From an uncultured Muribaculaceae bacterium (GTDB lineage Bacteria > Bacillota_I > Bacilli_A > RF39 > UBA660): a DNA stretch of 57,726 nucleotides. Under the pieces are notes generated by a model. That model was given only the letters and a program-made list of their open reading frames with translations, was not told where the DNA came from and made no database searches. Numbering within the stretch: the first letter of the stretch is position 1; each line of letters starts with the position of its first letter. Shown piece by piece: positions 1 through 57,726 of this stretch. The stretch is from contig CAYQDO010000002.1 of assembly GCA_964416365.1 (NCBI GenBank), forward strand, positions 1 to 57,726. Direction: 5' to 3'. The translations under genes and the position numbers were made by a program.

Positions 1-6875: not shown

Positions 6876-8075
6876 ATGGAACTACTAGCTAATAAAATGA
6901 GACCTAAAAGTTTAAAAGATATTATTGGTCAAGAACACATAGTGGGACCTAATAAAATTTTAACAAATTTAATTAATAATAATAAATTATTCTCGATAAT
7001 TTTATATGGAACACCAGGTACTGGAAAAACTTCACTTGCTGAAGCGATTGTTAATGATCTAAAAAAAGAATATCGATTGCTTAATGCCGTTATAAATAAT
7101 AAAAGTGATTTTGATATTGTTATCGAAGAAGCGAAAATGAATGGTGAAATGATTTTAATAATTGATGAAATCCACCGTATGAATAAAGATAAACAAGACC
7201 TTCTTTTACCCTATATTGAGAGTGGTTTAATAATTATTATTGGACTTACCACTTCTAATCCTTATCATTCAATTAATCCGGCTATAAGGAGTAGATGTCA
7301 GATTTTTGAGGTTACTCCTCTATCTTCTGATGATATTAAAAAAGGATTAAAGAGAGCTTGTAAATATTTAGAAAATATTAAGGTAACTGATAAAGTATTA
7401 GACATGATAATCTCTTCTAGTTCTGGAGATTTGAGAAGCGCTATAAATTTACTAGAGATGGCTTATTACAGTACTAATGATCATGTCATAACTAAAGAAG
7501 TTTTACTAACTATAAATACCAAACCAGTAATCTATATTGATAAGAATGACACAAATTATTATGATACGATTAGTGCTCTGCAAAAATCAATTCGGGGTAG
7601 TGATGCTAATGCTGCCTTATATTATTTGGGAGTACTTTTAGAGGCTGAAGATTTAGATATTATTTTTAGAAGACTAACAGTTATTGCATATGAAGATATA
7701 GGTCTAGCTAATCCGGGAATTGGACCTAAAGTAATGGCTGCTATTGAAGCAGTAAATATGTTAGGCTTACCAGAAGGAAGAATCCCACTAGCCACAGTTG
7801 TTATTGAAATGGCCTTGTCACCTAAAAGTAACAGTGCTATATCAGCAATTGATAATGCTTTAAATGAAATAAGCAATGGTAATATTAATCCCGTACCAAA
7901 ACATCTTAAAACCAGTAGTAAAGATTATAAATATCCGCACAATTATAAAAAATACTGGGTTGAACAGCAATATTTACCAGATAATTTGAAAGACAACAAA
8001 TTTTATTATCCAAAAATAAACAATTATGAAAATAATTTAAACAAAATAAATCAAGAAATGAGGAATAATAAATGA
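6876..8075 (+). CDS. rarA: Replication-associated recombination protein A (RarA/MgsA AAA+ ATPase)
   Basis: Walker A GTPGTGKTS, Walker B IIDEIHRM, and the C-terminal MgsA motif ISALQKSIRGSDANAALYY. I prefer the ATG at 6876 (GGTGAAG SD) to 6846. Confidence 0.92.
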   Translation: MELLANKMRPKSLKDIIGQEHIVGPNKILTNLINNNKLFSIILYGTPGTGKTSLAEAIVNDLKKEYRLLNAVINNKSDFDIVIEEAKMNGEMILIIDEIHRMNKDKQDLLLPYIESGLIIIIGLTTSNPYHSINPAIRSRCQIFEVTPLSSDDIKKGLKRACKYLENIKVTDKVLDMIISSSSGDLRSAINLLEMAYYSTNDHVITKEVLLTINTKPVIYIDKNDTNYYDTISALQKSIRGSDANAALYYLGVLLEAEDLDIIFRRLTVIAYEDIGLANPGIGPKVMAAIEAVNMLGLPEGRIPLATVVIEMALSPKSNSAISAIDNALNEISNGNINPVPKHLKTSSKDYKYPHNYKKYWVEQQYLPDNLKDNKFYYPKINNYENNLNKINQEMRNNK

Positions 8076-9040
8076 ATATTACAATAATGGGTAGCGGGGC
8101 TTTTGGTTTTGCGATTGCTATGATGTTACGAAAAAATGGCCATAATATTAAAATGTGGTCTCATTCAGAGGAACAAGTCAGAGATTTACAAAATGGTAAA
8201 TTAGAACTTATCCCTGGAATCAAGATTCCTAAAGATATAAATTTTACTTCAAGTTATGAAGAATCTTTAGTAAATTGTGATATAGTATTTATCATGGTAG
8301 CTGCTAAATTCGTCGGCGATGTTGCGGAGCAAATGAAACCTTATATAAACTCCGATATGCATTTCTGTATTGGTAGTAAGGGTATTGAACAAGGCAGTTG
8401 TAAATTTGTTCATCAAATTTTTAAAGAACATATCAAGACCAAAAATCTTTCGGTAATATCAGGACCATCTTTTGCCGTTGATGTAGTTAATAATGAGCCA
8501 ATTGGGTTTGCTATAGCCAGTGAGTCAGTTAAATCCCGTAATGTGGTTGTTAAGGCTCTTACTAGTGATACTATTAAACTTAGACCAAGTTCTGACATAA
8601 TTGGAGTCGAACTTTGTGGCTCTATTAAAAATGTTATTGCTGTTGCCGCAGGTATGTTAGAAGGCTTAGGATATAAAGAATCTACTAGAAGTTTTTTGAT
8701 TGTTGAATCAATGCATGATATTAAAGAATTAATTAAAGGTTTAGGTGGTAAGAAAAAAACTATTTTAAGTTTTTCTGGTATTGGAGATTTACTACTTACT
8801 TGTACTAGTGTTAAAAGTCGTAATTATTCATATGGCATTTTATTAGGTCAGAAAGATTATGATGGAGCAAGAAAGTATCTAGAAACTACCACTGTTGAAG
8901 GATATTATACTTTAAAATCAATCTATACCCTTCTACGTCGTAAGAAAATTAAAATGCCTGTTATTGATTTAATTTATAAAATAGTTATGAAAAATGAAGA
9001 TCCTTCTTTATTAGTCAATTTCTTAATTACAAAAAAATAA
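8072..9040 (+). CDS. gpsA: NAD(P)H-dependent glycerol-3-phosphate dehydrogenase
   Basis: N-terminal Rossmann IMGSGAFG and GSIKNVIAVAAG. ATGA overlap with the rarA stop. Confidence 0.9.
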   Translation: MNITIMGSGAFGFAIAMMLRKNGHNIKMWSHSEEQVRDLQNGKLELIPGIKIPKDINFTSSYEESLVNCDIVFIMVAAKFVGDVAEQMKPYINSDMHFCIGSKGIEQGSCKFVHQIFKEHIKTKNLSVISGPSFAVDVVNNEPIGFAIASESVKSRNVVVKALTSDTIKLRPSSDIIGVELCGSIKNVIAVAAGMLEGLGYKESTRSFLIVESMHDIKELIKGLGGKKKTILSFSGIGDLLLTCTSVKSRNYSYGILLGQKDYDGARKYLETTTVEGYYTLKSIYTLLRRKKIKMPVIDLIYKIVMKNEDPSLLVNFLITKK

Positions 9041-9058
9041 ACTCATTTGAGTTTATTT
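9035..9058. terminator. Bidirectional terminator between the convergent gpsA and tcdA
   Basis: AAATAAACTC-attt-GAGTTTATTT overlaps both stop codons. Confidence 0.6.
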
Positions 9059-9724
9059 TTTTGTTATATCATTAATAACGTAGCTAGCACATAATAAACC
9101 AGCTATTCCCGGCATATAACTTACCGTACCTAGTTTATCAGTAGTTACTGGATTTTCCGTACTACTAACTACCATAATTTTTTTATTTATTTTTAGTTCT
9201 TTAACTTTTCTTCTTAAGATTCTTGCAATAGGGTCATTTTTGGTTTTTGCTAATTCTGTGATGGAAAATAAGGCTGGATTAGTTTTATTAGCAGTACCCA
9301 TACAAGAAATAAATTTATATTTATATTTTAAAGATTTTTCAATTATTAATAATTTGGTACTTACGGTATCACAGGCATCGATTACATAAACATATTTATT
9401 TTGTAATACCTCATCAATATTATCTTTATCCAAATTATATTTGAATGCTGTAATATTAAGATTGGGATTGATCTTTAAAGCTCTTTCTTTAGCTACTTCT
9501 ACTTTAGTTAAACCAATATTTTCATTGGAAGTTATAATTTGTCTATTTAAATTAGAAATTTCAATATTATCACGATCAATAATCGCTATATTTTGAATAC
9601 CAGAACGCACTAGAGCTTCTAGAGCATAGCCCCCTACTCCACCAATACCTACAACAAGTACTTTAGTAGATTGAAGTCTTGAAAATTTATCTTTACCAAT
9701 TAAGGTAATTAATCTTTCAAACAT
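9053..9724 (-). CDS. tcdA: tRNA threonylcarbamoyladenosine dehydratase (ThiF-family, TcdA/YrvM)
   Basis: ThiF-type fold with VLVVGIGGVGG and SNLNRQ. GGAGGGG SD. Confidence 0.85.
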   Translation of the reverse strand: MFERLITLIGKDKFSRLQSTKVLVVGIGGVGGYALEALVRSGIQNIAIIDRDNIEISNLNRQIITSNENIGLTKVEVAKERALKINPNLNITAFKYNLDKDNIDEVLQNKYVYVIDACDTVSTKLLIIEKSLKYKYKFISCMGTANKTNPALFSITELAKTKNDPIARILRRKVKELKINKKIMVVSSTENPVTTDKLGTVSYMPGIAGLLCASYVINDITKK

Positions 9725-9738
9725 AGCCCCTCCAAAAT

Positions 9739-9900
9739 AAAAAAAGCCTAGTAACAGTCAATGATAAAGCCCCGCTCTATCAAAGGTGGGCATCACATAA
9801 GAAGTTTTAGGATCCTAGGTTTTACTAGTTTTCAACACCACTGCTTAATTAGACTCCCAATTATATAATTTGTCGGTCTTATATATAACTGTTACTAGAC
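9739..9900 (-). ncRNA. ssrS: Structured ~160-nt RNA with a 13-bp 5'/3' closing helix; 6S RNA candidate
   Basis: An extended -10 promoter places +1 at G9900. Nt 1-13 pair with nt 143-155, then a U-run follows. Internal helices are UGGGAGUC/GAUGCCCA and a 7-bp hairpin GAUAGAG-cgggg-CUUUAUC. Three G-U pairs exist only on the minus strand. The region is G+C-enriched relative to its flanks. It sits directly upstream of tcdA, where I recall bsrA lies in B. subtilis. Confidence 0.5.
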
Positions 9901-9906
9901 AATTTA

Positions 9907-9915
9907 ATTATATCA
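9907..9915 (-). promoter_or_regulatory. Extended -10 promoter (TGATATAAT) of the structured RNA
   Basis: On the minus strand, TG lies at 9914-9915 and TATAAT at 9907-9912. The first base of the closing helix is 7 nt downstream. Confidence 0.5.
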
Positions 9916-9941
9916 TTAGATTATTTAAATTAAAAGTATTT

Positions 9942-10457
9942 TTACAAACTTTTGATAAATTCAATAATGGGCATAATGTGCCCATTATTTTTCATTTTAA
10001 TAACAGGTATATTTAAAGCATTTGCTATGCTAAGGGAATTTTCTATTTCATTTTCTTGGAATTTTTCTAATAACTTTAGATCAAATTTTATTTTATCTCT
10101 TTCATATAATCTCTTACTAATTGATTTGACATTATCATATAAGATAATAATCCCAATAACTTTCATTCTCTTAAACCAATTATTATCTAACTTAACTATT
10201 TTATCTTTAATATTAATTAGACATGTATGGCCATTTAAGACAAAAAGATGATCTTTAATGTCTTTTTTTAGACTATCTAATAATATTTTTTGATTTTTAT
10301 TAATATTTAGAGCCCTTTTGTTGATATCAGTACGAGAATTATACTTTTTAATTAATTCACTTGCGGAATAAATAGGAATATTGAGCTTTTTATTAATTCT
10401 TTCACAAATGTGGTTCTTTCCTACACCATGTATTCCAGTTAATAATATTACTTTCAT
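9942..10457 (-). CDS. Small P-loop NTPase / kinase-like protein
   Basis: 171 aa with an N-terminal GIHGVGKN loop (Asn where Ser/Thr is usual). Its size is that of nucleoside/nucleotide-kinase-like proteins. I recognise no specific family. Confidence 0.55.
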   Translation of the reverse strand: MKVILLTGIHGVGKNHICERINKKLNIPIYSASELIKKYNSRTDINKRALNINKNQKILLDSLKKDIKDHLFVLNGHTCLINIKDKIVKLDNNWFKRMKVIGIIILYDNVKSISKRLYERDKIKFDLKLLEKFQENEIENSLSIANALNIPVIKMKNNGHIMPIIEFIKSL

Positions 10458-10506
10458 AATTACACCTATCTTTAGTATAAATTCTTCTATATTAATTATA
10501 CAAAAA

Positions 10507-11322
10507 TTAGTTGTCTTTGTAATTATCTAAAAATGAATGTTTTTCTTTATTATAATGATAACCTAATACAGTATTTAAATTGATGTTGTCACTGCTTTTA
10601 AAGATATTTTTATCGATATCTTTATATACTTTCCGAAGATTTTCAATTAACTCTTTTATTTCTCTTCTTTTACTATCTACTTTTTTACTTGTAACGTTAC
10701 AAGCACAATTAATAAAAGTTAAATTATTATAATTAACCCATCTTTTAATATCATATTCTTTGACTAAATAAAGGGGCCTAATTAATTCCATACCTGGATA
10801 ATGATCACTTTTAAGTTTGGGCATCATTGATCCATATGCCCCGGCATAAAGCAGGTTAAGCATAATAGTTTCAATGACATCATCAAAATGATGGCCTAAA
10901 GCAATTTTATTGCAACCTAAATCCATCGCTTTACGATATAAATACCCTCTTCTTTTTCTCGCACATAAATAGCAAGAATTTTTCTCTTTATCTAATTCTT
11001 CAAAAATATTGGTTTTAAAGATTTCGATGTCTAAATCAAAGTATTGAGCGTTCTTTTTAATTAAATTTATGACCTTAGGAGAATATCCTGGATCCATAAC
11101 AATGTATTTTAAACCAAACTTAATAATATAGTGACGTTCTATTTCCCTTAAAACTAAAGCAAGCAAAAAGGAATCCTTACCACCACTTATGCAGACAGCT
11201 ATGTTATCGCCCTCTTCTATCATCTTGTATTCATCCATAGCTTTAATGGTTTTTTTCCATATATCTTTACGATAAGTTTTTAAAACACTTTTTATTATAT
11301 CTTTATTATCTATTTTTCCCAT
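10507..11322 (-). CDS. PP-loop ATPase, TtcA (tRNA 2-thiocytidine synthetase) family
   Basis: SGGKDS PP-loop (VCISGGKDSFLL) plus Cys motifs CYLCARKRRGYLY and CACN. Confidence 0.75.
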   Translation of the reverse strand: MGKIDNKDIIKSVLKTYRKDIWKKTIKAMDEYKMIEEGDNIAVCISGGKDSFLLALVLREIERHYIIKFGLKYIVMDPGYSPKVINLIKKNAQYFDLDIEIFKTNIFEELDKEKNSCYLCARKRRGYLYRKAMDLGCNKIALGHHFDDVIETIMLNLLYAGAYGSMMPKLKSDHYPGMELIRPLYLVKEYDIKRWVNYNNLTFINCACNVTSKKVDSKRREIKELIENLRKVYKDIDKNIFKSSDNINLNTVLGYHYNKEKHSFLDNYKDN

Positions 11323-11362
11323 ATATAACCTCTTTTGTTAATATAAATATAATATCAAAATA

Positions 11363-11392
11363 TCAAAAAAAATAAAACTATATGTTTTATTT
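11363..11392 (-). terminator. Intrinsic terminator after the HerA-like gene
   Basis: On the minus strand: TAA-AATAAAAC-atata-GTTTTATT-TTTTTT. Confidence 0.6.
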
Positions 11393-13159
11393 TTAAGCTA
11401 TTTTACTACCTTTCCATCTTTCTACGACATCACAGTTACTTGAGTATGGAAGTGGATTTGGCAGTTCCATTTTAATTAATAATGGAATTTTAAAGGCACT
11501 ACCAAATGATACTAAAGTTCCTGGTTGTAATGAATTTAATTTTTCTATAACATCAGTAGAAATATTAGGTAGCATTTTTTCAATGTACTCTAAATCTTTT
11601 GGATGGGTCATTTTATGAACTAGGAAATTACTCATTTGGGCAACAACAGTTTCACTTATATCAACTGGTCTTTGACTTATTAAATTAAGTAATACACCAT
11701 ATTTACGGCCTTCTTTAGCTATTCTTTCAAATATATTATAACCCAATAAGAATTGATCATTGTCTTTAACCACATAGCGATGGGCTTCTTCAATAATTAA
11801 ATGGAATGGTATAGAAGCTCTTACTTTTCTAGATTTAGCAAAGTCAAAAATCATTTTACTCATAATCTTAACAATCACTTTAGCTAGATTGTCATCAATA
11901 TCTTCTAAGTTTATATTAATTATCTGACTTCTTTTGTTATTCATAATAATTAAACTAGAAATATAACTATCTAAATCTAAATATTGCTTAAAATCAAAAT
12001 ATTGACGGTTTTTACTATTTAATAAAGAATGCAATCTAACCTTTAAAATAATAGCAGAATCTTGCATTAATCGATTATTTAGGAATCCTTCACCAATTAA
12101 AGTAAAGTTTAGAGCTTTTTCTAAATCATTTAAAGTAAAGAAAGCATCTTTGGCAATTTCCATTTGAGATTCAATATTTTCATCTAAGTTTTTGGCAATA
12201 TATTCATTAATTAAAACGGACTCACCAAATTCTCCCTTGGAATCAATTTTAAAACATTCTGAGAATCTTCTTGTATATCCTATACCTTGAATTTCTGCAT
12301 TCATATTAAAGGCTGGTGTTTGGCAAGAGGCTATAATAGTAAAAATATCATTTTTCTTACCACTGGCATTTTGATTACTGAATAAAACAGCTTGAATGGC
12401 ACTGGCTATTAGATGATTCTTTAATTTTTCCGTTTGTTCATCTTTCTTACTGAACAATTTAACTAGTTTCATCATGCGTTCAATAATAGTTAATTGAGCA
12501 TGGTTTTCCGCACTTAATAAAAGAGCAATATCATCATTGGTTAGTAAGAAAATTGGTATTTGTAATAGCATGTCTGTTGACTCAGTTGGGTTAGTAGTTA
12601 AAAATTTATATTGATAGTTAGAATTAACTTGATCAATTACTTTAAAAGCACTTTTATATTCTCCATAAGCATCAAAAATAAACATATTAGCATTGTAAGT
12701 TAAAAAGTTTTTATTCAAATAAATATTTTGAATTATTCTTGATACAGAACAAGATTTACCTGATCCGGAATTACCGAATATGGCTAAATGATTGGAAAAT
12801 AAATCATTGATATTTATATAAATATTTCTTTCATTATAGGTTGGACTTTTACCAATATATAAACTTTCTGTTTCATTTTTACCCATGATAATATCTAATT
12901 CATGATCATTAATAATTCTCATTCTAGATGATAATGAAGGTTTTTTGATAGTACCTGGAATAAATTTGTTGGAAGCAAATTCACCTAAAAGTTGTATTTT
13001 TACGGTATCTTCATCAACGTTTTTTACTTCCCCTAAAAGGGTGTCTTTCTCATATTCGAATACAACATGAAGATTCATTAAATTAGCGATAATTTGGCCT
13101 TCTTTATTAATTTCTACAACGGCTATATTATCACTAATATACTTTATTTTTCCAAACAT
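11393..13159 (-). CDS. HerA/FtsK-like hexameric ATPase (DUF87-type), with no partner gene
   Basis: An N-terminal beta-barrel-like segment is followed by Walker A GNSGSGKS, Walker B HLIIEEAHRYV and GRKYGVLLNLISQRP. I prefer the ATG at 13159 (GAGGTTGG SD) to the TTG at 13168. Confidence 0.75.
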   Translation of the reverse strand: MFGKIKYISDNIAVVEINKEGQIIANLMNLHVVFEYEKDTLLGEVKNVDEDTVKIQLLGEFASNKFIPGTIKKPSLSSRMRIINDHELDIIMGKNETESLYIGKSPTYNERNIYININDLFSNHLAIFGNSGSGKSCSVSRIIQNIYLNKNFLTYNANMFIFDAYGEYKSAFKVIDQVNSNYQYKFLTTNPTESTDMLLQIPIFLLTNDDIALLLSAENHAQLTIIERMMKLVKLFSKKDEQTEKLKNHLIASAIQAVLFSNQNASGKKNDIFTIIASCQTPAFNMNAEIQGIGYTRRFSECFKIDSKGEFGESVLINEYIAKNLDENIESQMEIAKDAFFTLNDLEKALNFTLIGEGFLNNRLMQDSAIILKVRLHSLLNSKNRQYFDFKQYLDLDSYISSLIIMNNKRSQIININLEDIDDNLAKVIVKIMSKMIFDFAKSRKVRASIPFHLIIEEAHRYVVKDNDQFLLGYNIFERIAKEGRKYGVLLNLISQRPVDISETVVAQMSNFLVHKMTHPKDLEYIEKMLPNISTDVIEKLNSLQPGTLVSFGSAFKIPLLIKMELPNPLPYSSNCDVVERWKGSKIA

Positions 13160-13228
13160 TATAACCAACCTCTTTATTCTTTATTATTATAAAAAAATTA
13201 TATCATAGTTAATATAATTTTTAAATAG

Positions 13229-13254
13229 CAAAAAAAAGAGATTATCGGTCTCTT
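13229..13254 (-). terminator. Intrinsic terminator of the 37-aa micro-ORF
   Basis: On the minus strand: AGAGA-ccgataa-TCTCT followed by T8. Confidence 0.6.
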
Positions 13255-13355
13255 AGTAAAACAATTAATAAGATAAACATTATTAAGATTAATATTCCTA
13301 ATACAGAATATATGATAATATCTTTATTATTAATTAAAAACTCTTTAATTAGCAT
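13242..13355 (-). CDS. 37-aa single-TM micro-protein, absent from the supplied ORF track
   Basis: Sequence MLIKEFLINNKDIIIYSVLGILILIMFILLIVLLRDR. An AGGA SD lies 6 nt upstream and TGATATAAT (extended -10) about 30 nt upstream. It has its own terminator. Confidence 0.5.
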   Translation of the reverse strand: MLIKEFLINNKDIIIYSVLGILILIMFILLIVLLRDR

Positions 13356-13428
13356 GTCTATCCTACTTTCTATTTGCTTCAATTATATCACTTATTTTAA
13401 AAATAATAGACATTCTATGCAACTTGAC

Positions 13429-13470
13429 GCTGAAAAAAAGACATTACTTTTTCAATGTCTTTTTTTCAGC
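13429..13470. terminator. Strong terminator ending the hisS...gatB operon
   Basis: Perfect 17-bp inverted repeat GCTGAAAAAAAGACATT / AATGTCTTTTTTTCAGC with an 8-nt loop, 27 nt after the gatB stop. Confidence 0.8.
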
Positions 13471-13496
13471 ATATTGTGAGCTTGTCACTTTACATA

Positions 13497-14924
13497 TTAA
13501 GATAATTTATTCGTTAAAATCTCTTTTACTTTAACTGGATTTGCTTTTCCTCTGGTTTCTTTCATAGTTTGTCCGACAAAATAATCAAATAAATTTGTTT
13601 TGCCATTTTTGTATTCTGTAACCTGATTTGGACTATTTGCAATTATTTTATCAATAATAGCCTCTAGTTCATCTTCATTATCTAGTTGCTCCATACCATA
13701 TTTTTTAATAAGCGTTTCTGGTTCTTCTTGTTCTTCTAAAACCTTAAAGAATAAATCTTTAGCTTGTTTAGAACTTATAGAACCTTTCTTTAAAGGATCT
13801 AGGATATTATATAAACGTTTTGGTGTAATAAAAAATTCATTTATTTCCATTTCATGTTTATTTAAATATCCCATTATTTGGGTTGTAATCCAGTTAGTAG
13901 CATCTTTAGGATCAATGCCTAATCTAATACATTCTTCAAAATAGTCACTGTTTTCTTTAGTTTTAACGATAACACCTGCATCATAATTAGAAAGACCATA
14001 TTCCGTAATATAGTTATTTTTCCTTTCAAGTGGTAAAACGGGAATTTCTTTTTTTATTTCCTCTAACCATGCTTTTTCGATTTTGAATTTCGGAATATTA
14101 GGATCAATATAATATTTATAGTCAATACTTTCTACTTTTTCTCTCATTCTAATAGTGGTCGCAGTTTCATCGTCCCAGCGACGAGTTTCTTGTATAATTT
14201 CATCTTTTCTACCAGAATTGATTAAATTGGATTGACGTTCTATTTCGTATAGAATTGCTGCGTGAACGTTACTGAACGAATTAACGTTTTTAATTTCAAC
14301 TTTAGTACCTAATTCGGTAGCACCTTCTTCCATTAAAGAAACGTTAACATCACATCTAATTTGACCTTTTTTAGTATCAGCTTCTGAGCAATCCGTATAC
14401 TTATAAATATTTCTTAAATATTCTAGGAACGCTACCGCTGCTTCTGGAGAATAAATACAAGGATCCGTAACTATTTCTAGTAGTGGTACTCCACTACGGT
14501 TATAGTCTATTAATGAATAATCAAAAAAGTGATCAAGTGATGCTGTATCTTCTTCAAGGTGAATATCATGAATATAGACAGGAACTAATTTTTCTCCTAC
14601 TTCAATATCAATTTTACCATTGATACCAACTGGTTTAGTACTTTGCGTAATTTGATAACCTTTTGGTAAGTCTGGATAATAATAGTTTTTACGGTCAAAT
14701 ACTAGCATATCAGGAATTTGACAATTTAAGCATATAGCCATTTTAATAGCTTTCTTAACCGCTTCTTTGTTGACAATTGGCAAGATTCCTGGGAAAGCCA
14801 TATCAATCGCTGTAACAGTCGAATTTGGTAAATCACTATAAGTATTGCGTGATTTAGAAAATACTTTTGAGATAGTTTTTAATTCACAGTGCATTTCTAG
14901 TCCAATAACTACTTTTAAAGCCAT
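13497..14924 (-). CDS. gatB: Asp/Glu-tRNA amidotransferase subunit B
   Basis: Full-length GatB (VIGLEMHCEL, C-terminal YqeY-like domain). The ATG at 14924 overlaps the gatA TAA as TAATG, with an AAAGGGG SD. I do not use the track's GTG at 14933. Confidence 0.95.
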   Translation of the reverse strand: MALKVVIGLEMHCELKTISKVFSKSRNTYSDLPNSTVTAIDMAFPGILPIVNKEAVKKAIKMAICLNCQIPDMLVFDRKNYYYPDLPKGYQITQSTKPVGINGKIDIEVGEKLVPVYIHDIHLEEDTASLDHFFDYSLIDYNRSGVPLLEIVTDPCIYSPEAAVAFLEYLRNIYKYTDCSEADTKKGQIRCDVNVSLMEEGATELGTKVEIKNVNSFSNVHAAILYEIERQSNLINSGRKDEIIQETRRWDDETATTIRMREKVESIDYKYYIDPNIPKFKIEKAWLEEIKKEIPVLPLERKNNYITEYGLSNYDAGVIVKTKENSDYFEECIRLGIDPKDATNWITTQIMGYLNKHEMEINEFFITPKRLYNILDPLKKGSISSKQAKDLFFKVLEEQEEPETLIKKYGMEQLDNEDELEAIIDKIIANSPNQVTEYKNGKTNLFDYFVGQTMKETRGKANPVKVKEILTNKLS

Positions 14925-16351
14925 TATTTCCACCCCTTTGCTATTAAATTTTTATAGCCTAGATGATTTTCAATGGCATATGCTATATTTAAAACATTAG
15001 CATCATCTTTGATTTTTCCAGTAATATTAATACCTACCGGAAGTTCATTTATCAAACCATTTGGTATAGTTATTGAAGGATAACCACCAAAGTTACCTAT
15101 CGCTAAGAATTGTTCATTTTTTAAATATGCTGGTACTTCTTCACCAAATTTAGGAGCAGGTTCTAAGCTAGCTGGTAATATTAACCCATCATATTTTTTA
15201 AATAATTTATTCATTTCATCAATGATTAATTTTCTAACCTTAGCCAAATTTATTAAATATTTCTTTTGATTTTCTCTTTTTAAAACAAATGAACCAATAA
15301 TAAATCTTCTCTTAATAAGTGGTGAGAAATTATTTGTACGATAATCGAACATCATTTCTTCAACGGTGGAACCTTTACCACGCGGACCAAAGATTAAACC
15401 GGTTAAGTTAGACATATTACTAGTAGCTTCAGCGCAAGCAATTGTAAAATATATTGGATAAATAGCATCTAATAATTTTTGATCAAATGTTTCTTCCACT
15501 ATTTCTATACCAAGTTCTTGGCATTTTTTAATAGTTTCTGCAAATAATTCTAAAGTTTTTTGAGTTTCAGGACGAATATCTGAATAATTATTAGGATCAC
15601 AAATATTTTTAAGATAAAATAGTTTCTTACCTTTAACATTACTATCTAAAGATTTAAATAAATTGATATTTGAACTATCCCAAGTTGTCATATCATAATC
15701 ATCTTTGCCTTTTATGATATCGGTAACAATTGCAGCATCTTTAACACTTCTGGTAAGTACACCGATGTGATCTAAAGATGAAGCAAAGGCAAATAAACCA
15801 TAGCGAGAAATCATACCATAGGTAGGCTTATAACCAACGACACCACAATAGGCAGCTGGTTTACGAATTGAATCTCCAGTATCACTCCCTAAAGCAAAAG
15901 GAACAACACCTGCGGCAACGACAGCTGATGAACCTGCTGATGAACCTGCCGTATGTCTATTCGTATCCCATGGATTTCTGACGGTACCCGTATGGCCAGT
16001 TGTACCAGAACCACCCATGCCTAGTTCATCCATGACGGTTTTTCCAATATTAACGGCTCCAGCTTCTTTTAATTTTTTAATACAAGTTGCATCAAAAAAT
16101 GGTACATAATCTTTTAAAGAATTAGAAGATGCAGTTGAAAGAATTCCAGCAGTTGATAAATTATCTTTAGCGGCATAAGGAATACCAGAAATTAAAGTTT
16201 TAATTTCCTCATTTGGTTTGGCGTCTTCTAAGATTGTAACAAACGGATTTAAAATATCTTGAGCTTTTTGAGCTTTATTAAAAGCTTCTTTTACTAAGGT
16301 TTCACTAGTAGTTTTTTTATTTAACAATTCTTCATGTAATTTTTCTATCAT
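14924..16351 (-). CDS. gatA: Asp/Glu-tRNA amidotransferase subunit A
   Basis: Amidase signature GGSSGGS-like (TAGSSAGSSAVVAAG) and GSDTGDSIRKPA. Confidence 0.95.
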   Translation of the reverse strand: MIEKLHEELLNKKTTSETLVKEAFNKAQKAQDILNPFVTILEDAKPNEEIKTLISGIPYAAKDNLSTAGILSTASSNSLKDYVPFFDATCIKKLKEAGAVNIGKTVMDELGMGGSGTTGHTGTVRNPWDTNRHTAGSSAGSSAVVAAGVVPFALGSDTGDSIRKPAAYCGVVGYKPTYGMISRYGLFAFASSLDHIGVLTRSVKDAAIVTDIIKGKDDYDMTTWDSSNINLFKSLDSNVKGKKLFYLKNICDPNNYSDIRPETQKTLELFAETIKKCQELGIEIVEETFDQKLLDAIYPIYFTIACAEATSNMSNLTGLIFGPRGKGSTVEEMMFDYRTNNFSPLIKRRFIIGSFVLKRENQKKYLINLAKVRKLIIDEMNKLFKKYDGLILPASLEPAPKFGEEVPAYLKNEQFLAIGNFGGYPSITIPNGLINELPVGINITGKIKDDANVLNIAYAIENHLGYKNLIAKGWK

Positions 16352-16647
16352 TATCCCACCACCTTAGGAACTTCTATTTGACGGTTGTCTTTAGCTTTGC
16401 AGTTAGATAGAAGAGACTCTATATCTGTACCTTCTTCAAAATCATCATCTTCTCGTAACTCATTTTCAAATAAATCAAAAGGATGAGTTTGGGGTTCTAC
16501 TTCTTCTAAACCATCAATTTGAGTAATTAAATCCATTTGTTCTTTTAAATAATCTAATTCTTGTAATACAGTATCTACTTCTTCATCAGTAACTTGAAAT
16601 AAGAGATTAGCTGCTAATTCATTTATTATATCTTTATTAAATTTCAT
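16351..16647 (-). CDS. gatC: Asp/Glu-tRNA amidotransferase subunit C
   Basis: 98-aa acidic protein with LEEVEPQTHP and REDD motifs. It overlaps aspS by 4 nt and gatA by 1 nt. Confidence 0.9.
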   Translation of the reverse strand: MKFNKDIINELAANLLFQVTDEEVDTVLQELDYLKEQMDLITQIDGLEEVEPQTHPFDLFENELREDDDFEEGTDIESLLSNCKAKDNRQIEVPKVVG

Positions 16648-18398
16648 TCTTTATCACCCTTTATCAGTGCGATGCCTAATTCATCTAATTGTTTGATATC
16701 TACTTCAGAAGGTGCTTCACACATTAAATCTGATGCTGATTGAGTTTTAGGGAATGTAATGACATCTCTAATATTGTCAGTATTATTTAAAAGCATGACA
16801 ATACGGTCTAAGCCAAAGGCAATTCCACCATGAGGAGGTGTGCCATATTTAAGCGCTTCTAGGAAGAATCCAAATTTTCTCTTTGCTTCTTCATCAGAAA
16901 TACCTAATGCTTTAAATACCTCAGCTTGCATCTTTGGATTATGGATTCTGATTGATCCACCACCTAGTTCATAGCCATTTAATACTAAATCGTAAGCAAC
17001 TGATGAGCAGTTGGCTGGATCATTTAATTTTTCAAGTGATTCTGGCATGGTAAATGGATGATGAGTAGTTACATAACGGTTTTCATTTTCAGAATATTCA
17101 AACATTGGAAAATCAGTAACAAATAAGAAATTATAGGTATTTTCTGGTATTAAATTAAAATCATTACCAATTTTTAATCTTAAAGCTCCTAAAGAGGCAA
17201 ATACTACTTTAGGTTTACCGCAAACAATTACAATTAAGTCGCCATTTTCGACATTAAATTTTTCTTTTATTATTGTTTGAATTTCTGGTTCTAAATTTTT
17301 AGCTATAACTCCACTAAACTCATTATTATCATATTTTAACCAAGCTAAACCTTTAGCTCCATATATTTTAACAAAATCGGTTAAACGATCAATTTCATTA
17401 CGAGAATATTGATTATTTTTAACAACGATACATTTAGCTATACCACCATCAGCGATAGCGCCCGCAAAAACATTCATAGAAGTATTTCTTAATTCTTCAG
17501 TTAAATCTTGTAGTTCTAAGCCAAATCTAGTATCTGGTTTATCACTACCAAAACGATTCATCGCTTCGGTATAAGTTAAACGTGGAAATTTATAATCAAT
17601 GGAAACATTTCCTGCTTCTTTCCAAACATGATTAATTAATTCTTCAGTCATTACTAAAATATCTTCTTGGTTAATGAAACTCATTTCAATATCAACTTGA
17701 GTAAATTCTGGTTGACGATCAGCTCTTAAATCTTCATCTCTAAAACATTTAGCAATTTGATAATATTTTTCAAATCCAGATATCATTAAAACTTGTTTAA
17801 ATAATTGTGGACTTTGAGGTAAAGCGTAAAACATACTACGATTAACTCTTGAGGGTACTAAATAGTCTCTAGCTCCTTCAGGAGTACTTTTACATAAGAT
17901 TGGAGTTTCAAAATCAATAAAGCCATGATTATCTAAATAAGATCTAAAAGCTTTATTAATTTTATGTCTTAAAATCATAATATTTTTTAATTTATCTCTT
18001 CTTAAATCTAAATAACGATATTTTAGAGCAATTTGTTCATTAATTTCTTTATCTTCATAAATATTAAATGGTACTGGATCTGCTTCACTTAAGATTATTA
18101 AGTTATCAGCCATAAGTTCTAATTCTCCGGTTGGAAGATTAGGATTTATTTCATTTTCTGCTCTTTTTTGTAGTTTACCAGTAACTTTAATACAATATTC
18201 ATTTTTTAGACTTTCCGCAAGGGTAAAATCATCTTTTAAAAACTCTCGATTAAAGACAACTTGCAAAAGACCAGAGCGGTCTCTTAAATCAACAAAGATA
18301 ACTCCGCCCATATCACGGCGTTTATTAACCCAGCCATAAACAGTTATTATTTCACCAACTTCTTTAGTTGTAAATTTTCCATTATCGTATTTTTTCAT
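16644..18398 (-). CDS. aspS: Aspartate--tRNA ligase
   Basis: 584-aa class IIb synthetase with FYALPQSPQLFKQ, the insertion (GAD) domain, and GGIAFGLDRIVML. Confidence 0.95.
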   Translation of the reverse strand: MKKYDNGKFTTKEVGEIITVYGWVNKRRDMGGVIFVDLRDRSGLLQVVFNREFLKDDFTLAESLKNEYCIKVTGKLQKRAENEINPNLPTGELELMADNLIILSEADPVPFNIYEDKEINEQIALKYRYLDLRRDKLKNIMILRHKINKAFRSYLDNHGFIDFETPILCKSTPEGARDYLVPSRVNRSMFYALPQSPQLFKQVLMISGFEKYYQIAKCFRDEDLRADRQPEFTQVDIEMSFINQEDILVMTEELINHVWKEAGNVSIDYKFPRLTYTEAMNRFGSDKPDTRFGLELQDLTEELRNTSMNVFAGAIADGGIAKCIVVKNNQYSRNEIDRLTDFVKIYGAKGLAWLKYDNNEFSGVIAKNLEPEIQTIIKEKFNVENGDLIVIVCGKPKVVFASLGALRLKIGNDFNLIPENTYNFLFVTDFPMFEYSENENRYVTTHHPFTMPESLEKLNDPANCSSVAYDLVLNGYELGGGSIRIHNPKMQAEVFKALGISDEEAKRKFGFFLEALKYGTPPHGGIAFGLDRIVMLLNNTDNIRDVITFPKTQSASDLMCEAPSEVDIKQLDELGIALIKGDKE

Positions 18399-18410
18399 TG
18401 TTTCCTCTTT

Positions 18411-19769
18411 CTAAAAGTCACAGTTATTTGGGGTTCTTGGGTATGGAATGACATCTCTAATATTATCTACTCCAGTTAAATAAATCAGTAATCTTTCAAA
18501 TCCCATCCCAAATCCACTATGAACAACACTACCGTACTTGCGTAAATCTAAATACCATGACATTTCCACTGGATTTAAATGTAGCTCTTTCATCCGTTTT
18601 ACTAATTTGTCGTAATTCTCTTCTCTTTGGCTACCACCAATTAATTCTCCAGCTTCAGGAACTAGTAAATCTACAGCGGCAACCGTTTCATTATCATCAT
18701 TTAATTTCATATAGAAAGCCTTAATATCTTTAGGCCAGTTATAAACAAATACTGGTCCATTAAAGTGTTCAGTAATATATTTTTCGTGTTCTTTAGCAAT
18801 ATCTTCGCCATATTCAGGAACAAAATCCCACTGCACATCAGCTTTCTTTAAAATATCTATAACCTCTTTATGAGTTACTTTGGTAAATGTACTAGTAATT
18901 AAATCTTCTAGTTTTTGAATTAAGCCTTTTTGGACAAAACTATCTAAAAAATTCATATCTTCTGGACATCTATCTAAAACTGCTTTAACAACATATTTAA
19001 GCATATCTTCCATGACATGCATATCATCATCTAAATTACAAAAAGCCATTTCAGGTTCAATCATCCAGAATTCACTGGCATGGGTCTTAGTATTAGAATT
19101 TTCAGCTCTAAAAGTAGGTCCAAAAGTATAGACTTTTTTATAAGCTAAAGCAAATGTTTCAGCTTCTAATTGACCAGAAACCGTAAGATTTGCTCTCTTT
19201 CCAAAGAAATCATCCTTATAGTCTGGTTTTACATTTAATTTGTCTATTTCTAAAGTAGTTACTTGGAACATATTACCAGCTCCTTCACAGTCACTTGCCG
19301 TAATTATGGGAGCATGAAAGTAAATAAAACCATTATTTTGAAAATATTCATGAATAGCAAAAGAGGTTACACTTCTGATTCTAAAAATAGCATTAAACAA
19401 ATTAGTGCGTGGTCTTAGATGAGCTATTGTTCTTAAGAATTCCCTTGTATGTCTTTTTGGTTGAATGGGATATGTTTCATCACAATCACCTAATAGCGTA
19501 ATTTTAGTAGCTTGAATTTCAAAAGTTTGGTTTCCTTGGCTTTCAATAACTTTTCCAGTTACTTCAATAGAAGAACCAATTAAAATCTTTTGAATCTCTT
19601 CAAAATCCTTATTTTCATCGGTATAAACTACTTGAATGCTTTTAAAATATGTACCATCAAATAAATCGATGAAACCAAATTTAGCTTGTTTACGATGATT
19701 TTTAATCCAACCACTAATGGTTACTTCTTTACCAATATTATTTTCTTTATATAAATCTTTTATATCCAT
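18411..19769 (-). CDS. asnS: Asparagine--tRNA ligase
   Basis: 452 aa with FRAENSNTKTHASEFWMIEPEMAF and GFGMGFERL. Confidence 0.93.
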   Translation of the reverse strand: MDIKDLYKENNIGKEVTISGWIKNHRKQAKFGFIDLFDGTYFKSIQVVYTDENKDFEEIQKILIGSSIEVTGKVIESQGNQTFEIQATKITLLGDCDETYPIQPKRHTREFLRTIAHLRPRTNLFNAIFRIRSVTSFAIHEYFQNNGFIYFHAPIITASDCEGAGNMFQVTTLEIDKLNVKPDYKDDFFGKRANLTVSGQLEAETFALAYKKVYTFGPTFRAENSNTKTHASEFWMIEPEMAFCNLDDDMHVMEDMLKYVVKAVLDRCPEDMNFLDSFVQKGLIQKLEDLITSTFTKVTHKEVIDILKKADVQWDFVPEYGEDIAKEHEKYITEHFNGPVFVYNWPKDIKAFYMKLNDDNETVAAVDLLVPEAGELIGGSQREENYDKLVKRMKELHLNPVEMSWYLDLRKYGSVVHSGFGMGFERLLIYLTGVDNIRDVIPYPRTPNNCDF

Positions 19770-19780
19770 ATTATTTCCTC

Positions 19781-21043
19781 TTATCTATGTGAATCTAAAT
19801 ATTCAACTAGATTATTAATATTTACTTTCTCTTCTTGTTTAGTTAAATTATCTTTAACATTAACTTCATTTTTCTCTAAATCTTGATCATTTAAAATTAC
19901 TAAATATTTAGCTTTTAAACGGTCGGCAGATTTAAATTCTCCTTTTAAGCCTTTATTTAAATAATCTGTTTCGGTAATAAAATCATTTAATCTTAAGTCT
20001 TGAGCTAAAAAAGCAGCAGTTTCTTTTTCAGAATCAGAAACATACATGATGTATACATCAATATCATCTTTGATAGCAAAGTTAACTCCAGTGTAAGTCA
20101 TGGCCATAACAGTACGATCATAACCCATCGCAAAGCCTACGGATGGAACGCTAGGACCATCTAATAATTCAATTAGACCATTATAACGTCCGCCACCACC
20201 TAAGGCTAAATTACCCATTTCTGGGACATCAGCTGTTACTTCAAATACAGTATGGTCATAATAATCAAGACCTCTAACTAAACGAGGATTCTCTTTATAT
20301 TTAATATCTAATAACTCTAAATATTCTTTTAATTTATTATATCTGTTTAGACTACATTGATTCAAATAATCGATAGTTTTAGGAGCATTTGCTAGAATCT
20401 CTTTTTCTCCATCAATTTTACAATCTAATACTCTTAACGGATTTTTTTCAAGACGTTCCTTGCAATCATCACATAATTCTGCTTTAAAAGGATTTATATA
20501 TTCTATTAAAGCCTTCCGATAATTGTCTCTTGATTCTTTATCACCTAAAGAATTAATATTAATGGTTACATCTTTTAAGCCTAAAATAGTATAAGTATTA
20601 TAAGCTAAACTAATAACATCTAAATCAGCTAAAACATCATCAGACCCAATTAGTTCAATACCGAATTGGGTCAGCTCACGATAACGACCTAGCTGTGGTC
20701 GATCATAGCGATACATTTTCTCATTATAGTAAACTTTAACCGGTTCAGTTTGATTACCATAAAGTTTATTTTCAATGTACCAACGACAAACACCAGCGGT
20801 TCCCTCTGGTCTTAAAGTTAGATTACGATCACCACGATCAACAAAATCATAAGTTTCTTTACTTACAATATCAGTAGCATCACCTATTCCCCTATGAAAT
20901 AGTTCACTTGCTTCAAAAACCGGGGTTTCTATATAAGCGTAATTATATTTTTCACAAATACTACGAAGAATATCATTCACATACATTCTTTTTTGAGATT
21001 CTTCTCCGTAAATATCCATAGTTCCTTTTTGTTTAGTTATCAT
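19781..21043 (-). CDS. hisS: Histidine--tRNA ligase
   Basis: KGTMDIYG, LRPEGTAGVCR, RYDRPQLGRYRE and GGGGRYNGL motifs. I prefer the ATG at 21043 (AAGGAG SD). The track's TTG at 21067 lies in the T-box terminator U-run. Confidence 0.95.
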   Translation of the reverse strand: MITKQKGTMDIYGEESQKRMYVNDILRSICEKYNYAYIETPVFEASELFHRGIGDATDIVSKETYDFVDRGDRNLTLRPEGTAGVCRWYIENKLYGNQTEPVKVYYNEKMYRYDRPQLGRYRELTQFGIELIGSDDVLADLDVISLAYNTYTILGLKDVTININSLGDKESRDNYRKALIEYINPFKAELCDDCKERLEKNPLRVLDCKIDGEKEILANAPKTIDYLNQCSLNRYNKLKEYLELLDIKYKENPRLVRGLDYYDHTVFEVTADVPEMGNLALGGGGRYNGLIELLDGPSVPSVGFAMGYDRTVMAMTYTGVNFAIKDDIDVYIMYVSDSEKETAAFLAQDLRLNDFITETDYLNKGLKGEFKSADRLKAKYLVILNDQDLEKNEVNVKDNLTKQEEKVNINNLVEYLDSHR

Positions 21044-21061
21044 ATTTTCTTCTCCTTTATA

Positions 21062-21272
21062 AAACAAAAAACACCAGCCTATGTAAGGACGAGTAAATAT
21101 ACCCGCGGTGCCACCTTACTTTACTAGTGTACTCTCCTGATTCTTATCGCGAATTCACGTTGTTTTTTAAAAGACTGTTCTTGTTTATATTTCTACTTAG
21201 GCATTCTCACCGGCTAGCCTTCTCTTATAGTAGATTATTATAAACCTCTGTTCTTTCAAAACAATTGCTTCC
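21062..21272 (-). promoter_or_regulatory. T-box riboswitch leader
   Basis: On the minus strand: Stem I with an AGAGA bulge and a GGUGAGA distal loop. T-box sequence AAGGUGGCACCGCGGG (21102-21116). Antiterminator GUAAGG/CCUUAC. A U-run precedes the hisS SD. Confidence 0.85.
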
Positions 21273-21277
21273 CCATA

Positions 21278-21306
21278 ATTTTACTTAAAAATATGGGTTT
21301 TGTCAA
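21278..21306 (-). promoter_or_regulatory. Sigma-A promoter of the T-box operon
   Basis: On the minus strand: TTGACA (21301-21306), 17-nt spacer, TAAAAT (21278-21283). Confidence 0.7.
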
Positions 21307-21316
21307 TCATATTGAC

Positions 21317-23074
21317 TCAGATATTTTGTAAATAGTTATATAAGTCTTCGGCAACTTTAATTGGTATATAGTTTTTAAGTTCGTCTAATGATTTTTCTTT
21401 CATATTTTTAACACTACCAAAGGCTTTAATTAATTCTTTTTTACGCTTATTACCTATCCCAGGAATATTATCAAGAACACTGGCAATAGTGCCTTTACTT
21501 CTAATTTGTTTATGATAATTAATGGTATACCTATGAACCTCATCTTGAATTCTGGTTAAATAATGAAATAGTTTACTAGTTTTATCGATGTTATAAGTCT
21601 CTAAAGAGTCTCCATCAAGTAAATCATTAGTTTTATGATAATCATTTTTTACTAGGCCACATATTTTTATTTTTAAATTTAGGATATCTAGAACCTCTTT
21701 AGTGGCTCTTATTTGATTAATTCCCCCATCGACTATAATTAACTCTGGAAGCTCATCTTTCTCTACTAAAGCGCGATAATAACGTCTATAGATAACTTCT
21801 TTCATGGTGTTGTAATCATCATTTTTTTCTAAAAGAATTTTATACTTACGATAATTATTTTTAGCTGGTAAACCATTTATGAAAACCACCATCCCAGACA
21901 CCGAAAATGATCCAAATAGATTGGAATTATCAAAGACATCTATCCGGGTAATATCAATTCCAATCAGAGCGGATAATTCATCATTAGCTCCGCTAGTTCT
22001 TTCTAATTTATTCATGGCTTTTTTAAAATTATTTTCATGATTAATTTTAGCATTTTCTCTAGCTAATAATAATAGTTTTTTCTTTGGACCCCTTGTAACA
22101 TAAACAAATTTAGTATCAATAACTTTACTTAACATTTCTCTATTAATATCCTCTGATAAATAGATTTCTTTAGGAATTTCTCTTTTTTGATAAAATAAAG
22201 ATATATATGCTTCTAATTCTTCTAAATAGTTATCAGTTACCGCAAAGATATCATTAAATGAACCTATCAGTTTTCCCGTCCTAATAAATAAGATTTCAAT
22301 AGCTAGATAACCATTATCAAAATAATAATTGATAACGTCCATATCTTCTTTATTAAGAAATTGAACTTTTTGTTTTTCTAAAACTACTTTCATATATTCT
22401 AGTTCTCTTTTAAGTTCTAAAGCTAATTCATAGTTCATTTCCTCAGAGTAGTAGTTTATTTTCTCTAAAAGTTTATTTTTAATAATATCTTCATTACCTT
22501 TTAAAAATGATATTATTTCGGTTTCCATTTGATTAATCGCTTCTTCGGGTATTTCTTTAACGCAGTAGCCTAAACATTCGTGAATATGATAATAAAGACA
22601 AACATCCTTAGGCATTCCATCACACTTCTTTAAAGGATATAACCTATTAATTAAATACACTATTCTCCTTGCTGCATAAGCATTGACATAAGGACCAAAA
22701 AGAAGCCTATCTTTATTTTTTTTAATCTTTAAATATCTGACAATTTTTAATTTAGGAAAAGGTTTCTTTTGATACTCAATATAAGGATAACTTTTATCAT
22801 CCTTAAGTAAAATATTATATTTTGGATTATATTCTTTAATTAAATTTAATTCTAAGATAAAAGACTCTAGTTCAGATGAGGTAACAATATATTTAAAGTA
22901 AGCAATTTCACTAACCATTTTGGCAGTTTTACCAGTATTAGTTCCACGAAAATAAGAACTTAACCGTTTCTTTAAGTCTTTAGCTTTACCGACATAGATA
23001 ATGATATTATTAGCATTATGCATTAAATAACAGCCTGGCTTGTTAGGAACTAATTTCAATTCTTCTTTAAACAT
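21317..23074 (-). CDS. uvrC: Excinuclease ABC subunit C
   Basis: 585 aa with an N-terminal GIY-YIG domain (GCYLMHN...IIYVGKA), a UVR domain, and a C-terminal (HhH)2 domain. Confidence 0.95.
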   Translation of the reverse strand: MFKEELKLVPNKPGCYLMHNANNIIIYVGKAKDLKKRLSSYFRGTNTGKTAKMVSEIAYFKYIVTSSELESFILELNLIKEYNPKYNILLKDDKSYPYIEYQKKPFPKLKIVRYLKIKKNKDRLLFGPYVNAYAARRIVYLINRLYPLKKCDGMPKDVCLYYHIHECLGYCVKEIPEEAINQMETEIISFLKGNEDIIKNKLLEKINYYSEEMNYELALELKRELEYMKVVLEKQKVQFLNKEDMDVINYYFDNGYLAIEILFIRTGKLIGSFNDIFAVTDNYLEELEAYISLFYQKREIPKEIYLSEDINREMLSKVIDTKFVYVTRGPKKKLLLLARENAKINHENNFKKAMNKLERTSGANDELSALIGIDITRIDVFDNSNLFGSFSVSGMVVFINGLPAKNNYRKYKILLEKNDDYNTMKEVIYRRYYRALVEKDELPELIIVDGGINQIRATKEVLDILNLKIKICGLVKNDYHKTNDLLDGDSLETYNIDKTSKLFHYLTRIQDEVHRYTINYHKQIRSKGTIASVLDNIPGIGNKRKKELIKAFGSVKNMKEKSLDELKNYIPIKVAEDLYNYLQNI

Positions 23075-23137
23075 AAGTCATCACTTCTTTATTATACTAA
23101 ATTTCTTAATTATAGTATAATATAAAAAGGTGTTATT

Positions 23138-23491
23138 ATGAAATTAATAAGTACATCTTCTATTGAAGAAAAGAAAAGTAAATTTTATGGTTTTCTTTAT
23201 GATTTAGATAATGTAAATGAAATTAAAATAATTTTAAATGAATTAAAAGACAATCATAAGAAAGCAGTTCATTTTCCTTATGCTTATAAATTTATTAATA
23301 CAGCAGGAAAAACCGATGATAAGGAACCAAATAATACAGCAGGTATTCAAATCTTAAATGTTTTGGATCGCTATAATTTAAATAAACATATATTAATTGT
23401 TGTACGTTATTTTGGTGGTAAGAAATTAGGAGCTCCACTTCTTTTAAGAACTTATGCTAAATGTGCAAATGAATGTATAAAAACTAAATAA
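23138..23491 (+). CDS. YigZ/IMPACT-family protein (N-terminal domain only)
   Basis: KKSKFYGF...DDKEPNNTAGIQIL...VVRYFGGKKLGAPLLLRTY matches the UPF0029 pattern. Confidence 0.75.
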   Translation: MKLISTSSIEEKKSKFYGFLYDLDNVNEIKIILNELKDNHKKAVHFPYAYKFINTAGKTDDKEPNNTAGIQILNVLDRYNLNKHILIVVRYFGGKKLGAPLLLRTYAKCANECIKTK

Positions 23492-23509
23492 TTACATAAT
23501 TTTTATTAG

Positions 23510-23881
23510 GTGATTATTTTGATAAATAAACTAATAAATTATGGGAAAGCTTTAATTGTACCCTTAGCCATCATTATCCTAGCCCCAATTTTTTTAGCTA
23601 TTTTAAATATGTTAGGGGTTAGAACTTATGATGTTATTCCATTAATCATAATGATTATTATCTCGCTAATAGCAGGGTTAACAATAGGCTCTAAAATAGA
23701 TAAGCATGGTTATCTCCATGGAATTATTTTAGGAATTGTTCTTTCGTTAATTATGTTTTTATTCAGTCTAATATTTGATAGCAGCTATAAATTAAGCTCG
23801 TTGATATATTATCTTATTATTGTTGGATCAACTACCGTAGGATCAATGATAGGAATTCAAAAAAACATTAAAAAAAACTAA
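23510..23881 (+). CDS. Small 4-TM membrane protein (YrzE/TIGR04086-like)
   Basis: 123 aa with four hydrophobic segments and a GTG start. The family assignment is tentative. Confidence 0.5.
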   Translation: MIILINKLINYGKALIVPLAIIILAPIFLAILNMLGVRTYDVIPLIIMIIISLIAGLTIGSKIDKHGYLHGIILGIVLSLIMFLFSLIFDSSYKLSSLIYYLIIVGSTTVGSMIGIQKNIKKN

Positions 23882-23926
23882 GATTTTAAAGTGTACTAAA
23901 TAGGGTTCACTTCATTTTCCTAGTTT

Positions 23927-24370
23927 TTATTTATTTTTAGAATCAATGATTATTGTAACTGGGCCATCATTTTCAATATTAATAAGCATTTCAGCTCCAA
24001 AAACTCCAGGATATGTTTTGATTTGTTCGTTCAGTTTTTGATTAAATTGTTCATATAAGACAATACTTTTTTCACTTCTCATGGCATTAATATAACTTGG
24101 TCTGTTACCATCTTTAGTACCAGCTTGTAAAGTAAACTGACTAATTGATAAGATTTCTCCGTTTATCTCTTGAATACTTTTATTCATGATACCTTTTTCA
24201 TCGTCAAATACTCTTAAATTTAAAATTTTTCTAACTAGATAGTCAATATCTTCTTCATTATCATCTTTAGCTATCCCTACTAAAATTACAAAGCCTTTAC
24301 CTATTTTATTTATTAATTTGTTATTTACAGAAACGCTTCCACTTTGACATCTTTGAATAACTACTTTCAC
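23927..24370 (-). CDS. dtd: D-aminoacyl-tRNA deacylase
   Basis: MKVVIQR...SQFTL...GNRPSY...DGPVTI. 4-nt overlap with rel, as in Bacillus. Confidence 0.93.
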   Translation of the reverse strand: MKVVIQRCQSGSVSVNNKLINKIGKGFVILVGIAKDDNEEDIDYLVRKILNLRVFDDEKGIMNKSIQEINGEILSISQFTLQAGTKDGNRPSYINAMRSEKSIVLYEQFNQKLNEQIKTYPGVFGAEMLINIENDGPVTIIIDSKNK

Positions 24371-26502
24371 CTAATGACCTCCATAACGAAATCAAGAGCT
24401 TTTAATTCATCTAAAAATTCATTTAAATTATTATTATTTTTAACTTTTAAAATTATTTCGTAATCAATGGAAATATCAGTATTAAATTCTTTAATACTAT
24501 TAATAGAAACTCCTTTTAGGCTAGCTTTAGTAACTATTTCCAGTATATGATTTACTAAACTATTAGTTTTGACAACTATTCTGACATCAAATAAATTGGT
24601 ACTCTCTAAATTAGGGTTCCAAGCTACTTCAATTAACCTAGTTATCATATTACGAACATTGGAACAATCTTTTTTATGAACGGTTACTCCTTTGCCTTTG
24701 GTAATATAACCAATGATGGGCTCTCCAGGAACTGGATTACAGCAAGTTGCTAGGGTTACTAAAATATTATCAGTACCAGCAACTATAACATCATTTTTAT
24801 AGTTTTGTTTTAAAATTGGAGTTTTATTAACTCTAGAAAGCATAATATCTTGGACCGATTTTTTATCTTCATATATCAAATTAATGGTATATACAGCAGT
24901 ATATCTTAATGACCCAATACTTAAGAGTAAATCATCATAACTAGTAAGTTTAAGATCTTTTAAGATTTTATTAATATTTTCTTCACTTAATACTTCTCCT
25001 ATATTAAGCTTTTGTTTACGAATTTCTTTTTCCAGTAACTCTTTACCACGTTCAATATAACTTTCTCGATCTTTTTTACTGAAATATGACTTAATTTTAT
25101 TTTTAGCTTGAGTGGTTTTAACAAATTTTAACCACTGTTTACTAGGTTTAGCACTTTTATTGGTATTTATTTTGACTATATCGCCATCATTAAGTTCATA
25201 GTCTAGTGGAACGATAACATCGTTTATAATCGCACTAACGGTTAAATCACCAACATCAGAATGAATACGGTAAGCAAAATCAACTGGAGTACTACCTTTA
25301 GGCAGCTCCATAACATCGCCTTTTGGTGTGAAGACATAAATTTGTTCTTTTAAGAATTCTTCTTTCATATTACGCGCGAATATTTCATCACTTTGTTCTT
25401 CAATATTACTATCAATAATATTACGGAACATTTCTAGTTTTTGTTCCATAATAGCTTGGATTGGTCTACCCCGCTCTTTATAAGACCAGTGGGAAGCAAT
25501 ACCGTGCTCTGCTATTTCATCCATCTCTGGAGTTCTGATTTGGATTTCAAAAATATGACCATCTATCCCAAAAACTCCCGTATGCAGTGATTGGTACATA
25601 TTCTCTTTTGGCATAGCAATATAATCTTTAAATCTTTTAGGAATAGAACGATATTTTGAATGAATTAATCCCACAGCTAAATAACAATCGCTCTCGGTAG
25701 GAACGATTAATCTCATCGCTAAAATGTCATATATTTCTGACCATTTTTTTCCGGAAGAAAGTTTCTTATAAATACTATAGACACTTTTAACTCTAGCTTT
25801 AACTTCAAATTCAATACCATGCTCAATCATTATTTCGGAAATACTATTTTTCATTTCTTGAAGACTGTTTGCTAAATTTTCCCTAGTATCATCTAGTTTT
25901 TCTAAGATTTCTTCATATACAGCAGGTTTACCATATTTTAAGCATAAATCTTCTAACTCACTTTTGATACTGTTTATGCCTAAACGGTGAGCTATCGGTA
26001 TTAAAACTTCCATTGTTTCATTAACTTTTTGCTTACGTTTATCTTCTGGTAAAGCATCAGCTGTACGCATATTATGTAATCTGTCTGCTAATTTAATAAT
26101 TAAAACACGCACATCTTCACTAATACCAACTAATACCTTACGTAAATATATACTGGCTGATTCATTTTTGTCAGTTAGTTTTAATCTATTTAATTTAGAT
26201 AAGTTATCTATGATTATTTTAACAGGTTCTCCAAATTTAGTTTCAATAATATCCAAAGATATATTACACAATGAATTTGTTTCATGTAGTAAGGCCGCTA
26301 TGATGGTAAGTGCATCAACATTTAGATCAGCACATATTCCTGCCACTGATAAAGAGTGAACAATTTCTGGTTCACCATTTTTCCTTAATTGGCCGTCATG
26401 AGCTTTTTTAGCAAACTTATAAGCTTCACTGATGATTTCTAATTCTTGTTTAGATAGATCATTATCTTTGGCTTTTTGTAAAATATATTCAATAGTGTAC
26501 AT
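24367..26502 (-). CDS. rel: Long RelA/SpoT-homologue (p)ppGpp synthetase with an atypical hydrolase site
   Basis: Synthetase motifs are intact (SVYSIYKKL, DILAMRLIV, YQSLHT, EIQIRT), and TGS and ACT regions are present. The hydrolase segment reads LLHETNSL where LLHDVVED is expected. Confidence 0.9.
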   Translation of the reverse strand: MYTIEYILQKAKDNDLSKQELEIISEAYKFAKKAHDGQLRKNGEPEIVHSLSVAGICADLNVDALTIIAALLHETNSLCNISLDIIETKFGEPVKIIIDNLSKLNRLKLTDKNESASIYLRKVLVGISEDVRVLIIKLADRLHNMRTADALPEDKRKQKVNETMEVLIPIAHRLGINSIKSELEDLCLKYGKPAVYEEILEKLDDTRENLANSLQEMKNSISEIMIEHGIEFEVKARVKSVYSIYKKLSSGKKWSEIYDILAMRLIVPTESDCYLAVGLIHSKYRSIPKRFKDYIAMPKENMYQSLHTGVFGIDGHIFEIQIRTPEMDEIAEHGIASHWSYKERGRPIQAIMEQKLEMFRNIIDSNIEEQSDEIFARNMKEEFLKEQIYVFTPKGDVMELPKGSTPVDFAYRIHSDVGDLTVSAIINDVIVPLDYELNDGDIVKINTNKSAKPSKQWLKFVKTTQAKNKIKSYFSKKDRESYIERGKELLEKEIRKQKLNIGEVLSEENINKILKDLKLTSYDDLLLSIGSLRYTAVYTINLIYEDKKSVQDIMLSRVNKTPILKQNYKNDVIVAGTDNILVTLATCCNPVPGEPIIGYITKGKGVTVHKKDCSNVRNMITRLIEVAWNPNLESTNLFDVRIVVKTNSLVNHILEIVTKASLKGVSINSIKEFNTDISIDYEIILKVKNNNNLNEFLDELKALDFVMEVIR

Positions 26503-26513
26503 GGTAGCACTCC

Positions 26514-26813
26514 TTATAGTAAATTATCTCTTTTATCCCTTTTTAAATTATTATCATTATTTTTTTGATTTTGCATAATTTGAGCAATATATTCTTCTAA
26601 TATATGATTAGGGGTTGATAAAATATCTTCCACCATTTCTCCTAAAGTAAGTTCCCTAGAATTTTGCCAGTAGTTCTTTCTTAAAAAACGCCAAATATCT
26701 ACTTCATTAATATACTTGACATTATTTCTTTTTAATTCATTTACTTTAGTAGTCAAGGCCGGCAAGATTTTTTGATACAGTTCTTCTAAATTTTTAAACT
26801 CCAAATTATTCAT
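26514..26813 (-). CDS. comN: ComN-like post-transcriptional regulator (YrzD family)
   Basis: 99 aa. The pattern VDIWRFLRKNYW...LGEMVEDIL and its position divergent from a spoVB-like gene match Bacillus comN. Confidence 0.5.
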   Translation of the reverse strand: MNNLEFKNLEELYQKILPALTTKVNELKRNNVKYINEVDIWRFLRKNYWQNSRELTLGEMVEDILSTPNHILEEYIAQIMQNQKNNDNNLKRDKRDNLL

Positions 26814-26895
26814 ATAAAATCACCTTAAATTATTTTTAATCGTCCTTCATATATTTATTATATAACATAGTTAATTTTTTTAAAAGGAAGATTAC

Positions 26896-28179
26896 ATGAA
26901 AAATAAATTCATTCAAAGTACAATTATTTTAATGATTGGTGGTATTTTAACTAAATTACTAAGTTTTATAATTAAAATTTACTTTACAAGAATAATAGGA
27001 ACCGACGGTATAAATATTTATTCCATCATTATGCCTACCTATAGTTTATTAATAACCATTGCCCAGTTAGGTTTACCAATTGCGATATCTAATATTATTG
27101 CTAAAGGGGAAAAAACTGGTAAAAAAGTCATATTTTCTATTATTCCGGTTACTTTGGTTTTAAATTTAATTATTATTGCTGTTATTGTATTATCAGCCAA
27201 ATTTTTAAGTCATAATCTATTACATGAACCTAGAGCCGAATTACCATTAATTTGTTTATCTTTTATCTTACCTTTTATTTCTGTTTCCAGTATTATCAGA
27301 GGCTATTTTTTTGGTAAACAGAAAATGACCCCCCATACTTTATCTAATATTTTAGAACAAATTTTTAAATTCGTTATAGTTATAGCCATCTTACCTATTT
27401 TGTTAAAATATGGAACAATTGTAGCCGTTTGCGGGTATATTTTAATCAATATTATCTCCGAGATTATTTCGATTATTATCTTTTTACTTTTCTTACCAAA
27501 AAGATTTTCTATCCATAAGAAAGATATTAAACCTGATCCGGAAACTATTAAAGAACTTTTAGCAATTGGGCTTCCTAGTGTGGGAGGAAGAATTATCGGT
27601 AATATTGGTTTTTTCTTTGAACCGATAGTTTTAACTTGGATTATGATGTTAATGGGCTATTCTAGTGAATATGTTATTACGGAATACGCTGTCTATAATA
27701 CTTATGTTATTGGCCTTTTAATTGTACCAACTTTCTTTGTAACTGCCCTATCAATAGCACTACTTCCCGAAATTTCTAAATATACTTGTAATAAAATTAA
27801 AGCCAAAAGAATATTTAAGAAAGCAATTTCTTGGGCTTTTCTTTTAGGATTAGTTGCTAATGTTTTCTTTTATTTCTTTGCCGAATATATTTTACTGTTT
27901 ATCTTTGATACCAATGCTGGAGTTTCTTATATAAAAGTTTTAACTTTGTTTTTTACCTTATATTATATCGAAGGACCCATGATAAGTACACTTCAGGCTT
28001 TAGGTTATGCCAAACACTGTATGATGACCACAACTTTAGGAATAATCGTTAAACTTGTTATGATGGTAATCCTTAGTTTATTTAAAATAGGTATTTATTC
28101 ATTAATATTTTCAGAAGTAATATTTATAGCAGTTGTGGTTATATCTTCATATTTTAAAATTAGAAAGGTTCTAAATTAA
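26896..28179 (+). CDS. MOP-superfamily flippase (SpoVB/MurJ-like polysaccharide biosynthesis protein)
   Basis: 427-aa protein with 12 or more TM segments. The N-terminal TIILMIGGILTKLLSFIIKIYFTRIIG is typical of the family. Confidence 0.75.
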   Translation: MKNKFIQSTIILMIGGILTKLLSFIIKIYFTRIIGTDGINIYSIIMPTYSLLITIAQLGLPIAISNIIAKGEKTGKKVIFSIIPVTLVLNLIIIAVIVLSAKFLSHNLLHEPRAELPLICLSFILPFISVSSIIRGYFFGKQKMTPHTLSNILEQIFKFVIVIAILPILLKYGTIVAVCGYILINIISEIISIIIFLLFLPKRFSIHKKDIKPDPETIKELLAIGLPSVGGRIIGNIGFFFEPIVLTWIMMLMGYSSEYVITEYAVYNTYVIGLLIVPTFFVTALSIALLPEISKYTCNKIKAKRIFKKAISWAFLLGLVANVFFYFFAEYILLFIFDTNAGVSYIKVLTLFFTLYYIEGPMISTLQALGYAKHCMMTTTLGIIVKLVMMVILSLFKIGIYSLIFSEVIFIAVVVISSYFKIRKVLN

Positions 28180-28204
28180 AAAAACTGAAATATTTTCAGT
28201 TTTT
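28179..28204. terminator. Bidirectional terminator between the flippase gene and tig
   Basis: AAAAACTGAAA-tatt-TTCAGTTTTT. Confidence 0.75.
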
Positions 28205-29453
28205 AATTATTTTCTTTAAGAATTTCAATAGCTTTACGCATTTTTAAATCGTATGATACCATTTCTTTATTGCCAATCATTTTTTCAATTTCTTCTTCAG
28301 TTGTATCATACATTTTAGCCATCTTTTTAAGTTCTTCTTTTACTTCTTCATCTTTTACTTCAATGTTTTCTTTTTCAGCAATAGCTTCTAAAAGATATCT
28401 TACTTTAATACGATTAATAGCTTCCGGTTCCATCATCTTCTTTAATGAATCAATATTTGATTTAGTAAATTCTAAATATTGTTCTAAAGTTAAACCTTGC
28501 ATTTGTAATTGCTGACGATATTGATCTAAAATTCTGTTTACTTCAGAACTTATGATTTCTTCATTAATTTCAACTTCTAAAGTTTCAACAGCTTTCTTTA
28601 ATAATTCATCAATAAAATGATTTTCTGCATCATTTTCTTTATGCTCAAGTAAATGTTTACTGATTTCATTTTCTAATTCATTTTCAGTCTTAACATTTTC
28701 ATAACCTAAATCTTTATAAAAGTCTTCATTTAATTCAGGAAGGTTGCGTTTTTTGATACCTACTACTTTAACAGTAAATTCGACTTCTTTACCTTTTAAA
28801 TTATCAACATAATCTTCCGGAAATTTTAAATTTAATACTTTTTCTTCGCTGACTTTCATACCAATTATACCAGTTTCAAAACCTGGAATAAAAGTATTAG
28901 ATCCGATTTCTAAAGGATAGTTTTCTCCTTTTCCGCCTTCTAATTCTTTACCATCTACGATACCTATGAAATTAATTACTGCAGTCTTTCCTTCTTCAAT
29001 AGTTCCATCGTTGTCTTCAACGATATCAGCATATTTATCTCTTAATTGATTAATTTCTTGTTTTATTTCTTCAACTGTTACTTTAACATCTTCTTTTTTG
29101 ATACCTAATTTTTTGTATTTGCCTAATTTAATTTCTGGTTTTTCAATAACAGTGAATTTAAAAGTAACACAGTCATGACAAATATGATTAATATCTACAG
29201 TTGGTTCACAAACTGGATTTAAATTATTATCTATTAAAGCTTTTTGATAGGCCTCACTAACGCATGAATCAACAGCATCCATAAATAAAGACTCAAGACC
29301 AAATTTTTTAATATATACTTCTTTCGGTACTTGACCTTTTCTAAATCCATCCATTTTAAGATCTTTTTTCTTATTTTTAAAAGCATTATCTAAAGCTTTT
29401 TCCCATTCTTTTCCTTCAATTGATACTTCGATTTCTTTAACATTGTTTTTCAT
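28203..29453 (-). CDS. tig: Trigger factor
   Basis: 416 aa with the N-terminal ribosome-binding GFRKGQVP motif and a central FKBP-type PPIase domain. Confidence 0.95.
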   Translation of the reverse strand: MKNNVKEIEVSIEGKEWEKALDNAFKNKKKDLKMDGFRKGQVPKEVYIKKFGLESLFMDAVDSCVSEAYQKALIDNNLNPVCEPTVDINHICHDCVTFKFTVIEKPEIKLGKYKKLGIKKEDVKVTVEEIKQEINQLRDKYADIVEDNDGTIEEGKTAVINFIGIVDGKELEGGKGENYPLEIGSNTFIPGFETGIIGMKVSEEKVLNLKFPEDYVDNLKGKEVEFTVKVVGIKKRNLPELNEDFYKDLGYENVKTENELENEISKHLLEHKENDAENHFIDELLKKAVETLEVEINEEIISSEVNRILDQYRQQLQMQGLTLEQYLEFTKSNIDSLKKMMEPEAINRIKVRYLLEAIAEKENIEVKDEEVKEELKKMAKMYDTTEEEIEKMIGNKEMVSYDLKMRKAIEILKENN

Positions 29454-29563
29454 TCTTTTTTCTCCTTTATACGTTTCAATATTATACTTTATATCAACAT
29501 TTTATGCAAGCGTTATGCTTTTTAAATATAAATAAAAAAGTATTTTTTGTAAATACTAATAAC

Positions 29564-29812
29564 ATGAATGAATTAGTTAAATTTAAATTTTTAATTTCTT
29601 TTTTAGATAGTTTTCGCTTCGGAGCATTTACTGATGATTTTGCCGAGTATTATTTAGATAATATGCTTGCTCATGCGGAAGATACTCTCTTAGAATGTAT
29701 CATTACTTTAAAATTTAAAGGAATCACTCAAAATAGTGATGATATCGACGAATATCTTGAAATAGCTAAAAATTATTATAAAAAAGCTATTGCTAACAAT
29801 CCTACAATTTAG
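29564..29812 (+). CDS. Hypothetical 82-aa acidic protein (weak call)
   Basis: An ORF without a recognisable SD or family. I prefer the ATG at 29564 to 29504. Confidence 0.3.
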   Translation: MNELVKFKFLISFLDSFRFGAFTDDFAEYYLDNMLAHAEDTLLECIITLKFKGITQNSDDIDEYLEIAKNYYKKAIANNPTI

Positions 29813-29841
29813 TATCTTTTTTTAACTATATATCCATACTA
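29812..29841 (+). promoter_or_regulatory. Possible forespore (sigma-G-type) promoter upstream of ku
   Basis: GTATC (29812-29816), 18-nt spacer, CATACTA (29835-29841). It shares the 8-mer CCATACTA with the element at 5763-5770. Confidence 0.3.
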
Positions 29842-29855
29842 AAAATGGTGATATT

Positions 29856-30605
29856 ATGGCAAAGAAAGCTATTAGCTTTGGTCTGGTTCATATACCTATA
29901 GAGTTAAATCCAATTGTAATAAACAATGATACAGCTTTTAATCAACTACATAAAAAATGCGGTTCGAGGATTAAATATCAAAAAATTTGTTCTCATTGCA
30001 AAGAGGAAGTAAAGAGTAAAGACATTATGAAGGGTTATGAATACAGTGAAGATAGTTATGTAACCTTTGATGATAAAGACTTTAAAAATCTTAAGTTATC
30101 TAATGATACTCCCATTGAAATTATTTCCTTTATTGATATGAAGGAAGTTGATCCAATTTATTTTGAAAAAAGTTATCATTTGAAAACTGGTAAAACAAGT
30201 AGCAAGGCTTTTGAACTCTTTAAAACTGCCTTAAAAAAAGAAGGAAAAGTAGCTTTAGCTAAAACTGTTATTGGGACTAAATTTTATTATGTCATAATCA
30301 GATTTGAAAAAAACAATTTAATTCTAAATACATTATATTTTGATGAAGAAATCAATCTAGAAGATGACAAAACTATCGAAAAATTTAGTAAGGATGAGAT
30401 TGAACTAGCTGCTAAACTTATAAAAGCTATGGTTGGCAAATTTGAACCCCAAAAATATAAAGATGAATATCAAGATAAAATAAAAGATGCTATAGAACAA
30501 AAAATAAATGGTAAAGAGATTAAAATGGTTAAGGCTAAACCGCAAAAAAGCATTAATGATTTAATGAAAGCTTTAAAAATGAGTCTTAAGGAAGTAAAAA
30601 AATGA
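29856..30605 (+). CDS. ku: Ku protein (non-homologous end joining)
   Basis: N-terminal AISFGLVHIPIEL signature, 249 aa, basic C-terminal tail. Confidence 0.9.
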   Translation: MAKKAISFGLVHIPIELNPIVINNDTAFNQLHKKCGSRIKYQKICSHCKEEVKSKDIMKGYEYSEDSYVTFDDKDFKNLKLSNDTPIEIISFIDMKEVDPIYFEKSYHLKTGKTSSKAFELFKTALKKEGKVALAKTVIGTKFYYVIIRFEKNNLILNTLYFDEEINLEDDKTIEKFSKDEIELAAKLIKAMVGKFEPQKYKDEYQDKIKDAIEQKINGKEIKMVKAKPQKSINDLMKALKMSLKEVKK

Positions 30606-31483
30606 GTTTATTTAAGGATAATTTTATTCCAATGCTTTTAAGTAAACAAGAAGAACCTTTTAATGATTCTAATTATCTTTTTGAAATTAAATTAGATGGT
30701 ATTAGAGCTTTAATGTTTGGAAGTCCAAAAGAAATCATAATTCGTAATCGCAAGAAACAAGATATTACGAGAAGATATCCAGAATTATTAGAACTTAAGA
30801 ATATCATTAAGAAAGAAGTTATCTTTGATGGAGAAATAATCTTATTAGCCAGTGGCTTACCAAGTTTTGAAAAATTAAAGAAAAGAATATTGTTAGAAAA
30901 CAAGAACAAAATATTAAATTATTCCAAAGAGTTACCTATAGTATTTGTCGCCTTTGATATTTTATATGAAGATAAAGATTTAACTAATTTACCATTAATT
31001 GAACGTAAGAAAATACTAGAGAAATATCCTGATACAGACTATTTTATGAAAGCAGAATATATTTTAGAAAATGGTAAAGAACTATTTAAGTTTGCCAAAA
31101 AACACAACATAGAAGGTATCGTTGCTAAAAAAATTGATAGTCCATATCAAATGAATAAGAGATCTAAAGACTGGATTAAAATTAAGAATATTGATGATGA
31201 TGATTTTTTAATTTTAGGTTATGATGAAGCAAAAGATAATGCCATGGCTAGCCTTTTATTAGGTAAAATAATCAAAAATAAAATGACTTTAATTGGTACT
31301 GTAACAATCGGTAAAAAGAATCCGGATTATCAAATTATCCTAAATCATTCTAAAGATCAAAATCCTATAATAACCAAAGAAGGATATATACCAATAATAC
31401 CTACTTTAGAATGTATTATAGAATTTATTGAAAAAACCCAGCATGGCAGGCTTAGACATCCTAAATTTAAAAGTTTAAAATAA
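30602..31483 (+). CDS. ligD: ATP-dependent DNA ligase, LigD ligase domain only
   Basis: Adenylation motif I FEIKLDGIRAL, EGIVAK, and KIK near the OB fold. 293 aa with no polymerase or phosphoesterase domain. ATGA overlap with ku. Confidence 0.88.
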   Translation: MSLFKDNFIPMLLSKQEEPFNDSNYLFEIKLDGIRALMFGSPKEIIIRNRKKQDITRRYPELLELKNIIKKEVIFDGEIILLASGLPSFEKLKKRILLENKNKILNYSKELPIVFVAFDILYEDKDLTNLPLIERKKILEKYPDTDYFMKAEYILENGKELFKFAKKHNIEGIVAKKIDSPYQMNKRSKDWIKIKNIDDDDFLILGYDEAKDNAMASLLLGKIIKNKMTLIGTVTIGKKNPDYQIILNHSKDQNPIITKEGYIPIIPTLECIIEFIEKTQHGRLRHPKFKSLK

Positions 31484-31490
31484 AAAAACG

Positions 31491-31958
31491 TTAATTAATT
31501 TTAACGATTTTTATTTCATAATTTCCATTAGGTGATTCAACACTTATGATGTCTCCTACTTTTTTATTTATAATAGCTTTTCCAATTGGTGATTCATTTG
31601 AGATTTTATTTTCAAACGGATCAGCTTCCATTGAACCCACTATTTGATATTCTTCTTGTTCTCCATCTTCTACATATTCAATAACAACAGTTGAACCAAG
31701 ATTAACAACATCACTATTTACTTTAGAAATGATTTTAGCATTTGCTAACATATATTCTAATTCAGCAATACGGCTTTCTACTTCGGCTTGTTCATTACGA
31801 GCAGCATCATAGTCAGCGTTTTCTGATAAGTCACCTTGAGCTCTAGCATCCTTGATAGCTTCTATTATTGCGGGTCTTCTTTCGGTTTTCAGGAAGTTTA
31901 ACTCTGTTTCAAGTTCTAGAAACCCTTCGGTTGTTAAAAGAATTTCCTTTTTTTGCAT
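31491..31958 (-). CDS. greA: Transcription elongation factor GreA
   Basis: 155 aa with GDLSENADYDAAR in the coiled-coil tip. Confidence 0.95.
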   Translation of the reverse strand: MQKKEILLTTEGFLELETELNFLKTERRPAIIEAIKDARAQGDLSENADYDAARNEQAEVESRIAELEYMLANAKIISKVNSDVVNLGSTVVIEYVEDGEQEEYQIVGSMEADPFENKISNESPIGKAIINKKVGDIISVESPNGNYEIKIVKIN

Positions 31959-32014
31959 AACTTCTCGTCCCTTCTTGTTTTAAAATAATCTAAATAAGGA
32001 TACTACAAATAGAG

Positions 32015-33208
32015 TTAAAAGTCAAATATTTTAATACGCAGCATATCTCCTGGGCTGGCAGGCAGATTTGCTTTAATTTTTACGATCATTTGGGGGTGAT
32101 TAGCAATATCAATTTCTGTAAAATTTTCATCGTATAAATTATCTATTTTATAATTTAAACTTTCTATTTTAGGACCAAAAAATTGCACTTCATCGCCTAT
32201 TTTAAAATAATTTCTTTGTTCGATAGTAATAATGTTATCCTTGTTTTCCAAAACTATACCTAGAAAATCTTGATTGGATACTTCTTCACGACTACCTAAA
32301 TAATATTGTTCGTTATCATCCGGGAACTTATTAAAAAACTGTGGAGCATTTTCCCTATTGGCACATCTATTTAATATATTACGTATAAAATTAATATATG
32401 CTATGTCTAATGAATTGTTGCTTAATTTTTCAAATAAAAGGTGATAACAATGTAATACGGTCGCAATATAATAAATACTTCTCATTCGCCCTTCAATTTT
32501 AAATGAATAGATTCCAGCTTCAATCATTTCTTTAAAATAATCAATCATGCTTAAATCTTTACAAGCAATCCAGAAGTTATCAGAGATTAAATGATTATTA
32601 TCGTCATAAAAATCAAACTTCCAACGACAGATTTGCGCGCATCCTCCTCTATTGGAATCACGATTAGTTAAATAATTAGATAGTACACATCTGCCACTAA
32701 AACCGGTACACATAGCGCCATGAATAAAGGATTCCAAATCCAAACCGGTACGTTTTTTTATGGCAATAATGTCTTCCTTCATAGCTTCTCTAGCTAAAAC
32801 AATTCTTTTAACTCCTAATTCTTTATAAAACATAGCAGCTTCTTCATTTAATACAGAAGCTTGAGTTGATATATAACGTTCTAGTTTTAAATTTAGTTCA
32901 TTACATAGGTCTAAAACTGCTATATCACTTACCATGATGCCATCGACATCTATTTCATCTAAATACAATAAATATTCTTTTAAACCATTAAAATCTTCAT
33001 CATGAAAAATAATATTTACCACTACATAAACTTTTTTATTTAAATTATGAGCAAGTTTCACAGCTTCCTTTATTTCTTCTAAGGAAAAATTCTTAGCATT
33101 AGCTCTTAAACTATAATTTTGACTACCAAAATAGATGGCATCTGCTCCATAATGAAGAGCAACTTTTAATTTTTCAATATCTCCGGCAGGAGCTAATAAT
33201 TCAATCAT
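32015..33208 (-). CDS. yrrO: Peptidase-U32-family protein (YrrO/TrhP-type tRNA ho5U factor)
   Basis: U32 signature region (EAFIHGAMC-like ESFIHGAMCTGFSGRC) and a conserved position next to yrrN-yrrM-mltG. Confidence 0.8.
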   Translation of the reverse strand: MIELLAPAGDIEKLKVALHYGADAIYFGSQNYSLRANAKNFSLEEIKEAVKLAHNLNKKVYVVVNIIFHDEDFNGLKEYLLYLDEIDVDGIMVSDIAVLDLCNELNLKLERYISTQASVLNEEAAMFYKELGVKRIVLAREAMKEDIIAIKKRTGLDLESFIHGAMCTGFSGRCVLSNYLTNRDSNRGGCAQICRWKFDFYDDNNHLISDNFWIACKDLSMIDYFKEMIEAGIYSFKIEGRMRSIYYIATVLHCYHLLFEKLSNNSLDIAYINFIRNILNRCANRENAPQFFNKFPDDNEQYYLGSREEVSNQDFLGIVLENKDNIITIEQRNYFKIGDEVQFFGPKIESLNYKIDNLYDENFTEIDIANHPQMIVKIKANLPASPGDMLRIKIFDF

Positions 33209-33209
33209 A

Positions 33210-33995
33210 TTAATCCTCCAGTTTATAGATAGTTTTTTGATTTAAGAATCTTTCTTCACTATCTGTCGGTTCATTATTTATAATTTTTTGATATTCATCT
33301 ATATTTGAATTCGTTAAATCAAAATAATAAAACCATATTTTTTGGTCATCTAATTCTTTAATTGCTGGATAATAGTTAAAAGGTTTTTGATAAACTAAAA
33401 CAGTTCCATTTTCGGTTTCCCAAGCTTTGAACTCATTTTGCTGATTAATCTTTAAATAGCCTTTATTTACAATTTTATAGCCATGATAACGGTTAAAATT
33501 AGATAATAGGTATCTACGGGAATACATAGCTATATTGTGCCCAAAAACCGGTAAAACGAGTGATTTAGAAGATTTAGCTAATATATATTTGATTTCCTCT
33601 TTAGTTAATTCATTAGCAAGGCATGCTGAAGTAACTCTTCGTAGCCAAGAATTAATGCTTACGGAATTAATAACAAAATGATTTTGATTCCATATTAAAG
33701 GAATATTGCGTTCTTTTAAAACATAATATATGCCTAAATCTTCAAAAAAAATGCCTTTAATAAAGTTTAATTCAGGAATAATATCTTTAAATTCATGTAT
33801 TTTTTTAGTATCCATAATTAAGTTAATATTTAAATAAACATTTATATCTAAATCTTTAAGTTCATCTAAAGTAAATTCCGGGTAACCAATACTAAAGTCC
33901 TTAAGCGCAAAAAGAAAATTAGTTATCCCAATTTTCTTGTATTTTTTAATCTCATCAATGTTTTTAATACTAATTAATATTTTATTATTTTTCAT
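33210..33995 (-). CDS. yrrN: Peptidase-U32-family protein (YrrN-type)
   Basis: 261-aa TIM-barrel-like U32 paralogue. Its position between yrrM and yrrO matches Bacillus. Confidence 0.65.
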   Translation of the reverse strand: MKNNKILISIKNIDEIKKYKKIGITNFLFALKDFSIGYPEFTLDELKDLDINVYLNINLIMDTKKIHEFKDIIPELNFIKGIFFEDLGIYYVLKERNIPLIWNQNHFVINSVSINSWLRRVTSACLANELTKEEIKYILAKSSKSLVLPVFGHNIAMYSRRYLLSNFNRYHGYKIVNKGYLKINQQNEFKAWETENGTVLVYQKPFNYYPAIKELDDQKIWFYYFDLTNSNIDEYQKIINNEPTDSEERFLNQKTIYKLED

Positions 33996-34581
33996 TATTT
34001 TTTCGTATGCTTACTGATAAGCCGTCTCCTATATCGTAAAATTTCGTAATAAAATCCCCATTATTATTTAAAAATTCAATATAGCGCTCAATACGGTCGA
34101 CTATTCCTCTTAGACTTTTGGTTTTAATCGAAGCTTTATTATTAACTAAACCATGAAATTTAAGATTATCAGTTATAATAACGCCTCCGGGATTTAAATA
34201 ATGACAAAATTTTTCAAAAAATTTAATATAACTTCCTTTAGCAGCATCAATAAATATTAAATCATATTTATATCCAGCTAAATTTACTTCTAAAGCATCA
34301 TTATAGACAACTTCAATTCTTTTATCCAAATTACATTTTTTGATATTTTTAACAGCTTCACGATATCTTTTTTCATCTCTTTCGATGGTTGTTATTTCAA
34401 CATCTGGAGAAGCATTAGCCATTAAAATGGCTGAGTATCCAATTGCGGTACCAATTTCCAAAACTTTTTTGACATTATTCAGTTTAATATATTTCATAAT
34501 GAATTTAATTGATTCAACGTCGATGATTGGAACATTATTTGTATCCGCATAACGCTCCATTTCCATAATGACTTCTTTCAT
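33985..34581 (-). CDS. trmR: SAM-dependent O-methyltransferase (YrrM/TrmR-type)
   Basis: Class I methyltransferase motif VLEIGTAIGYSA and FIDAAK. Synteny with mltG and the U32 genes. Confidence 0.75.
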   Translation of the reverse strand: MKEVIMEMERYADTNNVPIIDVESIKFIMKYIKLNNVKKVLEIGTAIGYSAILMANASPDVEITTIERDEKRYREAVKNIKKCNLDKRIEVVYNDALEVNLAGYKYDLIFIDAAKGSYIKFFEKFCHYLNPGGVIITDNLKFHGLVNNKASIKTKSLRGIVDRIERYIEFLNNNGDFITKFYDIGDGLSVSIRKNNEK

Positions 34582-34593
34582 TTGTTTTTCCTC

Positions 34594-35697
34594 CTAATAC
34601 TCAAACCATAAACCTTCACTTTTTAAACGAGCAACCTCTGCAGCATGCTCAGCATCTGTTATATTAAAATATGTCTTTTTATTCTTATCTGCTACAAAGT
34701 AATAATAATTATGGTCCCCTGGTTCGATAGACGCTGTAATTGAAGCTAAGCTTGGACTAGCAATTGGTCCTATAGGTAATCCTTCTACACATGTGCCTCT
34801 TGTATTATATGGATTACAATCGTTAAGATCTTTTTGATATATATCTACACTGTAATCTTTTTTAACTCCATAATATGCAGTTACATCAGATCCTAGAGTC
34901 CAGTGATCTTTTAAACGATTATAAAAAACTCCAGCAACTCCAGCGCGATCTTCAACACCAACGCCTTCCAATTCGATAATTGAGGCTAAAGTTAGAAGTT
35001 CATGAACACTGTAATCTGATACAGTAATCTCATCCTTATAAATACTTAGTTTATCTCCCATAGTAGTTAGCATTTTACCGATTATTACCTCTATATCAGC
35101 ACTTTTTTTAATGATATAGGTATCAGGAAATAAATAACCTTCTAAAGGATAATATATTTCAGCATTTAAAATGTCCTCAGTTAAAAACCAGTATTGGTTT
35201 ATCAAACTTCTTAAATATTTTTCATCAGATAATTTATTGTTAATATCTTCTTCCGAGATATTAAATGTTTCACTAATTTTTTTTACGTAATCAGTCAATC
35301 TTTTACCTTCAATAAATGTAACTGTAATAGTTTCATTTTCTAAAGAGTTAGCACTATTTAATACTCTGATTATTTCATCAACTGTCATACTTTTAGATAA
35401 TTGATAAGTTCCCGCATAAATTTCTTTTTCATTAACTTTCATATAGAATTTAAAGAAAAAAGCATTTTTTATTAGTTTTGCTTTTGATAATTCTTCGGCA
35501 ACTTTATGTTTAGACCAACCTGATTCAACAACAAAACTTTCCATTGTGTCATTTTCAGTATCAACTGGCGACAAAAAAATAAATGAAACTATTATAAAAA
35601 TCCCCAAGCAAGCAGCAATAGATATCGTAATTCCTAGAGTTATCTTGGAAATTATTGTATCTAGATTAGTTTCCTTCTTGTTCACTAGATTCACCAA
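34594..35697 (-). CDS. mltG: Endolytic murein transglycosylase MltG (YceG family)
   Basis: N-terminal TM segment, LysM-like region, and a YceG catalytic region (ASIIELE...NPYNTR). The TTG start is uncertain and overlaps yrzB by 32 nt. Confidence 0.88.
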   Translation of the reverse strand: MVNLVNKKETNLDTIISKITLGITISIAACLGIFIIVSFIFLSPVDTENDTMESFVVESGWSKHKVAEELSKAKLIKNAFFFKFYMKVNEKEIYAGTYQLSKSMTVDEIIRVLNSANSLENETITVTFIEGKRLTDYVKKISETFNISEEDINNKLSDEKYLRSLINQYWFLTEDILNAEIYYPLEGYLFPDTYIIKKSADIEVIIGKMLTTMGDKLSIYKDEITVSDYSVHELLTLASIIELEGVGVEDRAGVAGVFYNRLKDHWTLGSDVTAYYGVKKDYSVDIYQKDLNDCNPYNTRGTCVEGLPIGPIASPSLASITASIEPGDHNYYYFVADKNKKTYFNITDAEHAAEVARLKSEGLWFEY

Positions 35698-35968
35698 CTT
35701 TTGTTTGAAGTTGTGAAAGAATTCCTTCGATTAATTGCCATTCTTTATCAGTTTCAATTGGTCCCAAATCTAGAGATTTTCCTTCTGGATCATATGTATT
35801 AGCAAACACTTTAATATTATCATTTTCGTCTAAAGTATTATCAGTAAAAATAATATAACTCTTTTTAGTTTCATTATTATCAAATGTAAATAAAACTTCA
35901 TATTCTATTTCTTGACCTTCATTATTTGTTATTATAAATTTACCTGTAGATTTATCCATTTTTTTCAA
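35666..35968 (-). CDS. DUF1292 protein (YrzB family)
   Basis: 100-aa acidic protein with the IEYEVLFTF...YIIFTD...PIETDKEWQLIEGIL pattern. Confidence 0.8.
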   Translation of the reverse strand: MKKMDKSTGKFIITNNEGQEIEYEVLFTFDNNETKKSYIIFTDNTLDENDNIKVFANTYDPEGKSLDLGPIETDKEWQLIEGILSQLQTKVGESSEQEGN

Positions 35969-36371
35969 CTCTCCTTAAATAAGTGTCCAGTATTATACTG
36001 GCCGATACTTCATCAATTATGTTTTTTCTTTTTTTTCTAGATATATCAGCCTGAATTAATATATTTTCTGCTTCAACAGTACTGAGTCTTTCATCAATAA
36101 GTATTACTTCCATACTGCATCTTTCTTCCAATAACTTTTTAAATTCCAGACTGCGCTGTGCTGCCGGGCCTATAGTATTATTCATATTCTTTGGTAATCC
36201 TAATACTAAACCCTCAATTTTTTCTTTAGAAATAACTTCTACTACTTCGTCTAGTAACTTATTAATATCATAATATCTAATAAGTTTGTAAGGTGAGGCT
36301 ATTATACCTAGTTTATCACTGGTAGCTAGCCCAAGGGTTTTAGTCCCTAAATCCATTCCTAAATATCTCAT
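35952..36371 (-). CDS. ruvX: Putative pre-16S rRNA nuclease / Holliday-junction-resolvase-like RuvX (YqgF)
   Basis: MRYLGMDLGTKTLGLA start. The ATG at 36371 forms an ATGA overlap with the ireB stop. I do not use the track start at 36398. Confidence 0.9.
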   Translation of the reverse strand: MRYLGMDLGTKTLGLATSDKLGIIASPYKLIRYYDINKLLDEVVEVISKEKIEGLVLGLPKNMNNTIGPAAQRSLEFKKLLEERCSMEVILIDERLSTVEAENILIQADISRKKRKNIIDEVSASIILDTYLRRVEKNG

Positions 36372-36613
36372 TTCTTTAAATAATCCTTCAAGATACAATT
36401 AAGAATCTTACTACGATCATATTCAGACATTTTAGATCTTGCATTTTTATGAGAAGATATATAACCAGGATCACCACTGATTAAGTAACCAACGATTTGA
36501 TTAATTGAATTATAACCCTTCTCTTCTAAAGCATCATAAACATCAAGTAATGTTTTTTTCATAAGAGCATCTTCGATTTCGTCTAGTTCAAATAATCTTG
36601 TTTTGTCCAGCAT
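36368..36613 (-). CDS. ireB: IreB-family regulatory phosphoprotein (UPF0297/YrzL)
   Basis: 81 aa with YDALEEKGYNSINQIVGYLISGDPGYISSHKNAR. Confidence 0.85.
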   Translation of the reverse strand: MLDKTRLFELDEIEDALMKKTLLDVYDALEEKGYNSINQIVGYLISGDPGYISSHKNARSKMSEYDRSKILNCILKDYLKK

Positions 36614-36671
36614 CTTTTATCACCTCTAGATATTTTTATTTTAGCACAGCTAAATGACATTTACAACTAAC

Positions 36672-37295
36672 TTAAATAATATATTTAACTTTGGTTCGGT
36701 TTTCCTTACTTAGATTTAAATTGATTTTTTTACCTACCCCATATATTAGAACTTCTATTCCTCTATCGTTATAATATTTGTAAATTTTATCAGTAATAAA
36801 AACATCTAAAATCATAATAAAATCTATCTTATTTAAATTAATATTCTTATTAAAAACATAATTAATAACGCCTTTTTTATATTTTGTACTTTTCGGAATA
36901 TTATAAATATAATTAATATTGAAACTAGAAATATAATAAGTATTTTTATCATTGAGATTTAATTCCGAAATAAAAATCTTTTCTTTAAGTTCTAAAATAA
37001 AAAAATGATTTTCATATTTATTTATAACTTCTGATAATAAGGGAAGTCTTTCAATGATTTTTTTTCCAAAATTATATTTTAAAAGCTTATTATAAGTTAA
37101 AGAATTAACTAAACCTACTCCATTACTAACTCTAGATATAAAGGGATCATGAATGATTACTACTTTGTTATCTTTTGTTTTTCTTAAATCTATTTCTACT
37201 CCATAAAAACCATTTTTAAAAGCATTATCAATAGCAGAGATGGTATTTTCTCCTATTTCATCGTTATATAATCCACGGTGAGCTATAAACTGCAT
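36672..37295 (-). CDS. Glycerophosphodiester phosphodiesterase family protein
   Basis: FIAHRGL...ENTISA...GVEIDLRKTKDNKVVIIHD motifs. Confidence 0.8.
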   Translation of the reverse strand: MQFIAHRGLYNDEIGENTISAIDNAFKNGFYGVEIDLRKTKDNKVVIIHDPFISRVSNGVGLVNSLTYNKLLKYNFGKKIIERLPLLSEVINKYENHFFILELKEKIFISELNLNDKNTYYISSFNINYIYNIPKSTKYKKGVINYVFNKNINLNKIDFIMILDVFITDKIYKYYNDRGIEVLIYGVGKKINLNLSKENRTKVKYII

Positions 37296-37336
37296 ATTAT
37301 CACCTAATGTATTATATTAAAATTAAAAAAGAGAAG

Positions 37337-38737
37337 TTATTCTTCCTTCTCTTCCTTGAAAATTACTTCTTTAGTTGACATTAAGTCTGCTAAAGCATCA
37401 TCTACTGATTGTTTAGTTTTTTCTGACGTCAGATTTAACTCATTAATTAAGTCATCTTCTCTAACTTCAAACTCAGTTTTAGGAATATCTAATTTTTTTT
37501 CTTTTTTATTATTAATTTTTTCTGGTTTACCTTTTTTAGATTTTTTCTTGCCAAAAATAAAGTATGCAGCAAGCCCTATAATAGCAAGACAAATAATACT
37601 AATAATAACAATTAATAATGTTTTATTATTATTCTTCTTAGGCCCAGGAGCAATGACAACCGGTTCTGTCGAAGTAGTAGTTTCTTCAGCTTCCGATCTT
37701 ACGACAGTAATATTATATATTTTTTTATCTTGTGTTTCGGCAGAGGTTACGGTTATAGTTACAACATTTTCACCAACAATTAGATTTTCTAAACCTTTAA
37801 TCTCTACTTTAGCATTTTCATCTTCCGGAGTTGCAATGATATTTAATGCTTCAGTTTCATAGGAAACAGTTAAAGTATAATCTAATTCTTCTTTATCAAA
37901 TTTTTCAGCTAAAATAAAATTCTCAACACTTAAATCTTTTAAAAATGGTGAATTATCGGTTGTTACTCCACGATAGATAATTAAATCATATTCTGAAGTA
38001 TTGCTTCCATCTTCACTGATTGTAGAGATTTTCAATATATTTTTGCCAACGACTAATTCTGGTTTATTTTGATTAAGATAATTTGTACATCCAGAATCAC
38101 ATTTAATTGTCACATTACACATATCACACTTAGTACTTATAGTTAATGATTTAACAGTATCTCTGACATTATAAACTTTGTAACTTGTTTCAGAACTATT
38201 AAACTCTGGTGTCAAATTACCAACTGATACAGATAATCCAGTTAATTTAGCATTGGTACTTTTAGGTTTACTAGTAGTACCAGGCACTAAAGTAATATCT
38301 TTAGAATAATCTGTGCCATTAATTTCATTACCATCTTCATTGGTAAAAACAATATCAGTAATTTTAATTTTAGTTATTATATTAGTAGAAATTAAATTAT
38401 TATTTGTAATTCTCAAGTTGGCTATTTTACTAGATGTAAAAAAGCTTTCTGAATCGGCAATACTTAAAGACGATTTACTTACATTTGCTTCTCCAGCTAA
38501 CGATGATTCTTTGCTTAGATTTAAAATAACCAAACTAGAATCAGAAACTTCAATAGAAAACTCTACTTTTTTAATTTTTTCTCCACTACTCACAGTAATC
38601 ATAATATCATTTGATCCAGTATTTGACCCACTAATTGTTTTATCCCCATCAAATGTTAATGAAGCAGCGTTGACATTTAAAATATTAAATATATATAAGA
38701 ATAATACATAAATAGTTAATTTAATTACTTTTTTCAA
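37337..38737 (-). CDS. Secreted, C-terminally anchored protein with two cadherin-like beta-sandwich domains
   Basis: Signal peptide ...ILNVNA/AS. Two L..LSV..G.L.P.F....Y.V modules. C-terminal TM helix and Lys-rich tail. Confidence 0.7.
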   Translation of the reverse strand: MKKVIKLTIYVLFLYIFNILNVNAASLTFDGDKTISGSNTGSNDIMITVSSGEKIKKVEFSIEVSDSSLVILNLSKESSLAGEANVSKSSLSIADSESFFTSSKIANLRITNNNLISTNIITKIKITDIVFTNEDGNEINGTDYSKDITLVPGTTSKPKSTNAKLTGLSVSVGNLTPEFNSSETSYKVYNVRDTVKSLTISTKCDMCNVTIKCDSGCTNYLNQNKPELVVGKNILKISTISEDGSNTSEYDLIIYRGVTTDNSPFLKDLSVENFILAEKFDKEELDYTLTVSYETEALNIIATPEDENAKVEIKGLENLIVGENVVTITVTSAETQDKKIYNITVVRSEAEETTTSTEPVVIAPGPKKNNNKTLLIVIISIICLAIIGLAAYFIFGKKKSKKGKPEKINNKKEKKLDIPKTEFEVREDDLINELNLTSEKTKQSVDDALADLMSTKEVIFKEEKEE

Positions 38738-38823
38738 TTCGATAACCTCTTTACTATAAAATTATTTTAACATATTTCCTTTTTTTTTCAAGTTGCTAAT
38801 TATTTTACAATTGTTATACATAA

Positions 38824-39906
38824 TCATATTAATTTTAATAAGATTTCATTCATTACATAAATCCTATCGGGGTTAATAAATATAAAACCATTTTTATATA
38901 TTAAATCTTTACTTTTTAAAAGAGGTGTTACAGGAAATACCTCCTGAATATTAACTTCAAACTTATCAAAAAAATCTTGTAAGCTTATTCCTGCCATTTT
39001 TCTTAAACCAAGCATTAATTCATATTCCATTGTTTCTTGTTTGGATAAAAGGGCTTCATTTAAACGATAATTTCCTTGACAATAAGCATCAATATTTTTT
39101 GTATTCTCATATCTAAAACCATTCATATAACCAGCAGAACCTAAACCAAAACCATAGTATTCTTCATTATTCCAATAATTTAAATTGTGCTTAGAAAAAC
39201 ATCCATCTTTAGAAAAATTACTTACTTCATAATGATTATATCCTTTGGATTTAAGTTTTTTACAAATATACCGATACATTTCTTCTTCTTTATCTTCAGC
39301 AATATTTTTTTCACCTTTAATTCTAATCTTAGTACTGTCTTCAATTATTAATGAATATGTACTAATATGTTCAGGATTTAGTTTTAAAATCATTTTTAAA
39401 TCCTTTTTTAGGGTTTCTAATCCTTCATTAGGTATACCATACATTAAATCTAAATTAATATTAGTAATACCTTTAATTCTAATTAGTTCTATTTTCTTTT
39501 TTAATTCCTCAAAATTATTTTTGCGCTCCATAAATGCTAATTTTTCTTGATTAAATGATTGAACACCAATACTAATCCGATTTATACCATTTATTTTTAA
39601 AATATTAATTAATAAATCATTAATATCCTCTGGATTACATTCAAAAGTAATTTCACAGTCAGATGTTTTATTAATAAGTTTAACTATTTCAAATAATATG
39701 TTTAATTCTTTAGGATTTAAAATCGAAGGTGTTCCCCCACCTATATAAATAGTTTTAATATCTTCATTTAAGTAATATTCCTCTACTTCCTGTCTTAAAG
39801 CATTTAAATATCTTTCGGCATCTTTAGCTGTATATAACATTTTACAAAAATCACAATAAGAGCAGATATTTTGACAAAAAGGAATATGAATGTAAATACT
39901 TTCCAT
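38824..39906 (-). CDS. hemW: Radical-SAM heme chaperone HemW (HemN-like)
   Basis: CQNICSYCDFC radical-SAM cluster motif at the N-terminus, 360 aa. Confidence 0.88.
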   Translation of the reverse strand: MESIYIHIPFCQNICSYCDFCKMLYTAKDAERYLNALRQEVEEYYLNEDIKTIYIGGGTPSILNPKELNILFEIVKLINKTSDCEITFECNPEDINDLLINILKINGINRISIGVQSFNQEKLAFMERKNNFEELKKKIELIRIKGITNINLDLMYGIPNEGLETLKKDLKMILKLNPEHISTYSLIIEDSTKIRIKGEKNIAEDKEEEMYRYICKKLKSKGYNHYEVSNFSKDGCFSKHNLNYWNNEEYYGFGLGSAGYMNGFRYENTKNIDAYCQGNYRLNEALLSKQETMEYELMLGLRKMAGISLQDFFDKFEVNIQEVFPVTPLLKSKDLIYKNGFIFINPDRIYVMNEILLKLI

Positions 39907-39968
39907 ATATCTTACCTCAATTATTATTATACAAAAAAAACAATTATTTTGAAAGTTAATAATCGTTT

Positions 39969-41708
39969 TTATTTTTCAAAAATAGGTTCGTTATTTATTT
40001 CCGACTTTTCAGAAGATATATAATTAACAAATCTGAAGTTTTCCATACTAATATCTTCAAGAATTAGTTTATTATCTTTATATTCAAAAGTTAGATTAAT
40101 AATTTGAAATTCACCTTCTTGTTTATCCGGATTATTATCAAGCTCAACTTTAATTTTAGTATTTTTGTCCAAAACACTAAAACTTTTAGATTCCATATCT
40201 ATTAAACTAATTTTAAAACTTGGATCAAAATTTAATTCGTTAGGAAAATATTTTTTTAGTAAAGATTCTTGATTATTAATTATTTCATACAATTCTTTAC
40301 TATAGGATTTATAACCTGAATCTAGTAATTCATTTCCAATATTATAACCTTTTTCAATAGTCATGAAGGCATCAATTAAAAGACCAAATGTTTGATCTTC
40401 CAAAAAAGATTTTTGATATTTTTTTTCAAAAATGTGGGTAAGGTCATCAATAATCTGATAGCTCAAGAAATCAACATTATTGTTACCTCTGTAGACATAC
40501 ATTAATCGATGATATAAATCTAACCTCGAAAATATATCTAATACTTCTTCCTCTGTGAATCCCAATTCCAATACAGCATTCATGAGGATGACTATTTTGC
40601 TTTCAGATTGATGAGCTTCAAGCATTAGCTCTGACCCAAAAATGTAAGTATATAAGTCAACTATTTTTTGATCTCTAGTATAAGAATAACAATCAGTATA
40701 TCCTATATCTTGCGTAAAAGAACTAACTAAACCTTCTTCAAAAAGACTTCCATTTATAGGATTAGGCAAACCATATATATCATTAAAAAATTTACCTTCC
40801 TGAAAAGTTACAATAGCATGGCAAGTATAATCGCTTCTACTTCCATTAAAATGCTCAAATTCATGATAGATAGTAGATTCCTTCTCAGCCTGCTTTAAAA
40901 CTACAATTTCTGGGGTATTAGCATAATACCCCGCATAAGTTTCATCAGGATATGGTTCTCTTTCCAAATAATTTAAGATACTTAATTTATTGAAATAATC
41001 ATCAAAGTTTATATAATTTTTAGCTAACATCAAACGAGGAAAAGTACTAATACCTATCCTTTTAGCATAATCGGGAATATTATTGTTATTTTCCATAACT
41101 AAGCACATATGATTGAATAATTCTTGATTTTCCATAATAATTTCTTGGAATTGTTCCATGTTATATTTTTCAATATTAATTTGCGTCTGCTTTAATATTT
41201 CATCTTGATTGTTTTCCATTATTTCAGGCTGAATACCTGCGGTTTGTTCAGTCGTATTGGGTAAGTTAAAGTCTTGTTCATCAATTTCTTCTTTGATAGT
41301 TATTTCTGCGGCGATTTCCTTATTTTCATCATATTCATCAATTATTTCATCAAATATATCTTTTTGTTCGGGAGTTGGCTCTGCTATGTTTTCAATACTA
41401 AAATTCGGTAAATTATCAATAGATTTGAGATCTTCTTTTTTTATAGCACAACCAGTTAATGATGTTAAAGTAATATTTAATCCTAATATTATAGATAGAG
41501 CTTTAATATTAATTTTATTACGTAAATATACTTTTTTAAGATCTATATATAATAGTTGATTTAATCTTTCGTTCTCTTGATCACCAATATAATTAAAATT
41601 TTCCTGTTCATCTTTAACATAGAAAATCCATTTATCTAAAAGATAATCCCTTTTTACGTAATAATTAATACCATTTAAATTAACTACACTTATAAAATTT
41701 TGATCCAT
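39969..41708 (-). CDS. Orphan 579-aa membrane-anchored protein with an HExxH metallopeptidase motif
   Basis: AAGGAG SD. Hydrophobic segment with the lipobox-like LTSLTGC (Cys87). An acidic linker follows. YHEFEH lies at residues 281-286 (40851-40865). Confidence 0.6.
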   Translation of the reverse strand: MDQNFISVVNLNGINYYVKRDYLLDKWIFYVKDEQENFNYIGDQENERLNQLLYIDLKKVYLRNKINIKALSIILGLNITLTSLTGCAIKKEDLKSIDNLPNFSIENIAEPTPEQKDIFDEIIDEYDENKEIAAEITIKEEIDEQDFNLPNTTEQTAGIQPEIMENNQDEILKQTQINIEKYNMEQFQEIIMENQELFNHMCLVMENNNNIPDYAKRIGISTFPRLMLAKNYINFDDYFNKLSILNYLEREPYPDETYAGYYANTPEIVVLKQAEKESTIYHEFEHFNGSRSDYTCHAIVTFQEGKFFNDIYGLPNPINGSLFEEGLVSSFTQDIGYTDCYSYTRDQKIVDLYTYIFGSELMLEAHQSESKIVILMNAVLELGFTEEEVLDIFSRLDLYHRLMYVYRGNNNVDFLSYQIIDDLTHIFEKKYQKSFLEDQTFGLLIDAFMTIEKGYNIGNELLDSGYKSYSKELYEIINNQESLLKKYFPNELNFDPSFKISLIDMESKSFSVLDKNTKIKVELDNNPDKQEGEFQIINLTFEYKDNKLILEDISMENFRFVNYISSEKSEINNEPIFEK

Positions 41709-41893
41709 ATCCTACTCCTTATTTATTTTCTTTATTTAAACAAAAATCGATTTGCGAACTTCCAAATTCATATATTGGAGCATATGGAAATATCATTAAA
41801 TATTTGATCTAATTGCTCTTTAATTTGATCATTATTAAAGGGTGTAGCTAGAACCGCTCCGACTATACAATATATTATAACATATTAAATTTA

Positions 41894-41924
41894 GAAAAAA
41901 AATAAAGACTATAAAATAGTCTTT
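41894..41924 (-). terminator. Intrinsic terminator downstream of lepA
   Basis: On the minus strand: AAAGACTAT-ttt-ATAGTCTTT followed by ATTTTTTTT. Confidence 0.65.
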
Positions 41925-42057
41925 AAAACCTATGTTGAATGTCATTCCTTTTTAAAATCTTTCTTGTTTTAGCTGCCATATATCCGAGATTCCCTTTTTG
42001 ATGACAATTGTTTTACCATAAATTATTTTTTTTCAATTTTGTGTAAAAATTAAATGG

Positions 42058-43836
42058 TTATCTTTCCGTTTTTAAAATACTTAAGAATGCTTCAGGAGGT
42101 ATTTCAACACTACCAACCATTTTCATTCTTTTCTTACCTTCTTTTTGTTTTTCTAATAGTTTTCTTTTACGAGTGATATCTCCACCATAACATTTAGCTA
42201 AAACATTTTTACGCATGGCACTGATATTTTCTCTAGCAATTACTTTTGAGCCAATACTAGCTTGGATAGGAACTTCAAATAATTGTCTAGGAATAATGTC
42301 TCTTAAATTTTTAGTAATAGTCCTTCCTCTTTGATAAGCAGTATCCTTATGAACTATAACACTTAAGGCATCTACTATTTCCCCATTAAGAAGAATATCC
42401 ATCTTAACTAAATCACTTTCTTTATACCCGGCTAATTCATAATCAAATGAAGCATATCCTTTAGTATAACTTTTTAAACGATCAAAAAAGTCATAAACTA
42501 TTTCGGCTAAAGGCAGTTCATAATGAATATTGACTCTTTTCGAATCAATGTATTCCGTAGTTATGTAGTGTCCTCTTTTATCTTGGCATAATTCCATGAT
42601 AGTTCCGATGTAATCACTTGGAACAAAGATACTAGCTTTTACATAGGGCTCGCTTATTGACTCGATTTTAACTCGATCTGGCATTTCACATGGATTATCA
42701 ATATATATTTCTTCTCCATCAGTTAATAAAATTTTATATACAACAGATGGACTAGTGGCTATAATATCAATACCAAATTCTCTTTTAATTCTTTCTTCAA
42801 TAATTTCTAAATGTAATAACCCTAAGAAACCACATCTAAAACCAAATCCTAATGCTTCACTGGTTTCTGGCTCAAAAGTAAAGGAAGCATCATTAAGTTT
42901 TAGTTTTTCTAAAGCTTCTTTTAATGATTCAAACTTGTTTGGTTCTATGGGATAAATACCTGAAAAAACCATTGGTTTCATTATTTGATAACCCGGAAGA
43001 GGATTACTAGCTTTCATTCTCTTTGTTGTTATTGTATCTCCCACTCTAACCACATCAATATTTTTAATACTAGCACTAATCCATCCTACTGAACCAGCTT
43101 TTAAAGATTTTACTCGCGTTTCATCTGGTTTATTAACTCCTATTTCAACAACTTCATATTCTGCACCAGTTGCCATCATTTTAATAGTATCTTTTTCATT
43201 TATTTCACCAGATTTAACAGCAATTGAGGCAATAACCCCTCGGTATGAATCAAAATATGAATCAAAAATTAAAGCTTTTGTTTCTTTAGAATTATCTTCT
43301 TTTGGAGCAGGAATTCTATCAATAATGGCATCTAACATCTCTAAAACACCTACACCGGTTTTGGCACTACAAAGAAGAATTTCATTATTGGTAAAACCAA
43401 ACATATCGTGTAGTTCTTTTTGGACACGAGGAACATCCGCATTTGGTAAATCAATTTTATTTATTACCGGAATAATTGTTAAATTATTATTTAAAGCTAA
43501 AAAAAGATTAGCTAAAGTTTGCGCTTCTACCCCTTGGGCAGCATCCACAACTAAAAGAGCACCTTCACAAGCAGCTAAACTTCTTGATACTTCATATGAA
43601 AAATCGACATGCCCCGGAGTATCTATTAAATGCAATGTGTGCCCTTTGTACTCTAACTCTACAGTATTTAATTTAATTGTAATACCACGTTCTCTTTCAA
43701 TATCCATGCTATCTAAAAGCTGTGGTTTCATATTTCTTTTATCAACAACCCCAGTAAGCTCTAAAATTCGATCGGCTAAAGTGCTTTTACCGTGATCAAT
43801 ATGAGCAATAATACAAAAATTGCGAATTTTTTCCAT
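42058..43836 (-). CDS. lepA: Elongation factor 4 (LepA)
   Basis: [32 protein letters not shown] and the LepA C-terminal domain. I prefer the ATG at 43836 (AGGTGA SD) to the GTG at 43848. Confidence 0.95.
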
Positions 43837-43879
43837 CGTGTCAATCACCTAGAGGTAATTTTATCATATATCACAAAAA

Positions 43880-44395
43880 TTATAAATGTTTTTCCATTAG
43901 TTTTTCTTCTCTTAAATAGCTTTTATAAAATTTATCATCTAAACTATATAAATAATCCAAAATATCATTTAATTCAGTTTTGCTTTGCTCTTTAAAATTT
44001 CGGCTTAATAATAATTTTAAAAACTCATTATTATTTTTATTTTTATAAATATAATAGATATTATCTTTAAATTGGGGTATTCCTTTGAAAGAATTAAAGA
44101 CAATCATAATCACTTTCTTATCTGATATGGTAGTGAGATAATCCAAAATAATAAAACTGTCTTCTATAGTGTTATTTGGTTCGTGATTAAAATCTAAATA
44201 TAGAATATTATTTTTGCTTTCTAAAATAACATAACTTTTTAAATTATTAGTTATATTATTAAATGTTTCAATTAATTCATAAGTGTCTTTATCTTTCGTA
44301 ATATCAATAATTAAATCTTCTATGTATGTTTTAAATTTACTGTTCCATAAATAATAAAAAGTGTATGGATTCATTAAAGTAATATATTTTTTCAT
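43880..44395 (-). CDS. Hypothetical 171-aa protein
   Basis: Intact ORF between alaS and lepA. I recognise no family; there is only a weak D...ExK-like pattern (VILESK). Confidence 0.5.
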   Translation of the reverse strand: MKKYITLMNPYTFYYLWNSKFKTYIEDLIIDITKDKDTYELIETFNNITNNLKSYVILESKNNILYLDFNHEPNNTIEDSFIILDYLTTISDKKVIMIVFNSFKGIPQFKDNIYYIYKNKNNNEFLKLLLSRNFKEQSKTELNDILDYLYSLDDKFYKSYLREEKLMEKHL

Positions 44396-44439
44396 AATTC
44401 ACTTCCAAATATATATATTAATATTTTATTTAAAATTCC

Positions 44440-44470
44440 TTTAAAAAAATATTGAATTCCTTCAATATTT
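44440..44470 (-). terminator. Intrinsic terminator of alaS
   Basis: On the minus strand: TAA-AATATTGAA-ggaa-TTCAATATT-TTTTT, directly at the stop codon. Confidence 0.7.
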
Positions 44471-46236
44471 TAAATTAAATTAGCTTTAATTCTTCTAATA
44501 CCTGCTGAGGATGCTTCTTCTTTAAGGATTTTGAATGTTCCTAGTTCATTAGTATTTCTAACATGTGGTCCACCACATAATTCTTTGGATATTTCACCAA
44601 TTTTATAAACAGTAACAATATTAGGATAACGCTCGATAAACATACATTCTGCTCCAGAATTAATAGCTTCTTCTTTAGGCATTTCGATTACTTCAACATT
44701 TATAGAATCTTTTATCCAATTATTTACGATATCTTCAACTTCTTTTAACTCTTCAGGAGTAACTTTTTGATTATGATTAAAGTCGAATCTTAAGCGTTCT
44801 GCCGTAATATTTGATCCTCTTTGATGAACGTCATTGCCTAAAACCTTTTTTAAAGCCGCATTTAATAAATGGGAAGCTGTATGTAGTTTAGTTTCAGCTT
44901 CAGAATCACCAGCTAAACCACCTTTAAATTTATGTTCCGCTCCTACTCTTGATTTTTCTTGATGTTCTTTAAATTTAGTTGTAAAGCCTTCTGTATCTAC
45001 AGTAAACCCATATTCCCTAGCTAGCTCTACAGTAAGTTCGATTGGAAAGCCATAGGTATCATATAATTTAAAAGCATTTGTAGCATCAATAACTTTATGA
45101 TTAATGTCCAAATTACGAATTAATTTTTCTAGTTCTCTAAGTCCTTTTTCTAAAGTATGATTAAATTTTTCTTTTTCTTTGGTAAGCTCATTTAAAATTA
45201 TCTCTTGGTTTTGAATAAGCTCATTATAATAATTAGCGTATTTATTAATGATAATTTCAGCTATTTCTCTTTCCCAATTCTTACCTGAATCAATATTTAA
45301 TTTACGAGCATGTCTTAGCGCTCTTCTAATTAATCTTCTTAAAATATAACCTTGATCAGTATTAGATGGTTTAATGCCTGATGGATCACCAAGAATAAAG
45401 ACCGCAGATCTTATATGATCAGCGATAATCCTCATTGATACTTCATTTCCTTGGTATGGAAGATTGGCTATTTCTTCAATCTTTTTAATGACATCAATCC
45501 AAACGGAAGATAAATAGTTATCATTAACACCTTCTAAGATGGCACTAACTCTTTCATAACCCATTCCAGTATCGACATTTTTATTTTCCAGTTCACTTAT
45601 TTGACCTTCTGGTGATTTGTAATATTCCATAAAGACATTATTCCAAATTTCTACCCAGCGGTCATCTTCGGAATCAAATTTTTCCGGAACTGGATCATTA
45701 CTTCTCCAGTAGAAGATTTCCGTATCTCCCCCACAAGGACCAGAATCTCCAGCAATCCAGAAGTTATTTTCGACTCCTAAATAAGCAATTCTTTCTTTTT
45801 TAATACCTAGTCTTTGCCAGACACTAGCACTTACCTCATCACGAGGAATTTGATCATTACCAGCAAAAATCGTTACTGCTAATCTTTCGACAGGAATATT
45901 TAAAACCTTAGTTAAAAATTCATAACTATAGTTAATAGATTCTTCTTTAAAATAATCTCCTAATGACCAGTTACCAAGCATTTCAAAAAAAGTATGGTGC
46001 GTCTTATCACCAACCGCATCTAAGTCATTGGTTCTAATACATTTTTGATAACTAACCAGTCTAGTTCCATAAGGATGATTTTTACCCATCAAATAAGGGA
46101 TTAAAGGTTGCATTCCGGCAGTATTAAACAAAACAGACGGATCATTTTCTGGAACGACTGGGGCTGAAGGAATATGTTTATGTCCTTTCTCAATAAAGAA
46201 ATTGATATATAAGTCTCTCAAATTCATGAAGTTCAC
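44470..46236 (-). CDS. alaS: Alanine--tRNA ligase, short form lacking the C-Ala domain
   Basis: Catalytic motifs FNTAGMQP, HHTFFEMLGNWSLGDYFK and GPCGGDTEIFYW. Editing-domain Zn motifs HTASHLL and CGGPHV. The protein ends ...SSAGIRRIKANLI at 588 aa. Confidence 0.85.
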   Translation of the reverse strand: MNFMNLRDLYINFFIEKGHKHIPSAPVVPENDPSVLFNTAGMQPLIPYLMGKNHPYGTRLVSYQKCIRTNDLDAVGDKTHHTFFEMLGNWSLGDYFKEESINYSYEFLTKVLNIPVERLAVTIFAGNDQIPRDEVSASVWQRLGIKKERIAYLGVENNFWIAGDSGPCGGDTEIFYWRSNDPVPEKFDSEDDRWVEIWNNVFMEYYKSPEGQISELENKNVDTGMGYERVSAILEGVNDNYLSSVWIDVIKKIEEIANLPYQGNEVSMRIIADHIRSAVFILGDPSGIKPSNTDQGYILRRLIRRALRHARKLNIDSGKNWEREIAEIIINKYANYYNELIQNQEIILNELTKEKEKFNHTLEKGLRELEKLIRNLDINHKVIDATNAFKLYDTYGFPIELTVELAREYGFTVDTEGFTTKFKEHQEKSRVGAEHKFKGGLAGDSEAETKLHTASHLLNAALKKVLGNDVHQRGSNITAERLRFDFNHNQKVTPEELKEVEDIVNNWIKDSINVEVIEMPKEEAINSGAECMFIERYPNIVTVYKIGEISKELCGGPHVRNTNELGTFKILKEEASSAGIRRIKANLI

Positions 46237-46285
46237 TTCCTTGAACTAGATTATATCATGAAAAGAATTATTTGAAAATAAGGTT

Positions 46286-46714
46286 TTACAAAGTATTTAG
46301 TTTAATAATTTCTTCACAGTACTGACAACTATATTCTTTTGTTTTTCTATTAATTAAATTAAAGTGATTTTTAATATCATTTTCTACGGATGTGACACAT
46401 CTAGGATTTTTACATTTTATTTGATTAATTTCCTTTGGTAAAGATGGATGATATTTTTTTACTATATTTCCTTTATCTATAATATTAATAGTAATATTAT
46501 TATGAATAATACTTAAAATATCCAGATTCATATCGATTTCATTTTCAATCTTAATGATATCTTTCCATCCCATTTTTTGACTAGGCACATTCATTAGTAA
46601 TGCCACTCTGTATTTAACTTTATCTAAGTTTAAGAAGTGAAAAATTTTAATTCCTTCTCCTTGAGGAATATGATCAATTACTAAACCTTTATCAATGCTT
46701 GTTACTTTTAACAT
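46286..46714 (-). CDS. pyrI: Aspartate carbamoyltransferase regulatory chain
   Basis: [16 protein letters not shown] start and a C-terminal Zn domain CKNPRCVT...CQYCE. Confidence 0.9.
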   Translation of the reverse strand: MLKVTSIDKGLVIDHIPQGEGIKIFHFLNLDKVKYRVALLMNVPSQKMGWKDIIKIENEIDMNLDILSIIHNNITINIIDKGNIVKKYHPSLPKEINQIKCKNPRCVTSVENDIKNHFNLINRKTKEYSCQYCEEIIKLNTL

Positions 46715-47640
46715 TATTCCACCTCTATTCCTAAAAATCTTATCATTAATGCCATTCTAACATACATACCAAATTTAGCTTGTTTAAAATAAGCGGCTCT
46801 TGAATCTTCATCTACCTCAGCACTTATTTCATTTACTCTGGGTAGTGGATGTAATATTGTCAAATCTTCTTTAGCGTTTTTTAGTTTTTCTAAATCTAAA
46901 ATAAACATATCTTTTAATCGAATATAATCACTTTCATTAAAGAATCTTTCTTTTTGGACTCTAGTCATATAAAGAATATCTAATTTAGGCATTACCTCTT
47001 CTAAATTGGTACTTTCATAATACTTAAGTTTATTTTTTTCTAAAACTTCTTTTTTAATATAATCGGGAACTTGTAATTCGTCTGGAGATATAAAGATAAA
47101 GGTAATATTTTTATATCTTGCCATTGCCTTTATTAAAGAATGCACAGTGCGCCCAAATTTTAAATCACCACATAAACCAACAACTAAATTATCTAATCTA
47201 CCTTTTAAATTATATATCGTTAATAAATCTGTTAAAGTTTGAGTGGGATGATAATGGCCTCCGTCTCCAGCATTAATAAATGGCACTGAAGATGCATTAG
47301 CTGCTACATAAGCAGAACCTTCCTTTGGATGACGCATAGCAATAATATCAGCATAACAACATATAGTACGAATGGTATCTGCTATGCTTTCACCTTTAGC
47401 TACTGAACTGGAATTGGGTTCAGAAAAACCAATGATTTTTCCTCCTAAACGGAGCATAGCGGCTTCAAAACTAAATCTGGTTCGCGTGCTGGGCTCATAG
47501 AATAAAGTTGCTAATAACTTATTTTCACAGCACTTAGAGTATTTTTCTTCATCTTGAATAATTTGATTAGCTAACTGAATTAAATCTGTGATTTCATCAA
47601 CTGTTAGATCACTTGGATCAATTAATCTTTTTCCTTTCAA
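46714..47640 (-). CDS. pyrB: Aspartate carbamoyltransferase catalytic chain
   Basis: [17 protein letters not shown] and HPLPR motifs. TTG start 7 nt after AGGAGG. 1-nt overlap with pyrI. Confidence 0.93.
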
Positions 47641-47661
47641 ATAAATACCTCCTATTTATCC

Positions 47662-47696
47662 AAAAAAAATATGAAATAGAAAATTTCATATTTTTT
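47662..47696 (-). terminator. Leader terminator (attenuator) upstream of pyrB
   Basis: On the minus strand: AAATATGAAAT-tttct-ATTTCATATTT followed by T-run-GG, then the pyrB SD. There is no room for a promoter between the hairpin and pyrB. Confidence 0.6.
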
Positions 47697-47757
47697 AAGA
47701 CAATAATAATTCAGGAAAAACAATAACTGGAATTTTAATCTTTAGGATTTTTTTCAT
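47695..47757 (-). CDS. 20-aa pyrBI leader peptide (candidate)
   Basis: Sequence MKKILKIKIPVIVFPELLLS. An AGGAGA SD lies 6 nt upstream. The stop codon abuts the 5' arm of the terminator hairpin. Confidence 0.45.
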   Translation of the reverse strand: MKKILKIKIPVIVFPELLLS

Positions 47758-47781
47758 ATCATTTCTCCTAACTCTTGTTCC

Positions 47782-47810
47782 ATTATAAAATAAAAAATGA
47801 TTTATGACAA
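47782..47810 (-). promoter_or_regulatory. Sigma-A promoter of the pyrBI leader
   Basis: On the minus strand: TTGTCA (47805-47810), 17-nt spacer, TATAAT (47782-47787). Confidence 0.65.
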
Positions 47811-47814
47811 GATA

Positions 47815-48297
47815 TTAATTTATAAAAATATATTTCTCATTATCAAGTTTTTTGATTAGAGTTAGATATTTTTGGCATAATTTAAATCCATCTTTCGTTA
47901 TGGACATGGCCACAATTTTTTTATTATTTATATCATCATATAATAATTTAACTAACTTTTGACCATAACCTTTATTACGATAACTATCTTTAATTAAAAT
48001 TGAAGGAATATAATAATAATCAGATTTTTTTAAAAAATGCTTGGAATCAATTTCATAATCATTACTAATTTGGCCATTAATAAACTGATTATATAATTCT
48101 TTAGTTATTGGACATGCACAAACGTAGCCAACAATTAGATTATTATCCACTAATAAGTAAATATCACTATCATCACTATATCTATCATACCAAGAAATAT
48201 CAACCGTTTCATAAGAGTTAAAAGTATCATCAAGTTCTTTTATCTTTTTTTTAATGTCTTTATCAAATTTTGCTTTAATTATTTTCATATAATCCAC
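47815..48297 (-). CDS. GNAT-family N-acetyltransferase
   Basis: 160 aa with the acetyl-CoA motif YRNKGYGQKLVKLL. Confidence 0.7.
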   Translation of the reverse strand: MDYMKIIKAKFDKDIKKKIKELDDTFNSYETVDISWYDRYSDDSDIYLLVDNNLIVGYVCACPITKELYNQFINGQISNDYEIDSKHFLKKSDYYYIPSILIKDSYRNKGYGQKLVKLLYDDINNKKIVAMSITKDGFKLCQKYLTLIKKLDNEKYIFIN

Positions 48298-48331
48298 CTA
48301 TTTCATTTTATCATAAAAAAGTCCAATAATA

Positions 48332-49054
48332 TTATTGGATGTTTTCTAAAAATTTCTTACTTTTTAAATATAAGCCAGTATATCTATCATAATAAGAATT
48401 AACAAATTTATTGATATTATTAATAACTTTATCACTTATTTTTAAATCACTAATAGAAGATATCTCTACTAAATAATACATTCTAAGCATCTTTAAAGTT
48501 TTTTCATCATAAATTATTTCATTAGTATAACACTTTTGACAGATATAGCCTCCAGCATCAGGATCAATTGTGACTATTTCCTTACAAGAACCACATTTAC
48601 AGCAAGCATTAAAACTAATACCAACACCTAAATAATCAAGGGCTTTTATTTCAAAAATATTACATATTATTAAAGGGTTTAAACCTTCTTCTATTTTTAA
48701 AACACTATCAATATAGTTTTTATATAAAATTTCATCATTATTTTGTTTCATTATTTGATGAGTTAAATCTGATATGTAGCTCAAATAACTAATTAAAATT
48801 AAATTCTTTTTAGTATTACTTAATTCATTAATGACATCGATACTTTTAATTATAGATAACTTGTCTTCTTTATAATAAAGCCAAAAATTACCAAAGGTAA
48901 ATCTTTGGGTATAGCTGCGTAATGGACTTTTTAATCCTTTAGCTCCTTTAGCTATTGTCCCAACAATTCCTTCTTTAGTAATTATATAAACTATTTTACT
49001 AGTTTCCCCATAGTTAGTTTCATTAACTATGATACCTTCTACTGCTTTTAACAT
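48332..49054 (-). CDS. recO: DNA repair protein RecO
   Basis: 240 aa with an N-terminal OB region and a Zn finger C..C...C..C (CCKCGS...CQKC). Sits in the era-yqzL-recO block. Confidence 0.88.
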   Translation of the reverse strand: MLKAVEGIIVNETNYGETSKIVYIITKEGIVGTIAKGAKGLKSPLRSYTQRFTFGNFWLYYKEDKLSIIKSIDVINELSNTKKNLILISYLSYISDLTHQIMKQNNDEILYKNYIDSVLKIEEGLNPLIICNIFEIKALDYLGVGISFNACCKCGSCKEIVTIDPDAGGYICQKCYTNEIIYDEKTLKMLRMYYLVEISSISDLKISDKVINNINKFVNSYYDRYTGLYLKSKKFLENIQ

Positions 49055-49056
49055 TA

Positions 49057-49137
49057 TTATTCACTTCTCTTATAAATTAAGTAATATTCAATCTTACCAG
49101 TTTTTTTAAATAAATTCCAGGCTTCATCTCTAGTCAT
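49057..49137 (-). CDS. yqzL: YqzL-family micro-protein (26 aa), absent from the supplied ORF track
   Basis: MTRDEAWNLFKKTGKIEYYLIYKRSE has the W..F..TG.I..YL.YK pattern. It sits exactly between era and recO as in Bacillus. A double TAA stop lies 2 nt before the recO ATG. Confidence 0.65.
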   Translation of the reverse strand: MTRDEAWNLFKKTGKIEYYLIYKRSE

Positions 49138-49176
49138 AGTATTCCCATTACCTTTCTAAAAATATAATGGGAAAAG

Positions 49177-50547
49177 TTATAAAGTTTTATTCACGTTATG
49201 ATTTTCAAAAACAAAATAACCTTTAATATATTCATCCAAGGCGGCATAGTATACATTTAAATATAATGGCAAACCTTGTTTTCTAAGTTCTTCAATAATT
49301 TCTATTTTAGTTTGTTCATCAACTTCTTGATTATTAATACTATGATGAAATTTTAATAATTCATCTTCCAAAAGAAGGGGATTATTTGTCCCATTTGCGA
49401 TTAAAAACTTTTCAACATTTTCATACTCTCTTCTAATTAAATGTTTTTTAAGTAAGGCTTTACGAGCTTTACTTAAAAAAACATCAGGTTTTATATTTAT
49501 ATAACGATAATAATCTAATATATTAAATGTTGCTGTTTGACCGTTTTTAACTATGCCATTTTCAAAATATTCATTCATAAGTTGAATATAGTTAGTTATA
49601 TCCTGAATTTCTGTTTCCAGTTTTTTAGTATATGTATTATATAGTAATTGTTCTTTAGGAGTTCCAGACGAAAATAATGCCAAATATTTATCGAAATTTT
49701 CTTTGGTAATCTCATATTGACCTAATAAAGAATCTAACATTTTAGACGAATCAATAATGTAGGTCTCAATAATTTCCTGAACCTTTGGTTTATAAATAAC
49801 AATCTTAGCATTATTATATTTTAGTTTGGAATTTTTTCTTTTTTGAGTTTCAATATATTCTTCATATTTATCAAAATAATTTTTAAGTTGATTTAGTTTA
49901 TTTATTTGTCCAGCCTTTTCAGGATATTTCTTTATATATAGATTGATTCTTTCTAAAATATTTTCACGTGAATGTCTACCATCTATTACGGCTTTTAAAT
50001 AATCCCCAACATTTTTAGATGACATTTCTAATAGTCTCACAACAGGCACAAAATATGTCTGATTATTATCTTTATCACTTTCATTGCGTTGCTGACAAAC
50101 TGCTTTATAAGTTGCCAATTCTTCAGCAGTAGGCTTTGGATCTACTGTTCTTTGAGCATACTTATGAGCATTTGTTATTATTATTTTGGCACTAGATACA
50201 TTCAGTTCGACAGCTAAATCAGTTAATTCAGATGAATTGTCACCTGATTCCAAAAAGGCCAAAAAAGACTTACGACAGTTTTCTATCGCTTCAGGATTTT
50301 TCATATTAATGTAAGCATTTTGTTGTTTTTGATAAAAGTACTTTTGATAATCGATTATTTGATCATCAGTTGGCTTAGGATCATAGGTTCTTTTCATATA
50401 ATTACGCATATCACTTTTTAAAGTTATTATGGAAATTTGATATTTATCTGCAACTGATTGTAATTTGTCTTCTCCTTCATTTAATAAAGTTTCAAAAGCG
50501 TCTTTTCCTCTTTCAATTTTACTCTTTATACCTGCCACTGCCATCAC
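49177..50547 (-). CDS. Orphan 456-aa helical protein with two tandem HTH-like N-terminal repeats
   Basis: Repeats are ...LQSVADKYQISIITLKSDMRNYMKRTYDPKPTDDQIIDY and ...LTDLAVELNVSSAKIIITNAHKYAQRTVDPKPTAEELATY. The gene starts immediately after the era stop. Confidence 0.6.
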   Translation of the reverse strand: MMAVAGIKSKIERGKDAFETLLNEGEDKLQSVADKYQISIITLKSDMRNYMKRTYDPKPTDDQIIDYQKYFYQKQQNAYINMKNPEAIENCRKSFLAFLESGDNSSELTDLAVELNVSSAKIIITNAHKYAQRTVDPKPTAEELATYKAVCQQRNESDKDNNQTYFVPVVRLLEMSSKNVGDYLKAVIDGRHSRENILERINLYIKKYPEKAGQINKLNQLKNYFDKYEEYIETQKRKNSKLKYNNAKIVIYKPKVQEIIETYIIDSSKMLDSLLGQYEITKENFDKYLALFSSGTPKEQLLYNTYTKKLETEIQDITNYIQLMNEYFENGIVKNGQTATFNILDYYRYINIKPDVFLSKARKALLKKHLIRREYENVEKFLIANGTNNPLLLEDELLKFHHSINNQEVDEQTKIEIIEELRKQGLPLYLNVYYAALDEYIKGYFVFENHNVNKTL

Positions 50548-51432
50548 CTACTCTTCTTCTTTAAATCCTAATTCTTGTAAATACTTTTCTTTATCTCGCC
50601 AGCTTTTAATAGTTTTGACAAACAATTCTAAATATACTTGTTTACCTAATAAGTTTTCAATATCTCGTCTAGCTAAAGCTCCAATATTTTTAAGCATGGT
50701 TCCTTGCTTGCCAATAATTATTTTCTTTAAGGAATCGCGATCAATAATAATATCAACATAGATATCAATGATATGTCCTTTATCTTTATAATAAGTCGTT
50801 GCACAAGTTACAGAATGAGGAACTTCCTCAGTAGTTAGATTTAATATTTTTTCTCTAACTAGCTCACTAATCATAAAGTAAATGCTAGTATTAGTAATAG
50901 TACCATCATCATAATAAATAATATCATCAGTTAAATATTTTTTAATAACTTTAAGCAAGCGATCAACATTGTCGTTTTTCTTAGCACTAATTGGAACAAT
51001 CTCTGCAAAGTTATATAAGTCTTTTGACTCACCTATAGCTTTAATTATTTCCTCATCAGTTAGTTTATCAATTTTATTTAATATTAGTATGACCGGAAGT
51101 TCAGTATTTTTAAAGGAATCAATAATAAATTTATCCCCTTTACCGATGCCTTGGGCCGCATCAACTACAAACAAAATGACATCTATATCATGAATGGCAT
51201 TATAACTTTGCCGATTTAAATATTTACCCAATTTATCTTTCGGCTTATGAATTCCTGGGGTATCTATGAAAACAATTTGCGTATCCTCATCATTATATAC
51301 TCCTTGAATAGTATTTCTGGTTGTTCCTGCTACATTACTAACAATAGCTATATGATTATTTAAAATTGTATTTAACAAAGTACTTTTTCCTGTATTAGGA
51401 CGTCCTATGATACTGACAAATCCACTTTTCAT
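50548..51432 (-). CDS. era: GTPase Era
   Basis: G1 GRPNTGKST, G3 DTPG, G4 NKID, and a C-terminal KH domain. Confidence 0.95.
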   Translation of the reverse strand: MKSGFVSIIGRPNTGKSTLLNTILNNHIAIVSNVAGTTRNTIQGVYNDEDTQIVFIDTPGIHKPKDKLGKYLNRQSYNAIHDIDVILFVVDAAQGIGKGDKFIIDSFKNTELPVILILNKIDKLTDEEIIKAIGESKDLYNFAEIVPISAKKNDNVDRLLKVIKKYLTDDIIYYDDGTITNTSIYFMISELVREKILNLTTEEVPHSVTCATTYYKDKGHIIDIYVDIIIDRDSLKKIIIGKQGTMLKNIGALARRDIENLLGKQVYLELFVKTIKSWRDKEKYLQELGFKEEE

Positions 51433-51446
51433 AAAACACCTTCTTT

Positions 51447-51815
51447 CTAGTATATATTAAATATTAAATGACCAACTTTCATGATTTTCGTATTACGATT
51501 AATATCATATAAGAAGACCTCTGAACTTGGTTCAAAATGCTCTATAATCATGTCTTTATTAATATGACGTAAATCATTAATGTTTGAAGTACTGACCATA
51601 ATATGGATTTCAGAAAAATCGCCATATTTATATCCAGCCGTAATTGCCCTAGCAATAGCAGTCTGTTCAGCATAGACGGCATCGCGGAAAATGGAATTTT
51701 TAACTGTTACCCCACTAAAAGTATTACCATCTTTCATTACAACAACGGAGCTAAAACATACTTTATCATATGGGGAATTGGAATTGCTTAATAATCTCTC
51801 TAATTCATTAATCAT
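51447..51815 (-). CDS. Cytidine-deaminase-fold paralogue lacking all zinc ligands (probable pseudo-enzyme)
   Basis: It aligns with the upstream Cdd (SPY...VKNSIF...AEQTAIARAITAGYKYGDFSEIHIM). However, CAE is YAE, and PCxxC is replaced by LRHINKD. 8-nt overlap with cdd. Confidence 0.7.
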   Translation of the reverse strand: MINELERLLSNSNSPYDKVCFSSVVVMKDGNTFSGVTVKNSIFRDAVYAEQTAIARAITAGYKYGDFSEIHIMVSTSNINDLRHINKDMIIEHFEPSSEVFLYDINRNTKIMKVGHLIFNIY

Positions 51816-52200
51816 TTTTTACTTCCTCCAATAAATATGCATGAGGGCATAATTCGCTTACTAAAAATTCTTCTTTCTTTCCAGTTATATTATAGCAAAA
51901 AACTTTACTATCCGGTTTAAAAAACTCTACTAATAGTTGCCTACACAAAAAACATGGATAACTGATATTTTTCGAAGAACCCATAACATGGATTTCGGTA
52001 AAATCGCCAGTTTTATAACCTTCAGCAATCGCTGCTGCAATAGCTACTTGTTCAGCACACAGTCCATTTTTAAATGAAGCATTTTCAACATTGACTCCTA
52101 AAAATTCTTGTCCATCATGCATTTTTACAATACACGCTACATTAAAATTTGAATATGGAGCATAAGAATTTTTAATGATCATTTTTAAATTTTCTTTCAT
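51808..52200 (-). CDS. cdd: Cytidine deaminase (homotetrameric type)
   Basis: YAPYSNF, NVENASF, CAEQVAI and PCFLCRQLLVEF, so all Zn ligands and the catalytic Glu are present. Confidence 0.9.
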   Translation of the reverse strand: MKENLKMIIKNSYAPYSNFNVACIVKMHDGQEFLGVNVENASFKNGLCAEQVAIAAAIAEGYKTGDFTEIHVMGSSKNISYPCFLCRQLLVEFFKPDSKVFCYNITGKKEEFLVSELCPHAYLLEEVKND

Positions 52201-52202
52201 AA

Positions 52203-52583
52203 CTATCCCCTTATTATTTCTATTATTTTTGGTATAAATATAATTCCCCCGATAACAGCTGATGTAAAACTTAAAACCATTACGTAAGCTGCTGCTGTAT
52301 CTTTAGCTAGCTTAGCTTTTATTTTATATTCTTGAGTTGCTAGATCTACTAAATGTTCAATTGCCGTATTTAAAAGTTCAGCTCCAATAACAAGTCCTAT
52401 AGCAAAAACTAAAAAAATCCATTCAATAGTCGAAAGTTTAAAAACAAAACCAGCTATTATAACTAAAACACCAATAATAGAATGAACTTTCATATTTTGT
52501 TCACTTTGAAAAGAACTTTTATAACCAGCAAAAGCATATTTAAATGATTTATCTACTCTTTTGATACTAAATTTCTTTTTCAT
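52203..52583 (-). CDS. dgkA: Diacylglycerol/undecaprenol kinase DgkA family
   Basis: 126 aa, 3 TM segments, GAELLNTAIEHLVD motif. Confidence 0.88.
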   Translation of the reverse strand: MKKKFSIKRVDKSFKYAFAGYKSSFQSEQNMKVHSIIGVLVIIAGFVFKLSTIEWIFLVFAIGLVIGAELLNTAIEHLVDLATQEYKIKAKLAKDTAAAYVMVLSFTSAVIGGIIFIPKIIEIIRG

Positions 52584-52998
52584 TTAAAATCTCCTTCTGT
52601 AAATTAAACATAACGTCTTCTTTTTCTTTGTTATCATGATCATATCCTAGTAGATGTAAAAGTCCATGGAGAGCTAAAAAAGCTAGTTCTCTTCTTTCCC
52701 CAGTTCCATAATCATTAGCTTGTCTTTGCATTTGGGGGATTGAGATAAATATATCTCCTAGTACATTGATTGGACTAACTAGAGCTTTACCATCATTTAA
52801 AGCAAAACTTAAAACATCGGTTGTTTTATCAATATTACGATATGCTTTATTAAGACTAAGAACTTCTTCATCATCAGTCAGAATAATAGAAAAACACGCG
52901 TTACTCACCTTTAATTTACTTAATGTATAGTTCAATAAATCATTTAAATATTCAGTATTAGAATATCTATATTTATTTATTATTTCTATTTCATTCAT
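52567..52998 (-). CDS. ybeY: rRNA maturation endoribonuclease YbeY
   Basis: HGLLHLLGYDH zinc motif, 143 aa. Confidence 0.93.
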   Translation of the reverse strand: MNEIEIINKYRYSNTEYLNDLLNYTLSKLKVSNACFSIILTDDEEVLSLNKAYRNIDKTTDVLSFALNDGKALVSPINVLGDIFISIPQMQRQANDYGTGERRELAFLALHGLLHLLGYDHDNKEKEDVMFNLQKEILNEKEI

Positions 52999-53606
52999 AT
53001 TAACACTCCATACAAGCTAAAGATAATATAACACAATGCTAAGATAAATATGAAAAAAATTATATTAAGCAGAATATTATTCTTAATTTTCACAGAATAA
53101 ACTTTTAACATTCTAGATGAAATAATATATAGCAAATAACCAATGTAACCGCCAATTATGTTTAAAATAATATCATCAATATCAAAACTTCTTCCAATAA
53201 AGCTTTGGATTACTTCAATAGCTGAGCTGGTAATAAATACTACTAATAGATTTAAATAAAATTTGTTTAATTTGCAGTAATAGGAAACAAAGTAACCAAA
53301 AGGTAGAAAAAGTAAAACATTACCTATGACATTACGATAAAATAGTTTACTAGTTAAACTATATCGAAAAATTTCTCGAAAAGGAATAAAATTATTACTA
53401 TAAGAATTAAAATCGGTATTTGTTACTAATTCAAATAATAAAAGGGCATAAATGATAAAACAAAGGTTAAGTAATTCCTTATATAAAATAAAAGATTTAT
53501 GATTAGCCTTTAGATAAATACTTCGAATCGTAATTAAAACTAATATAAATAATGTAATCATTGGCCATAAATCATAAATGGCATCAACGGCTATCTCCGG
53601 AATCAA
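52995..53606 (-). CDS. VanZ-family membrane protein
   Basis: NVLLFLPFGYF and DIDDIILNIIGGYIGY motifs. Confidence 0.75.
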   Translation of the reverse strand: MIPEIAVDAIYDLWPMITLFILVLITIRSIYLKANHKSFILYKELLNLCFIIYALLLFELVTNTDFNSYSNNFIPFREIFRYSLTSKLFYRNVIGNVLLFLPFGYFVSYYCKLNKFYLNLLVVFITSSAIEVIQSFIGRSFDIDDIILNIIGGYIGYLLYIISSRMLKVYSVKIKNNILLNIIFFIFILALCYIIFSLYGVLI

Positions 53607-54750
53607 TTATATCACTTCCTATATCATAGGATTGTACTTTACTAATTAATTCATTAGTAATGACAAATACCTTCATATTTATTGTACTATTATTTTGCTC
53701 TTTTTTCAAAACTTTTTGTTCGATTATCTTACCTTTGCCATTTAATTTTTTAGCAAACTCTTCCTCAATTTTTTTTAAAGCTAACTTTTCAGCTTCCATA
53801 GCTGTATATTTTATTTTTTTAATCTTATATTCAGCTTCATTATAAAAAGCAAAATTGATTCCCAAAATTCTTAATTTTTTAAGATTTTTCCGTTTAAAAT
53901 ATTGATATTTATTTAAAAAAATTGCTTTATTATTAATCATGATATTAAATCTTTTTTTTCCAGTATATTCTTGTATCTCTGTATATAATGGATAACTTAT
54001 ATCGGTAGCATACCAGACTTCCCCATATATTTCCCCACTAGCATGGACATTGCCTTTAATCTCTTCATATAATTTAATTTCTCCGGATATTAAAATAGTT
54101 CCTTTTTTAACATAATCACCGCTGCGCACTAAAACATGGCCTTTCGAACTAATAATTTTAGTAATCAAAGCCTCTTTAGCAGCTACTATATGAGCATAAC
54201 CTTCAGTTTGTTTTTCTTCGGTAATTATTCTTTCTTCAATACGAACAACATATGTCATACCTTCTTTAGTAATACTTATCCATTCTAAATGATGTCTATT
54301 ATTGTTCAGAATTTTTTCTCTAATCTGTTCCAATTCTTCGAAATCTTTACCTAAAGAAAACATTTTAATACCTTGTTCTTCCAACTCATTTTTAACTAAT
54401 TTACGGATTTGAGAGTTTTCATGAATAATATCTATTCTAACAACAAAATTAGTTATGATATCCATTAAAATAAAAGAAAAAATAATTATTAAATAAATAT
54501 AAATATTTTTTTTAAAATGTTTTTTTATAGCTTCTGTTCCTTCATATTTAATAATTGTTATTTCTGAATAGTAATTTAATCTTTTTACACGGTGATAATC
54601 TTCTAATTTTATTTTAACAAACATATTATCATTATCTATATATATTACATCATACAGATTAATTTGATGGTTTATACATTTTTTTATAAATCGACTTAAA
54701 TGATTACTGACTTTAATTATCATCAAGTTATTCATATTTAACACTTTCAA
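53584..54750 (-). CDS. yqfD: Sporulation protein YqfD
   Basis: 388 aa with a single TM segment after an N-terminal domain. Its position after yqfC and overall similarity to the YqfD family support the call. Confidence 0.7.
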   Translation of the reverse strand: MKVLNMNNLMIIKVSNHLSRFIKKCINHQINLYDVIYIDNDNMFVKIKLEDYHRVKRLNYYSEITIIKYEGTEAIKKHFKKNIYIYLIIIFSFILMDIITNFVVRIDIIHENSQIRKLVKNELEEQGIKMFSLGKDFEELEQIREKILNNNRHHLEWISITKEGMTYVVRIEERIITEEKQTEGYAHIVAAKEALITKIISSKGHVLVRSGDYVKKGTILISGEIKLYEEIKGNVHASGEIYGEVWYATDISYPLYTEIQEYTGKKRFNIMINNKAIFLNKYQYFKRKNLKKLRILGINFAFYNEAEYKIKKIKYTAMEAEKLALKKIEEEFAKKLNGKGKIIEQKVLKKEQNNSTINMKVFVITNELISKVQSYDIGSDIIDSGDSR

Positions 54751-54973
54751 TTAAACCTTCTATTAAAAGCTCATGAAGTTGCATTTTTTTAATCAACATA
54801 TCTTTGCCTTTAATCTTAATTAAACAATTTTTTAAAGCTACTTTAATTAAATCATTATTAAAACTAACTATTTCTTGATAGTTATAAATATATACTTTAT
54901 TATCATATAGGCATATGTAAAAATCCGTGTTTTTTAAAGCATTATTAATAACATCAAGCATGATATTCACCAA
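54728..54973 (-). CDS. yqfC: Sporulation protein YqfC
   Basis: 81 aa. Its position between yqeY and yqfD matches Bacillus, with a ...VSFNNDLIKVALKNCLIKIKGKDMLIKKM pattern. Confidence 0.6.
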   Translation of the reverse strand: MVNIMLDVINNALKNTDFYICLYDNKVYIYNYQEIVSFNNDLIKVALKNCLIKIKGKDMLIKKMQLHELLIEGLIESVKYE

Positions 54974-55004
54974 TAAATTATATGCAAAAAAAAGTAACCT
55001 ATTA

Positions 55005-55457
55005 TTATAAGTTACTTAGTTTATCTTTTATAATATTGCTAACAATTTTCATATCAGCTCTACTACCATATTTACTTTGAAATATTTTAATAATACTTCC
55101 CATAGCTTTAATATCATCAGGTTTTACTTCAGAAATAATTTCATCAATAATTTTAGTAGTTTCTTCTTCGGATAATTCTTCGGGTAAGTACTTACTTAAA
55201 ATTGCTACTTCTTTTTCTAAATATTCTGCTAAATCTTGACGTCCATAAGAAACATATTCTTCTTTAGATTCATTTCTAATCTTAACTTGTTTTTTAATAA
55301 TCATTAAGATTTCATCATCTGTTAACTCAGACTTTTTATTAATTTCGGCATTTTTAAGATCACTTTTAAGCATTCTCAATGTCGACAATTCAATTTTATT
55401 CCCTGATTTTAAAGCATTGGTTAAATCATTATTTATTTGTTCTAACATTTTAATCAC
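55005..55457 (-). CDS. yqeY: GatB/YqeY-domain protein
   Basis: 150 aa with ALKSGNKIELSTLRMLKSDLKNAEI and a downstream terminator hairpin AAGTAAC...GTTACTT. Confidence 0.85.
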   Translation of the reverse strand: MIKMLEQINNDLTNALKSGNKIELSTLRMLKSDLKNAEINKKSELTDDEILMIIKKQVKIRNESKEEYVSYGRQDLAEYLEKEVAILSKYLPEELSEEETTKIIDEIISEVKPDDIKAMGSIIKIFQSKYGSRADMKIVSNIIKDKLSNL

Positions 55458-55646
55458 CTAGATATTTTTCTTCCTTTTATGAGAGTTTTTTATCATTGTT
55501 TTCAAGGCCTCTCTTTTTTTAACTCCAGGCTTAACATGAAATTTATGCTTTTTAAGTTCTGAAGGGATACCAGATCTAGCTACACCAACTTTAAACTTTT
55601 TCATAGCACCATCAAGATTACCATTTCTTACTTCTATTCTAGTCAT
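55458..55646 (-). CDS. rpsU: 30S ribosomal protein S21
   Basis: 62-aa basic protein with the EVRNGNLDGAMKKFK...ELKKHKFHVKPGVKKRE pattern and a GGAGGGAG SD. Confidence 0.85.
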   Translation of the reverse strand: MTRIEVRNGNLDGAMKKFKVGVARSGIPSELKKHKFHVKPGVKKREALKTMIKNSHKRKKNI

Positions 55647-55675
55647 ATTCTCCCTCCTTTCAAAAAAGCTACTTT

Positions 55676-55704
55676 ATTATAGCACTCTTACAACTCCGGC
55701 GCAA
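55676..55704 (-). promoter_or_regulatory. Sigma-A promoter of rpsU-yqeY
   Basis: On the minus strand: TTGCGC (55699-55704), 17-nt spacer ending in TGC, TATAAT (55676-55681). Confidence 0.55.
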
Positions 55705-55710
55705 GGAAAT

Positions 55711-57570
55711 TTAATTACCACAGCCCCAAGTTTCTAATACACTATTTAAACTTGTTTGAGCAGCTATACTAATATTATCAAATGCAGTACAGCGAGAATG
55801 GACTACTTTAGAAAGTTGCCAACCACCTATATTACCTATTGACCAGGTTGTAGCATTATAACCAGCTTCGTAAAACATATCATTCATCAATGTTATATTT
55901 GAAGTAACCCATTCACTTAAATCTAATTCAAAGGTTGCTGTATTATGACCAGCATTATAGAACATACTAGATAAATTATTAACATTGGAAATATTCCAAT
56001 CAGCTAATGTTCCTACCGACCAATCAGTTGAGTGAGTTGCTGTATCAAGAAACATACCTGACATATCTAAAACATTGTCAGTTGTCCAATTATCTAAATC
56101 TAGACTAAATGCTGTTTCGATATTGTTAGCTATTTCAGCAAACATCCAAGCCATATTAGTGACCCTAGATACATCCCAATTATCTAAACCAATAATAGCA
56201 AACGTAGTTGCCATGGTTCCAAAAGAGGTAAACATACCAGACATATCCGTAACTTTAGATGTCTTTGGACCCCATGATAAATCTAACTCTATACTATCTG
56301 CCGTTTGAGCTGTACCATTAAACATTTTGGACATATCAGCTACATTAGAAACTTCCCAGCCTGATAAACCATTAATTGACCAATCCGTTGCTCCATTTCC
56401 AGCGTCACTGAACATACCAGACATATCAGTTACATTAGTGGTATTCCAACCACTTAAGTCTAAATCATAACCGCTTATCACATTATATCCAGTACTTGTA
56501 AACATATATGACATTGTTCTTGTATCATTGGTAAGCAAATTACCACTTACTGAACTTAGATTAGGTAAAATAGCAAATAAAAAATCACTATGAATTGGAG
56601 CTTTTACGCCACCATTTTGCCCAATGATTATATTATATAAACCCGGAGTAATACCATTTTCGTACCATAACATCACAGAACCATTATTAAGTTCTGAAAC
56701 ATCAAAAGAACCTAAAACTCCCTCAGGTACAACATTAGTATTAGTAAACGTTATACTTTCAACTTTATCTCTACTTATAGTTGTATTAAGGAAAGTTTGG
56801 GTTGAATTTATTTCTCCTCTTAAGTCATATGCCATAGCATGATAGTCGTCTGCTAAATCTTGTAAATCTTCTAATTCTTCAGCATCTAATTCTCTTGCTT
56901 TATTTTGGTATTCTTTGTTTATCATATCCGAAATGTATTGATACATATTAATTTTTTTGGCTTTTTCCGCAAGATTTAAAGAATTGACTAGACGATTTCC
57001 ACCTGTTGAATAATCATCAATATGAATATGAGCATTAAATTCTTTATTATGATTAGTATTTTGATCAAAAGGCATATTTGAAAAAAAGATTTCTAAATTA
57101 TAAGTATGAACCTTACCTTCGTTTCCCGTAGGAGCAGCAAATGTTCCCTTACCCAGTAAAGTAGTACTTCCCCCGCTCTTAATAGGAACAACATCAGTAC
57201 TATTTGGAACGGTACTTCCACTACTATCAGTATTTTCGCCAGATAGTTTATACTGTATAGCATAGTTATCAAAAGAGTTCTCTTCCACTACTAAATATAA
57301 AGCATACCCCATATCTAGTTCTGTAGTATTAATACCAGTCACCGTAAAAGTTTTTGTTTCTATGGGATTTGTACTCGGAATAATATTAGTAATATTAATT
57401 ATATTCCCGCCGTCAAAATTCACTTTCATTTTACCACCGGTTACTGTGATGGTTGTGGCATCTTCTCCGGTTATACTAGCAGTAAAGTATGCATATGATA
57501 TGCCAATTGTTATTAAAAATAAAATCCCTAAGCTTAAAAATATTGCTAACATTCTATTTCTATCAGTCAT
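55711..57570 (-). CDS. Surface protein with DUF285/BspA-type repeats
   Basis: N-terminal signal-anchor. About 8 repeats of ..W.(V/T)S.V(T/A)(D/N)MS.MF.. (e.g. WNTTNVTDMSGMF, WEVSNVADMSKMF, WDVSRVTNMAWMF). Confidence 0.75.
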   Translation of the reverse strand: MTDRNRMLAIFLSLGILFLITIGISYAYFTASITGEDATTITVTGGKMKVNFDGGNIINITNIIPSTNPIETKTFTVTGINTTELDMGYALYLVVEENSFDNYAIQYKLSGENTDSSGSTVPNSTDVVPIKSGGSTTLLGKGTFAAPTGNEGKVHTYNLEIFFSNMPFDQNTNHNKEFNAHIHIDDYSTGGNRLVNSLNLAEKAKKINMYQYISDMINKEYQNKARELDAEELEDLQDLADDYHAMAYDLRGEINSTQTFLNTTISRDKVESITFTNTNVVPEGVLGSFDVSELNNGSVMLWYENGITPGLYNIIIGQNGGVKAPIHSDFLFAILPNLSSVSGNLLTNDTRTMSYMFTSTGYNVISGYDLDLSGWNTTNVTDMSGMFSDAGNGATDWSINGLSGWEVSNVADMSKMFNGTAQTADSIELDLSWGPKTSKVTDMSGMFTSFGTMATTFAIIGLDNWDVSRVTNMAWMFAEIANNIETAFSLDLDNWTTDNVLDMSGMFLDTATHSTDWSVGTLADWNISNVNNLSSMFYNAGHNTATFELDLSEWVTSNITLMNDMFYEAGYNATTWSIGNIGGWQLSKVVHSRCTAFDNISIAAQTSLNSVLETWGCGN

Positions 57571-57633
57571 TTAATTTCACTACCTTCTATTATTAGTTTA
57601 ACATATTACTATAAATATGTAAATTAAAAAAAC

Positions 57634-57726
57634 TTAAATTTCTTTAAGTATTTCTTGAATTTCTTCTTTAGTTTTAAAACCTAAAAAAGTAGTAACTAAT
57701 TTTTTATTTTTATAAATTTCAACAAA
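57634..57726 (-). CDS. Thioredoxin-like protein, C-terminal 30 aa only (5' end outside the window)
   Basis: FVEIYKNKKLVTTFLGFKTKEEIQEILKEI* resembles the last strand and helix of thioredoxins. Confidence 0.5.
   Translation of the reverse strand, partial: FVEIYKNKKLVTTFLGFKTKEEIQEILKEI

Follow-up and report, generated by a model that had tools for sequence, protein, structure and literature searches.

The transamidation operon of Clostridium acetobutylicum is described as lying behind an Asn T-box that also reads tRNA-Glu by means of an overlapping GAA (Saad et al. 2012, 2013, as reported in PMC4052509). Synthetase genes that follow a T-box of another specificity form a recognised class (Wels et al. 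2008, PMC2494555), and in the same survey no amidotransferase gene had a T-box ahead of it. In Firmicutes, hisS-aspS operons carry T-boxes as well, and that of Staphylococcus aureus has been named a 'histidine T-box' (PMC7927825).

The DNA analysed here (the window, 57,726 nt) is contig C2 of a metagenome-assembled genome (G000; 977 kb in 91 contigs, 27.9% G+C, 89% estimated completeness) of an uncultured, Mollicutes-like member of the gut Bacilli with a genome of about 1 Mb. It carries, on the minus strand, a T-box leader followed by hisS, asnS, aspS, gatC, gatA and gatB. The initial annotation named the Asn T-box of C. acetobutylicum as a parallel, and the comparison is apt as far as that operon is described in the cited accounts (PMC4052509, PMC4206432): in both organisms AAC lies within GAAC ahead of an operon with aspS and gatCAB, and the supply of Asn-tRNA would be coupled to the charging of tRNA-Asn. 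Unlike the C. acetobutylicum operon of those accounts, the present one also contains hisS and asnS, its gatCAB is the operon copy (the genes identified being those of the operon), a Glu reading would be excluded by the A73 of tRNA-Glu, tRNA-Asn has a G1-C72 pair, and the host is an uncultured gut bacterium with a small genome. As in the Firmicutes hisS-aspS operons, hisS comes first with aspS downstream, and, as in those operons and in the class of Wels et al., a synthetase is placed under the tRNA of another amino acid. The predicted specifier is, unlike that of the S. aureus type, Asn rather than His or Asp, and the operon is enlarged by asnS and gatCAB. The case is fairly ordinary in these terms, and the leading position of hisS is a local norm; what stands out is the repeated toggling between Asp and Asn, congeners that lack AsnRS yet have G1-C72 tRNA-Asn, and a nested terminator.

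Gene identities in the operon were taken from NCBIfam profile matches. The first gene, hisS (histidine-tRNA ligase, nt 19781–21043; TIGR00442, 451 bits), most likely starts at the ATG at nt 21043, which has GGAG ahead of it, while the open reading frame list gives a TTG instead. It is followed by asnS (asparagine-tRNA ligase, nt 18411–19769; NF003037, 649 bits), aspS (a bacterial-type aspartate-tRNA ligase, nt 16644–18398; NF001750, 843 bits) and the Asp/Glu-tRNA amidotransferase genes gatC, gatA and gatB (nt 13497–16647; TIGR00135, TIGR00132 and NF004012), all on the minus strand. GatC (43.9 against a curated cut-off of 47.1 bits) and GatA (421.9 against 481.1 bits) both fall just below threshold, and gatB starts at an ATG (nt 14924) inside TAATG. 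The close packing described in the initial annotation, with spacers of 11 and 12 nt and with genes overlapping by 4, 1 and 1 nt, is correct throughout, and after gatB stands an intrinsic terminator hairpin (nt 13429–13470, minus strand; −25.6 kcal/mol, z −8.9). A second hisS and an internal promoter had been named as things to look for: a HisRS search of the genome returned a single match, and promoter-like sites within the operon, where intergenic gaps do not exceed 12 nt, are no commoner than in shuffled sequence. Likewise, no second AspRS was found in the genome, and aspS is present in one copy. These observations support a single leader governing all six genes, which would then be co-transcribed; with one hisS and such short gaps, all six should track the charging of tRNA-Asn.

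The leader in front of hisS, which together with its promoter occupies nt 21062–21306 of the minus strand, is about 190 nt long, and its sequence confirms it as a genuine T-box. The Rfam model RF00230 matches nt 21082–21268 of the minus strand over its full length (60.5 bits, E = 1.2e-12). This score lies below the Rfam gathering score of 93, so that a default scan at the gathering threshold is empty for the window and the match appears only in E-value mode; seven of the ten T-boxes in this genome are also below 93 bits. The landmarks listed in the initial annotation (promoter, AGAGA bulge, GGUGAGA distal loop, T-box sequence, antiterminator and U-run) are all in place. The sigma-70-type promoter, TTGACA-17-TAAAAT (nt 21278–21306, minus strand), has 11 of 12 consensus matches and is the best promoter-like site within nt 13200–21500. 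It begins 10 nt past the stop codon of the upstream neighbour, uvrC, which is on the minus strand and ends at nt 21317, and its TTGACA-spacer-TAAAAT layout is kept in the leaders of relatives.

Stem I (nt 21160–21268, minus strand), delimited by covariance alignment and folding, consists of a basal helix, the specifier internal loop, the AGAGA bulge and the GGUGAGA distal loop. The last two elements, which would serve as a tRNA-elbow platform, align to RF00230 with high posterior probability and are near-invariant among relatives. When the minimum-free-energy fold of the G000 leader was imposed on 16 related sequences, 71.7% of cells were paired, with the best value at slide 0, and 14 pairs were changed on both sides; this support is moderate. 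RNAalifold applied to the same 16 sequences recovered the distal helix and nothing else. Other parts of Stem I are less regular. The K-turn has its 5' UGA, with UUU in place of GA on the 3' side, and at the S-turn positions of the specifier loop the motifs are degenerate, AGAG and AAG standing where AGUA and GAA would be expected.

The covariance alignment, which the initial annotation had proposed as the means of fixing the specifier, aligns CAAGAACA with the 3' strand of the specifier loop and places AAC (Asn; nt 21177–21179, minus strand) in the codon slot, with A at nt 21176 as the conserved purine after it; no His codon occurs there. The slot can be calibrated within the genome, since six other T-boxes carry the cognate codon in the same position: AUC (ileS), AUG (metS), GUU (probable valS), UUC (pheS), UCU (serS) and ACU (thrS). 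The bulge of the T-box sequence gives a second line of evidence. Among the ten T-boxes of G000 only the hisS leader has UGGC, and the variable base of the bulge tracks the discriminator of the tRNA, UGGU going with A73 tRNAs and UGGA (glyQS) with the U73 tRNA-Gly. The C of UGGC pairs with G73 and thus fits the tRNA-Asn(GUU) of this genome (C19, nt 5441–5516), which ends in GGGC-G-CCA. Genes for tRNA-His, tRNA-Asp and tRNA-Gln are absent from the 89%-complete assembly, and their discriminators were taken from congeners: G73 in tRNA-Asp, A73 in tRNA-Gln, and, in seven congeners, C73 together with an encoded G-1 in tRNA-His (a search for tRNA-His in G000, G007 and G008 found none). Both tRNA-Glu genes of G000 (UUC and CUC) specify A73, as do those of congeners.

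It is therefore very probable that the leader is a transcription-attenuating T-box specific for tRNA-Asn(GUU), with tRNA binding and antitermination predicted from these elements. The preference for Asn over His in the initial annotation holds, given AAC in the slot, the match of UGGC to G73 of tRNA-Asn and the lack of a His codon in Stem I, where a direct reading of nt 21160–21268 found no CAC, CAU, GAC or GAU. One of its arguments, that a C73 tRNA-His would mismatch the bulge, stands in part: C73 rather than G73 was indeed found in the seven congeners, but the argument is weaker than stated because C73 is paired with G-1 and because TBDB deliberately leaves discriminator matching unused for His T-boxes (PMC7778990). 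The codon evidence suffices by itself, even with the C73 argument set aside, for a predicted non-His specificity. The other register that had been offered, CAG for Gln, fails, as tRNA-Gln has A73 in the genus and CAG lies outside the slot and is not conserved; CAA is likewise off-slot, and relatives read AACAAU or AACAAC in this region. The neighbouring frames GAA (tRNA-Glu) and ACA (tRNA-Thr) were also rejected, as both tRNAs carry A73 and mismatch UGGC.

Downstream of Stem I is a short Stem III of 3 bp only, followed by the T-box sequence AAGGUGGCACCGCG with its UGGC bulge (nt 21100–21113, minus strand), identified from the sequence and the covariance alignment. The antiterminator (nt 21084–21113, minus strand; −13.8 kcal/mol) folds as a helix AAGG..CCUU, a 7-nt bulge and a helix GCGGGUA/UACUCGU, and aligns to the covariance model with high posterior probability. 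The terminator (nt 21062–21130, minus strand; −23.5 kcal/mol, z −3.9) is of an unusual design variant. Its 8-bp basal helix, formed by ACACUAGU (nt 21123–21130) with GCUGGUGU (nt 21071–21078), encloses the whole antiterminator hairpin and abuts a U6 run, and its 5' strand overlaps Stem III on the 3' side, upstream of the T-box sequence. A terminator, an antiterminator and a U-run are all present, and mutual exclusivity would arise through Stem III and not through the 3' strand of the antiterminator. The basal helix covaries in relatives (CCUA/UAGG, CCUUUC/GAAAGG, CACUA/UAGUG), and compensatory changes are found among relatives in the distal, Stem I and terminator helices. The same nested design is seen in the metS, pheS and valS leaders of G000, the loci recorded for it outside the window being C6 (nt 6442–6625), C11 (nt 7465–7661) and C1 (nt 38278–38451); the leaders of the relatives G017 and G023 have a classical terminator pairing instead. 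Two further T-boxes of the genome stand before genes other than synthetase genes: one at C15 (nt 2170–2340) has CUU or UUG (Leu) as its slot codon and is followed by a 118-aa membrane protein, and one at C81 (nt 1659–1842), with a poorly aligned Stem I, is followed by an open reading frame at the contig end.

A mechanism can be proposed from this layout. Transcription would start about 7 nt downstream of TAAAAT, and Stem I would offer AAC to the anticodon of tRNA-Asn. An uncharged tRNA has a free 3' GCCA, which would pair with the UGGC bulge and stabilise Stem III and the antiterminator; we infer that Stem III, stacked on the antiterminator with the help of the tRNA, competes with the basal terminator helix. 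With that helix blocked, RNA polymerase would read into hisS-asnS-aspS-gatCAB. Aminoacylated tRNA-Asn could not pair in this way, and the basal helix would close beside the U-run and stop transcription. The levels of AsnRS, AspRS, GatCAB and the sole HisRS would in this manner be set by the charging of tRNA-Asn. Since a T-box senses only whether its tRNA is charged, Asp-tRNA(Asn) would also count as charged.

HisRS searches yielded 40 related genomes and 51 named contigs, the latter comprising gut metagenome-assembled genomes labelled uncultured Bacilli, Tenericutes, Mollicutes or Erysipelotrichaceae, together with Clostridium sp. CAG:594 and Candidatus Faecenecus. A homologous leader occurs throughout the genus and in neighbouring genera, and is kept in 13 congeners. 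The specifier column of the aligned relatives reads NAC followed by A; 12 genomes of the initial set have AAC and the others GAC. AAC is found in G000, G002–G010 (G007 and G008 among them), G013 and G021 and, of the named contigs, in L177 and L211; GAC is found in G001, G011, G014, G015, G017, G023 and G024, in L173, L178–L183 and L191–L198, and in others. The Asp (GAC) T-boxes of relatives such as G001, G011, G023, G024, L173 and L178–L183 have the same promoter layout, UGGC bulge and terminator design as the leader described here, and in some cases the same operon; the specifier differs by one base, GAC versus AAC. A hisS leader in a class-level relative (G030; L034, nt 1253–1454) has GGC in the slot and a UGGU bulge. 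In three named contigs (L172, L174 and L175) a hisS-gatCAB operon that lacks aspS has a leader about 350 nt upstream of hisS in which promoter, hairpin and U-run remain while Stem I and the UGGN bulge are missing; it looks like a decayed T-box.

The initial annotation considered hisS unusual as the first gene of such an operon. Among class relatives the reverse is true: hisS-led operons under an Asp (GAC) T-box are the rule, hisS-aspS generally has an Asp T-box in these gut Bacilli, and, as judged from the leaders, control of a hisS-led operon by a non-His tRNA is the normal state of the lineage. The essential HisRS can, it appears, stay for long evolutionary periods under a signal that has nothing to do with histidine. 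Asp sensing looks to be the older state, since the class-level outgroups G027, G029, G038 and G039 read GAC, and the Asn leader would descend from the Asp T-box of a hisS-aspS operon by a single G-to-A change in the specifier. Such a switch should be easy, G73 being common to tRNA-Asp and tRNA-Asn; with the discriminator shared, one specifier base is enough, and the T-box can be re-aimed cheaply. The well-supported branches of the HisRS tree require no fewer than three changes for AAC, each of them an origin from GAC or a reversion. L177 and L211 provide further independent cases, confirmed by covariance alignment. The specifier region of L211 reads GAAACA where its sisters have GAGACA. L177 has tandem T-boxes (nt 985–1167 and 4700–4886), a GAU (Asp) T-box before aspS and, directly downstream, an AAC T-box before hisS-asnS-gatCAB. 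All AAC operons seen in full contain gatCAB; among the operons with GAC, some have it and others lack it. One genome with a GAC leader, G011, has an intact gatB and a gatC-gatA interval (L052, nt 4822–5921) of only about 1.1 kb with weak similarity (31%) to GatA; gatA may be truncated in this genome.

Four other readings of the leader were weighed against these data. The C. acetobutylicum example raises the question of a two-codon T-box, in which GAA and AAC triplets overlap and tRNA-Glu as well as tRNA-Asn could act as inducer. The loop AAGAACA has GAA overlapping AAC exactly as described for that species (PMC4052509, to the extent of the account given there), and GAAC is present in most congeners. 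A usable second codon would also need a fitting acceptor end, and the A73 of tRNA-Glu mismatches UGGC; nor is GAA conserved, the corresponding positions reading AAUAAC in G002, UAUAAC in G021 and GAAACA in L211, so dual Asn and Glu sensing is quite improbable. No more credible is the idea that the leader still serves as an Asp or a dual Asp/Asn T-box, accepting tRNA-Asp(GUC) through its G73 although the first codon position would form an A-C mismatch. Sister leaders with GAC, one base different, do share the same UGGC, and aspS is in the operon. Pairing of specifier and anticodon is, however, the main determinant of T-box specificity, AAC is fixed in two well-supported clades with no polymorphism, and L177 assigns the GAU leader to aspS and the AAC leader to hisS-asnS-gatCAB.

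A response to His from a non-canonical specifier position has the least to recommend it and seems extremely unlikely. The leading position of hisS, the naming of the S. aureus hisS-aspS leader as a His T-box (PMC7927825) and the indecisive role of discriminator pairing for tRNA-His (PMC7778990) would speak for it, yet Stem I holds neither CAC nor CAU (the sole CAC is in the Stem III/terminator strand), and the variable base of the slot is A or G among relatives, never C. The case is a warning for annotation, in that the specificity of a T-box should not be named after the first gene downstream. Finally, the low covariance score, the degenerate K-turn and S-turn motifs and the loss of Stem I and the UGGN bulge in the close relatives L172, L174 and L175, with their hisS-gatCAB operons, could be taken to mean that tRNA sensing has decayed and that only a constitutive partial terminator or read-through site is left. 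This too has very little probability, as the functional elements are all intact, are conserved in more than 12 species at 67–92% HisRS identity, and show the compensatory changes in the distal, Stem I and terminator helices noted above. A functional tRNA-Asn T-box is thus preferred.

The biochemical setting offers a rationale for sensing tRNA-Asn. Searches of the 89%-complete G000 assembly found no asnA, asnB or glnS; aspS and gatCAB are present, as in a transamidation operon, and with glnS missing GatCAB is needed at least for Gln-tRNA(Gln). G001, in which the leader reads GAC, has asnB. Six congeners (G005, G008, G009, G010, G012 and G013) have no AsnRS anywhere in their genomes, hisS being followed directly by aspS-gatCAB, and these six also lack AsnA and AsnB. 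The AAC specifier is kept in five of them, the leader of G012 being cut off at a contig end. The gene content indicates that these species must obtain Asn-tRNA(Asn) from the operon, by way of a non-discriminating AspRS together with GatCAB, and the operon's role as supplier makes Asn sensing logical; the non-discriminating character of AspRS is suggested by these six AsnRS-less congeners. In G000, asnS would by itself be reason enough for an Asn T-box.

Bacterial GatCAB is reported to require a U1-A72 pair on its tRNA (PMC4206432). The tRNA-Gln of the genus has U1-A72, and tRNA-Asn has G1-C72 with G73, both in G000 (C19, nt 5441–5516) and in eight congeners (loci L142–L151). Among the latter are G005, G008, G009 and G010, the four of the six AsnRS-less species from which tRNA-Asn was recovered. 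The only tRNA-Asn with U1-A72 is an extra copy in G007, on a 4.3-kb contig (L141). Because G1-C72 departs from the U1-A72 rule, the argument from Asn-tRNA supply may apply in G000 to asnS only. The AsnRS-less congeners with G1-C72 tRNA-Asn would be a testable exception to the accepted recognition rule of GatCAB. A joint reading of these data, possible but doubtful as a whole, is that the hisS-led operon of the genus is a supply unit for Asn-tRNA(Asn) whose T-box flips between Asp and Asn, that its AspRS and GatCAB make Asn on a tRNA that lacks U1-A72, and that a nested terminator competes with Stem III. A search for asnS remnants between hisS and aspS found none in G009, G010 or G013. In G009 an unrelated open reading frame of about 170 aa (L047, nt 1661–2193) lies between hisS and aspS, and it is decaying in G010 and G013.
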